A program made the translations under genes and the position numbers. Under the pieces are notes generated by a model. The model was not told where the DNA came from. It searched no databases and saw nothing but the letters and a program-made list of their open reading frames with translations. This document shows positions 1-64,000 of a DNA stretch of 64,000 bases, piece by piece. Within the stretch, counting starts at the first letter, position 1; every line of letters begins with the position of its first letter. This stretch comes from Pelomyxa schiedti (Eukaryota > Protista > Evosea): the NCBI GenBank assembly GCA_020536535.1, contig JAHLWZ010000191.1, forward strand, positions 21,975-85,974, read 5' to 3'.

Positions 1-747
1 GAGCTCCGAGAGAAATCGATCGATTTCATGCAATGTAACAGTACTCTTAGTGGCTGGTTTTCCATATTTGATAAAGAACTTCAGGTAATTTTAAAGCCGT
101 GGAATGGAAGATTAGTTGAACCTTTTTTGCAGTTTCAGTAACATTCCCATTGTCAAGATCAGAAGCCATCTCCGCATGTGGTGCTCCATATATCCTGAAA
201 AGATAATCACAGGAAGAATAGGGCTGAACTAGACAACCTGCTCAAAATTTTTACAATCTGTTTCTCTTTCATGTTATAAACCCTTGTATCAATTTTGGGA
301 AGGAGTAATTTGACCAGCAAGTAATGGTCTCCCCTGAAATTCAACTAAATACATCACCACAAGTTTTAAACAAACAACACTAGAACACCAAGTAATTCCC
401 ATAATTCCAAACACTCACTTGAACTCTTTGCAGAAGTCCGCAACCAAAGCAGTCTTGCCCGTCCACGTCGAGTCACGCTGAATAGAATCACACAAAGCAC
501 GGAAATCTGAGAACAATCCAGACTCGTCCTTACTACTTTGAGGAGCATCGCCAACATTTTTGGTGCTTGTCGTTGACGTGGTTGAAGTTGTAGAGGTTGT
601 TGTTGCTTTTGAGGAAGTAGGTGCCGACCCTGCCTTCGCGGACTTGTGGGACACGCCAAAGTCATAGTGGTCCTTGATAGCACTGTTTTCGAAAAAGCCC
701 TCCTCCTCGTTGTTATCGTCAGGCTCCGTGTCATCTCCGGAAGACAT
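1..747 (-). CDS. LIG3: DNA ligase III-like (N-terminal DNA-binding domain; runs off window start)
   Basis: Spliced translation FSDFRALCDSIQRDSTWTGKTALVADF..KGDHYLLVKLLLPKIDTRVYNMKEKQIVKIFEQ|IYGAPHAEMASDLDNGNVTETAKK closely parallels the LIG3 DBD (FREFRKLC..GDVYLTVKLLLP..VYNLNDKQIVKLF..DMARDLEQGDVSET, recalled). ATG at 747. Confidence 0.8.
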
Positions 748-790
748 CTTTTATCTCTTCAGAAAGATTTTTTGATTTATTTCCTTTTTC

Positions 791-1370
791 TCAGTCATGA
801 TCGCACTTCTGGGAATTCGATTTAGTACGCCAGACCTTGTGCGCAGGCAGTAGGGTAGGCGCCACGTGAGTCGTGTCCCACGCGTCCCTCACCATTATGG
901 GCTGGCGGGTTCGCCAGTCGGGATCATCAGCAGGCGTGACGCGCACGACGCGCTCGGGGACGCGCTCCCACCTCACGGCGTGCTGCTCGGTGTCCGAGAA
1001 CACGAAGTACTTGTAGCTTATCACGTCGGCTGTCGGGGGAACCGAGATGGACGTCATCCAGACCTGCCAAGGTGATTATGGGATACGAAAAACGGCGTTG
1101 GAAACGCACGTGGCCTCTGTTCCACTTCATTCTGTTAGTGAAACTGACGTGAGGCGCGGTATCGTCCTGCTTTCCCCACCACCCGGTGACGTAGAGGACC
1201 TCACTAGCCAGGGTTTAGTCACGTTGTTAATGAGGTAACAGGTAAGACCTGTATGCCGAGTAATAGTGTATCTCGAGATCGACGCTGACGCCGTTGTTCC
1301 ACACGTTGTACGCACTACATTTGCGTCAATTGTGTTGTTGCAATGGTAAAGATACAGACCACTTGAACAT
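791..1370 (-). CDS. Small stand-alone CBM20 (starch/glycogen-binding) protein
   Basis: Spliced MFKCAYNVWNNGVSVDLEIHYYSAYSEVLYVTG..MKWNRGH|VWMTSISVPPTADVISYKYFV..VRWERVPER matches CBM20 hallmarks (LYVxG, W..GHVW, YKY, VxWE..NR); three short GT-AG introns. Confidence 0.7.
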
Positions 1371-1731
1371 TTTCGGCTGCTGTAGTATCGTTACAACCTC
1401 GAGCTGTGGTGTTTTATTTTTTATTATTGTTGTTGCTCTTATTTGTGAAGAGTCGGTGGAAAAACCGTTTGCAGGCAAATGTTGTCTATTTTTGACTTGA
1501 CCACAGGTCACAATAGAGAAGCCACACTAATTTTTTTATGTTCGCTGCCAACTTGGGGCCAAATAGAAAGGTATGGCGGCAATTGGAAAGGTGGGCGTGA
1601 CAATTATTCACCACACCTCCCATAGTTGTGACTAGTAAAGCCAATTGTGTTGTGGGCCAATTCAATGGCTGCACAAGAGGAGTTCCAGTCCACACTGATA
1701 GAATGTGAAGCGTGCGTACTCTGTTGCACTT

Positions 1732-4700
1732 TCAGTGTTTGGACCACACATATGCAAACAGACAGTCAGTGAGTCCTTGCTGAACTAGCTTCCGTGTTGT
1801 TGTGCACGGAGGCAGTAGGAAAACTTGCATCGAGTAGGCATTCGGCTGCTGCGCCTCAACAATTCCGGCCTGCCATACAAAAAGTTAGTTATCAGTTGTG
1901 GGTACTGATTTGTGGGTGCGTACTTTATCACCCTCCTGTAAGCGATACAGGAAGCTGTCAAATGCAGGGCAATCACAGGGCATGTGGGGCACAAGAGCCA
2001 TTACTTTGCATGGCATCCCCTGAAAGATTCTTGCAAGGTGCATAACAGGAGTCTGAGTTGTAACGTTGATCTGTGTTGGTCTACAGCAGTGCTGTTTGTT
2101 AGACATGCGAATGAAAGTACGGCATACAAAGCAACTGAGCTGTAAGGTGAAACCCAAAAGCCAACAACATTGCACAGTGGGATGCCTGTTTGAACCAGTT
2201 CCCCAAAGAAAAGCTATTTGTGGTTGGGAAAAAGAGGGAGGAAGGAAAACATACTCCATCAAGTGACCTAGGGGTGGCACTCTGTGACATAAGCCACTGG
2301 TCTCGCACTGATGCTTGTTGCTGGGTTTGCATTGTCTGAAGTTGTGGAGCTTGCATCTGGGGAAGGGATTGTAAAAAATTCGTTTGTGTAACAGGTCCAC
2401 AGAACTGGTCTGCAATGCTCTGTGGTTGGTTTCTGAAGCGAGATTGTGTGGAAGAGTTGAGGGGTTCGTTTGATGTGGAAAAGAAAAAAGGCTGTGAACT
2501 GGGGTACTGAAATCCATAGGGTTGGGTGAGTGAGGGTGCGGGAGTGTTAAAACTACCTGCAGTTTTGTCACTTGGGTTGGTTGGAGATGTGTTGGTTGTG
2601 CTTGAGGGTGGAATTGACACAGTAGATGTTCCTGTGTGCTGAAGGTGGGTGCATTGATGAGGATAATGGCCTTCTTCTCCACAAGCTAGGCAAACTCGTG
2701 GACACCACTCCAGGCTTAGTACTCTGGCAATTCATTGGAAATTGAGATTGCAAAATGGGAAGTTACTTGTTGTCAAGCATTATTTTATCCATTCTGGTGG
2801 GGAAAAAAAAGAAGAAGAAAAAATCAACAGAGCAACATGTTACTGGCTTTTCATACGTTTTCAATGCACTTAAAGCACAGTCAGTACTTCTGAATTCTAT
2901 GCTTCCTATCTGTTGGCCGTTTCTGTTGTGCTGGTGAAAAGCAATCCTCTTTCCCTGCCATTTACCTGTCTTGGAAAATGACAGTGTTTACTGGATCAAA
3001 TCTAGAAAACATGACACGAAGTTCCTCCTCAGAACAATTTTCAACACCCTTTGCAAAAATGAAAGTTGAGAGAGCATTATGCAATGTTGTTGGATTTTGG
3101 CGTTCCTCAGTACAACTTGGATCAGTTGTGCGAATTAGTGTATGTTGTGTCTTCGTGAGAGCCTGTCCTGATTGACTTGGAGATTGTAGGAGTGGGGATT
3201 GTGACAACTGCTGAGGAGTTTGTGATGGTGACTGTGTTGGCTGAGTGAGAGTTGGTGAGGGAGATGGATGAGGAGGAAATTTGTCAGAATCGGTCTGTTA
3301 GTGCATAAAGATCCAAGTGAATCACAAAAAAGAGTGTTACCTGCCCGGGAAGTCTGATTTTTGCCATGTGTGGATGCTTGACATTACTTTTGGAATCTTC
3401 AAGTTGTATAGTTCCTGTGGAACTAGTGTGCAGTTGTTTCCCTTCAGATGTCAATACTTCTGACCCCGTATTGTGAGGGTTTTCATATGTTCTGGAATTC
3501 AATTCTACCACAGAAGGTTTGGATTCCACATTCGCCTTAGAGTCTGGAAGTGTTTGTGTGCATGATGTTGATTCCGATTTCTGCTCTGGGACCTTCTTTT
3601 CCTCTCCGTTCGATGGGTTCTCCTTGGGCACTACTGGTACATCAATCCTTTTCTTTGGTGGTTTGTGTTTTGCAACAGTGATATCAGCCACAGAGGAATT
3701 CGACTTGGTTTTTGTTTCTGATACAGCCTTAGTTTTGGGTTCTGTTGAGTCAGCTTTCGGTTTTGTGCTTTTCTCCGCAGAGGTCGATGCAGAGGAAGGA
3801 GCCTCTGCCAGGGGTGTTTTCTTTTGAGTTGCTTTTTTCTTTTTCTTCCCTTTTTTCGTTACTGTCTGCTTCTTCTCAGGCTTTGATTTCTTGACACGTG
3901 CTGAATTCTTGGTGGTGTTTTTCCCATGTCGTTTCTTGGTTGTGTCTTCCACATTTACTTTTTCAGGTACCACAGTGGCAGATTGCCCTTTTCTCTGGAA
4001 AGGTTTTGTTCAGTTGAGTTATGTAATTTTGATTTCTACAAGATAGAGGGTAGAAAAAGAAATTAAAATGGTAAGGTGATTCTTACTCTCTTCGATCTTG
4101 GGACATGTGCATTTTTCTTGGACTGTGGAGTGGGTGATTTCGAGTAGAAGTAAAGAGTAAAACGTACCCCCTTGGACTCTGACGCTGCTTCAGAAGATTT
4201 GACAGGTGAATCGGCCTTTTTCCCCTTCTAGAAGAAATGAGATTTCATCCCTGAACACAACTAACCTTTTTTCGTTTCCTGTGAGGTGGTGATTCCGATT
4301 TACTTCCACTGTCGGAATCACTAGAGCTTGAATTGTCACTGGAACTCACAGTTTTATTCCCCTCAGATAAGCTTGAGTTGGAATCAGAATGCTCACTTCC
4401 AGAGTCACTTCCTCCATCGCGAGTCCCAGCTTTGCCTCCTCTGCCTTTCCGTTTTGTAGTAGCTGTCGTTGCCTGTTGCCTTGCCGTTGTGGTGGCGCCG
4501 CGTGGGCGCCGCCCGCGTGCAGATGATGTGGCTTTGGGAGGTGGCTGGGTGTCACTGTTGCTCCTCGAGGACTCGTCGTCGCTGCTGTCGTCAGATGTTG
4601 AAGGCGTTCGAAGTACTAAGGCAATTGAGTTATGCTCGACATAGTGTGAAAAGAAGAAAAAAAAAAAAAAGAGACGAAACGAGCAAACAAAACGAACAAA

Positions 4701-4915
4701 GAAAAAAGAACATGTAGGTACTAACTTGAAGAACGATTAGACGCAGTCAAAGCCTTGATTTGTTGCCTCTCAGTCTTGTTTGGATCCCTCCACGCCTTTA
4801 AATCTGCTGTCCCACTCATCTGTTGTTGTACTGCTGTAGCTGTATTTTTTTTTTCTTTTGTTCCGTATTTGTCACCGAACTGATCGAAACACTCACTAGC
4901 AGGGGAATCACTCAT
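1732..4915 (-). CDS. Low-complexity protein with RRM and C-terminal SPOC-like domain
   Basis: K/S/D-rich exons (3284-4700); RRM-like TFIFAKGVENCSEEELRVMFSRFDPVNTVIF (~2970-3070); C-terminal LFFGELVQTGIPLCNVV..FDSFLYRLQEGDK|AGIVEA..MQVFLLPPC..LFAYVWSKH* resembles SPOC. Start and some exons uncertain. Confidence 0.5.
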
Positions 4916-5044
4916 GCCAAATGCCCTGCCCGAATTTCCAACGTTCTGTCATTTACGTTGCGAGAAACACTAGGCCTCCGTCAGACTGACAGATCCGCAA
5001 GGATTTCAGAAAACAAAAAAAAAAACGTCCGAGCGTTGTGGGGA

Positions 5045-5944
5045 ATGGCGTCAACAACAACCAGAGATGCACTAAGCGTAATGGCGTCACGGAGGAGCAC
5101 AAAGATGTTCCTTCCAACTCCGATCTCCCGTGATGTGGTGGCGTCCATTGTGGAGTGCGGACGCATGGCGCCAACGGGAATGGACGCCCAATCTGTCAAT
5201 TTCTACGTTGTCACGCGTGGGTGCCTCCCTTCTTCACTTTGGAATAACGAGCGTTTTGAAGTGTTTAAACGTTTTTCTTATTGATGTAAGGTTTCCGTTT
5301 GTTGACTTTCCCCCCCAATTGCAGAGAAAGCATTGGTAGATGAGATAGCGACGTCCACGGAAGCTGTCGCACTGACCAAATTCCCGCACCTTGCTGCTCG
5401 CAAGGCTAAACTTGGTGTGTCCAATGCCATCACATATGGTGCTCCCGTTGTCATTCTTCTGACATATCCCACTGTATGGCCTCGCTATGTTTCGTAATTT
5501 TACTCATATCCGTATTTACTCTCTTGTAGGGCGGAATGTGTGGACAAATTGATGTTGGTCACACTGCGGGTAGTAACCTTATTTGTTGTCTTCCCATTTT
5601 ACTTATCTTTCTTCTTGCCCACAGAGAATATTCTTATCGCTGCTGAGGTTTCTATTTGCATCAAGTGTTACATTATTAAACTTTCTTTAGGCACATGGAC
5701 TTGGCGCTGTGCCCACATTGGTTCCTCAAATAAATGCAGAGAAAATATTCTCGCTAGTTGGAGCCGATTCGACAAAGGAAACGTTTGGACTTCTGATCCC
5801 AATTGGAGAAGCAGACCCCCGCTACCGCAATGAAGGCTGTATGCTTTTACACTCCCATTCCTGCACTGTGTTAGCGTGCCTTGACTCATTTCTCTAGTAA
5901 TACCCGCCAAGACCATCAAAAGCAAAGTCGTATGGAAGGAGTAG
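5045..5944 (+). CDS. Nitroreductase family protein
   Basis: SRRSTKMF..IVECGRMAPTGMDAQSVNFYVV (RRS and APT/S motifs), ITYGAPVVILL, and C-terminal exon ending SKVVWKE* (TAG 5942-5944). Confidence 0.85.
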
Positions 5945-6168
5945 ACAGGCACAACAACCACAACAGACACAACCCTTACCTTCGAATATGAAAACCAAGA
6001 TCACATAAAAAAATCGAAAAAAAATACATCAAAAATCAAGGAGGCCGAACGGCCGGAACCGAAGCCGACACCAAATAGAAGAAAAGAAAAAAACAAACCC
6101 AAAAAGCAACCAGGGCCAGGCACATCCCAATACCCGCTCCCATAATCACCACACGATCCGCGGTCCCC

Positions 6169-8851
6169 ATGAGTAGATTGTCTTCTGAGCAACAACCAGT
6201 CACAGAGGAGTCCCATTCACCCCGCAGCTCCACTGCCACCTCCACCTCGACACCAACGCCCAAACCCATAAGCACAACCACGAGCACGAGCACAGGCACG
6301 AGCACTACGGGTACGGTCTCAGCGTCAGCATCGGCACCAGCAACAACAACCACAACATCAACCACGACATGCACTTCTAGTAGCAGTAGCGTGTCTTTTG
6401 TTGCCCATGCGTCGGGAACACCGTCGGTCAATTTGGACCCTTTGGTATCATTCATTGCCCCTGTCCTCTTTCGTGCTTTTTCCATTTTGTGCTTTTTCCC
6501 TGCGTATTCATCTTCGTCTGTTGTTAAACTCTTTTCTTTTTTTTCCTTCGGGTCTTTTTCTTTTTTTTTGGGTTGTGTTTTGTTTTGTTTTACTGATGTG
6601 CTCTTGTAGAAACCCATATTTAAAAGTATGACAGTTGCTAGTCTTGGTGCTGGTGCGGCAGATAACTCCATGCGGTAAAGTTTCACCTCTTAAAACGGGA
6701 GGTTGTTGTGAATAATTTCTCTTAGTCGCGAGATGGAGAAACGTGGCAAATTAGCAGTGATGCCCAGGCCAGTGGGTGATGACCGTGTGATTAAGGTTCG
6801 TAACAAAGGGCCACTTTTTTCCCCCTCATCCATGAACAGAGTGTGGATATTCCTGAGACAAGGGCTCTGGAATCAGGCCTTCTGTTTTGCGGCGAAGGAG
6901 ATAAACCTGCGTTGGGGCTTCTCCGCAATCACCTCGCAAAAGAGGGTCCTTATTACTCTCCACAAAAAAGTGTAATAATTCCCAGTACAGGAAGACTAGA
7001 GAAAACTGCTGCCCTGAAGCTTATCGCAATGGGCACAGAATTGCTGGCCACAGAACCAAATATGCTTTCTATCGAGGCACCTGTTGTCAGTATGCTATAA
7101 CTTGTGGTTTTTAAAATATGACGCATAAAAAGTTTGCGGCGACATTCATGGCCAGTTCTATGACTTAATGACCTTCATGGAACTTGCTGGCTCTCCTTCC
7201 TCCAACAAATTCCTCTTCCTTGGTGACTATGTTGACAGAGGTAAAAAAAAACTTCCCAATTTACACTTTCAAAAATCTGATTTTATTTTACAGGTGACTT
7301 TTCTACTGAAGTTGTCTTCTACCTTATTGCACTGAAAATAAATTTCCCTGATTCTGTCTTCTTATTAAGAGGCAACCATGAATCACGGCTTATGTGCGAA
7401 TACATGACATTCTGCGTAGAATGTGCCCCTCCCACCCCCGTGCCCCTTTCTCGTTCTTAGTATTTTAGGTGAGCACAAATATGACCCAGAGGTTTACAGT
7501 GCCTTTGCAAAGCTCTTTGACAATCTACCTCTTGCAGCCTTACTGACAGGAAATTTGCATGGCCCAAGTTTGTGCATGCATGGTGGCTTGGGTCCTAAGA
7601 TTAATACTGTATCATTCTCTTATATCTGAGTATGCCAATAATATTATCAAAGTTGGATGACATTCGAAGGATCTCAAGATTTTCTGAACCCCCCCAGGAG
7701 GGTCCACTTTGGTCAATTCCTTATCACACTCTTTCTTGTTGTTGACCATTTTGTAGTGATATCATTTGGTCTGATCCAGTCAACGAGTGGGACCCTTCAG
7801 ATCCTGACTTCGAAGATCTCACTCTTGAGGTCTGTATCAGTTGACCTCTATGTTTTTTTACTCCCCTTTTTGTTGACTTTGTGGTTAGGAATGGCAAAAA
7901 ATCACATTTTATGAAAATGTACCTCGTCATACTTCTTATTTCTTTGGACGGGCAGCAATCGAACCTTTCCTGCAGAGGAATGGATTGGCTTGCATTATCC
8001 GAGGTCACCAAGTACAAGACCTTGGATATATGGTGTGCAACTAGAATTCTTCAATAGTTCTCTTAGCTTCGTACAGCAACACTTCTTTGGTGTCACCGAG
8101 CGAGCGCTGCCCATGGTTTACACCGTTTTCAGTGCGCCCAACTACTGCGATCAATATGGAAATATGGTTGTACCCTACTCTCGTTTAATGCACTTGTGCC
8201 TTACCACCAACCAAATCAGGGAGCCCTCATGAGGTACACAAGCACCCACATCGGTCTAGAGCAGTTCCAAAGCGTACCTCACCCATATAACCTTCCCGAT
8301 TTTATCGACTGCTTTACATACTCACTTCCATTCATGCTGGAGCAAAGTTGAGAACGCAATTCACAATTCCGCAATCCCAAAACCGCTACATACTCCTGCA
8401 CACCACTCGCACCACTCACGCCGCTCATGTCCCACCAATCCTTACTTCAAATTAGTTGTCATGATATTACAGAAACTGGTCATTCAGATGCGTGATATGG
8501 GACCCGACCTCAGCCCGGAAGAGCAAGCAGCAGACGATGACCTGAGAATGAAGTGTCAGAAGCTATTTGCTGCATCACAAAGACAGAGGCACCACTCCTC
8601 TATACCCCTTTTCATTTCTGTTAACCCCACAACAGGGCTAAAGTCGACGTCATCAAACGCGCAGTTGCAAGCTACACGCGTATGCTTTTTCTTCCCCCCA
8701 AAGAAACCCAAGCACTACTAACACAAGCACAGAAAAAATGTCACAGTTCAAAAGAGTTTTGCAGCTGGACATGGCTAATGAGGCCGCACCACGCCCTGTC
8801 AGGATCACGAAGAAGCCCTCCCTCAAACGCAACTCCTCAGCCGTCTTCTAA
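6169..8851 (+). CDS. Calcineurin A (PP2B)-like Ser/Thr phosphatase with S/T-rich N-terminal exon
   Basis: DDRVIK; GDIHGQ; GDYVDRG; RGNHE; HGGLGP; IIWSDP; RGHQ; FSAPNY; CnB-binding-like FTYSLPF; autoinhibitory-like [15 protein letters not shown]. First in-frame ATG 6169; exons linking to MEKRG at 6733 are inferred. Confidence 0.85.
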
Positions 8852-8908
8852 TCTCAGCCCCGTCTCATTTTCTGAACAAGTTGTTTCGTTTTTTCCTTAC
8901 CAAAAAAG

Positions 8909-11744
8909 ATGAGGTGGGCTCTGTGGTCGCTGGTGGTGTTGAACGTGTACGTTGTGGGAGGCGCGCTGCAGCGTGCCGCGATTATGGGTGGTGCAGCACC
9001 CGGCTGCGATGAGGAGGGTGTCACTGTGCCCCCTGATTGGGAAGCCAAGTTGGCCGCAGGGAACATGTTGGTCAGCGAAACACTGCCTGACAACTCAGCC
9101 TACATGGCCACAATAGGAAACGGCACGTTGTATTTTGGATTTCGTGTTTTTGCGTTTGTTTGCTTTGGTGTTCTTGGATTTGCATAGAGGGCTGCCAGCT
9201 TATGTGGATGCTTGCAGGTTACTTGGCAACGTTTGTGAGTTCTGATACGACCTATGTATCTGGTGTATATAATGGTGAAGCTACATCAGCCCCTTCTCAC
9301 AGAGCAAGGTGCACCACACTAAGTGATTTTTATCTATTTAATCAATTCCGTTTCTTCTTTCCACATAATAGGATTCCTGGGACTTCTTCAATTTCCATCA
9401 CAAATGCTGTTGATCCTATATATGCCTTAGATCTTGAGTGTGCTGTCTTCTTGAAGCGTTCAACTGTAAGTTTCATTTCCGTGATAAAAGAAAAAGGCGA
9501 GTGCTTATACTCTTGGAAATAGGTGCAAGGAGCATCTGTGGAGCAGAGGTGGTATGCACCATACAATGCACCTGCACTCCTGGTCCACGAGATTGAGGTC
9601 AATGCATCCTCTGAAGTCACACTATTCCTCAACCTGAACTCTGGGAGTACTTCTGATGATATTGCATTTGAAGATGTTGTGGATCCTCCAACTGGAACAA
9701 TTTTTCGTCAGGGTTAGTTATGTACCTTTTGGAGGAGCTAGCTAAGTAAGTGTAGGGTACACGAAAGTTTCTGAGGAAACTGATAGTGCTACAACTGGTG
9801 TTGCCATTATTTACACAGTTGTACCAAACAGTCTCTCAGTTGGAGCCAACAGTTCAACGACTTTCTACTTTATTACAGCAATTAGGACAACTCTGGATAC
9901 AAATGCTAGCATGTTGTTGGATACAACAGTTCAGATTTACAACAATGCTGTTGCCAACAAAGATTATTTGCTGAACGAACGTAGTACCTCCATATTTTTC
10001 TCTTTCATATGTTGTTAGATAAATCTGCATGGTCCAAGGTGTGGGAATCTGGTATTGAGGTAGCAGGTGACCTGGAGCTTGCACAAGCAATAAATAGCTC
10101 TATTTACTATATTCTCAGCAGTGTGCGCGAAGATTGGCAATATCCACTTCTTATCTTCAAACCCATTTACGTTTATGTTAACCTTTACTCATCATAATTA
10201 TAGCTTATCTCCAGGATCCCTTGCTAGCAATGGTGCTCCTACAGCGTAATACCTACTTTTTTTTTAAAAAAGTGGTGCAGGGTACAATGGGCATGTTTTT
10301 TGGGACTGTGAGACCTGGATGTTCCCAACAATGTGTGTGTTTTATCCCAGTATTGCAAAGTCTCTTTTGCAGTACCGCCTTGACCGAGTAAGTGGTGCAG
10401 AGATAAAAGCAAAGAGCTATGACGAAGGGTACATTTTTCCCTTTCTTTAATCCATTTTCTTAAACAGGCAGATGGGTTGGTGCCATGTATCCTTGGGAGA
10501 GTGCGTTTACTGGGCAAGGTTTTCGACAATGACTCAATAAATTGAAATTAACATCTTATAGAAACTTGTCCTACCTGGGCTGGTACTGGTCTTCGTGAGC
10601 AACATATAACGGGTGATGTCGCTTTTGCTGCCAAACAGTACACAAAGAACCAATGGAAAATGTCTTACTTATTGTCCCAGATATTGGTGGATGACAGGAG
10701 ACACCGATTGGCTATCACGTGCTTGGACAATGATAGAAGAAATCGCTGGTTGCCACTTAACATCTCCCTACTAGTAATTTTTTTTTACCATATTGCAGAC
10801 TTCTGGGTCGGCAGGGTTGAGCCAACTGGCAGCGGATACTCGATCACTGACATAATTCCTCCCGACGAGTACGCCGATCATGTAGCCGATAGTGTTTACA
10901 CAAACTACGTGGCTAGTGAGGCTCTCAACTTTGCCACTACTGTGGCCAAAATCTTGGGCTACACACCCAATCCTTACTACACTTCGGTGTCTGAGGCTCT
11001 TAATATTTTATTTGATGAAGCATCTCAACTACATCCTGAATATGATGGGTATGCAGGGCAAACCATTAAGCAGGCCGATGTTGTTCTTCTGGGCTTTCCT
11101 TTGATGATGGAAATGGATGACTCTGTAAGGTGGAAAACCTCTCACTATTTCTCTCCTGACTGTCTTCCCCCAGGTTGAATGACCTCATTTATTACAGTGA
11201 TAGAACAGATTCACAAGGTCCAGCAATGACATACTCAATGCACGCGATTGCTTGGATAGAGCTCGGAGACATAGCAAATGCCACCCAACCTTTCAAGCAG
11301 AGTTATGCCAACATTCAACCACCATTCAATGTTTGGAGCGAGACCCCGACTGGGGGTACATCGAACTTCATCACGGGAGCTGGTGGATTCCTACAGGGTC
11401 TGTGGGCTGGATGGGGAGGTAAATGTCCCATGCAATGAGTCTCTTCCTTATTTCCACCAGGGGTAAGAATGGGCGACTCCGGTATCACTTTTAATCCAGT
11501 ACTTCCACCTACTTTGAGCTATATCAAGTACCGGGGACTGCACTATTTGGACAATTCCATTGACATCAGGTTGTCCTTCCTGGGCTTTCTTTTTCACTCA
11601 TCCACAATGTGCAGCTTCGACTCAGAGCAAATATGTTTCACACTTGTAACACAGGGAGTGCCCCTGTATGTAGACAACACTCTGCTCAGTGCAGTACCAC
11701 AATGCTTTGGCATAAAAGCGCAACCATTATCCCTTCACACCTAA
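8909..11744 (+). CDS. Glycoside hydrolase family 65 (PGGHG/ATHL1 acid-trehalase-like), secreted
   Basis: Signal peptide MRWALWSLVVLNVYVVGG; YNGHVFWDCETWMFP; MYPWES; EQHITGDVA; IIPPDEY; IKQADVVLLGFP; GPAMTYS; NFITGAGGFLQ. Confidence 0.9.
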
Positions 11745-11849
11745 GAACTTGTGTGGCTTGTGGAAAAATAAAAAAACAAATGATAAACAAGAAGGATACT
11801 GTGTTGTTTTTTTTTATAAATAAACCCTGAGACCGGTATGTATCTAAAC

Positions 11850-14800
11850 TTACAATTTGCCGTTTTTTTCCGCAACAGCCCTTCTGAAAGCCTCTACCAG
11901 CTCAGGAACCACATTGACATCAGTCAAAGTAGACAAATCACCCAGAGTGTCCAAAGCCAAATGTCCATCTTCCTCATTTGGGGTCTCACACTGCAGTCCA
12001 CGTCCTGAAGATGAGACCCCACCCCCACATTGTATTGCTATGTTGCGGAGCAAACGCCTCATGGTTTTGCCTGAGCGGGTCTTTGGGAGTCTGTTGGTAA
12101 TCACCACGGTGTCAGGTGTGGCCAGAGCGCCCACTCTCAGCCGGACTTCGGACTTGAGAGACTGAAGAAGCTCTGGGGTGGACATCTCCCCCATTCGGAG
12201 TGTGCAGAACACCACAATGCTCTCTCTGATTGAATGAGAGTGGAGTTAGCTTGTTTGTTTGTTTTGTTTTGTTTTGTTTTGTTTTGTTTTGTTTTGTTTT
12301 GTTTTGTTTTGTTTTGTTTTGTTTTGTTTTGTTTTGTTTTGTTTTGTTTTGTTTTGTTTTGTTTTGTTTTGNNNNNNNNNNNNNNNNNNNNNNNNNNNNN
12401 NNNNNNNNNNNNNNNNNNNNNNNNNNNNNNNNNNNNNNNNNNNNNNNNNNNNNNNNNNNNNNNNNNNNNNNTTTGTTTTGTTTTGTTTTGTTTTGTTTTG
12501 TTTTGTTTTGTTTTGTTTTGTTTTGTTTTGTTTTGTTTTGTTTTGTTTTGTTTTGTTTTGTTTTGTTTTGTTTTGTTTTGTTTTGTTTTGTTGTATTAAT
12601 AGGGAGTATTTTATGGGTTCGTTTATCTTCGGAGTGGGAGTGCACACCCTTTGTGTGGATTTGGAATTCCAACAGCGGCGGCCTCGAGAATTGAGGGACT
12701 GTTAAGCAGTGCATTTTCCACATCAGTGGAGCCAACACGCCTACCAGAGACGTTGATGAGGTCTTCAACTCTTCCCATTACAAAGTAATAGCCATCTTTG
12801 TCTCGAATCACCCAGTCTCCGGTAAGATAGTAGCCTAGATTTTTCCTCAACAATAGTGATCAAAGAAGGCTGGATACCTGGATATCGAGAGAAATACTTC
12901 TCAAGGAACTCGGCGTGATTCCCAAAAATGGTTTTGGCTGTCCCAGGCCAGGGATTCTTGATCGCTAGGAGGCCTTGTACATCGTTTCTATGGTACTCCA
13001 CACCAGTAACGGGATCCAAAACCACAGCCATAATGCCAAAGAATGGCATTCCACAAGAACCCACCTTCAAACTTGAACAACCTGGTATTGGGGACAGTAA
13101 CACTCCTGTTTGAGTACTTAACGATGGCTCATTTGGTTCATAGTTGAAGTACCTCCTGACTCTGTTTGCCAGTAAGTATCTGCTAAAATACACCTCCTGT
13201 CTCCCACTTCCTCAAAGAACCATTTCCAGGCGTCCGGGTTCAAACATTCCCCTACTGAAGACATTATACGCAAGGATGAACGGTCATGTGGTTTAAGGTG
13301 ATCAGAACTGTATCTCATCAGTGATCTGATTGCTGCAAATGCACAATCAGTTTAACCAGGAGATGAATATTGTACCAACTGGTGAGGTGTAGAAATGGGT
13401 GAATCGATGTCGTTGGCACATTTCCCAGTATCTCGAAGGTGTCGGATACATAGGAGTTCCTTGGAACAAAAAAGTGGTGCAACCCAGCGAAAGAGGACCG
13501 TACACCATGTACGTATGCCCAGTGATCCATCTGTATTCAAGTAAGAAAAAGCACAGAGTCTGTGGGATGACTCAACCCAACATCAACGACAGCAGCAAAT
13601 AGATCCCCCTGGCGCAAGTCAAAGGCCAAGGCAGTAGTTGCTGCAGCATAGAGTAGATAACCAGCTGTGGAATGCACGAGACCCTTCGGAACACCTGTAG
13701 AACCAGATGTGTAGAGCACAAAGAGGCTATCACCGCTATCCATCCATTCACATGGACATGGTTGGGAATAAAGTGGTTCGTTAAGTACAGATTCATCAAT
13801 TGCACTTAAAAAGGAATCAGGAGGTTTCAAAAGGAATACGAAATCTGTACTCACAATTCCATTCCATTTGTATATGCTGGACTAGTGCCCAAATTAGAAG
13901 GTGTTGCTGGGCAAGTTTCACTATTTTTAAATACCAAGACTTTTGAGAGGCACGGGCAACGCCGTACTACTTCATCCACCACCCTCTTCAAATGAAAGAT
14001 GCGGCCAGCTTTTGTGGTGCACTCAACAGTCAGTATTGTTTTTGAGGAACAATTGGTGACTCTGGACACAAGTTCATCTGCACCAAACCCAAAAAATACG
14101 ACACTGTGAACAGTTAATTGAGTAAATGAAAGGAACTTGGTACTTGCCTGTGAATTGCACCAATTCTTGCACAGGCAAGCATTGAGATAATCGCCTCGGG
14201 GCAATTCGTCATGAATATCGTTACTACGTCACCTTTACTAACACCAACGCTCTTGAGTATATTTGCAACTGCACAGACTTGCTTATGCAGCTGCTTGAAC
14301 GTAATATGACAAACTTGAGTTGGTTGGTCTCCTTCCCATATTACTGCAAGCTATCAAGGGAAAATGTTGAGAAATAGAAAGATGAGTGACTGATAGAGTA
14401 ACCTGATTGCCTTTGTCAGGTAACCAGCGATCCAAGCAGTTGTAGCACGCATTGAGTTTTCCCCCACGGAACCAAGACACTTCCTCATCAAAAAATGTAC
14501 TGCAAGGAAATGAGCATTAGGATAAAAAAAAAAAAAAACCTACCCTTGTCTTGTGGAAGTGAAAGGTTTAAACCAGTGTAGGTATTGGGAACCCAGCTAA
14601 AGGAAGTTAGTAACACATTAATATGATTTCAAGTAATGCAACCTCGGCCCAATACCTATCAGGTTCCCTAATGCTATCCGCGAAAATCTATATTAACACC
14701 ATCAGCATGAGCCAAATAGGTTAACCATACCCGCTGGTATTCCTCAGGAGATGGAATCCTGCTTGCCTCAGTACATCTACTAGGCACATCGTAAACGCCA

Positions 14801-15357
14801 GAAATAGCATCTGTCGCACAAGAAGGCGAGGACGACGCAGACGACGAAGCAGAAGACGAAGAAAACGGGATTGGCTTTGCGGAATTAGGGCCCCCCATTC
14901 CCCTCTGAGGAGCCCTTGGTGACCGCGGGGAGTTCACAGGGGTCCTGGGCGAGTGGGTCCGCGGGGAGGGGGCGACGTTGATGCCGCCGCCGCCCCCGCC
15001 ACCAGAGGCCAGAGAGAGCGAGAGGAGCAGGGGGGGCGGGGAGGCGAATATGGGGCCGCCCGGGGGGCACGTGCAGAAGCTGGGGGACGTGGGGGTGGTG
15101 CGGCCGCCGAGGTCCAGGTGGCGCGGGGACAGAGAGGGCGAGGGCGAGGTGAGAGGCGGAGGCGGGTAGTAAGAAGATGGGGAGGCGTGGGGTTGCTGGG
15201 TGCTGCTGCTGGATGCGTTGGGCCAGAGGGCAAAGTTGGGGGGCCACAGGCAAGGGGGTGTCAGTGGGGGCCGGGGCGTTGGCGGGCTCTGGGGCGAAGC
15301 TGGGGAACCGCCCGTGGCGGGCGACGGGGGCGAGGGGGCCGAGAAAAGCAGTGACAT
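11850..15357 (-). CDS. ACS: Acetyl-CoA synthetase (AMP-forming) with long P/S-rich N-terminal extension
   Basis: SWFRGGKLNACYNCLDR; MLACARIGAIHSVVF; YTSGSTGVPKG; DTYWQTESG; YYLTGD; RVEDLINVSG; LPKTRSGKTMRRLLR. Start (MSLLFS, 15357) is a best guess. Confidence 0.92.
12261..12590. repeat. (GTTTT)n pentanucleotide microsatellite inside an ACS intron, spanning an assembly gap
   Basis: Perfect GTTTT array on both sides of a 100-N gap (12372-12471); flanking ACS exons join as GIPNPHKG|ESIVVFCTL. Confidence 0.97.
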
Positions 15358-15712
15358 ACAGCGTGTGTTGGAGGAGAGTGCGAGGGGAGGGGAAGTGGGT
15401 TTGGAGAATTGGGAAGATTGGAGCTGAGGCAAGGACGTAATAAGGTATTTGGTGTTTAGTGCAGGTTGAGGTGCTGTTGTTCAAATTATTTCTTTTTTTT
15501 GTTTGTTTTGTTTGGTTGGTTGTTTTCCGTTGAGTTGTCTTGATTTACAGGGTTTCGTCGGTACTGAAGCGGCAAGTTGTGTTTTTCGGCACGGTGCCGA
15601 AAATGTTTCATGAAGTTGACGAATCTACCGCCTCTTTCGCGACGTCTAATCGGGGAAAGTGCACCTTCAATTGATTTCGTGGTTGGAAAATTTTGGGGTG
15701 TTATTGGTAAAG

Positions 15713-17294
15713 TCATGAACTATCTGGTGCTGAGTGCGAGTCAGTGTCAGAATTTGAGGACACTGAGGAATCGCTACTACTAGATGTCCTTGCATGCTTT
15801 CTCTTGTTGGTCTTGGTGTGGTGTGATAGAAACTTGTCAAGGAGGTAGGGGTCTTGCTCTATCACAAGTTTTTCAAGTGACTCTGTTGTTGGTTTTGGTT
15901 TTGGTGTTGGTGCTGAGGAAGATACAGGTGTTGTAGGGTGGTATTTTGAAGAACTCTGGGGTGTGCCAACCCTATTGGGAGAATGACTTTGTTTGTGTGC
16001 TGATTTGTAGCTGGTGCCAGTCTTGGTGTGGGAGTGTTTTTGATGGTGTGTGTGAGAGTGTGAGATTTTCTTGTGCTTATTCGTATCAGATGACGGCTTT
16101 GATGTGACTTCCTCTTCCACATTTTGAGGGGATGGTGAATGTGTTTGTGCTGAAGGAAGCAAGGGTAGGCCTAGGTCCCTTCTGATGGACATTTCTTCAT
16201 CTTGGATTTTTTCCCGCTTCATATCTTTGTAAAGAATTAGTTTCTTCCGTTGTTGCTGCTTCCACCCCTCAAGTTGATCAGCAGCAAATAATTCACATTG
16301 TACTGAGACGCGTGCTTCTAGTTCTTGCATACTAACAGCTGTATCCTGGTTGCTAGTTAGCCTGATTTGTCTTGTGGAAAGGGAGAAACCATAATTTGTT
16401 TTCTCATTAAGTCAACAGCCTTACATATCCGGGGCAATGCCTGAAGTTCTTGATGGAGCTTGTGCAATTCGATAACCTCAGTTTTTGTCCGGTCCATTAG
16501 TATTGGAGCTTTGCTTTCTGCTTGAGCTACGCGACGCCCAATTCGGAGATGGTTCTTCCGTATTCCTGTTATCTTGAGAGAGGTCACACATCATACAAGG
16601 TGGGAGTAACTTACCATAACACTGTAATTGTTAAGGAGGTCTCGGCCAGCAAAATAATTTATGCCACAAAGCAAGTCATCAGGAATAGTAAGAGGAACAG
16701 GAGTGGTTTCCAATAATTGTCCAATAGCACCTATGCGAAAAGAGCAACAACGAAATTAAAATGCAGTAAGATAGAATGACGATGCAACTCACTCAAGGAG
16801 AAAATGTCTTTGAAAAATGGTGTGGAATCATTGGATTTCCTGCTTGTGCTTGGCAGAGCCATCAATGGTTGGGGAGCAATTTTTACTGTAGGAGCTGTTG
16901 GCTCCGCGACCAACTTGGGGGTGCCGATAGCATGGACTTGGCGTTTCTGTTGATGTTTCTCGTTGGTGGAGGGGGCTCTTTCGTGACCCACAATTGGTTC
17001 TTGCTTTGATTGGGTGGAGGTGGCAGTACTTCCACCAGTCGTCGGCGATGTGTGCAACCCGCGGTTGTGGGTGGCGGGAGAGGTCTTGGCTGGGGTAGGG
17101 ATTATGGGAGCCCGCCGTGGGTCCGCCCACGGTGTTGCCCCAGTACCAGACAAAGGGGACATCGACGACATTGTGGGTTGGGGCTGCAGCATTGTATCTG
17201 TAGCGAGCTGGTCAAGAGCTTGCGACATAGCATCACCAGCCTTGTCGAGTGCACTGTTTGCTGTGGCTTTCAGGAAAGAAAAAAACTTGCTCAT
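15713..17294 (-). CDS. Dysbindin (BLOC-1 subunit)-like coiled-coil protein
   Basis: INYFAGRDLLNNY..TEVIELHKLHQELQALPRI..QCELFAADQLEGWKQQQRKKLILYKDMKREK parallels recalled dysbindin KYSAGLELLSRY..LVELQEQLQQLPALI..QCELERCKHMQSQQLENYKKNKRKE. Confidence 0.55.
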
Positions 17295-17381
17295 GGGCCT
17301 TGCCTGGTTTTGTTGGAAAAAAAAGAAGATTATGATGATCATTCTTCATCAATCACGACCGTGTTTCTGAGAAAGCGATCA

Positions 17382-17774
17382 TTACTCAGACAAAAGGGTC
17401 TCGACCAACTTGGGGTCGGTGCACTCGGCCTCCACGAGCCTGCCTACTTCGGCGCCGTGGACGAACCTGACAAGCGTGGGTATTCTCTGGAGCCGCAGTT
17501 TGCTCTTGCGATACGCGTTCGCGGGGTCGCGCCACTGCTCGCGCGTGGCGATCTCGCAGACGTAGACGACGACGCGCCCAGAGGCCATAGCCGCACCTAG
17601 AATGCGGTCGACCGTGGCGTGGAGCACCGAGTCGGCCGCGGCGCAGTCTGGGCACCACATCGACCCGGTGGCGGCGTCCAGGCCCGAGACGAACACGAAG
17701 ACTGCGTCCCGTCTGTTGGCAACTACGTCGGCCAGTTTCGCCACGCCTTCCTCTGCGGTGTTGCACCTCTGCAT
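17382..17774 (-). CDS. TXNDC17: Thioredoxin domain-containing protein 17 (TRP14/DUF953), intronless
   Basis: 130 aa with WCPDC active site, QWRDPANAYR and IPTLVR motifs. Confidence 0.9.
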   Translation of the reverse strand: MQRCNTAEEGVAKLADVVANRRDAVFVFVSGLDAATGSMWCPDCAAADSVLHATVDRILGAAMASGRVVVYVCEIATREQWRDPANAYRKSKLRLQRIPTLVRFVHGAEVGRLVEAECTDPKLVETLLSE

Positions 17775-18066
17775 TCAAATTTGTGTTGTGTTTGGAAAAA
17801 TATGATGAAACGACACATCACTTCTCCGAACACAATCTCCAGAGAGATTGACGAAATTCTATCGAGAACATTTCTAGAGACAGCAATGTAGTATCTTCCG
17901 ACTCCCGGGCATTCCTCTCTGTCTCCATGGTGACCAATGCCCGTGGGAATAAAAAGGCAACAACCGACTCTGCGGCAGTTTGTTTCTTCCATTATTTCCG
18001 GCGTGCCGCTGTTAGCTTTATTTTTATTTTATTTTATTTTCTTTTTTTTTTTTTATTGTATCGTGC

Positions 18067-19395
18067 ATGCACAAAAGGAACACAACCAACGGCAAACACC
18101 ACAGCGGGGCATCCTCCAGCGGCAGCCTACTTTCGCCCCTCATCAACGCAATAACCTCACCCCTGTCTGCACTCTCGCCAAACTCGTCGGGAACGTCGGC
18201 CGCTAGGCACCAGCACCACCCTCACAGGTCCAGGAGCCCAGGCTCGGGTTCGCAGAGGGGAAGCTCGGGCCCGGCGTCCCATAATGCCATCGGGAGCAAC
18301 GCCAACCTGCTCAGGGTCCCCGTAGTGGCCTCGCCCCACATGGCGTGCTACCCGCCGCAGTACGCCCAGTTCGCGGCCTTCCAGCAGCAGCAACAGATCC
18401 AGATGCAACAACAGGCTCAGTACCTGGTACCTGGGGCTCAGTTGACTCAGTTCGGCATGGCCCCTGCTTCGGGGGCCACGGCGACCATCCCGCAGTTCGG
18501 TATTATGGGCATTCCCCAGCAACAGATGCAATTGCAAATGCAGCCCCAAGCTCTTTACACAGGGAGTCCTCAGTACTCCATGGTCCCCCACCCAACGGCA
18601 ATGATGACGGGATTTGGCGGTTCCCCTACGGGGGGCCCCAACCCACAATTCACTATCACGCCCTCGCCTACTCCCGCGCCACCGGCGGCGACGATGTTTG
18701 CGCCTCCCCAGATTGGCCAAATGGGACCAGTTCAGCCATTCTCGGGTGCCCCGATTGGGAACCTCGGCCGTTTTACGCTAACGCAACCCACCCCTCAAAT
18801 TACAGTAACCCCACCCCCTGCTGATACTAATGTTTCATGGTCTGGAAGTGGGACTGTTGGTGTTGGTATCAATGGAATTGGAAAGCAGCATAATCAGCAC
18901 TCTCAGCCACAACCTCCGAGTTATCTTGCCACCAGCGAGTTTGACAGCGATGACAGTGCCTCATCCTATGATTGCAGCAGTGACACAATGTCTCCCACTG
19001 GCGCATCCCCAACGAATTTCGATGAGCAGAGCCCTGGAACGACACCACCAAATCCGGAGGTTCAGATGACTGACCATATGCCCACGAAGAATGTAACCCC
19101 GCGCCAACCTCCACCCTATCCCTCTGTAACTGCGCCTCCTAACCAGTCACAGCCTGCGTCCTATGTAAATCAACAGCTTCTGGTTCAACAACTTCAATTT
19201 CAACTTGATCAACAAGAAATGCAAATTCAGCAAATGAAACAGCAACTTCAACAGCACAAACAAGATATTTCCGCTCAATTTCAACAAAGTCCACAACCAC
19301 AGCAACATTTTGGTCACCAGTGTCAAAACACACAACAGCAACAATTTTTTCAGCAGCAGCAGCAGCAACAACAACAACAGCTCCAACACCAACAC

Positions 19396-19441
<46 letters not shown>

Positions 19442-22400
19442 TCCAGCACCAACAACCACAACCACAACCACAATCACAACCACAACCCGCACACCCACAC
19501 TTGCAGCAACACCAACCACTTTTACAACAAAACCAACAACAAGCTCAGCAAACAACTCAAAGCACAGACAGGCAGATGGAAGCAAGACACACAGCGCAAG
19601 AAGGGGCCCCACTTCCTACACCCTATAGTAGTTACTTTTCGTTACGAATTTTATTCTCAATGTAATTAGCACATCGTACGAGATTATTCCAGCGTTTGGG
19701 GATGTGGAGACACTATCCTCCGTTGTACTACACTCGAATTGGCAGCTCAAATTTACTACTCTCACAGTCTTCCAATGAGGTACTGCTCAAATTAACACCT
19801 AAATTCACACTAAAAAACCAATAGGAAAACTGTAGTGAGAAAAAGTTGCCTTCTCTCTTTTGTGAACCGATCACCATCAATATTTATACTTCCTTTTCCT
19901 CCCTCTTCTTTCAGGTACCAGAAAAAAATAAATAAAAAAAGGTATAACGTTAACTTAATCATCAGACACCTGACACTAATTCTATCCGAGTTTATACGAC
20001 ATCATTCAGTGCAGTGGCACCTAGTAGTACCCTCCCTCTATCTCCAACGCCGCTCGTGTATGTTGTTAATAAGGACTTGTGGTTTGGCAAGTTCCAGGTA
20101 CTGCCTTGGAACTTCCTTTTCTTTCTAATCTGTAAGTAGATTCACAATGCCATCTGGGCTGAATCACGTGGATTAGTTAAGGTTTCTTGGTTGCCAGAGA
20201 CAAATTTATTTGACTCTTCTCTAGTCAAGGTAACAAGGTCATACATCTCTCATAACTAAAACCTTTTATAGCCACTTGCTGGGGAGCTTATATTCGCTTC
20301 TGACATGAATTCATTCCAAGGTGTATGCTATTTCCCTAGATTGGATTCTACAACTATCCTTACTGTATGGGGTGTTAAGGTATCCAATCCTATTTCCTAG
20401 GTTTTTATTAAAAAAAAAAAAAAAAACAAGCAAGTGCACTCGGCACCAGAAATCTATAACTACACACTAAATCGCAGAATGTCCGGTATTTTAGCAATTG
20501 TTAATCAAAAGATATTCTTTGGGAATATGCAGGTTTCTTTTCCCCGTAAGAAATCTTCTCCAAACAAAACTTCAAGGTTGTCAATCCTTCCTGGTATGTT
20601 ACACCAAACGGAGAAAAAGCTGTTTCATGGTCTTCAGGGCCAGAGCACAATAGTACAATGGTATTTCCAAACCCTTGAAACTACATCTTCTAATTAGAAG
20701 TAGCCTTCAGGTGCTGATCTCATTTTCTCTAATGATAAAACATTACGAGGGACCTGCTCATTTGATGGCAACCATACCTCCCTACATGTTTCAGGGTCTC
20801 TTCGAGAGCCTGTAGTTTTGAAGCATTGTTAAAAAAAAATTAAACGCAAAGTAGGGTGATATAAGCATAGAAGAAATATGTGAAATTCTCCAATCCATGT
20901 TAAGTGAACCACCTCTCAGACAAAACGTAGACTCTATGTTTGCTGATATGGTATATATTGGTTATGGTATTTGGATTTTGCTAATGACAATTCTGTGTTC
21001 CTAGGAACGAAGCCATAAGTACTACGAATTCACAACAAAAATTAACGATTCACCTGGTTGTCCCTTGTTTCTTGTACAACAGGAAATATGGTTCAACCAA
21101 GTTCAAGTAATATCAAACGGTTTTTCCAACTCTCACACTACAACAGGTCAACCGAATTACATGGCAGTCTGTACCGCAGGGAACGCGTGTTGTATGGTAC
21201 CCTAATGACAACTTTATCGACTGCATATTGGATGGAAAAGTTGAAAAAGTTATTTCCATTCCCCACTCTATGTTGTTCCAACTGTCTTCACAAAACAGCC
21301 TCTTGCTGCTGACATCATCTTCAGTTCTGATATGAATCGTTTTTATGGAACTTGTCAAATGACCTCGGGTGGCCCTGTTCTTTCTTTTACAGGGTCAGTC
21401 ACAACAGAGGTACAGTAAAAATCTAGCTCATTCACGCTCTGAAATCAAACAATCAGAATTTGGTTACACCGTCGAATATTGCTCCCCGACTTCATGCTCT
21501 ACTTAAGACCCCATTAGAAAGAAAATCTTTCATCTCTAATCTTTTGACAATCGTACTTTCCCACCTCTCAATTGACGTTTTGATGCACTAACTTATTGTA
21601 GTCAGGAGCAAAGGAGCCATCTTTAGAAGTTGTGGGACTATTTTGTGACGAGGATCATAATGTTTGCTTCGAGCTTCCCTTTAAAACAATCAATTCGAAC
21701 ACCTATACATTGTCGATAGCACCAGGTATGAACCGAAATAATAGTAACGTGTTCCTAAGTGTTGTACAGAACAATTGAAATTACCAATCACTGGCAGTCC
21801 TCCCCGCACTCACAACATTCATGCCATAATTATTGCAGGCTTTTGTACAACAGGTATCTCCACCATCAGGTAAGAGAAATAACAAATATTAGGGTCTTTC
21901 AGTAACTGCATAAGTCTTCGTTTGGTTTGTTCGTCTGGAAGGAAAAACCCCTCAGTTGGGGGTGACGGTGTACTTCTGGACTGGGATGTTGATTGCAGTG
22001 GGAGTCATACAGGATTTCTCCCTGTAGTTTTATATGAACCCCGAATCGGGACATCCCCATCTCAATGGGCAATAAAAGTGTGCAGTAGAATTATAACACA
22101 ATTAGGTTCACTTACCACCTTGTAGAGGCTTGCCTGCTCTGATAATGGTATACCATGGACAGATCCCCGATCTCAAGTAAAGTTATCGCTGGCTGAAATT
22201 CTACCCTTGCCCCAGTCCCTTCACAAGCTTCTTATTATAAGGGTATACACTCCTATTTAATTATCCCATTCAACCAAAATAAAAGATAATATCGATATCG
22301 AGTTCCCTGAAAGATAATTCTGCACTGTATGTATTGAGCTAACTGCTTATTCCTATCATGCACATCTTGACCTACCCCTAGATTTGTCGAGTTGTGCTAC

Positions 22401-23091
22401 GGTTCCAACAAGTCCACAACCAAATTCTCCATGTAGTCTTCACTCACTTCATATATTCCGATGTACTTATGCACATAATAGGTCCAAAGAAGGGAAGAGT
22501 GTTTTCAACACTACTCTAGTTGTTCCTTACCAAAAAGGAGCCGTTCTTCGGTTTCTAGTCAAACTTAGAAGTAACTCCTGGAATCCAACAACCCCCACGA
22601 CAACAACCACCAGTAACAGCAGCGGCACCGGCAGCGATTCCAACACTCCACCCCCACCACAATCACAACAACAACAACAACAACCACTGCCACTACAGCT
22701 GCAACAACAAACACAACAGCCCCCCATGGCATCCTCCCCACCACTGTCATCCTCACCTTCCTGCATGGACTTTGGTGAAGTCTGCATCAACCCAGAGAAC
22801 CCGGTGTACTTTGACAGTGGAACTGGGGTAACGAGCACAAGCCCAACCACGCCAACGAATTCACCGAGAACGCCCAGGACTGCCTCGCCAATGTCAAGCC
22901 TGAGGAGTGACACTGAGGATGAGGAGGATGAGGACTCACTGCTGACACCATTGATTGTGGAGCCAGAGACTGACTACACAATCATAAACAAGAAGATAAG
23001 TCCTGCCGGGGAGAAGGTCAACACAATCGTGGGTGTAATGCGAATCTCAGCCTACATGGCCTACAGTAAAGTAAAGGACAAAGTTCTATGA
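18067..23091 (+). CDS. Large Q/P-rich protein with unassigned beta-rich middle and C-terminal C2 domain
   Basis: 532-aa Q-rich first exon; chain of short exons 19670-22250; C-terminal SALFVELCYGSNKSTTK..SVFNTTLVVPYQKGAVLRFLV..DFGEVCI..VGVMRISAY is C2-like. Could be two genes. Confidence 0.45.
19340..19500 (+). repeat. CAG/CAA poly-Q coding repeat
   Basis: (CAACAG)n and (CAA)n runs inside ORF 18067-19665. Confidence 0.9.
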
Positions 23092-23249
23092 TCTTACTGG
23101 TTTTTTCGTGTGGACCAGACTTTTTTACAACAAGAACAAAGTTGTCGAGGATGTTCCCTGTTAAAACTTGTGTTGTTGTGCAACACAGGTGAAACCACAA
23201 GGGTATGCTGTAGTGAGTGTTGGTGTGTTATGGTTATTTCAAGCTTGAT

Positions 23250-25027
23250 GTTTAGCCACCTGAAACCACTCCGTCCGTTACAACCGACAACACCTCGTTC
23301 TTCTCTCATCACAGTTATTTCTGTTGTTTATCTCGTCGTCTTTTGTGTTGGTAGATTCTACCGGTTCTACCTCTTCTGCTATTGGGGTACTATTTAGTCT
23401 TTGGGGTGACCTGGCATTGACCCCAGGACAGCTGATGTGGCTCATTGTGAGGCAATATACTGAAGAGGGGTACTTGGTTGCTGTGAGCCTTCCAGATATG
23501 AGGACTAAATGGCTATATTGGTTTTTCACTTGGTACAGTGATGATGTTGATGGAATCTTTGCTCCTCCATCACTTTGTCCTGAAAGGTTCCTTTCAGAAA
23601 GATAACGTATTCCTCAAGCCCTCATAGCGAGTGGAATAGCACCGCATGCGCTCCTGTTATTCTTGGGCTATACGGGAGACCTATTGCATTAAATCCCTGG
23701 AATGGAACAACCATTTGGGAAAAGGAAAGTATTCCAGGCTACTATGCAGTTGAGTTTGCTGTATCTGACGATGCGGTCTACATTCTGTGGTGCCTAAATG
23801 GAATGACTACCAATCTTCTTGAATCTATCGATATACACACTGGAAACACAAAGTGGAACTTGACACTTATTGGCGGGGATATGAGGTATATATTACACTC
23901 TACCGTCCCTCCTCAACTTCGTGCAGCTCTCTACTTGTTGAAAATGAGATAATTTATCTGAGTCAGCGGGTAGAACCCTATGACCTTGGACACAATGAGC
24001 CTACCCATGGATCTGTGGCCTACATTGATTCTAAAAAGGGAGTTCTCCTTGGGACTTCTTATCCTGGTGCAGTCCTCGCCATTGCGGTATTGGTTTTGTT
24101 CATTCTAATTAATTCATCTATCATCAAGGATTTGGATGATGGCCCTTCATCATTTATTTTGGTCAATGATACTTCTATAATACTTTTCCCATCTGTTTAC
24201 GAACTAGATAATCCTGCTTGGTCTGTTGATGCACCATTCACGAACGAACAGATATTTGATAGCTGCATCTACCTTACAAACGGAGAGGGAGTTCTGTATG
24301 TTGCATGGATGGACTCTGTATGGGAGGATCCCTTGTTATACATCGGAGCATGGAGATTTTCGGATGGAGCTCACATGTGGACTTTCTCTGCCGGCAGGGT
24401 TCCTTTTGCATACCATGTACACCTGAACTTGGTGCGTCAGTTTTCCGGATACAAGGACCAACTACACGTTCAACTTGGAGTCACACTCCCTTCAGAACTA
24501 GGTTGTTTCTTTACAAGACGAAGTGACAATTATTCCTTACTGGGCTTCAGCTGACACTCTAGAGTTCTTCTTCATTTCGTGCTGCAGTGACCACGGTGAC
24601 TGCCTTGAGAACCAGATGTGTGATTGCGATGAAAACTACTTTGCACCAGACTGCAGCGTTTTTTGCGACATCCAGCTTTGTTCATCACTCCCCATGCATA
24701 CTTGTTCAAGTTAGAAACCCCAAATCACATATTCCGGTACCTTTTGAGTAACCCAATTCAGGTCAGGGTTGTATCTGTGTCAGGTCAGGGTTGGATTGGG
24801 TTTTGGTTGCTGCCTTTGGGCTTTTGACTGATGATGTGAGATGGATGGCTTTGAGCTTGTGTTGTTTCTGGATGAAGATGTTGGGGGAGGTTGACCAAAG
24901 CATTTGTGGTCAGCCTCCCATTTTTCGCGAGATTGACTTTGAAATTTACCCATACCTTTTTATACCGCTGGTACATCAATCATCATCTACTTGGTGGTAT
25001 CTCGTAGATATTACAGTCACAGAGTGA
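23250..25027 (+). CDS. Probable secreted/membrane protein with PQQ-like beta-propeller and EGF-like Cys repeats
   Basis: Repeated A(V/L)x..G..xW units (LVAVSLPDMRTKW, IALNPWNGTTIW, ESIDIHTGNTK, WRFSDGAHMW); CSDHGDCLENQMCDCDENYFAPDCS EGF motif. Ends uncertain. Confidence 0.45.
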
Positions 25028-26119
25028 GGAGGAGGTGCCTGTGCGTTTTGCAGTTAGAACTAAGAAGTAATAAGCACTCAATTAAATACCAAGCGGATGA
25101 TGGCTCAATTCCCATATCGGCCTCTGTGTTTCTTCAACAATAGTGAAGCTACCACCAATAAATTTGTCTCCTACCACCGATTAAGAACAATGCACAGAGA
25201 AATTTACATCGTTTTTGCATGTTGTGTTCCAAGTTGGAGTTTTCGAAAAAAAAAAACAAAGACAAACCAAATCGCGATAGACATACCTTGGTATTGTTGT
25301 AATGTGTACTTGAAACAACGACCGTAGCGTTATGTGTCGGTGTTACGGGTGTGGCGCATCTCTAACTCTTTTTGGTTTTTATTTTTTTGTTTGTTTGTTT
25401 TTTGTCTTGTGTCTAATGTGTTTCGGCTTCCGCAGAATTTTCTGTTGAACTTTGCGTATTGCAATTGTGAGTCTCAATAGTGTTTTACCTTGCAGGATCT
25501 GAGGGATACCACTCGTAGTGTGTCTGGATTTCCCCATAGTCTTCTAGCTTTTGTTACCAGAGTCCATGGATCAGATCTGCTCCGAAATCAATCTAAATTT
25601 ATTGTGGTGTGTAGGGTTGGGTTAGCTGAAGAGGTGATGGTTAAGGGTTTTAGGAGCTGGAGTAAAATTAGTGCCAGTGAGGCTACATCAAACTCAAAAG
25701 GGTGACAGTCTCTTCATTGTTAACACCAAGTAGCGGCGAGCTATGAGGTTTTTCATCTGTGAAGGCTTCGTTGTGGGAAGGATCCTGTATTCAGTTGTTA
25801 CAGGAGATGGGCTCAAATTGTTACGTGGAACTTACATTGAGCCGCTCAATCGACTCCCATCCCAGGTACCTCATCAAAGAGCTCTCGAAGTGTAAGCAGC
25901 GAGAATGTCCTCTACTCATGCGAAACAGAACCACAATATACGATTATATAGAAACTCAAGGTACGGAACCGTAGGAAGAAAAAAGAGGCAACACCCGGTA
26001 GCACCACTAAACCTCTCTTCTTTTTCGTTCGAACGAAATTTTTGCAAGGAAAGGAAAAAAAATTTCATCATTTTTCTTCCTTTTGCGAAAAGTTGGAAGG
26101 ACTGATGGATTGTTGGGCT

Positions 26120-28340
26120 TCATTTCCTCAGTCCGTGGAAAGAACAAGAAGCACTGTGCTTGTCAATGCATTGCTTGGCCTGTCTTTTTTTCTGACTTGT
26201 TCAAAAATATCCAATTCACAGTGTGGCCAAGGCCTTCAGCCCCGCAAGAACGGAAGTGATATGCGGGCGCTATTCATGTAAGAATAAGTAAGAATGGGGA
26301 AAAAAATCAAACTTGGCAAGGGTCCTGATGCCAGCAGCTAGTGATTAAGTTTGCCTATTGTTGGATAAGTATTTTGTCAGAGACAATGGGCAACAAACCA
26401 AAAGAAAGGGGGTGGCGGCAATGCAGTGGTTCAAACTATGTGGACAGGACACACTGTATGGGACATCTGGCCGGTATCCTTGGGCCACCTCATGCATGAC
26501 AGTTTGCAAATCCAGTGTGCCAAAAGGCAGGGCCTCCATAAAAATTTCGAACAGGATCAGACCGGTAGAGTAACTGTGTACAGTGAAAAACTAAATATAA
26601 CTACAGGTAGGTACACGTCAGATTCCAAAGTCGACATTGCACCCCGGGATTGCAATTCTGGTGCCCAATAATAACCTTTTTACTACGTAAGCTTCAGAAA
26701 AAGAATAATTGGCTAGTACATGCACCACGAACACCTTCTTCAGGCTTGGATACAAAGTGACCACAACCAAAATCAGAAAGCTTTTTTAAATGAGAAATCC
26801 ACCTGATTGTGGTATATTTAAAATTACCTTCACAGAACACTGGGAATCCACCAAGAAATTGTTCAACTTGAGGTCACTGTTAGGAATGAGAAATAAGTAC
26901 TTATTCTGAGGTGATTAGATACCCATGCACGATGTTGCTACAGTGGGCAGTCGTGATGCCAAGCACCTGAAATACATAAATAAAAGGAAGTTCAGTGAAT
27001 TCACTACCACTTGAATGGCTAGGGAGAGCTTCGTTACAAAGGGTAATCCTTGCGCAATATGAAAGCTAAAACCTTGCTCTGGGTAGTGCACCAACATATC
27101 CAGAGTACCTGCCATCTTCTCTAGGAAAAGTGTTGGTACACCAGATGTAGAAATCCCTGAAAGAGAGTGAAAAGGCAAAAAGTGGAGTGGACAATAACAA
27201 GGTAAACGTACCAAACATAGTAGTGACGTGGGGACCAGCAGCATGTCTAAATATTTACAATTATCACAGGAAAGGAGGAACTGGGGCACAAAATGTAGAA
27301 GAAGGACCTCCTTCCACAACATCTCCCTCTCACACTGCTTGACAACCATTATTTCGTGATCCACCAATGCTGTGAAAGAATGAGATATAGATAACATTCA
27401 GCTCCCGTCTATATAAAAATGCAAAACATCTGTAGAAAACCTTTGTAAACCACACTAAAGTGGCCTCGGCCAATGACCTCGAGCAACTGCACATGCGAAG
27501 GCTCGATGTTCCGAATATGTCGTATTTCAGAACTCACAGTGGGTGTGCGTACCAGTGGGGCCATTTCGAATGGTCCCTCGAGCTTCAGCAGGGAGCCGTT
27601 GAACAAAGGGGGGTCCTCTACGGCCCTTCTCGCGGCCTCATAACGTTGGAAACGGAGCTCGGTCAGCTCCGTCGTTTTCTTCACATACAGAAGAGCTCTA
27701 ATCAAGTGTTGTGAGGAGAGTAATGCGAACATCTCGAGACAATACATATAGCGAGTTCGCGCGAGAACAAAGACTTCACTATTAACAAAAACGATGCACA
27801 ACATACGATTGGAGTGTGTTCGGTGCGAGATTGAGCGGTATTGTTATTTTTCACAGAGTGAGTTCACACGGGGGAGTCCAGGGAAACAGTTCTTTGATCC
27901 TGTCGACAGAAGTGCCTTTCGGCCACCGTTTTGTTGTGGTAACCAACCACCTCGTGGCCTCCATTGCCGTCACTTTTTTCTTTTTCTTGTTTTTTCATCT
28001 GGATCTTGGAGTTTGGATGGCATCTGTCTAAGGTGTCATTTACTTTCGTAGACAGCCAGCCGAAAAAAGACAGTGAGTGACATCGACTACTGGGTCGACT
28101 GAAACAAGCCCGAAGTTATCAACAGGTATTCTTGGTAATACATGAGTTTCTCAACGTACCTTCAGCTGACTGAGATTTGGTGCTCAGTGTTACATCTACA
28201 GAGGAAGCTGTGCTGCTAAACTTATTGCAGGTGTTGCTAATAGTTGCAATGAGACACATAGGCTGCTCTTTGGTTTTCAATGTCAGCAACACCAAATCAG
28301 CCGAATATACGAAAGCTGCACTCCTCCTTTGCCCTGTCAT
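26120..28340 (-). CDS. TKL-family protein kinase
   Basis: VQLLEVIGRGHFSVVYKG; IMVVKQ; IVHG|DLKLNNFLVD; ISDFG; YWAPE; D|VYSTGLILFEI; SCWHQDP..RP. N-terminal exons and start uncertain. Confidence 0.85.
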
Positions 28341-28727
28341 GTTTGAAGACTTGACTACTCTCCATTGTGTATTTCACTGAGGTTTGGTTTGTGTATGACC
28401 AGTAATGCAGGAGTTGGAAAAAGTGAGACCCTCCAGACAAACAAGTCAGTGGTCATCAGGCCAAAAACTGATTCGTACCAACGAGGGAAAAAAACCCGGC
28501 ACCAACCGTGTCATACCACAGTGTTTTTCTGAGAATAATTCCTTTACAGATCAAAGAGGTATTTGTAAAGAACGACACCGAGGGCAGAAGAATGGGGGGG
28601 AGAAACACTTTCATAACCTGTAAAACACTCAGTGGGGCTCTGGAAGGAGTTATTAACTGCAGATGGAATTCGACGATCTGCTGGACACTAAATTTAGTTT
28701 CTGTTCAACTCGACCCCGTTTTGTGTC

Positions 28728-28981
28728 ATGGCAGCGAGGCCAGACCGCACTCCATTGGCTCGGAGTGCATCGTCTACCACAAGTTCAGCGTCTACGTCGT
28801 CGTTGCGTTCGTCTTCTCGCGTTTCGTCAAGTACAACCGTGCTGAGCGCGGAGGAGCAGCACGAGCAAGCGGCGCTGCTGCGGGACTTGCCCGCCGCCAG
28901 GCCAGACGAGCGGTCCTGGTTTGCTCGCTTCGGCCGTCATTTTGAGGGATTCATCAGCGGCGTTGTTGCTGCCGCCGGTTC

Positions 28982-29014
<33 letters not shown>

Positions 29015-32000
29015 ACCGGGAAGCTCTGGAGTTGCTGCAGTGGGTGAGAACGTGAGGCGCGTGTTTGGTGTGTGGACGATGGAAAGGAGCAGCCTGAAGG
29101 GTATCCAGAGTAGCGAAAGTTGCAGGTGTGGCTGTGGTGCCAGAGTATGCAGGTGGTGCACGATTGGGTGCTGCTGGAAAGGGGGCGTTGGGATAGATGT
29201 GCCTCTATCCGCTGCTAACAAGTCTCAACTGTCGATGCTGGCCAGAAAATATTCGCCGTTTTTGTCAAGTTTGGTGGGTATCCATATGGCTGTGAGATTT
29301 GTGACTCACTGGTGACCATAAATAAAACAAAATGCAGTATCAAGGAGCCCTAAGTGCCCTCCCATCTGATGGCAAGTCAGACACACTGGGGATTTCATCA
29401 TTTCTGTTGCAGTGTGGTGAATTGAGCATGGTGTGCCTTGAAATACTTGAGCCAATGCTCACTCAGTCCTCAGTTCATGAGATTGCTAAAAGGTGGCTGA
29501 AACTTGCCTGTGGAGCACTGCAGGCCCACAATGTGTATACACACTTTTTTTTTACTCTGACCATTAAAACTGACACCTAGTTGGAATCTGGTTGTGCCCA
29601 CTGGATAGATCATGCCCTTTCTCGGCTCAGTGCTGACAGAAAAAAAAAGAATTTGTCTGAAAGCTCCATTTTTTTACCCCAGGTATCTACTTTTTAGTTT
29701 CCGTGTCTCATTGTATAGGATGGGGATGAAATAGAGTTCACAAAACTTGTGTGTACAGCATTATATTACAAAATTGAATTGCATCTTTCTTCTGCTGTGA
29801 CGGTAGTGCATATCATTTTCATTTACAAAAATGTAAAATGAAAAAATGCAGGAAGAAGAGCTGATGTCAGCCGTTTCTGTGGCATCCGGCCAATGGAACT
29901 CCTGGTTACTTTCGATGCAAACAAAGGACCCAAAAACAGTCTCAACCCAATTTCAATGCATGAGCCAGCTTCTTATGAAAGCAGCAAAGCGATTTGCTTG
30001 GACACAAGGTATTTATTTCTTGCAAAGAATAACCTTTCTCGTTTCTAATGGGACCAGAACACTCCAGTACAGAACATTTTTCAAGACTGTACCAATTTGC
30101 TTTTACCTGTGTTCTTATGTACTCTGATTCCTCCTCATTTTTTGATATCTGTTCAAAAACAACTTCACACTTTTCCTCAAGTATCCTTTCTTTCCATTGG
30201 TACAGAGGCTAACTTCTGCACATACTGCAGGTTCTTTTACTCCAGAAACCCTTTGGATGTTACACACTCTTATACATATAGAGATTTCCCATCTCAAATC
30301 ACAAGCTTTGGCAAAAAACACATCATCGACAGAACCATACCAATATGTAATTTGGGCTATAAATTTTGTATCACACCTAAGACAGGTTCCCCTCCCCCAA
30401 ACCCCAGCCCCCACTTTAATTTGTGCATTAAACAGAATCCTTCGAAAAATTTTGATATTTACATGAACAAAATCACGTTGCTCATACAAGAAATACTTGA
30501 TTTCTGTAAAATAAAAACTGGCAGGTTTGCGTAATACCAAACAACAAGCTTTCTGACTTGAAAGAAGGTTATGGGTGGGTTTTTATGCCCTGGCTTGTCT
30601 TCATGCCACTCTCTTTTTCTTTTCCAAAAGTGAAATTGGTATGACAATGTACATAATTAAAAAATACAGGGGCTAACTGTACGTCTTCTTTAGAAACTGC
30701 ATTGGTGTATCTCCTCAAGGCAAATTCGTCACTGAATCCATGTGTTACTGGGTTTATCCCGCCCAAACAGGCCTCCACAGAGAAACCCCTTCCTCTACAG
30801 TATACAGTCCTTCTTAAACTTGTGAAATGCTTGGAGGATATCAGAGTAAGACTTTTACAACTTCGAATTTGTACAACAAGTTACACTCTTTTTAAAAAAG
30901 AAATTTATTCAAGAGGATACAAGTTTCATCACAATGAAAACTATAAGTTACTTTGAGGTGACTATGAGATTATTATCCATGTCAATACATGAAGGGACAA
31001 TGTGGGAGATTTCATCCCCTGAATCAGTAATCTACTTCTTCATTCACCTTTTCTTACTTGATAATAGGCGAAAAAATCTTTTCTTCCTCTCCAGCCCTGT
31101 AGAGTTGAAGCACTCCGCCTCATCTCCAAAGTAATGCTCTAGTGAACACCTTTGGCAATTAAGCAATCAAGCTTACATCTTAGTAGGTGCTAATAGAGAA
31201 ATGTAAGCTTACCTCGCAAGCTCTCCATCTGATAGATGAGGTTATGGATATTGCCAAGACTTGCAACCTTACACCAGAGTTAAAGCAGACTGCCTTGCAG
31301 TATTTTCTCTTTTATTGTTCCCCACCCCTTTCTTAGTTTTTCTTTAGATTGTACAGTTTTGGTCTGAAAATGTACAATCACTCAGATTTTGTAAATGCAA
31401 TTCAAGTTCTGACTAGTGGGTCCAATGCAATACATTCTTATTTCTGAGTGACTTTATTTCAGAAAGCACTGAAATTATCAAAGATTATCGTCCTTGTTTT
31501 AAGGATGATGAACTCTCTCACAGTTATGAATTACTATTTTTGTGTTACAAAAAAGAAGGGATGATTAAGGTATCACTTTAATTTCCACAAATTGAAATAA
31601 ATTAAGAGCGCTATTATGGCTCTGACTGTTAACTCCCCTAGAACGCCTGTGAGATGTTACTTCAACAGTTAGAACTTTCCAGTGACCTTAACTGCATTAT
31701 TTGCATTGCCAACCGATATGTTCAGGTAAGGTTTATCCATTCACGAACATCTAAAAACCTTTCTTGAAGTGCCAGGAGGACTTGTTTCAAGAAACACCAG
31801 AGAAGTGGGTATCCAGTTCACTTGCATTTTTGGAGTCCCTCCATGCTACAAAAGTTACACCATCTACAATTACCCAAATTATCTTGCACCTGTTGTCATG
31901 CCTTCGTAACTCCAAGTGCGTCTTGCAGCACTGTTTCCCATGGTTCATAACTTTTCCCATTCAGATGTACTGTGCTTGTAATTATGTCTGTTATCAATGC

Positions 32001-35000
32001 AGCAATAACAATGTTGAATGAAACCCTGAGCCCCTTGGAAGTGGCTTGGTAAGTCTATACCCTTTCAAGACGTCTATTGACATTCCAGTCCCAAATAGGC
32101 TTCTGGTGGAGAAAGCAAAAATCTTGCGAGTTGAGAACCCTACAACTCATATGCCAGACCTCCTGTACTGCAAACAAGTCCTTGAAAAAGCAATAGCACT
32201 TTACAATTCCCAGGTAAAATGATTCTCTTTGCGTCGTGGCCTAACACTCCCTGAGACCTCAGCATCCCAGGATGAGCTAGCAAAGGCACACATTTGGATG
32301 GCAATGACGTCTGTTTTTCCTCAGAACAAAAATGAAGAGCCATCCAAGAAGATTGCCAATATTGCTGATGTATGCCTACACCTGGAAAGAGCCTTGACAT
32401 TGTGGGAAGGACTTCCACTTTCCACACCCAAAGGTCTGCTCCACCACCTAGGAATTACTTTCCCTTATGCAAAACTTAGGCACTTCGCAAACATTCACAC
32501 CTTCAGAATCTACACTACAAATTTTACGTTTGTTACCTTTTGTAATTTCTTCATCCTTTACCTTCAATAGAAATTATGGGAGATCTTTTTGGGTTCCTTG
32601 ATCTCTCTGCACATCAACTCAGATCCTATAAGCTCTTGTTATCATTTGTCGATATCACTGACACTGTTACCTCACACCTGTGTAAGTGGTAGGAAAAACT
32701 TTTTAGAAATTTATTTTCTTTGCAGCATCAATAGTTGCCTATTCCAGTATTAGCAACGCATTGTCTGAGCTCTCTTGCTTTCCAGAAGCACTCCAGTTTG
32801 TTGAAAAGTGCACCTCAATTCTGTCCGCCGTACCTGTGGACTCTTCTGACTTTTATTATGGCAGTCTACATATACTATACTCTAGGTACTTGTGTGACCT
32901 CAAACGGGGAGAATTGAATGATATCTCTGATGTTAAGTGGGTCTCTCACGGCAACTTTCTTTCCTAAAGTAATTCTAGAGACAAGCTTGTCACTTCAATT
33001 GGTACCCTGGAACAGAAAAAAAAAATGTTGTGGGAAGAAGCAATCCTGTTAGCTGAGCTTAAACTGCTCCTATCAAGGATATTACTATCACAGGTTTAAG
33101 GATTTCAATTTACACTCTTTAAAAAATATCAGGGGCAACTAATGCATGCATTCTTTGAATCAAAGAGAGCTTTGAAGAGGAGGAAAAGCGCCCTTCCTAT
33201 TACTATTGCACTGTTTGAGGGTGGCAATTCTGGGAAGTCCCTCACCAGTAGTCTTTCATATGGCTGTTTAAATCGAGCTCCAATCACTGAGTGGAGAGTC
33301 ACGAAGGTTTTTATTAGCACCTTTTGCTTGTTTATGGACGTTCTCTAAATAACAGCCAATAAAAAGGGTTTAGCAAGCAATCTGTTACACCAAGGCTGGC
33401 TTCATGAACTCAGAGATGAGGTGGCAGAAGCACACTCCTTATACCAGAGGTACTTATCTGGGATAATATCTTTTCATTAAGTTCCAAAAAATGCAGAGGG
33501 TTGGATCTAGCCAAACTGTGTGGGGCACCAAATCTCATATCAGAATTTCTACACGAACTTAGTGAACTTGAATATAGAAGGTTGTATCCTTGATTTCCCG
33601 GTTTTTGCTTCTTCTGACTTCCCTTCAGTGGAAATTTCGAACAGTGTTACATATATCTGAAGGAAATTGATTCAATTCAAGAATATGTGTGCATTCTTGG
33701 TAGTTTTTTTAAATCTCCTTAGCTGTCGGTTTTCTTCTTCTTGCAGCTTCGTCAATCAGATCTCCCAATTTATAATCCCATATACCACATCTTTGCAAAA
33801 ATGCGCACAGGTGATATCCATCGCAGGGAGTTTGAGCTGCCCATTGCCCTGGCTTGTTACCAGGAAATTTTGGAACTTGTTACACACGAGAACCGCTCTC
33901 CACATATAATAGTGAGGTACTATTTCTAGTAGTGAATATTGTTATATCACACTCAGCCGATAGGAGTGATGCAACCCCCCGCGAGTCTCGTGTTTTGAAT
34001 AACTGTTCTCCATTGTGGGAAGCATCTCAATCAAGCCATATTATTCCTTCTACACATTCCAGTCTACCTGGTACAAATATACTGAAGTGTGGCTGTAATC
34101 TTGGACTTAGCTATTGTTAGCAGTTGAGATTCCTTCTCTCAACGAACAAAGGCACATGGACACCTTGTTGGGTCGAGTTGAAGGAAGGATGGCAAGGCTT
34201 TTAATGATGCAAGGCAAAAACACACAGGCACTAGAGCTTTTGAAACAAGCATTAAAAAGGAAAAACTTGTCAACTGCCACCAAGGTTTATTTGTTCCATT
34301 TCCCTTCTTCAAAATTTCATCTTCCACCCCTTTCGATCTCCCCTCCAGTGTGTTCTCGACTACCACATCGGCCGACTCCACATGAAGATGGTTTCATATG
34401 CAACCAGCAAATTTCAACCGCATTTCGAGTCTGTGAACATATCTTCTCCAAGTATCTTCTTCATTTCTCAATCACACTGATGTTCATAGACTTCGAAAGT
34501 GCCTGCTCTCACTTAAAACTTGCTTTGCAATCTGCCCGTCACCTTGGCATACCAAATCTTGTGCAAGATATTGCACTGAGTTGCTCCGCACTCTATGGCA
34601 TTGTTGATCCCTCTATGGCCTCCCTGTACATAAGTTTGTTTGGCACAATGATGAATTTTTCTGTAACTGGCTGGTGCATCAATTAATCGAAGTCTTGATG
34701 CAGATATCTCCGTTGGCATTTCTCTTAGGCAACAAATGGCCTCACTCCTTTGTACCAACAGGAGGACTACCAGATTACACAGGAAAGACCCAAAGAAAGG
34801 TGCCCAACTGGATGATAGCCTGAGCATTTTGTGTGAACACCTGGAAAATGTGACACTCACGGTGACCTCCTCTCTCTCACAAGTATGACAGTGACGTGTG
34901 ACGCAGGAAACAGAAAGTAATTTAGAGAAAACTTTCACTTTTGAAGGCATTGATGATGCCAGTAGATTTGAGGTAACTACTGTTTCTTCTCACTTCCTGA

Positions 35001-37554
35001 TTCCTTTTTTAGTCGGAATATGTGGAAACCCTCCCTCCTACATGGGTTGTTTGCACCCTTGCAATGTCAGCAGAACAAGATAGACTCCTTCTTTGCCGCT
35101 TGCAAGTAAGCCAGTGTGTCTGTAACTCTCTCTACTAAAAGGAACCACAAGAATGGCAAAAAATGTGTTGTGGTCTCGCTTCCTGTTCAAGTGACCCCTC
35201 TTACAACATGCATGCCCGAAGACATTAACAACAGTTCCGTAACAATTGATAATGTGGTCAGTGAAGAAGAAGGGGAAGACATAGAAGCAGTACTTTCTGA
35301 TGGGAACACAACCTCTGACGGCAGTGAAAATAGTGATGAAGTTAGAAGTTCTCGTTGCACTGCCGCGGACCAAAGCTGCTTGGATGAAGCTGGTGATGAC
35401 TCAAGTGATGAAGACAATGATTCATCAAGCGAGTCCTGCAGAACTGATGAAGACAACACCGACGATGGAAGTCAAAGTTCACAGTCAGAAGACTCTGGGA
35501 GAGGGGGCTCCAAAAAGGATTCCAGCGAAGATGAAGAGGACAGCGATGACAGTGGCTCGAACTCTGGTAGGGAGGCCTCCGACTCAGCTCGCCGTTCGAC
35601 AGTGAGGATCAAACTGGCGAAAAATAAAGGTCTCTCACAAGAAATTTCTCCAAGGAGTCCCCTCGCATCAGCTTCAACCAGAGGAAAAACAAGAACATTA
35701 AAGGTGACCTCGAGTACAACGCCACATACTCGAAAGACGAAGAAATCATGTGACGTCTCTTTCACAGCTCCTGCCACTCCTACCACCCATAATAAACGCT
35801 TGTCCGCTGCCGTTGTGGATACTCCCCAAAGGCCAAGGAAAAAAACAAAAATCCAGGCGCTACAGGAAACACTCTCTGCGATAATGTCTAGTAATCATGA
35901 AACGGCATTTGCCAAACATGGGGACACGGAACAGGAGAGGCAACAGTGGTGGAGTAGGCGTGGTGAAGTAGACCAAAGAATGAAGGAATTATTGAAGTCC
36001 ATCGAGAATGATCTACTGGGAGTCTGGAAGGTAATTTTCTTTACACCTCCCTTGTGATAGTAATATAACAGGGATTGGTTATTGCCCCGCCTCTCGATGA
36101 CTGTATAAGATCAACAATGGAAGAGAGTATCACAAAACTTGTACGTCGGTGGGCAAACATTTCTACCAAGTATGCCCTCCTCCGTTACTCCTTATGACCC
36201 TCTCACCTGGTCTTTCTTCAAGTGTGAATTCTGGGCTGGTTGAAGCACTCTTCTACGCGAAACCATATCTTTCAGAAGAGGAAATTAAGGTGATTCACCC
36301 CATTCTGTCTTCAATTTATAATTCTCATTGGATAGACTTGCATTTCGTCACTGCTGCAAAATCAAGCAGACACTTGTGTGTTGCAGGTTTTTCTTCGCTT
36401 CCCTGGCTTTATTTTAAAAGTGGGATAAGGAGGTCAACTACTTGTGTTCTCTCTATGACACTGCTTTGAGTAATGCGGAAGCCCTTCAGAAAGTAAAAGC
36501 AGCTCGTTCAGTGAAATCGAAGCCTATGGCGTATGGGAAAATTAGGTGGGTTATTCAAATAACTTCCCTTAGATCCCCCGCCTCGGAGCTTGCTAGACAA
36601 CCGTTGATTTTAATTTTGGACAAGGAACTGCAAGCTCTTGCCTGGGAAAGTATTCCAGTTCTCAGAGAGCACCCAGGTTCGCTATTTCATGTCTGAAGAC
36701 CGAGGCCATTTATCTCACCACCCCTTCAGTGTCAAGGATGCCATCACTACCGTTTGTCACCTCAATGGCACATCGAGTGTTACACCGTGACCGCACTATA
36801 GCCCATGATATTCTCAGAGATGGGATAACTTCGTCTCGCACCTACTATGTGCTTGACCCTGAAAATAACTTGATGAATACGCGGGCAACATTTGGGCCGT
36901 TCTTTTCCAGGCATCCGCTCAATTCAATTTGCACTGTTGTTCACCACTAATGTCCACAGGCAACGCTGGCACGGGCTTGTTGGGGTTCCTCCAACGCCAA
37001 CAAATTTCAAAGGCGCACTTGAATCCAATGACCTTGTCATATACTGCGGCCACGGTACCGGTGAAAAATATCTTGCGGGTTCCTCCATCCAGCGCCTCTC
37101 ACGTTGCGGCGCAGTGCTGTTGATGGGTTGTTCCTCAGGACACTTGTCATACCAAGGTGAATGTGACCCAACAGGAGTGCCTTTGCATTACATGCTCGCA
37201 GGATGGTGTGTTGCTCCCCAAAAGGCCAAGCACCCGCCGCGACACTACGCACAGCGGAACACACAATCCTAACACTGCACTACGCACTAGGCATAAGATA
37301 AATATCTAACCATTGTGGCACACAGCCCCTCACTTGTTGCCAACCTGTGGGATGTAACCGACGGCGACCTGGACAAGCTTACCAAGTCGCTGCTGGACAC
37401 GTGGCTTACAGACACCGACGGCAAGACGAGCCTGCCCTGCGCCCTTGCCAAGTCCCGCACAAGCTGCCGTCTCAAGTACATCGTGGGCGCCGCCACCGTG
37501 TGCTACGGCGTCCCCGTGTTCCTCGCGGCGGCGCCATCACACGACAACCCGTGA
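28728..37554 (+). CDS. ESP1: Separase (peptidase C50) with long helical N-terminal region
   Basis: LILILDKELQALAWESIP; SRMPSL; YYVLDPENNL; IYCGHGTGEKY (catalytic His); LLMGCSSG (catalytic Cys); VANLWDVTDGDLD; YIVGAATVCYGVP. The N-terminal ~6 kb of multi-exon helical sequence is assigned by continuity. Confidence 0.9.
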
Positions 37555-37739
37555 TCGGTTGACTCGCCGTGCGTCCAAGCGCCGTGCGGCTAAATTAATT
37601 CCCTCCCCCAGATAGACTTTCTCATCATCAATAAACCGGCACTAAAAACGCGGCCGTTTCTCTGCCCGGTAGGAGAAAATGAAAACCCGGAAACCCTTCA
37701 AACGAACAAAGTGTCAAACCACTGCAGAACAAAAAAAAA

Positions 37740-40700
37740 ATGGGAAGCGCTGAGAAGATCTTGCCCACAGTTGGAGGGGGAAATGCGGGATTGTGGTGGG
37801 TGGGTGTTAAAGACTCAGATCTGAGAGTGTTTGATGTAGTAATGAGGACGCCTGTAGGGACCACATACAACTCGTTCTTGGTAGTTTCGTCTGAACACGC
37901 TGTGTTGTTTGAAACAGGTTGGTTCGTTCCGAACTACCCTTGCTAGTGAGATTTTTCATTGGGTTTTTTGTTATTTTTTCACTATGGCTTATTTATGTGG
38001 TAGTCAAGAAGCCTTTTGTCAACGAGTGGCTGAGGAACATTAAACAGGCACTTGGAAGTGCCTCCCTTACGCACCTGGTGGTTAATCATACTGGTATACT
38101 TAAGTTTGGCATTCCCCAGCTTATCATCCTTTTTGTTGTACTTTTTTCCGTGATTATAGAACCTGATCACTCTGGTGGAGTGTCCACAGCCTTGGCTGAA
38201 TTCCCTGAAGTTTCTCTTGTAGCAACAAAGACAGCGTTGTCTTTCCTGGAGAAACAGGGTGTTCAATTTTCTGGGCACAAGACTGTACCTGTTTCTGATC
38301 GTGAAAGTCTTACAATAGGCAGTCTCACTTTGGAGTTCCATGTTCTCCCTTTCATTCATTGGCCAGGTAATTCTTAATTTCTCTGCACTTCAAAAACAGT
38401 TCCCCAAGATACGATGATTACTTATATCCCACAATTGAAAACTGCTATCACATGTGACTTCTTGGGTTCCCACTTTTGCTCCAGTACATTCACCTTGTTT
38501 GTGGAGGCACCTCACTCTGTTGACTATTGGAACGCATTCAAATATTATTTTGACGTGATATTTGCGCCATACAGGCTGTATGCCAAGAAAGCTGTGGATA
38601 GAATCAAGGAGCTTGATCTGGCCTTAGTTTGTTGGTACCTTGACTCCATTTAGTCTCTGTAACATAAACCAGCTCTCACGGACCACTTCTGAAGGATGAA
38701 ATACTCACTGAGGGAATTGCCAAATACTGCCTCTGGGCGACTCCCGTGGAGTTAGAACGTCGTGTGGTAATTGCGTTTGTGTCAGCATATGGATTTACTG
38801 AAAGCCTTGCCACTGAAATTGCTAAGGTACAGCCTAATACACCTCCTAGAAATAACTGTTTCCAGGGTCTTGAAGCTGTCAAAGTTCCTTGTAAAGTTTT
38901 TGACTTGTTAAAAACTGATTTCTCGGTTGTATGGGAAGAATTTTCCCATTCAAAAGGTTACTATATTGAATTTATCAATAAATCCAATATTATGTTAAGG
39001 TCTTTTGCTTGGGACACCTACTATCGAAAGGGATGCTTTGGGGCCTGTCTGGAATTTTGCTACTGCCCTCAAACCCCCAGAGCATGGTGACAGGTAATTC
39101 GTTTCTTTTGAATCTTCTAGAAAAGTACGATTCATTTGATCCTTGAAAGGGTATTGGGATGCTTTGGATCTTATGGTTGGAGCGGTGAAGCGTTGGCAAA
39201 TATTCAACAGCGCCTTAAACAAGTTCGGGGGGCAAATGTGCCCTTGGAACCTTTTGCTGCCAATTTTGCTCTGTCTACAAGTGATTCCAGCTCCGCTGTA
39301 ATTTGGGGGGCTCAGTTTGGTCAAGCTGTTCTTGGGATAACTACCACAGTACAACCCTCCGTATGCCTCGCAAAATCTAAATCTTATTCACTAATGACAG
39401 TAAGAGGCCTGTGGTCTTGATTCCTAAAAGTTCAGATGGAAAAACTCACAGATGGAGATGTAAAATATGTGGAGAAATTTTCATTGGAATAGAACCTCCT
39501 GAAACCTGCCCTGTATGTGGAGCCTCTAAGGAGGAATGGGTCATCGAAGATCTTGCATCAGTAACTTCTGTAGCATCTGCAGCAGTTGTATCTACAGTAC
39601 CTCCTGCAGTTCCTGATGTGGAAGATTTGGAATCTGTTCGTGAAAAAGCAAAGGAAAAGTTGAAAGGCTGGTGTGGTGTATATAAAATGTGTGATGGGGA
39701 TTATTCCAAACTTTGCCAAGGTACCTTCCTTCTTCCTCAACTCCGTGGTAAGGGCATACAGGTCAAAGCTATGGAAGGCGACTTGGATTCGGTGGTATTG
39801 GGTCTGGGCAAAGTTTTCACAACAACTTCCTGGCTCTTCAAGCAGTAAAGCTTAGAATGAGTGTCATTTCACTTCATGCAGAACCAGACTGCTCATACAA
39901 TTTCTTTGGGCGTCGGCTTGCCCTCCCCGTAATGGGTGCCCCAGCTACAGGTGTAACCAGGTAAACTCAAAACCAAAAAAAATTAAACAAAAGTCTCCTG
40001 GACCTGATTTCCAAACTACAGCATGGCAAATGCAATTACAGAGGAGGAGTTGTGCAGGGCTACAGTATTTGGCTGCAAATCGGCGGGAACAATTGCCTGG
40101 AGGGGAGATTCCCACACCTACAATCCTTATAATCCTACGACTGAGATGCCTTGTGCCCTTGCAATAAAAGAAGCATCTGGTTTTGGGGTCAAGATAAGCA
40201 AGCCACGAGAGCTCGAAGCCATAAGGAAAACGTTTGAACTCTATGAAGCGATGGGAGCAGTTGCGGTTGGCGTGGATATTGATGCACCCACAAGTCACCT
40301 GATGACAAAATTTGGCAGGAAAGTTTTGCGCAAGAGTGCTGAAGATCTCATGTGTTTCTTTCTCACAGAACTGTACCTCTTCTCATCCTGTTTTTAAAGG
40401 CAAATAGTATCCATGACCCGACTTCCCGTCATATTCAAGGGAGTGATGAATGTTACTGATGCCCGTCTAGCTGTAGATTGTCATGCTGCTGGGATTGTCG
40501 TCTCAAACCACGGAGGCCGCGTAGTCGATTGCACACCTGGTTTGTGTAAGGTTCTTTCTTCCTGTACTGACTTTCCCCAAGGTACCGCAGAAGTTCTCCC
40601 TAAAATTGTTCAAGCTGTTGGAGGAAGGACTAAGATCTTTGTTGATGGTGGTGTCCGAACAGGCTATGATGTGATGAAGATGCTTGCTCTTGGTGCCGAA

Positions 40701-40955
40701 GCAGTTCTTGTTGGAAGGGACATTGTATGTAATTGGTTAGGTTTTGTTTACTCCTAACGACTCCTCAGCTTCGGGCTGCTATTGGAGGAGGAGCCAAGGG
40801 TGTGGAGCTACAAATGCAACAGTATGTAAAGCAATCTCCTTTTAAATTCGACTGATTTTCGTAGGTATTGCGCGGATCTGAAAAGAGCGATGACCATGTG
40901 TAGTGTAAATCGCCTTAGCGAGATTAATGCTGCCTGTATCAGAAGTGATCCATAA
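37740..40955 (+). CDS. Flavodiiron protein - short rubredoxin - FMN alpha-hydroxy-acid dehydrogenase fusion
   Basis: FDP: GTTYNSFL, NHT|EPDHSG, HWP|D, TCDFLG, SHG, SAYGFTESLA, GTPT, FGSYGWSGEA. Rubredoxin: RWRCKICG..PPETCPVCG. Hydroxy-acid dehydrogenase: FFGRRLALPVMGAP, PVIFKGV, VSNHGGR, DGGVRTG, ALGAEAVLVGR. Stop TAA 40953-40955. Confidence 0.85.
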
Positions 40956-40988
40956 ACACCACAATGATACGAAAAAGTTTTCTTTCAG

Positions 40989-42717
40989 TTATACTTTACT
41001 CTTCTTTTGATTTGGTTCGTGTGGTTTGTGCACTTTGAGGTTGCAAACTTTTCGCATTTGCTCTTGTTGTTGGCTTTTAATGTAGACCTTGAGCTCTTTC
41101 TCTGTGACTGTGAAGAGTGTAAGTGTAAGGAAGGGAAAGAATTGAGATACCTGTGACTGTGGAGTTTAAAAATGCAGGAAGAGGAACCGCTTGCCATGTT
41201 GATGTACTGTCAGGTTTAAAAGCCTTTAAAAGGGGAGTTTCCGGGCTCTCTGGAATCAGTGATACGAGAAGGGAATTGTCAAACGGGCTGAAGCTAGCGG
41301 CAGTCGGAACACCACCAATATCAATTGATTGCGCAAGAGCCAACTGGCCATCAGAGGTTACAACGAACACGAAGAGCTGCGGAACTCTAAGGAGGGAGTT
41401 ACAGTAAGTCCGAGATAAACAGATAGAAGGGGTTGGTTTACCCCTCAACAGTGGCTGCTAGCAATCCGCTGCGGTAAGACTGGGGTTTAACAACAGATGG
41501 TTTGGTTCCTGGTGGGGGAAGACCTCGCCCAGAAGCCCCTTGGCATAGGTATTGTATGCATAGGCATTTGCCGGTAAGAGGGTCCCATGAACGGAGAGTG
41601 CCATCCCCTGCACCAGACACAAGAATGGTACTGCCACAAAAAACTACGTCTGAAATGAATCTGAGAAGGTACAGGAACTTATTGGCAAAGCACTACTGAA
41701 AATAGTACATACTCTGTGTGACCCATGCAAAATGACTCTATGATGCATGTCTGAGGGAATCTGCTGACTCGGATCCGCTCGTCTCTATCGCATGTTGCTA
41801 CTAGGGTAGTAGTATCAGTTCTCATGCATGCAAGGGAGGTGACCAAGGAGCAGTGGCCAATAGCAAGTTTGATTGCTGGCTTTTGGTGTTGGTATTCTAC
41901 TTTCTGACTTTGGTGCTGCTGTTGCTGTTGCTGTTTCCTGAGTTTCTTGGCAAGCCGATTTGTAACGGAAATGTCCTTGGAAGGAGGGGGATTCACTGCT
42001 GTCGGGGTGACGGGAGACACTGCAGAAGCTGTAGAAGTAGGACTTGCTGTCTTAACAACCTCAGCAGGTGGAACATTGGCTAGTGCCCGAAGCCTGTCCA
42101 CATCGGCAACATATACTTCACCAAATTTGTCAGAGAAAATAACGTGATGTGACAGAATTTCAATCGCCGTTATTTTTTTCTTGGTCTTTCTGAGATTTGT
42201 GCATGAGAATAAGCAAAAGGGGGATAAATTACATCAAATGAAAATAGGAAACCTACATTGTCCTTTCATATTCCCATTGAGCACCAGTATGAGACCACAA
42301 AAGAATTTGTTTGTCCTCTGTGGCTGTGGCAATCAAGTTTCCACTGAAACCAACAGCAGTAATAAATCCCCTTCTCAAATCACACTGACCACATGGAACC
42401 CTAAAGCAGAAGGACACGACACACAGCGTAAATACTTACACTAGATTTATTCACTATTCGTCGTATTAACAAGACCCAAGGCCACAACAAACAACAAAAA
42501 AAAGAAGGTCACACTTGTTAAACTCTGGAATACTGTAAACTGCAAAATTGGCACCCCAAGCCACTAACACCGATGGTTGTTGGCCACCTCCTGCTGTTGC
42601 ATATTTGATGTGTGAGTACGGCAACTGCATAGTCGCCGACGCAGCAGTAGAAGGCGTTGTGGTGCTACTGCTGGTTGTAGCCGAAGGTGTTGGTGTAGCC
42701 ATGGCAGGAGTGGTCAT
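40989..42717 (-). CDS. WDR4: tRNA (guanine-N7)-methyltransferase non-catalytic WD40 subunit
   Basis: IGHCSLVTSL..TCDRDERIRVSRFPQTCIIESFCMGHTE and LVSGAGDGTLRSWD match the Trm82/WDR4 signature (DRDEKIRVS..IESFCLGH). Confidence 0.85.
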
Positions 42718-42759
42718 TCGTGTATTTGATTGGACGATCAAAAGTTTCTTTTGGTTTTT

Positions 42760-44004
42760 TTAGCCGAGTGGGTTGGGGCGTTTACAGCGGAGGAGCTCAC
42801 GGGGGTGCTCAAGGAGCTGTATGAAGTTTTTGCATACAAGGCTGGCTTTGCTCCCTGTTGTGTTTGAGAAAAGGAAAGGAATAGGTGTTAGGCACCATCA
42901 ATGAACCGGTGGTCTATTGTCACTGTAATGGTGACCATTGGTTTCACCACTACCTCTTCCCCCACTACTGTGACACACTTTTTGATGGCTCCTTTGATTG
43001 GATGAGAAGAAGATAATAGAACAATACAACGCACCGACAAGGACAAGAACTGGCACGTAAGAAAAAGGAGGAAACTGCGCGCGGTTAAGGAATAAGGAGT
43101 AAAAGGAATGATGGAAGAAACTCAACTGGCGCAAACTAAGATGGAGTAAGAAATACACCACCAGAGGATTACTTACGGCTTCGTCAATCCCAAAGCTGCC
43201 CACGTTTGTGACAATGCAGTTTCCCATGAAGCATTTCTTTACACCCAAAAACGGAATTTCAAGCCCAACACCACATGATAAAAAGCCAATGGCCTGAAGA
43301 CCTTTAAATGCATGAGACCAGTACTCCTTAGATTCGTGTACATACAAGGTCGAAGGATGAATGTGGGAACAATACTGGCCAGCTTTAGTAGGAAATTAAA
43401 ATCTTTATCTTGACCCTTGCGTAGCATATTACTCCCCTCGTTCAGTTCTGTGGCGATATCAAGAGGTGATTTGCTGGAAGGCTCTTAGATTTACTAAAAG
43501 ACAAAGCGTTACTGGACCTATGAGCATCCCGAATAGTATGAAAAGCCAAATTAGTACTGGAGACATTTACCAAAAATCCAACGTCAACAGACTGCCAAGG
43601 CTTAAATCGGCCTGCAGAAGGATAAATAAGAGGTACCAACTGCCAATCCATAAATCCATTCAGAAACCCCAAACGATTCTGCCGCAAAGGCAAGGCTCCT
43701 GTGCCATAGCAATAGCCACAGCACTTCCAACGAGGTGAGTAATTGTGATGTGCTCATTCGTCGACCGCCGTAATTCGTCAATAAAAGCAATGGCCTCTGT
43801 TGCATCGCACCTCGCCCTTGCCAAAAGTCGCGAGTCACTCTGTGGCTCCCATGTTGCTATTGCGATTTTTTGCCTCAGAGTCATGCCGGAACTCGCATAC
43901 ACCCACAAAAGCAGCAAGATCGCGCACGCACCAGCCAGAAACATGCTCTTTGGAAAAACCAGATACGCCACACACAACACCAGTGCAACGGTAGCGGCAC
44001 CCAT
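42760..44004 (-). CDS. 2-oxoacid dehydrogenase E2-type acyltransferase catalytic domain protein with N-terminal TM helix and no lipoyl domain
   Basis: N-terminal hydrophobic stretch; ITITHLVGSAVA; VDVGFLV; GNCIVTNVGSFG; PPFSYVP; TITVTIDHRFIDG (HxxxDG catalytic motif). Confidence 0.8.
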
Positions 44005-44166
44005 CCAGATCTTTGTCTTTTCAAGTAGAAAAAGTGCCCCAGTATTGACTCCAACAGCCCTTTACATTACTCAGCTGCCAAACAAACATTCGAGTAAAAA
44101 AAAAAAGTAGAGAATGGAAAACGGAATAATTTATTTGCCCGATTTCTCCTTGTGTGGTGGGGTGGT

Positions 44167-45831
44167 TTACGAAACCTCCAACAGCTCCTCGTGGACATCA
44201 GCTATCTCGAGTGGCTTGACCTTGAAGTCGCACTCGATCTCTGCTCTACCGTGCAGTAACCCGCAAGGATCTCGTGACCCTCGCGGCGACGACGTAGGCG
44301 TCAACGCCGGAGAGTGAGCTGGAGACGGGGACGGGGAGCAGACTATGAGCTCGAGGGGCGAGGAGCAGTCCTGCGCCGCGGCAGTTTCCTCCGTGGCTTC
44401 AGAACAAGGAGACGAGCTCGTCGTGGCGATTCGGGTAGTTTGCGGGGTGCACGGGGCTATGTGCTTGGCTGTTTTTGGCACTATCGTGAAGGACCGCGGG
44501 ATGCTGGCGAGTCTTTGCTTGAGGTGTGTTTTCTGGGACTCGCTCAGGGAGGCGCTGCAGGGATCCACAACGATCATTTCGGTTTGGATGAACATATCCG
44601 CCATCTCTCCTTGGCAGGTGTACATGTGTTGCACACAGCCAACCCTGGAGATGCGTAAGTTTCCTATTACAAGCCGTTTCTGGATACCTGGAACACAAGC
44701 TGGATACAGTTCGTGCAAGCCAGTCACGTGGAACCTCGGTAGAAGATATCACAGTGCAAGTAAAGGAAGCTGGTTTGAATGTGGAAAGGACTTTGCTGGC
44801 AACCCGCCCAACTTCAGCAATACAGAATGGAGGGGCAAAGAACGCCTCATAAGACACATAACTGCAGTGAGCCTCGGGGGTTATATGAATTGTGCTGTAG
44901 ACCTGTAGGTGCTTATTAAGGACGCTGTCAAAATAGGAATTAACATACATTATTTGCAAGTCCGTTCATGGAATAACCGCAGGGCTCAAACAAGAAACCA
45001 TCAATATTCATCGAAGGAAATATAGACTGGATTCCAGAGACGTTTGTAGCTTCCTGAGAAGAGCCGCCAGAATTGTCTTGGAAGACCTTCATAACTTCAG
45101 GGTCCAAGTCGTGCATTTTCACTTCAAAGAGAAGGTAATCAGAGGGACGAGCATCAGTTTTGGCTGAGTACAGCCAGCATAACCAGTGATCAGTAGTTGT
45201 GGGACCAACAACAAATGATTGACCCCCAGAAAACCTTTCATCCAAATATAGAACCTGTTAAATTGTTAGACTCCTAAAAAAGGAGGAAAGAACCAACCTC
45301 CTCATCAAAAGAACGGTGTGGGTACAACTGGCGATGGGGGAAGGTGTAATTCTTTCTGCAGTAAATAACTCTCTTGACAGACAACCCAACAGCCATGCCG
45401 TATTTGACAATTTCGTCAATACCACGAAGCAAGAGGGTTCGCCCACAAGTTTTGAGTATAACCCTATTGGAAGACACAAACAAACTTGACTCTGAGAGCA
45501 AGTACGCGTCCCACTGGTGGTTACTATGAACACTGTGTTTACAGTCAGGCTAGGTGTGAAACAAGGTTGCTGGGTACCTCAAAATTGTGCAAGCTGTTTT
45601 ATTTAATAATGACTGCCACTGCTCCCTGTTGTATGATCTCATACCAGTAGCAGGAGACACAGAAGTCGTAGAGGTAGTAGTGGAGGACAAAATTTCAGCT
45701 CTTGACGTACGGTTTGACCTTGCTCTGCGGGTAGATACACGAGGAGGGGCGATTTCGAATTCGACTTCGATCCTCTTCTCGGGACCCTCGAACCCTTCTT
45801 GCAGTGCAACGTCTTCAATAAGAGATGTCAT
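44167..45831 (-). CDS. AMD1: S-adenosylmethionine decarboxylase proenzyme (eukaryotic class)
   Basis: GFEGPEKRIEV; DAYLLSESSLFV (E|S autocleavage); ILKTCG; FEPCGYSMNG; YSTIHITPEAHCSYVSYE. Confidence 0.95.
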
Positions 45832-45931
45832 AGTTCTGTAGAAAGAAGGGATACGCCGTGAGACATCGCTACCGATTTAAAAAAAAATACAAAGGTTACA
45901 TACGATGGAGAAATAGAGTGAAAAAGGAAAC

Positions 45932-46228
45932 TCAGCTGTAGCCCTTGAGGGTCTTCTCGAATCGTGGTGCTGCTAGGTTGAGAGGGATTGGGTCTGGTTC
46001 TTTCCCCTTCTTGAGTTGGTTTTCACCCAATAACATACAACGTGGGGTGGTCGGTAGTCGGTTTTTCGGGTTGTTGTTTTGACGCGGTCTAAACCACTCC
46101 TTGAGTGAGATCTTGGTTGTGTTGGTGTTGTGCGGCTTGGCGACGACAAAACGCAAAACACGACGGACGCAAGAGAGCCTACGGCTGTAGGTTTGATTTT
46201 TTTGTAAAGAGAAAAAAACCAACTGCAA
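45932..46228 (-). promoter_or_regulatory. Candidate upstream ORF in the SAMDC 5' leader
   Basis: 98-codon open frame ending 100 nt upstream of the SAMDC ATG; its only ATG (46036) lies inside a candidate 45-nt GTATGT..ACCAG intron (45994-46038). Confidence 0.45.
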
Positions 46229-46510
46229 CTCTTCTTATAAGGCCGTTTTGGAATTGCTATTGCTAATTGGGTTCGCAACTTTCCGAACTAGGTTCTTGAG
46301 GAAAACTGAGCGAAATACCCTGGGCCTGGCAGGCCAGCCCCTGAGCAGAACTTGAGAGATACCATACCGCAGCTCCCACTTCTGTGCCTGTGACTCTTCT
46401 CAGGCCAGTCACCCCAATGTCCCTCCATCTGTTCTTTTTTGTTTTCCGCCTTCGTTCATTCCAAATTGATACGTTCTACCTCCCCCCGCTTTCTCGCCAC
46501 ACTGCCGCCA

Positions 46511-49500
46511 ATGAGAGGAAGAACGAACAGGTCACAGTCCCATTCCCAGCAGCTCATGGCGGAGGAGTCAGCGCGCCGTTCCGCCGCCCTACGCGCCCTT
46601 GTACCAAACAACGCCAACGACGCCAGCAGCAACAACCCCAGGCTGTCCTTTGGTAGTTCGGACGGCGAGCCGGACGCCTACGGCGGCGACGCCAGCGACG
46701 GTGACGGCGGCGACGACGGGGGCGACGCCTACGCGCGCAAGGTGGCGGACCGCGTGGGCCTCGGCGTCGGCCTCGGGCTCGGCTCGGGCGTCGGCCGTGA
46801 TCGCGACCGCGGGGGGGTCTACGCCCCCAGGAGCTCCCTGGCGTCGTTCGCCCCGCCTGCTTCCTTCGTCGCTGCTTCGTCGGGGTCCGCGTCGCCGCCA
46901 TCACCTTCGTCCCCGACTGCATTTTCTACTGCCGCAGTTTCGTCTGGTTCCTCCTCCTCCTCCTCCTCTTCTTCTTCTGGTGGTGGTGGTGGTTCTTCGT
47001 CGTCTTCGTCGTCTGCCGCTGCTTCTGCCGCCGCGAATGCTATTATTACTCCCTCGGGTACTTCTATTTTGAGTTCATACGCTAGTCACAAAGCTCCCAG
47101 CTTCTCGGTCCCTTCGTTCCCTCCGTTGTTTGTTCAGCCTGCCCCTGCCCCGGCGCCTGTCACTGCTCCTACGGCCACTCGCCAGGCTTCTAATGCTAAT
47201 AGTAACACAACTTCACAGCAGCGAATTGCGGAAGCTACTGGGAAGCCTGTACCTGGTGGCGGTGGATTTTTCTTTGGTGGCGCTCTGGGACAACCTTCTG
47301 GAATGAACGGGCAGTTGCCTGGCACTTCTGGTCTGGGACTGCCTCACCAAAACCAAACCCAGCACCCCTCTGGCCGCGTTCAGCAGCAATCGAACCCCAC
47401 ACAGTTAATGTCATACCCTCCCCAGCAACCAACGCAGGGCTCCTCTCAGCAGGCGAGGCCGCCACAGAACAGTCAGGCTTTTGGCACGGGAATTACCCCA
47501 ACACCTCCAAATCGACCCCCCATGCAACCTCCTGCCCTCCCAGGGAATCAACCCCAAACATCTTCGAACCACCCCAGGCCAATACAACAAATGCAACCAC
47601 CTAGAAATGTGAACGAGAATAATCAGTTCCCTGTAATGACCGCCCAACAAGGAAATACGGCACAACTTAACCAGCAAAAGCTCTCCCAACCACTTCCCCG
47701 TCCAAACGCTTTTCAACCACAAACACAGGTGTCGTCACAACAAGTAAATACGCAGCAGCAGTTGCGATTCCAAGCTCAGCCACATCTCCACCCGCAACCC
47801 TCTTTACATAACCAGCCACAACAGAATACACGTATGCCACCCCCGCAGCCATATCCCCAGCCCTCCGCGCAACCCATCCTACAACCACAGCAACGGCAAC
47901 CCCCCTCACAGCCGCAACCACAACAAACATCGCAGGCCCAGTTGTACACTCAGCCCCAGATTCATGGGCAATTTTCCCAACAGCCACAGCCTCACTCACT
48001 GCAATTTCCAACTTCAAATACTCAATCTCCACAAAGTAGAATGCAGCCCCCATCTTCTGTCCAAGTACAACCAACTCATCCAAGCACTCAACCTGGATTT
48101 CCTCAAAAGCCACAAGCAAATACATCGTCTGTTGATACTCTCCCGCTAGCACCGCCACCTCCACAGTCACCTCCTGGAAAGCTGCCTACTGATTTTCCAC
48201 ATGCACCTGTCCCGCCCAGCTGCGTGCAACCCCCACCAACTCCAACATTGCCACCGCCACCTCCCGTACCGACGGTATCGGCCCCACTCACGCCTCCACC
48301 AACTCCGACTTTGCCCCCACCTCCACCCATCCCTTCATTATCGTCACAACCCTCGGCACCTTCAACAGCACCTCCATTACCACAAACTGAGCAAAAGTCA
48401 ACTCAAGTCTCTGTTCCAAGTACATGTAGCACTGGGACTGTACAAACAAATATGAACGTGCAACAGCCCGCTCAAAGTTTCACTGTCCAACATCAGGAAA
48501 CCCAACCAGAAGTGCACCCTAAAGAGGTTACACCTGCGCCTTCAAAGCAGCTATCACCCCCTCGCCCAGACCCCCATACTGCAGGTCCACAACAATCTCA
48601 GCTAAGAGCTGCCCCACAGCCCTCAGATCAACCCCAGCAAGCAAGACCTCAGCCTCAACGTCAACCAGACCTATACAGTAAGCCATCTGAGCCACCATTT
48701 CTTCATCCCCTCCCTAGCACAGCAGTCCCCCCAACTGTTGTTGCGAAGTCCGTGCTCCAGAATTCAACCAAGTGAGTATAGCATCGGTTAACAATTAAAT
48801 AACAGCTCTAGCACCAAAAACGACAATACACTTGCCGATTTGAGCAATCTACAGCACCATCTGAAGGAATTTTGCACACTACTTACCAATCTGGAAACTA
48901 GCATGTCAGTGGCACTCAAGTGGCATCAACAGCAGGCCCGGGAAGAAAAAGAGCTCAAGTTCTATCTACAGGGTCTACAGAATGCAAGTGTAAAGATCCA
49001 AGAGGTTTTTTCCCTGACAACCAATTCACTATGTCCTTACTTTTGGTATCAGAAAACGAAAACACCCCACCTTCGTGCCGAAATGTTGATGGTCCATCCA
49101 AATTTCTGCTATCCCTAAAACTGACACATTCTAGACCGTTGAACAAATGCTTTCACGGAAGCCCAACATTGAGCCTGTTCCCCTAGCTGTAAGAAGGGCA
49201 TTTGAAACACTCAAGATTGCCCGAGCCAAATGGACAGCCATTACCTCCATTGAGAACGAGCCGAGCTTGGACTCATGCAGACAAGCACTGGGCCAAATCC
49301 AATACCGGATGAGTGAGGCAGAAAGGCTGAATGAAGAAGTGGAAAAGTGGGAGGAAGTTCTGCAGAGGGAGAAAATTAGTACCGCAAATCATACAGTAGT
49401 GGTATGGTTCATTTCTAGCACACACATTTTCTAACAATCTCTACAGAATACAGAACTGAGACCAACATCAAAGGCACCTAAGTGCAAACTGATTCTCCTT

Positions 49501-49563
49501 GTTGTCTTGGCTAGTTTGTTAGTGGTGATCGTTGCTTGCCTTGTGAGCAAAACACTCTCCTAA
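46511..49563 (+). CDS. Q/P/S-rich protein with C-terminal coiled coil and tail anchor
   Basis: Long low-complexity exon 46511-48770; helical exons (LKEFCTLLTNLE..; RQALGQIQYRMSEAERLNEEVEKWEE); terminal LILLVVLASLLVVIVACLVSKTLS*. Confidence 0.6.
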
Positions 49564-49589
49564 AAAAAAAAAACCCCAGTTGGTTTTTT

Positions 49590-50764
49590 TCACACAATGT
49601 ATTCAACATATTTTTTTAAACTATTCGTGGTAACCTTCCAAAGCCTTGTACTTGTTTTTCTTGCTGAGGTTTCTGTTGGTTTATTGGCATTTTGAATCCA
49701 TAATGGAGGAACAGGTACACACATGCACAAAATGCAAGGGCAAATGAATGCAACGATCTGAAAAGCAACAAGGGCGAGGCAGCATATTCCAACAGCTAGT
49801 GAATTTTGCTCAAGAGTGGATTCCTGAGAAGCAAGGAACTCAGTTGTGGGACGGTGGAGAAAATAAGATAGGTTGATCAAGAGAGTTTACCAGTTTTTCC
49901 TGTGTAATTTGTAAATGTTTGCATAGGAACGAAATAATGAAAAAAAGAAACCTGACAGCCTTCAGTCCAAGACGGATCACATTGTCCACCAGGCTGGTCA
50001 AGTGGCCCTGTGAAGCCACAACAGTCGAACTTGATGTGGGATTTCGTTAGCCTTTTTGGTTTGTTCACAACTCTTGGTCTCAGGAAAATGCCTGGTCTTC
50101 AATGCTATAGCGAGTATCATCAGAAGCACTCGACCAGGCATCAGCTAGTAGGGTTGGAATCTCATCTCTGTTCAATAAAATGTATATTCCAACAGATATC
50201 TGAACAGCTATAAGAAGCCAAAGCAGCAGCATGTACTATAAGAGAACAAATTGGTCAGAGAGCAATTTGGAGATAGAAATGCATACTAATAGTTTGTATA
50301 ATAAAACTTACCAGCCCTAGCAAGACTCTGCTGCCACAGCAGGCGCCACAGCAAGCAAAGAAGCATATGCTGGCTACTGCTGTACCAACGACTATCAATG
50401 CAATAGCCATGTTCGCCAGTGATATTCCAAGCTTTTTCAATGTAAGTTATTGCACAGAAACAATTCAATGCGTAGTGAAATGCATAGTTTGTTAAGTTGG
50501 ATTTTATAGTGATTTTCTGTAGTCAATACTAAATCCAAAAGCTGAGGGAAGTGTGGCACACATCAGATAAAGCGGAGCCATCACCATAATATGCCCAGAA
50601 CCCGATGCCAGCAGTCACTGCAGCCGCCAGCTATACCGCCAAAAAAGCAAGAAACATTACTACCAACACTATTATGTACTTTTGAAAATTGTTGTGCACA
50701 CAAAGAGAGTCCCGTTGAGAAGAATAATGAACAGAGAAGTGGTGGTAACACAACACTTTCCCAT
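49590..50764 (-). CDS. Tetraspanin
   Basis: MGKCCVTTTSLFIILLNGTLF|LAAAVTAGIGFWAY (TM1); FFACCGACCGSRVLLG (TM2); TM3; extracellular FDCCGF..C..GC; TM4 AVGICCLALVAFQIVAF. Confidence 0.8.
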
Positions 50765-51024
50765 AATCGACGGTTACTTGTTCTCCTTATACACAAACAC
50801 TCTAATACTCGACGTTCCGCCTTTTCGGTTGTGAAAATAATAAATTGTCGTTTGATTCCCTTCACCAGCACAGTGTCCCCAAACGAGGTAATAAATAAAT
50901 TATTCTGCAACCCCAAACAAGCTCAACGTCACTGAATCTTAGGTGTTAAACGCTTTAGATTTGAACAGCATTGGACTCACTCCAAGTGATTCACAACTGT
51001 TCTTCCTCCGCCAAGCCAAACATT

Positions 51025-52086
51025 TCAACTGGATACCTGTGCCCTAAAGATAGCCTCCACATGACTCGCGTTTGTTCCACAGCAGCCCCCCCACACTTTC
51101 ATTCCAGAAGCCCCAGATAGGGTCACCATCTCCTTACACTGCCTAGCCAGAACTTCAGGGTCCCCCCTGTCCAGAACATAACAAGTCTCCAGCTCAGAGT
51201 GGGTCATTGAAGAAGAATTGGGCCTGAATCCCCCAAGCCTGGTCACCCACATTGGCACGGAGGTGTCTGTTCCTGTTCCGGTCCCATAATCCACGTTGTG
51301 GCTCGCGAACGCCAGAGATGCGTGCGTCGGGTGCACGCAGTTGAGCATGTAGTACAGCGGGTACGACGACGTGGCCTGCTCGATCGTGTTGATGGCGTGG
51401 CCCAGCGACGCCCCGCACGGCAGCAGCCCGTCCTCCTCGAGCGTGAACGAGATCACGACGGGGGCCCCGACGGAGCGCGCCGCCCGCGCGAGCCCGACGC
51501 ACTCGGCGACCCCGGGCATCGTCATGCCCGTGACGAGGTCGCAGCCGCCCTCGGCCAGCCACCCGATCTGCGCCGCGTGGTACCGCGCCAGCTCGTCGGC
51601 CTCGGGCTCCGAGTACCAGCACAGCGCGCTGCTGCCGCTGCCGCGGCGCACGAGCCGGCCCGAGCGGTCGTAGCAGTCGCCGCGCGGGCCGACGTCGCCG
51701 CTCACGCGGTACTGCACGCCCGAGGCGCTGCAGGGGTCGCCGGCCGAGTGCCTCACGAGGTGGACCGACGCGGCGTTGGCCTCGGCGAGCTCGGCCTCGG
51801 GCACTCCCATAAGTGCGCCCCAGCGCGGCGACGCCTTCCACGTAGGGGTCTCCCACACCGCGGCGGCGGCGCCCACGGACTTGGCCAGCGCGGCGTAGCT
51901 CTGGTAGTACCTGCTCAGCGCAGCCAACCCGGCGGCGCCATTGTGGGACGAGCGGAGCAGCAGCGTGTAAGCCGAAAACGCAGGCAACGGCACGTGGTAC
52001 TCACACATGAGGGTGGTCTCAATTCCGCCGTCCGTGATTATTGCTCGTGCATCGAACAGGTGCCTACAACCGTTTCTGCGTGACAT
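51025..52086 (-). CDS. Homocysteine S-methyltransferase family protein, intronless
   Basis: ITDGGIETTL; GDVGPRGD; PVVISFTLE; MLNCVHP and WGGCCGT zinc-ligand motifs; single 353-aa ORF. Confidence 0.9.
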   Translation of the reverse strand: MSRRNGCRHLFDARAIITDGGIETTLMCEYHVPLPAFSAYTLLLRSSHNGAAGLAALSRYYQSYAALAKSVGAAAAVWETPTWKASPRWGALMGVPEAELAEANAASVHLVRHSAGDPCSASGVQYRVSGDVGPRGDCYDRSGRLVRRGSGSSALCWYSEPEADELARYHAAQIGWLAEGGCDLVTGMTMPGVAECVGLARAARSVGAPVVISFTLEEDGLLPCGASLGHAINTIEQATSSYPLYYMLNCVHPTHASLAFASHNVDYGTGTGTDTSVPMWVTRLGGFRPNSSSMTHSELETCYVLDRGDPEVLARQCKEMVTLSGASGMKVWGGCCGTNASHVEAIFRAQVSS

Positions 52087-52262
52087 CGAGAATCACGATT
52101 TGATGGGGAATACTGGGGCTTGTGCGTCCAAACTTATGTATCCGAGAGCGGGATTCATTAAGGAGGGATGGTATTCCTGCCTCGTTCGGAGATAGAACTC
52201 CCCTGCCACAGTTATGCCACACTTGAAAACGCCAGAATCCCATAAAAAAAAAACCGTGAAAA

Positions 52263-53554
52263 ATGGAGAGGGTGCCGCTTGGACGCAGTGGAATGATGGT
52301 GTCGCGAATCGGACTGGGGTGCATGGGGATGTCGGCGTTCTATACGGATCCTGTGAGAACAGATGCACAGGTGCGCGCCGAGTCCATGGAGACAATGGCC
52401 CTGGCAGAGTCTCTCGGCGTAAATTTCTTCGACACTTCTGGTGAGGTTTTTTTCTTTTTCCCCTCGCGTTGGTTTGTATGATATTCTTATTCTCGTCCGG
52501 CAGATATATATGGTGTGGGGGAGAACGAGAAACTAGTGGGGAGTGCATTGGGGCTTATGCGGAGATCCGACGTTGTGCTTGCTACCAAGTGCGGGTTCAC
52601 TCCCTCCTTTGGATTGGATGGTAGTCCTGAATATGTAATCCAGGTAGGTGCCCAAATCCACGTACTTTTTTTTGGCAGTTCATGATAACCACCGATTCTC
52701 AAGGCATGCGAGGCCTCACTGACACGATTGAATACGCCATACATTGATTTATACTACCTCCACCGTGTGGATCCAAAGACTCCAATTGAAGTGCGTGCAG
52801 TTAGTGCCTTGAGACCTTTGTGAGATGAAATACCTTTGCAGGAAACCATGAAAGCAATGGCACAGTTATACAAAAGTGGGAAAATTCGTGCGTGCGGCTT
52901 GTCTGAAGTTTCTCCTGCCACTTTGCGCCGTGCACAAGCCGTGTTCCCGGTAACTGCTGTTCAGTCTGGTGAGAATCTTAGTTTTGTAAAGTTTCTGAGG
53001 TCTTTTTTTTAGAATATTCACTGTGGACGAGGTATGTGGAACCTGAAGTTCTTCCAACATGTCGAGAGCTAGGAGTAAGCTGGTGCTCTTCCTTTCTCCT
53101 CTTACTTTATTCAGACAGCCCTCGTGGCCTATTCCCCTATTGGAAGGGGTTTCCTGAGTGGAACAATAACAGATAGGTCAGTCCTAGCCCCCACAGACTG
53201 GCGACGTGATACTCCCCGATTTTCTGAGGAGAACTTGACTCAGAACCTTGCACTGGTTGCCAAGTTGAAGGAACTTGCAGAGAGCAAGGGTTGCACAGCC
53301 TCACAGGTTTGTATTTCGATACTTTAACCTCTTCAACTAAAAGTAACAAGCTCGCACTTGCTTGGTGTCTGGCTCAAGGCAAAGATGTTATTCCTATCCC
53401 TGGCACAAAACGCGTGAAGTATCTCAAGGAAAACGTAGCCGCCACGTCAATTTCCCTTTCGAAGTCGGACCTCACTGAAGTGGAGTCTGTACTCTCTGCC
53501 AACGAAGTTCATGGGGAGAGGTATCCACCAGCATTCGCCAAGATGTATCTTTGA
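52263..53554 (+). CDS. Aldo-keto reductase (AKR13/YakC-like)
   Basis: [19 protein letters not shown]; FFDTS|DIYG; LATKCG; [10 protein letters not shown]; [10 protein letters not shown]; AYSPIGRG; [15 protein letters not shown]. Confidence 0.93.
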
Positions 53555-53639
53555 GAATTGAGCAATATTTTTTTTTTTCATTTCTATCATGGAAACTTTG
53601 GACATGGATAAAACAGTCTTGTGTTTGGGTATATTTGTT

Positions 53640-55521
53640 TCAGTGAACTTTTTGTAGAGTCACCTAAAGATGTCAGGGGGAAACTGAAACTGGAGCTTGG
53701 TGGTAGTACCTCAAATTGTAGTGTGGCATTCTTAGGAATATCGGGGGGAACACCAGCAGCGCCATAGGCTAGGAAAATTATTATTGATGTGACTGCAGCG
53801 GGAACAACTACCTAGTTTCGGTGGTATTGTCAGCTTTCGCTTGCCGCCAACATGCATTCCAGTCACACCAAGGTCCCACCCTTTAATGACATCCCCGGCA
53901 CCAAGCCTAGAAGGCAGTGAGATGCGAAGGGTGTTGAGAGATGAAAAGGTTACGTGAACGCAAATGGACTTCCAGAGGACTTATCAAAAACTCGGCCATT
54001 TTCAAGCCTTCCGACATATTGCACGGCAACCTGTCACACAGTTAAAAAAAAAGGGGGGGTTATTGAAGCGTGATCACCTTTTTCCCCCACATTGCTGCTT
54101 TTCCTGTTCCCTCTACCAGATCTTCATAAATCAGCCCTGAAGAAAGTTTGACTTGCTTAGGTTTGGATCTTGTGAGAGTGAGGCAATGAAAAAAAGTCAT
54201 TGAGTGCAGCAAAAGTACTTTTCAACTCGGGGTTTCTTTGTAGAGGGAGCAGTCGGAGCCTTTTCCGTGTTTGCCTCAGCTTCTTTATTTTTCCTCTTCT
54301 GTGGCATTTGTGTCGTGGATTCTGGGGTGGATGGTGAAGTTTTTGACTTGGATGTCTTCGATTTTTTCCCTGCCCTTTCTGCAATGGCCTCGGCCTTAGC
54401 GCTCTTGGATTTACGGGTTTCAGCTACATTGGGTTTTTCAGGTGTTTTTGTTTTGGTAGGCTTTTCTGATTTTGATGTAGTAGTTGTTGTTTCTTCAGGT
54501 GATTTCTTAGATTTCTTTTTGCGCTTTCTTGATCCTTCGTCAGCGTTTTTGTTGGCGGACGGTTTTTCTGGTTTAGGTACATCTTCTGTTTCTTTTTCCG
54601 CTTGGTCCTCTTCTTGTTCCTCTGCTTCTGCTTCCTCTTCCTCCTCCTCCTCTTCTTCCTCTTCCTCTGGTTCGATTTCGGCCAGTTTCTTTTTCATTGC
54701 TCTTGTTGTGATCACGGACGGCTGATCAGCAGAAACCATGAAAGAGACAGTTTTTCCTTTATGTTTACCCGAGTCTCGCTCTAGGGAAAAATCGGCAGGA
54801 TCAGGTTCCTCTGGTGTTGGCTCAAACTCACCATCACTCTCTTCATCATCCTCCAGTGCATCAAAAAGTAAATGGTGGAGCACATCTAAGTAATGTCAGA
54901 AAAGTGAGCAGTGTACCCAACTCAAGTACCTGGTGCTTTTCCTCCTTCTTCACCGTCTTCCTCGTCCTCTTCTTCATTCTCATCTTCATCACTATCCTCC
55001 TCCCCATCATTCTCTTCACTTTTCAATTCCAGTTCTTCTTCACTGTCTTCCTCGCATACTTTCTTAGCACTACAAGTGTTGGTTGTTGAGATACGCTGAA
55101 CGTAGTATCCCGATAAGTGCACTTGTAATTCAGGGTCGCCAACTACATAAAATTTGACCTTTTTCCCTTGATCAAAAATAAGGTCCAAATGCAGGTTTTC
55201 CATTTTCTCTGGCCTTTGGTTTGTTAAAACACAAGTCATTAGTTTAGATAAAAAAAAGAGACCTCATATTAGCAAGAGCAACAGCCTCTTCGGAGCCCAC
55301 TTGATACCAAAGAACAACTTTTGAGGAACTTGAAGCACCACCTACAAGCGTAGCCTATACCAAAATCACACTTAAATGACAAAAAAAAAGGGGAAAAAAA
55401 AAGGGAAGAAAGGTACTTAAAACGCAACATAAAGGAAAAAAACACCTACATTTGTGAGGTGCAACGGGTGTTCACATGTCTCCTCGTGAGATTTGGTCGT
55501 AGACAGTACCGCCTTCCACAT
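53640..55521 (-). CDS. Nucleoplasmin-like + acidic/basic + FKBP peptidyl-prolyl isomerase (Fpr3/Fpr4/FKBP53 type)
   Basis: N-terminal [19 protein letters not shown] (NPL fold); D/E and K tracts; C-terminal [55 protein letters not shown]|V. Confidence 0.9.
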
Positions 55522-55733
55522 TGCCTTGCTTCGGGAAAAAATCTTGATTGTGTAACAGTAATCTATTAAAGCACAGTCTGAAGAAAATGTTTCTCAGAGA
55601 CCCCACATGATAGATTGACAGGTGTCACACTAAATTGCCTGCCGCAGAACTTCCATAAGTCCCACGTCTAGGGGTGTGTTGACATTTCGGATCTTGGCGG
55701 ATCTCTCCGATCATTCACGAAACGTAACACCGT

Positions 55734-58700
55734 ATGGCTACACAGGAGGCGGCCACGACACCGGTGGCCAGTGGTCCCCCTGAAGAAGTCCAGAATAGCG
55801 ACCCTGCAGTTACCGCAACCACAACTACGACACCCGTCACCGAGCCTATGACTGCCGATACGCTAACTACGATATCGTCTGACGCCGGGTGTTATGTTGG
55901 TAATTTTTCACTCTAGAGTTTCTTTTGTTGTTACTGACTTGTGGGGAAATGAAAGGGGAGGTCGAGGGAGGGACACCAAATGGGCAAGGTACTTTCACTT
56001 TTGCAAATCCTCACTGTGTTGTCACTGGCACATTTGCGGCTGGGCAAACTTGTGGCAAGTAAGGCTTTCTACTCCTCCCATTGTTGCCCTGGTCCCTCGT
56101 TAACGTTTCCAACTTTTAGAGGTACTATCAAGTTTGTTGATAAGCCAGAATGTGAACACCTGTGGAAGGCAGGGCTGTCTATTCAGCTAATTATCAGTTC
56201 TGATACATCACAAAAACGTGAGGCTATACATAGCAAACGTCTATGTTGACCTGTTATTTAGCGGATCAACAAAGAAGAGATGTAGCACAATTCCGAAGTC
56301 AATTGACTACCTGGCAATCTGTGCAGTTCTCTGTGCAACCACCAGTGTGGTCTGTTGAGCAAATTGTGACAGCAATTAACAAGCAGGTCACTATCATAAC
56401 TTCTCATTTCTGGGCGTGACTCCATAACAGATATCAGAACCAAATGATGAGTTGTTTATGAAGTGCGCCAGTATTCCTATACCAACTGATGGTCTTGTTC
56501 TCACCATCCCAGATCTACAAACATCAGAATTCATAACCATCCCCCAAGCACTTTACAGAACATCTCTTTTGGAAATGGTTCTCTTCCCTAGCCTGTGAAA
56601 CTTAACCTTAAAGCAAAACAAGGGTGTTCAATTTGCCTGTAAAGGGCAGCCGGGTTTTAAAGATGTTCTTCCAAGGCTCCTAACTCAGCAATTAACTTGC
56701 TCTGATAACATCTGCCTGGCTGTTTCCAATTTAATCCTGGATCTCAGTGTCCTCATTCCCCTCAACATCACTGTAATTCCCAGTTTTCCATTTCTTGAAA
56801 CAAACAAATCTTTAGGATCCATATTTTCAAAAGGAGTTTGCTGACTTCTGCAGCAGCCTCCTTTCACATTTCAAAAAAAAGACTGTTGATAGTTTACTGG
56901 CACAGTTTTCTCAAGACCTTAAAACACTAATTGGTAAAAGGGTTGGCCGAATTTCAAATCAGTACAGTAACACATAAAAAGTTGAAGGTAATGCAGGGCC
57001 CAATTCTGTACATATATGTCGGAAACTTGTAAAATTATTTCAAATGCAAAAAGCAGAACATGATGCTTTGCATGTGTGTAATCTCACAATACATAACCCG
57101 TCTCAGCTATCATAAATAGGGTGCTGTTGATGAGATCCAACTTTTTCAGCAAAGAATTGAAGAAATATTCAATGACGAGGTACAGTATATCCCACCTATG
57201 CGGAGTCAATAATCTTCCAAGTTAGCACAACCATGCCTGGAACGTGTTGCAGACCTTTTTGGTTTCTTCCCTCTCACTTCATTTTAACACTTATTTCTTT
57301 CTTTTCCAGGAATGACAATCGCTGATGAAATCATGCAAAAAATGCAGATCCTTGATAAGTGTGTGACCTTCATAGAAAAATTGGTTATACCTCCACTCTC
57401 TCCTGGGGCTACTTACCAAGAACAGCCAGATCGTGCAAATCCAGATGTTGTTGATGCCATCTCGGTTGTATGTTCGGAACTCAAGTGCCTTGATAAATCA
57501 ACAGAAGCCATTGATGGTTCTTTTGCCTATCATTTTAAAAACTTAACCTGTTCCTCTAGGATTACGAGAAATGTTCGATTTTTGGGAACTCGCTTTGCTG
57601 TGCCAACGTGCCGACCAACTCCACAATAAAGAAAAGAGGGTCGTAAGAGCAATAAGCAAATCTGTGAAATTAAAATGCTCAAAGACCCTTTTCACCTTTC
57701 AACCAGTCAGTATGCATGAATTGTATTAACCCTTTTGTTTAACTAAGATATGATCCCAATCCAGATGAATACCTTGTGAATAGGATTCACAAAGGTGACG
57801 TAACTTTTCTTGGGGACTTATTCAGTTCCTGCGATAATCTAGTTCATACATTCACTGCTCAGATTTTTCCTCTGGTAGCACTTCCCTGGAGCTGTGTGGA
57901 AACCCTTATTCAGCTTTTTTCCACTTAACTTACTGCCTACAGCACCACATTCACCAGACGACACTACCAAGGGCTTTATAGGCTGTTGCGATAACACAAC
58001 ATGTACCCCTTTTAACCACTTTTTCTTTTTGACTGGCTGAAGGTGCTGCTTTGACAAGACTACTTGTTCTTCACAGCACAGCTGGCTCGACTTCACCAGG
58101 ACTGCGACAAGAGAGTATACGGTTACTATGCCGATTACTTTCTTCTGGTAATAATGATACTTCAGTCATCTTCGTTCTTTCCTCACTCTTCTTTAGATTC
58201 CATGAAAGAAGTACTTATAGAAGAAAGTTCTCAGGGTATAGTGTGGCTAGCACGATTACTACCATTATTTCAGGGCACAATGACAACACGTCTCCTCGGA
58301 CTTGCTGTCATGGCCGTGCTAGCATCCTCTGAAGGTGTTGTCAGGTTTTTTTTTGCTCCCTTTTTTCACTCATTCTTCGTGGTAGATAAATTCAAAGATG
58401 CAGTGTGTACACACATTGGTTGGAAGAAGTTCTATGATTTAATGCAGCATGGAACTGCTGGTATTGAAAAATACACTGAAGAGGAAAAGGAACAAGTTGA
58501 AACGACTTCGGCTCAAATTCTTGGGTGCCTCTGTGGCAAGGGTCTGCAGTTACTTTTCCTCTTAATCTTATTCTCACTCCATGAAGCTGAATATCTACAA
58601 AAACTTCCCGAGGGTGCTTTGGAAGCTGTGATAAGTTTTGCAAGGTCTGGGAGGATAAGCTTGCACAGAGAAGTATGCTCTGTTTGGCCTTTTTTTCCTG

Positions 58701-59836
58701 TTTCCAATCCCCACAGATAAATTTATCTGAACTCACGATTGGACGGGAGTTGGGCCGCGGGGCTCACGCAATTGTCAAAGAGGCAGTTTGGAAGGGACAA
58801 AAAGTAGCTTTGAAAATTTTCTCGGAGAGCGCAATGGACTTTAGATTTGAAGACTTCTTGACAGAGCTGGCTATACTTAGGTATTCTACTCTTGTTTTAG
58901 AAAAAAAAAAACTCATTGCTGTGAAGTCTTACAAGGCACCCCAATATTATGCGTCTGCATGGCGCAGTCGTACAGAGTAGCGCAGATTCTGAGAGCACCT
59001 ATATGCTAGTAACAGAACTTCTACCAGGTGGAACATTGGAGGTATTTTCATTATCATTAAAGCCATTCCCGTCTTTAACAAAAACAAGAAACTGTGCCGG
59101 GGTGCACCTCTTGAACAACTCAAAGTTCTTAAATATGCCACACATGTTGCTCGGGGAATGGCACACTTGCACTCTTTGAATATGATTCACAGGTTTTTGC
59201 TTTCAGTCCTTTCAAATTCGTATGAACAAGTGGTCAAACAGAGATTTAAAGACAGCGAATTGCCTCTTGGACAGCCAGGATAATGTAAAGGGTTGTTCAC
59301 TAATCACGTTTCTATGCTCACCTAACTGATTCCAGTGGCGGATCTGGGATTATCCCGAGTTGTAAACAAATTGGCCATGACTGGCGGTGTTGGCACTCCC
59401 AAAGTGGGTCTATCTCTGTGTTTCTTCTTCCACTAACCCCACCACCCTCCAGTGGGAAGCTCCCGAGTGTCTTGGCACCAACCAATACACAAGAGCTGCT
59501 GATGTACATTCCCGCAATCTCTAATTTCACCCTTCATTCACCCCCACACAGGTCTATAGTTATGCCATTGTAGTATGGGAGATGGTCACTGGGCAGGAAC
59601 CCTTCCCAGACGTTCAGTCGATCTTCGAGCTGAAGAAACTTGTGTGTGACAAGAAAAAGAGACCGGAAATACCACCCACCTGCAGCTCATTGCTACGCGA
59701 GCTGCTCAAAGTCTGTTGGCACCCCAACCCAAAGAAGCGACCAACCTTTAGCAACATCGCAGAGAAACTCTCACTGAGCTTAGCCAAATACGACCCTACT
59801 GCCGCTGTGCCCACCCCACCAACTGGTGGACTGTAA
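55734..59836 (+). CDS. TKL kinase with long N-terminal helical/armadillo-like region
   Basis: LTIGRELGRGAHAIVKEAVWKGQKVALK; HPNIMRL; MIHR|DLKTANCLL; VADLG; GTPK|WEAPE; CWHPNPKKRPTF. ARM-like helical exons at 58070-58670. Confidence 0.85.
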
Positions 59837-60231
59837 AAAAAACTAAAAAAACCAAATTTGAGTGCAGAAAACCTTTTGTTGGTGAATTGGCTTGAGTTCC
59901 ACTCAGGGTGGATGCCTTTGCCAGAACAGAATCGGGTAAGCTGATGACATGATAGAGAAACTCCCGCGAAGTTGGCTATGCTTCATGTGACTCCTAGTGG
60001 AACGATCAACAACCGGGTTCAGGTACGCATCGTGTTGGAATCTGGGTGACGGCGGCAGTTAACCATTGCGCGCCCTGGCTGTCACTGGAGCCCCATGGGG
60101 ACCCAGTCACAATCATCAGCAAATTCCCCAAGTGCCTCCGCCAGCCCGATCGCCTGCCGGGAAGTCGGCTGCCCTAGTGTGGTTTGTAGTCTTCAGTGTT
60201 GGCTCTGATAAGCTTGGCAGCGAAAAATGGA

Positions 60232-60306
60232 CGGACGCGGCAGGATTCGAACCTGCAAGTCTCCTGATTCGGAATCAGGTGCGTTATCCAATTGCGCTAC
60301 GCGCCC
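60232..60306 (-). tRNA. tRNA-Arg (anticodon CCG)
   Basis: GGGCGCG/CGCGTCC acceptor stem, TGGATA D-loop, CCTGA-TTCCGAA-TCAGG anticodon arm, GCAGG-TTCGAAT-CCTGC T arm, TTTTT terminator just downstream. Confidence 0.95.
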
Positions 60307-60385
60307 AGTAGGTTCTGGGTGGAGGATTTAATAAAGACAAGCTTGTCGACAAAAAAAATTTTTCTTTTGTATTCTTCTCGCAAAG

Positions 60386-63300
60386 TTAAAAGGAAGAAAT
60401 GTTACGGCATATGGCGCACCCAAGGGCGAATTCCTCTCCATTTGGTGGGTGTTTGAGCCTGAAGGTAAGTTGAGTGGCAAAGGAAAAGGGTTGTTTGTTT
60501 GGGAGTAGGACATACTTGAGGGGACAAAGTGCTGGCCCAGGGCACTTGGGTAGGGCTGAACGTGGTTTACGGTTGAGGTAGTCACCAGCACATTGCTTCT
60601 TGTGACAATCAGCACAGAAATGGCCCAGTGCTGCACCTTGTGAAAAAAGAAACTTGAGTGGGTTTACGCACATCCACAAAACCAGGCTGAAGTCCCACAG
60701 CAGTACTGGAAAATGCATTTCGTAAGAAACACAAATGAAAAGTTACAAATATTACCCGACATTTCCACTCGCTAACAAGTAGTTAAAACAATGGTAAGCT
60801 ATATAATTGGAGTAAGTAAAGGCAATACCAAAATTCGGAACCATGTTTGGGGCAGGTTGTCTTTGCTTCAACACCTGAGCACGCTCCGCAAATCAAATCA
60901 GCCCTGCTGGTTGTTACAAAGCAAATAATGGTATATTCAAATACTCTTGGAACTCCGCTGCTTCAAGGCCCTGTTGACACTGCCGCATTCCAGTAAAGTA
61001 GGGCTTCTTTGGCGCCCTTCAGTTTTAAAAGTAAAAGGGGTGGGTCTAACCTGGCAAGAGGAGCACAAACTGTAGGAATAGCGGTGGACAGCATATTCCA
61101 TGGGTTTGTTGTACCACTGTGAAGATTTGGAAGTGATCTCCGAGGAGTGTGCCAGTCCTTCATATTCCAACCGTTGTACAGCTTTGGCTTGCACTTGTTC
61201 TTGTAATGAAACCAGAGGAGTAAGCTGGGCACTGAGGGAGGGATGGGATATGCTGGCTTTGCACAATGGACAAGCTAAGAAGGCAAACGTGATGTCACGG
61301 CCTAAGTGGCTGTCACAAAGGAACCAAAGCCTATTGTAAGGTAACCTGTCCATCTTTGCGCAATTCGTGTCAAAACACATTGATAATGAAAGATGTGGCC
61401 ACACTTCAGTTGTATACAAGGCGCAGCACTATGGTGAAGGCCGGTCAACTTATAGTGTATGGAAGTACCAGGTTACCTCAATCCTTCAACCCAGCCTTCA
61501 GGTCAAATGCAAAGAGGAGGAATAAGGGAAAAATAAAAGAAAGGTAGGAGTAGTACATATGTTGCAGTAATCATCTTTACTCTTCAGTATGGTAAGATAG
61601 CGGTAAAAAAAGGCAATAAATACCACTTGACTCAAGTTTCCTTCACATCCTTCCTCCAGGCATGTCAAACATAGTGCTTCATCAGATATCCCACGGCAAA
61701 GATGTCCACATGGAAGAAGTTCTGAAAAAGGTGATTTACTGTTAAGTAGAGCTCATATACTTTTGCAGCTGAGTTTCAATTTGTTTGTACACTCCTTTTC
61801 GTTACATGTTTCAAAAGGTGCAAAATCTTGAAATCTGTGCTGTGAGGGTAATTGGTACATAGATTGAGAGTATTTATTGTTTGTGCTTACGCCTCCAACA
61901 ATATCCTCTGCTGGCAGGGCTGAATCACAAAATCTGCAGTGTCTGGAGTTGAGAAATTGTTCAAATTTTTCGCAAGTGAACCCCTCATGATATGGGATCT
62001 GGGAAGATGTGATTTCCTTTCGAAATTTTGGTAAAATTACTCTTCGGCATCCGGCACAGAACTCAGTGCTACATCCATAACAGCGGAATCTGTACTTATT
62101 TTTGTGCATCTCTTCTGGTGTCTAAAATCGAGGTGAATACAAAGAAAGGAGGAGAACGACCCACAATGTTTTCTGGCATGGTTTTTGGAGTAATGCGCTC
62201 TAGAACGTAGGAACACTTCGGATTTGCACATTTGAATATGTCAGCGTCTTTAGAGGAAGTCAGGACACTCTGAAGCGACTCACTGATGTAACTCTCAAAT
62301 TCATCAGGTGGCAGTATTCTCTTTGAAAAATTATTGATTTTTATCTTAACACGTTATTGAATACTTTAATGATCCAATGAGGGAGTGGCTCTGTACACCC
62401 AGGACATTTCAGTACTCCTCCATTTTTATTTGTACTGACATGTTTTGCTGCACAGGAGGGGCAGATGTTGTGTCCACAGTCCTGTGAAACTTGACTAGCA
62501 AAAAAACCTGAACAGGATAAAAACCATGGCATATATTTCCTCAGGGCTGCACTTTGTGTGACATAGAAAGCAGGTTCCAAATTGTTCAAGAAAATCAAAA
62601 AGCAACCTAGAATTGTTTAAAAAATTTACAGTGCCTATTTAACGTAAACCTTTCATCAGCACTACTCATTTCAGTGGGTGACCTAGGTGTTGAAGTTGAA
62701 GTTGAGGTAGATGCAGACGTAGTGGTTGGAGGTGCAGAGGTTGAGGAGGCTGAGGTTGAGGTTGAGGTTGAGGTTGAGGTTGAGGTTGAGGTTGAGGTTG
62801 AGAGACTTGACGGTTGATGAGAGGTGATTGTCTCCTTGTGCTTATCTGCTCGAGATTCATGAAGGTGTGTGGGTACAGAAGGGAGCTGCAACAATGAATC
62901 CACGTTTGTTTGAGAGCGTGGAGCGGGGATAGAAGCTGCAGTTTNNNNNNNNNNNNNNNNNNNNNNNNNNNNNNNNNNNNNNNNNNNNNNNNNNNNNNNN
63001 NNNNNNNNNNNNNNNNNNNNNNNNNNNNNNNNNNNNNNNNNNNNGTGATTGTCTCCTTGTGCTTATCTGCTCGAGATTCATGAAGGTGTGTGGGTACAGA
63101 AGGGAGCTGCAACAATGAATCCACGTTTGTTTGAGAGCGTGGAGCGGGGATAGAAGCTGCAGTTTCAACACTGGCACTTCTTAACCCCACAGTATTTGGT
63201 GGACCAGAAGGTGTCAATGTACTCACAACAACAGTGGGCGTGGCGGGATCAACAGAGGTATCGGAATCGTCTTCAACAACCACAAAGTCGTTGTCTAAAT

Positions 63301-63958
63301 CATAAGATTTCTAGAAAGTGGTTGGTTCAAGTGCTAAGAAACCAAATGGAAAAGAAAGCGTGAGATACCATAAGAATTGTATATCGAATATGTAGAAAAG
63401 GTGGTCCGGGCTGGTGCAGTAGAGACACCCATTCATCATGTTGCTTGAGAAGGCTTATTGAAGTTGGGGATATGTAAAATTGATACTTGATTTTCTGGAA
63501 CAGAATCCAAGTGCAAGGTGAAACTACCTAAAAGTTCGTTTGACAGGAACCTTCTCTTGTTCCACAGAAACACTTCCAGGTCTCCAGTTTTCGAGTTCAG
63601 GGAACTAGAAATTTAATGGTGTGCCAAGCCGGTCAATAACAGAAAGACAGCAAGTCAGTACATATTACAAGGTGAAAGAATCCCCCCAGTGAGGGTTCCT
63701 CGCCTTCAACGGTTTCGTCACTCTGTGCTCATCCATACACGTGACAACACAAAAGCAATTGCAGTCATCTGTGCCATCGACGTAAAAAAAAGGAGGAGTG
63801 GGGAAAAAAAAGAAAATGCGAAGGGAGCAGGACAATCACATACTGTTGAGACCTACCGCTTGCACAACTACACCCATAAAGCAGAATCAACCGTTAATTA
63901 AAAACCAAAGATCCAAGCCTCACAAACCAGTCACTACCAGCCTGAGCGTCACCGGCAT
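60386..63958 (-). CDS. E3 ubiquitin ligase: C2 - S/T linker - RING - IBR - MYCBP2-type RING-Cys-Relay domain
   Basis: C2: FCVVTC..NPHWGDSF..LEVFLWNKRRFLSNELLGSFTL. RING: CFLC..CGHNICPSC..CPGC. IBR: CANPKC..CYGC..FCAGC..HEGFTC. RCR: CIQLKCGHIFHYQC..ITFAFLACPLC..RLEYEGL..EWKCR|YCC..HFCADCH..HPPNGEEFALGCAICRN*. Start approximate. Confidence 0.85.
62824..63165. other. Assembly artefact: 121-bp sequence duplicated on both sides of a 100-N gap
   Basis: 62824-62944 is identical to 63045-63165; collapsing the two copies restores one open frame in the E3 gene. Confidence 0.85.
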
Positions 63959-64000
63959 TTTTCGTTTTTACGGCCGTCCTTTGGCTTCTGGAAGCGATAA

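Follow-up and report, generated by a model that had tools for sequence, protein, structure and literature searches.

The window, by which we mean the whole 64,000-nt stretch of Pelomyxa schiedti DNA that was analysed, carries on its forward strand a gene (37740..40955, +; ATG at 37740, TAA at 40953-40955) that was modelled with 15 exons and 14 GT..AG introns of 38-86 nt. Its spliced coding sequence (2523 nt, without an internal stop) encodes 840 aa, in which four modules follow one another in a single frame, namely a flavodiiron protein (FDP) core, a flavodoxin domain, a short rubredoxin and an FMN_dh TIM barrel. All the elements that a preliminary description of this DNA had placed in one spliced frame (FDP core, CxxC-x12-CxxC rubredoxin and TIM barrel) were found where it had located them. 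The RNA evidence consists of Logan assembled contigs from one sample, and rare isoforms are lost from such contigs. These contigs bear out introns 4-8 and 10-14, and a loose contig end at 39760 implies intron 9; in this one sample of assembled contigs, exons 1-3 and positions 39594-39702 are unbridged and no single RNA molecule covers the whole 840-aa ORF. Two cDNA 5' ends lie inside the gene, at 38514 and 39830. The locus is held in one piece by two DNA assemblies, which show four exonic differences, all synonymous, and it is flanked on both sides by intron-bearing, spliced eukaryotic neighbours. A collinear ortholog gene was found in a second eukaryote, on a 456-kb contig. The in-frame fusion is real and transcribed, and the gene is nuclear in location. 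Contamination or a chimeric assembly was ruled out by the spliced neighbours, the two intact DNA assemblies and the independent metagenomic ortholog.

The N-terminal module is a metallo-beta-lactamase-like diiron domain (aa ~15-245; 37782..38706, +), recognised by its motifs, by a Pfam ODP match (6.9e-19) on the public P. schiedti protein P0001 and by alignment to 1ycf (E 1.9e-46 for the FDP core) and 7r2p. All seven diiron ligands are present (H88, E90, D92, H93, H156, D175 and H236), lying in the motifs HTEPDH (aa 88-93), HWPD (156-159), CDFLG (174-178) and CSHGP (234-238). Then comes a flavodoxin-like domain (aa ~262-405, including Tyr273; 38755..39324, +), which is predicted to bind FMN and shows the motifs SAYGFTE, LGTPT and FGSYGWSGEA (352-361); residues 267-393 of P0001 match Pfam Flavodoxin_1 above its cutoff (1.5e-09), and an NCBIfam flav_short match was obtained too. 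The third module, on exon 9, is a short rubrerythrin-type rubredoxin (aa 431-462; 39444..39539, +) that matches Pfam RUBY_RBDX at 3.7e-12 with 45.9 bits versus a cutoff of 26.5, its cysteines (C436, C439, C452 and C455) being spaced as CKIC-x12-CPVC (CKIC 436-439, CPVC 452-455). A Ser/Ala/Val/Pro-rich linker (aa 463-489; 39540..39620, +), identified by its sequence and containing no Pfam match, leads from the rubredoxin to the TIM barrel.

The FMN_dh barrel and its relatives

The C-terminal module (aa 490-840; 39621..40952, +) is a TIM barrel of the FMN_dh family, which Pfam FMN_dh (PF01070, cutoff 24.9 bits) detects on exons 10, 12 and 13 with 28.8, 57.1 and 64 bits, respectively; full-length homologues of the module score 172-198 bits. 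It contains the motifs IFKG (710-713), SNHGGR (734-739) and DGGVR (767-771), and the key residues are K712, H736, R739, D674/D676 and K649-P650-R651. The FMN-N1 lysine (K712), the catalytic base (H736), the carboxylate-binding arginine (R739) and the Asp157 equivalent (D676) all fall in columns whose conservation among 87 subfamily sequences is at least 97%, and the Pelomyxa barrel retains 86 of the 98 invariant positions in the A1 subfamily alignment (15 sequences). Ahead of the barrel, the subfamily alignment revealed a mark of this group, the Cys motif CGVYKMCDGDYSKLC (39672..39716, +). It fits the subfamily pattern C-x2-[CY]-x2-C-[DN]-G-x5-C through C507, C513 and C521; these three cysteines occur without exception in the 87 subfamily sequences, 47 of which have a fourth, and the three-Cys motif is probably an Fe-S site. 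More than 600 loci of the subfamily appeared in a genome scan, all of the best 80 examined coming from anaerobe-type lineages, and no characterised member was found in the literature.

Alignment of the module with glycolate and lactate oxidases and flavocytochrome b2 extended over the C-terminal half of the barrel only. In a profile alignment with human HAO1, a Val stands opposite Tyr132 and the Arg167 region is unaligned; equivalents of Tyr129 and Arg164 (spinach glycolate oxidase numbering) were not identifiable, the mid-barrel being unmatched by Pfam or PDB sequences. Nor were the NCBIfam cutoffs for L-lactate oxidase, LldD and glycolate oxidase reached, the Pelomyxa module being judged here through its closest homologues (100-134 bits versus 376-645). 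Judged by these comparisons, the C-terminal module differs from typical lactate/glycolate oxidases and belongs to a Cys-motif subfamily of anaerobes. The family name given in the preliminary description is thus upheld by Pfam, but its lactate/glycolate-oxidase type is not, and the three-Cys motif had been missed. A lactate or glycolate donor, as proposed there, is unsupported because of the half-only alignment, the sub-cutoff NCBIfam scores, the unidentifiable Tyr129/Arg164 and the three-Cys motif.

Per-module phylogeny placed the FDP core in a protist FDP clade, mostly of class F, and nested the FMN_dh module among Asgard archaeal sequences. The other part of the electron route in the preliminary description, the link from the dehydrogenase to rubredoxin, fared better than its donor: in 13 of 90 prokaryotic loci, which fall into separate clades and represent at least three separate fusion events, a rubredoxin (short in bacteria, canonical in Methanobacteriaceae) is fused N-terminally to the same subfamily. 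AU tests rejected the hypothesis that the eukaryotic module shares its origin with one or the other of the two rubredoxin-fused clades (p about 1e-9 and 1e-49, for groups named after the tree was seen). Import of rubredoxin and barrel as one unit from a bacterial or methanogen fusion was ruled out by the tree position and these tests. A protist ancestor of class F (FDP-rubredoxin-NROR) or class D (FDP-rubredoxin) probably took up an FMN dehydrogenase of Asgard type, which replaced the NADH:rubredoxin reductase (NROR); because the core lies in a clade that is mostly class F, the NADH-reductase module was probably swapped out. A module of Asgard-type origin within an amoeba gene is also of interest to studies of gene transfer.

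The genomic neighbourhoods of the dehydrogenase gene point to C4 dicarboxylates. In Thor- and Lokiarchaeota, in Methanobacteriaceae and in one bacterium, it directly follows a gene for a FumC/AspA-type lyase, which scores as aspartase in Methanobacteriaceae; no such neighbour was found in the loci of Heimdall, Hod and Sif that lie closest to the eukaryotes. The gene is often accompanied by sdhAB, citrate synthase and aconitase genes, and in Desulfobacula it is followed by a flavodoxin gene, with an FDP gene 3.5 kb off. The substrate class is uncertain, because the N-terminal barrel half cannot be aligned with known 2-hydroxy-acid enzymes and Tyr129/Arg164 are not identifiable. A divergent FMN/Fe-S module might act on an amine, a thiol-linked or peptide-bound substrate or a reduced cofactor, which would make the name FMN_dh misleading. 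Such a reading would suit the confinement of the likeness to the cofactor-binding C-terminal half and the NCBIfam equivalog scores, all far under the cutoffs; furthermore, the family takes in MftD, which is not a hydroxy-acid enzyme, and EC 1.1.3.15 annotations are reported to be frequently wrong (PMC8491902). However, the catalytic His-Arg pair (SNHGGR), the Lys and the Asp are kept across the subfamily, and the recurrent neighbours make or use malate and fumarate, so that we consider a substrate other than a 2-hydroxy acid unlikely.

The fusion hinge and the public record

The FDP part is joined to the rest of the protein across intron 8 (39361..39404, +; 44 nt, GT..AG), which ends in two acceptors 4 nt apart, in the tandem CAG|TAAG. 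Use of the acceptor at 39400 leads immediately to a TAA at 39401, and with that at 39404 the fusion stays in frame. In RNA contig X1 record 3 (869 nt), position 39360 is joined to 39405, a skip of 44 nt, with 189 nt on the shorter side; this is the sole intron 8 junction in the RNA contigs, and the acceptor in use is thus the one of the fusion, as the preliminary description had presumed, and not that of the form ending at TAA 39401. Branch-point-to-AG distances had also been considered as a guide to the acceptor; introns 12-14 fit 39404, introns 1-3 lack a clear branch motif, and this approach was dropped for the RNA joint. The junction intron of the ortholog (36 nt, in frame) sits at the same place as intron 8 and has a single AG. 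From the frame-0 stop at 39378 to the rubredoxin there is no in-frame ATG, which confirms an observation of the preliminary description.

The tandem acceptor could nevertheless act as an isoform switch that yields a stand-alone 417-aa class A FDP (TAA 39401) besides a fusion that is minor or conditional. The AGs are only 4 nt apart, the first one stops the frame precisely at the natural end of the FDP core, and minor variants would be hidden by the contigs. On the other hand, 39360->39405 is the only junction seen in RNA, the switch is not conserved, given the single AG of the ortholog, and stop-form transcripts would carry a 1.5-kb untranslated ORF because the downstream part lacks a separate start codon. 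We regard a switch of this kind as quite unlikely.

The public protein P0001, built independently with the same exons 1-10, is identical to residues 1-588 of the fusion and ends at 589 aa, intron 10 having been missed. The fusion architecture is not on record because of this early end; this is an annotation error, and database architecture searches will miss the fusion owing to the truncated gene model. Other proteins combining FDP and FMN_dh were sought by an exhaustive HMMER search with exon 9 (best 150 of 428 matches) and by word-based searches with P0001 residues 418-589 and with residues 1-417 (best 120 of 7967); the matches listed held only P0001 and an exon fragment, P0002, which is a weak negative, since it covers the top-ranking matches and intron-split eukaryotic genes show as fragments. 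To our knowledge, the multidomain FDPs characterised or catalogued so far are supplied with electrons by NAD(P)H, by way of NROR-like or flavin-reductase-like modules, or by partners that are not known. The literature yielded nothing relevant on an FDP with a hydroxy-acid module, and no FDP class in PMC6033852, PMC9364112 or bioRxiv 10.1101/2024.04.03.587993 has this architecture, in agreement with the preliminary description, which knew of no such class.

Proposed electron route

Taken together, the four modules, with probably five cofactors, make it fairly likely that the protein is a self-sufficient, water-forming organic-acid:O2 oxidoreductase; its cofactor content, the direction of the electrons, the substrate and the preference for O2 over NO as the acceptor we infer. 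A substrate, most likely an L-2-hydroxy dicarboxylate or monocarboxylate with L-malate as the best guess, would be oxidised at the FMN of the C-terminal barrel, from which electrons would leave singly, probably via the Fe-S centre of the three-Cys motif. They would then reach the tethered short rubredoxin and continue to the flavodoxin FMN, and the diiron site of the partner subunit would finally reduce O2 to water. The step from rubredoxin to FDP is established in classes B, D and F (PMC6033852, PMC9364112).

The dehydrogenase might instead run in reverse or in parallel, with an external reductase reducing the rubredoxin, which would serve two sinks, O2 at the diiron site and a 2-oxo acid, for example oxaloacetate, at the FMN barrel, so that the protein would not be self-sufficient. 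Operons with frdAB-type genes fit both directions, and the C4 branch is usually reductive in methanogens and other strict anaerobes. Yet the 2-hydroxy/2-oxo acid couples are lower in potential than rubredoxin. Furthermore, the sister FDPs of the same clade have an electron-input module (NROR) at that very position, and if a second sink took its place, the FDP would have no donor. A reductive partial TCA cycle has been predicted for the P. schiedti organelle (PMC8887013), which also favours reversal, but on balance we hold this reading to be very unlikely and retain the organic acid as the donor.

With regard to the acceptor, Lys61 and Tyr273 correspond in the alignment to K53/Y271 of E. histolytica, a type of Lys/Tyr pair found in O2-selective protozoan FDPs (PMC13133992, PMC9364112), and such markers in an E. 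coli FDP left its selectivity unchanged (PMC13133992). It is highly improbable that the fused enzyme is chiefly an NO reductase: NO-selective members do exist within the FDP family and the solved structures with the highest scores, 1ycf and E. coli flavorubredoxin, bear the name nitric oxide reductase, but the Lys61/Tyr273 pair is that of the O2-selective protozoan enzymes (PMC13133992, PMC9364112) and the core groups with protist FDPs.

A bolder version of the organic-acid reading, which we offer only tentatively and think rather doubtful, is that the protein would represent a new class of FDP, a water-forming L-malate:O2 oxidoreductase independent of NAD(P)H, in which the NROR of class F was replaced in a pelobiont ancestor by a dehydrogenase from a Heimdall-like Asgard archaeon, and that the whole Cys-motif subfamily would be an Fe-S/FMN malate:rubredoxin oxidoreductase for the malate/oxaloacetate step. 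If so, Asgard archaea, Methanobacteriaceae and many anaerobic bacteria would obtain this step of their TCA branches from the subfamily. A testable prediction for the central metabolism of Asgard archaea and methanogens follows from the way in which the subfamily has repeatedly become fused to rubredoxin and lies in fumarase/succinate-dehydrogenase operons. For the anaerobic eukaryote, an FDP wired to an organic acid would be a different answer to oxygen stress, one that would couple O2 scavenging directly to an intermediate of fermentation or the TCA cycle and make no demand on the NADH pool.

Comparison with known systems

The closest known relatives in architecture are the class F FDPs, such as TvFDPF1-3 of Trichomonas vaginalis and CD1623 of Clostridioides difficile, which likewise unite the core, the short rubrerythrin-type rubredoxin and a fused electron-input module in a self-sufficient chain of about 840-900 aa (PMC9364112, PMC6033852); the Pelomyxa core lies in a clade that includes class F proteins of protists (Mastigamoeba, Anaeramoeba and EukProt sequences). 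The third module, in contrast, is an FMN_dh barrel with a Cys motif rather than an FAD/NADH-binding NROR, and electrons are predicted to come from an organic acid instead of NADH. No exon gave a Pfam match to Pyr_redox_2 or Rubredoxin_C, both of which are shown by true class F relatives. Class D FDPs (core plus short rubredoxin) have the arrangement of Pelomyxa residues 1-462 (PMC6033852), but they end at the rubredoxin and need a separate reductase, whereas the Pelomyxa protein continues in frame for about 350 residues.

As for the dehydrogenase, the yeast L-lactate:cytochrome c oxidoreductase flavocytochrome b2 (1fcb) likewise hinges an FMN_dh barrel to a small one-electron carrier and has the catalytic Lys, His and Arg in common with it. 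Its carrier, however, is a haem b5 domain and not a rubredoxin, its N-terminal barrel half cannot be aligned, and it has neither the Cys motif nor a terminal oxidase in the chain. The rubredoxin-FMN_dh proteins of Methanobacteriaceae (e.g., L043 4770-6077) and bacteria (P0062, P0109, L034 and L035) share the FMN_dh subfamily, the three-Cys motif and the direct rubredoxin fusion; they differ in lacking an FDP core, in the canonical rubredoxin of the methanogens and in having barrels that are not the closest to that of Pelomyxa. Closest to the C-terminal module are the Asgard proteins annotated as 'alpha-hydroxy-acid oxidizing protein' (about 351 aa; e.g., P0160, L024 and L025), with 52-58% identity over about 340 aa and the same CGVYxxCDG motif with Tyr in the second position. 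Unlike the Pelomyxa module, these proteins stand alone, with no rubredoxin or FDP attached, and in Thor- and Lokiarchaeota their gene directly follows a fumarase-like gene.

Gene structure and expression of the fusion

The gene at 37740-40955 (+) was modeled as a fusion of a flavodiiron protein (FDP), a rubredoxin and an FMN_dh module by linking open reading frame fragments in three frames via 14 GT..AG introns of 38-86 nt each, which gave a spliced coding sequence of 2523 nt without stops, encoding 840 aa (GC content: coding sequence 46%, introns 36%). The modules claimed in the preliminary description (FDP core, short rubredoxin and FMN_dh barrel) were borne out by both motifs and Pfam. The metallo-beta-lactamase-like domain has all seven diiron ligands (H88, E90, D92, H93, H156, D175 and H236) and is followed by a flavodoxin domain (SAYGFTE, LGTPT and FGSYGWSGEA), a linker of ~25 aa, a short rubredoxin (aa 436-455, CKIC-x12-CPVC), a 27-aa Ser/Ala/Val/Pro linker and a C-terminal TIM barrel (IFKG, SNHGGR and DGGVR). 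Pfam matches above the gathering score were RUBY_RBDX (exon 9) and FMN_dh (exons 10, 12 and 13); ODP and Flavodoxin_1 were matched on P0001, a public 589-aa P. schiedti protein.

The junction between the FDP core and the rubredoxin depends on intron 8, whose 3' end reads ...CACTAATGACAG, then TAAG, then AGG. Use of the first AG (39400) places a TAA right behind residue 417; use of the second (39404) keeps the frame into the rubredoxin. An 869-nt contig assembled from single-cell RNA-seq run X1 contained the joint 39360->39405 (shorter side, 189 nt), showing that this RNA follows the fusion frame across 39300-39450 and not the TAA at 39401. As had been proposed, the rubredoxin has no separate start, there being no in-frame ATG from the frame-0 stop at 39378 up to it. 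The joints of introns 4-7 were found on the same contig, introns 10-14 were confirmed by further RNA contigs (X1 and a second run, X2), and intron 9 is implied by a loose RNA contig end at 39760, which is the end of exon 9. No RNA contig was found for exons 1-3, and 39594-39702 inside exon 9 was unbridged among the RNA contigs listed. These data confirm that the FDP-rubredoxin-FMN_dh architecture is real and expressed. A minor isoform using the 39400 acceptor may exist beside the fusion form. In addition, template-switch oligo tails (SMART-seq, two runs) show that some cDNAs begin inside the gene, at 38514 and 39830; these are probably truncated cDNAs but may reflect internal transcript starts. 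A second tandem acceptor was observed in intron 3 (38367-38408), where CAG 38399 and AAG 38408 lie 9 nt apart, both in frame; splicing at 38408 yields the HWPDTM consensus of FDPs, splicing at 38399 would insert VPQ, and no RNA contig covers the site.

The whole 4 kb locus was unbroken in two DNA assemblies (X3 and X4). Over 37300-41300, X4 differed from the window, which matches X3, by nine single-base differences and two small indels, and all four exonic differences were synonymous. At 39013 and 39802 the X1 RNA agrees with X4, which implies two or more haplotypes or strains. On one side the locus is flanked by a separase/caspase-like C-terminal fragment (36892-37555, +) of higher GC content than the FDP gene. 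On the other lies a WD40-like gene (41077-42741, -) that contains a polyQ stretch and whose 43-nt intron (41108-41150) is seen as an RNA joint (CT..AC, 41107-41151, minus strand). Since these adjoining genes are spliced eukaryotic genes, the fusion locus is nuclear.

With exon 9 as query, exhaustive HMMER searching retrieved P0001, identical over residues 418-522 and named 'FprA family A-type flavoprotein [Pelomyxa schiedti]' by NCBI. It equals our gene model over residues 1-588, so the public model already uses the 39404 acceptor, and then runs into intron 10 (AGG TAA); as ~250 barrel residues are thereby dropped, the architecture is hidden in databases. Flavodiiron proteins and rubredoxin go unmentioned in the P. 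schiedti genome paper. An exon fragment, P0002 (107 aa, 59% identity), led to a 456-kb intron-bearing metagenome contig (L001) with a collinear ortholog over residues 13-830 (tblastn), whose identity over the kept alignment columns was 54% in the FDP core and 69% in the barrel. Its junction intron (36 nt, GT..AG, single AG) is in frame when spliced and leads to an in-frame TAG end when retained, indicating that the fusion is conserved in a second eukaryote but the tandem acceptor is not.

The dehydrogenase module and its genomic neighbours

The C-terminal module had been assigned to the lactate/glycolate-oxidase family. Its FMN_dh membership stands, but it is not a typical lactate/glycolate oxidase: similarity to lactate/glycolate oxidases and flavocytochrome b2 is confined to the C-terminal half (Lys, SNHGGR, DGG and GRD), the Pelomyxa N-terminal half being unalignable, and NCBIfam lactate-enzyme scores were far under cutoff. 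Equivalents of Tyr129 and Arg164 were not recognisable in the module alignment. Judging from sequence, the module belongs to a distinct FMN_dh subfamily, for which a genome scan found >600 loci; the best 80 belong to Asgard archaea, Methanobacteriaceae, Desulfobacteraceae, Clostridia, Nitrospirota, spirochaetes and similar anaerobe-type lineages. Three Cys lie just N-terminal of the barrel in 87/87 subfamily sequences (Pelomyxa C507, C513 and C521; 39672-39716), and a fourth occurs in 47 of the 87, giving CxxCxxCx7C. This form belongs to a Clostridia/Nitrospirota/Desulfovibrio clade, whereas an Asgard/Methanobacteriaceae/Desulfobacteraceae/Pelomyxa clade has Tyr for the fourth Cys (CxxYxxCx7C). 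The CxxC and CxxY forms resemble the 4Fe versus 3Fe ferredoxin pattern, and the motif looks like a candidate [4Fe-4S] or [3Fe-4S] site. In ESM Atlas clusters near P0160, an Asgard 'alpha-hydroxy-acid oxidizing protein', Spirochaetota proteins of 650-750 aa carry the FMN_dh fold fused to ATP-grasp/LAL_C2 domains.

At 13 of 90 subfamily loci the FMN_dh ORF includes an N-terminal rubredoxin, which is of the short type in four bacteria and a Desulfobacteraceae variant and canonical in eight Methanobacteriaceae; the ESM Atlas also holds a 51-member Methanobacteriota cluster, 94% with Rubredoxin. Since these prokaryotic fused forms fall in clades apart from the eukaryotes and AU tests rejected joining them, the rubredoxin/FMN_dh pairing arose repeatedly. 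A Desulfobacula sp. locus (L033, 1822-10383) contains, within 8 kb, citrate synthase, a rubredoxin-DUF2231 membrane protein, FMN_dh, a flavodoxin (at most 14 bp behind the FMN_dh gene) and a class A FDP, and is possibly an unfused counterpart of the Pelomyxa chain.

In Thor-/Lokiarchaeota, one unclassified bacterium and most Methanobacteriaceae, the FMN_dh gene lies directly 3' of a FumC/AspA-type lyase gene. In Methanobacteriaceae (L043 861-6077; also L039, L041, L042 and L044), sdhA/frdA, sdhB/frdB, FumC/AspA-type lyase and canonical rubredoxin-FMN_dh follow one another in this order as an apparent operon whose stops and starts overlap, with no membrane anchor gene in the inspected stretch. 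Further neighbours at the Asgard loci are sdhAB, citrate synthase, aconitase or succinyl-CoA synthetase, the common synteny of these loci being non-independent evidence. These C4-dicarboxylate neighbours point to malate/oxaloacetate as the subfamily reaction; the lyase scores as aspartase in methanogens, and the linkage is missing at Heimdall, Hod and Sif loci. From the lyase/sdhAB neighbourhoods, the lactate or glycolate donor first suggested is to be replaced by an L-2-hydroxy acid, with malate favoured.

Origin of the two halves

The per-module phylogeny placed the core in a protist FDP clade and the barrel among mainly Asgard sequences. In a quick LG+G4 tree of the core, the Pelomyxa/L001 pair fell within a 17-sequence clade (SH-aLRT 99) containing Anaeramoeba, Mastigamoeba (m51a1_g9990, class F; g3041, class A) and EukProt class F proteins. 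In the careful barrel tree, the eukaryote pair (100/100) was nested in a 23-sequence group (99/96) otherwise made up of Asgard, three metagenomic and four Fibrobacterota/Spirochaetota sequences, and had two Heimdallarchaeota as its moderately supported sister group (82/95). The simplest reading is module replacement, in which a class F (or D) FDP-rubredoxin would have had its reductase module swapped for an Asgard-type dehydrogenase gained by transfer. The barrel may instead have been inherited vertically from an archaeal ancestor, but this would require many losses.

Proposed function and relation to known FDP classes

The best-supported reading of its function is a self-sufficient O2 reductase, in which the fused dehydrogenase would feed the FDP core via rubredoxin, the electron path gaining a probable Fe-S centre. 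When aligned to 7r2p, the D52K/S262Y variant of the E. coli FDP, the Pelomyxa protein has Lys61 and Tyr273 at the two second-sphere positions where the O2-selective FDP of E. histolytica has Lys53/Tyr271; this pair alone fails to switch the E. coli FDP (PMC13133992). Together with the protist clade membership, these residues only favour O2 as the acceptor.

The best 120 of 7967 core relatives were class A or class F-like throughout, and residues 418-589 searched against proteins of 324-1031 aa gave no further FDP-containing match among those listed, negatives that are limited by the splitting of eukaryotic genes by introns. Nine FDP classes have been counted (bioRxiv 10.1101/2024.04.03.587993). 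To the core, which alone makes class A, class B adds a canonical rubredoxin, C a flavin reductase, D a short rubredoxin, E a Fer4_19 Fe-S domain, F a short rubredoxin and NADH:rubredoxin oxidoreductase (NROR), and G and H flavin-reductase-like and rubredoxin modules; an FMN_dh module is absent from every class with composition given (PMC6033852; PMC9364112; bioRxiv 10.1101/2024.04.03.587993). The earlier claim that no known class carries FMN_dh thus holds for the classes described in these papers and the relatives listed, and the FDP-rubredoxin-FMN_dh architecture is an undescribed one.
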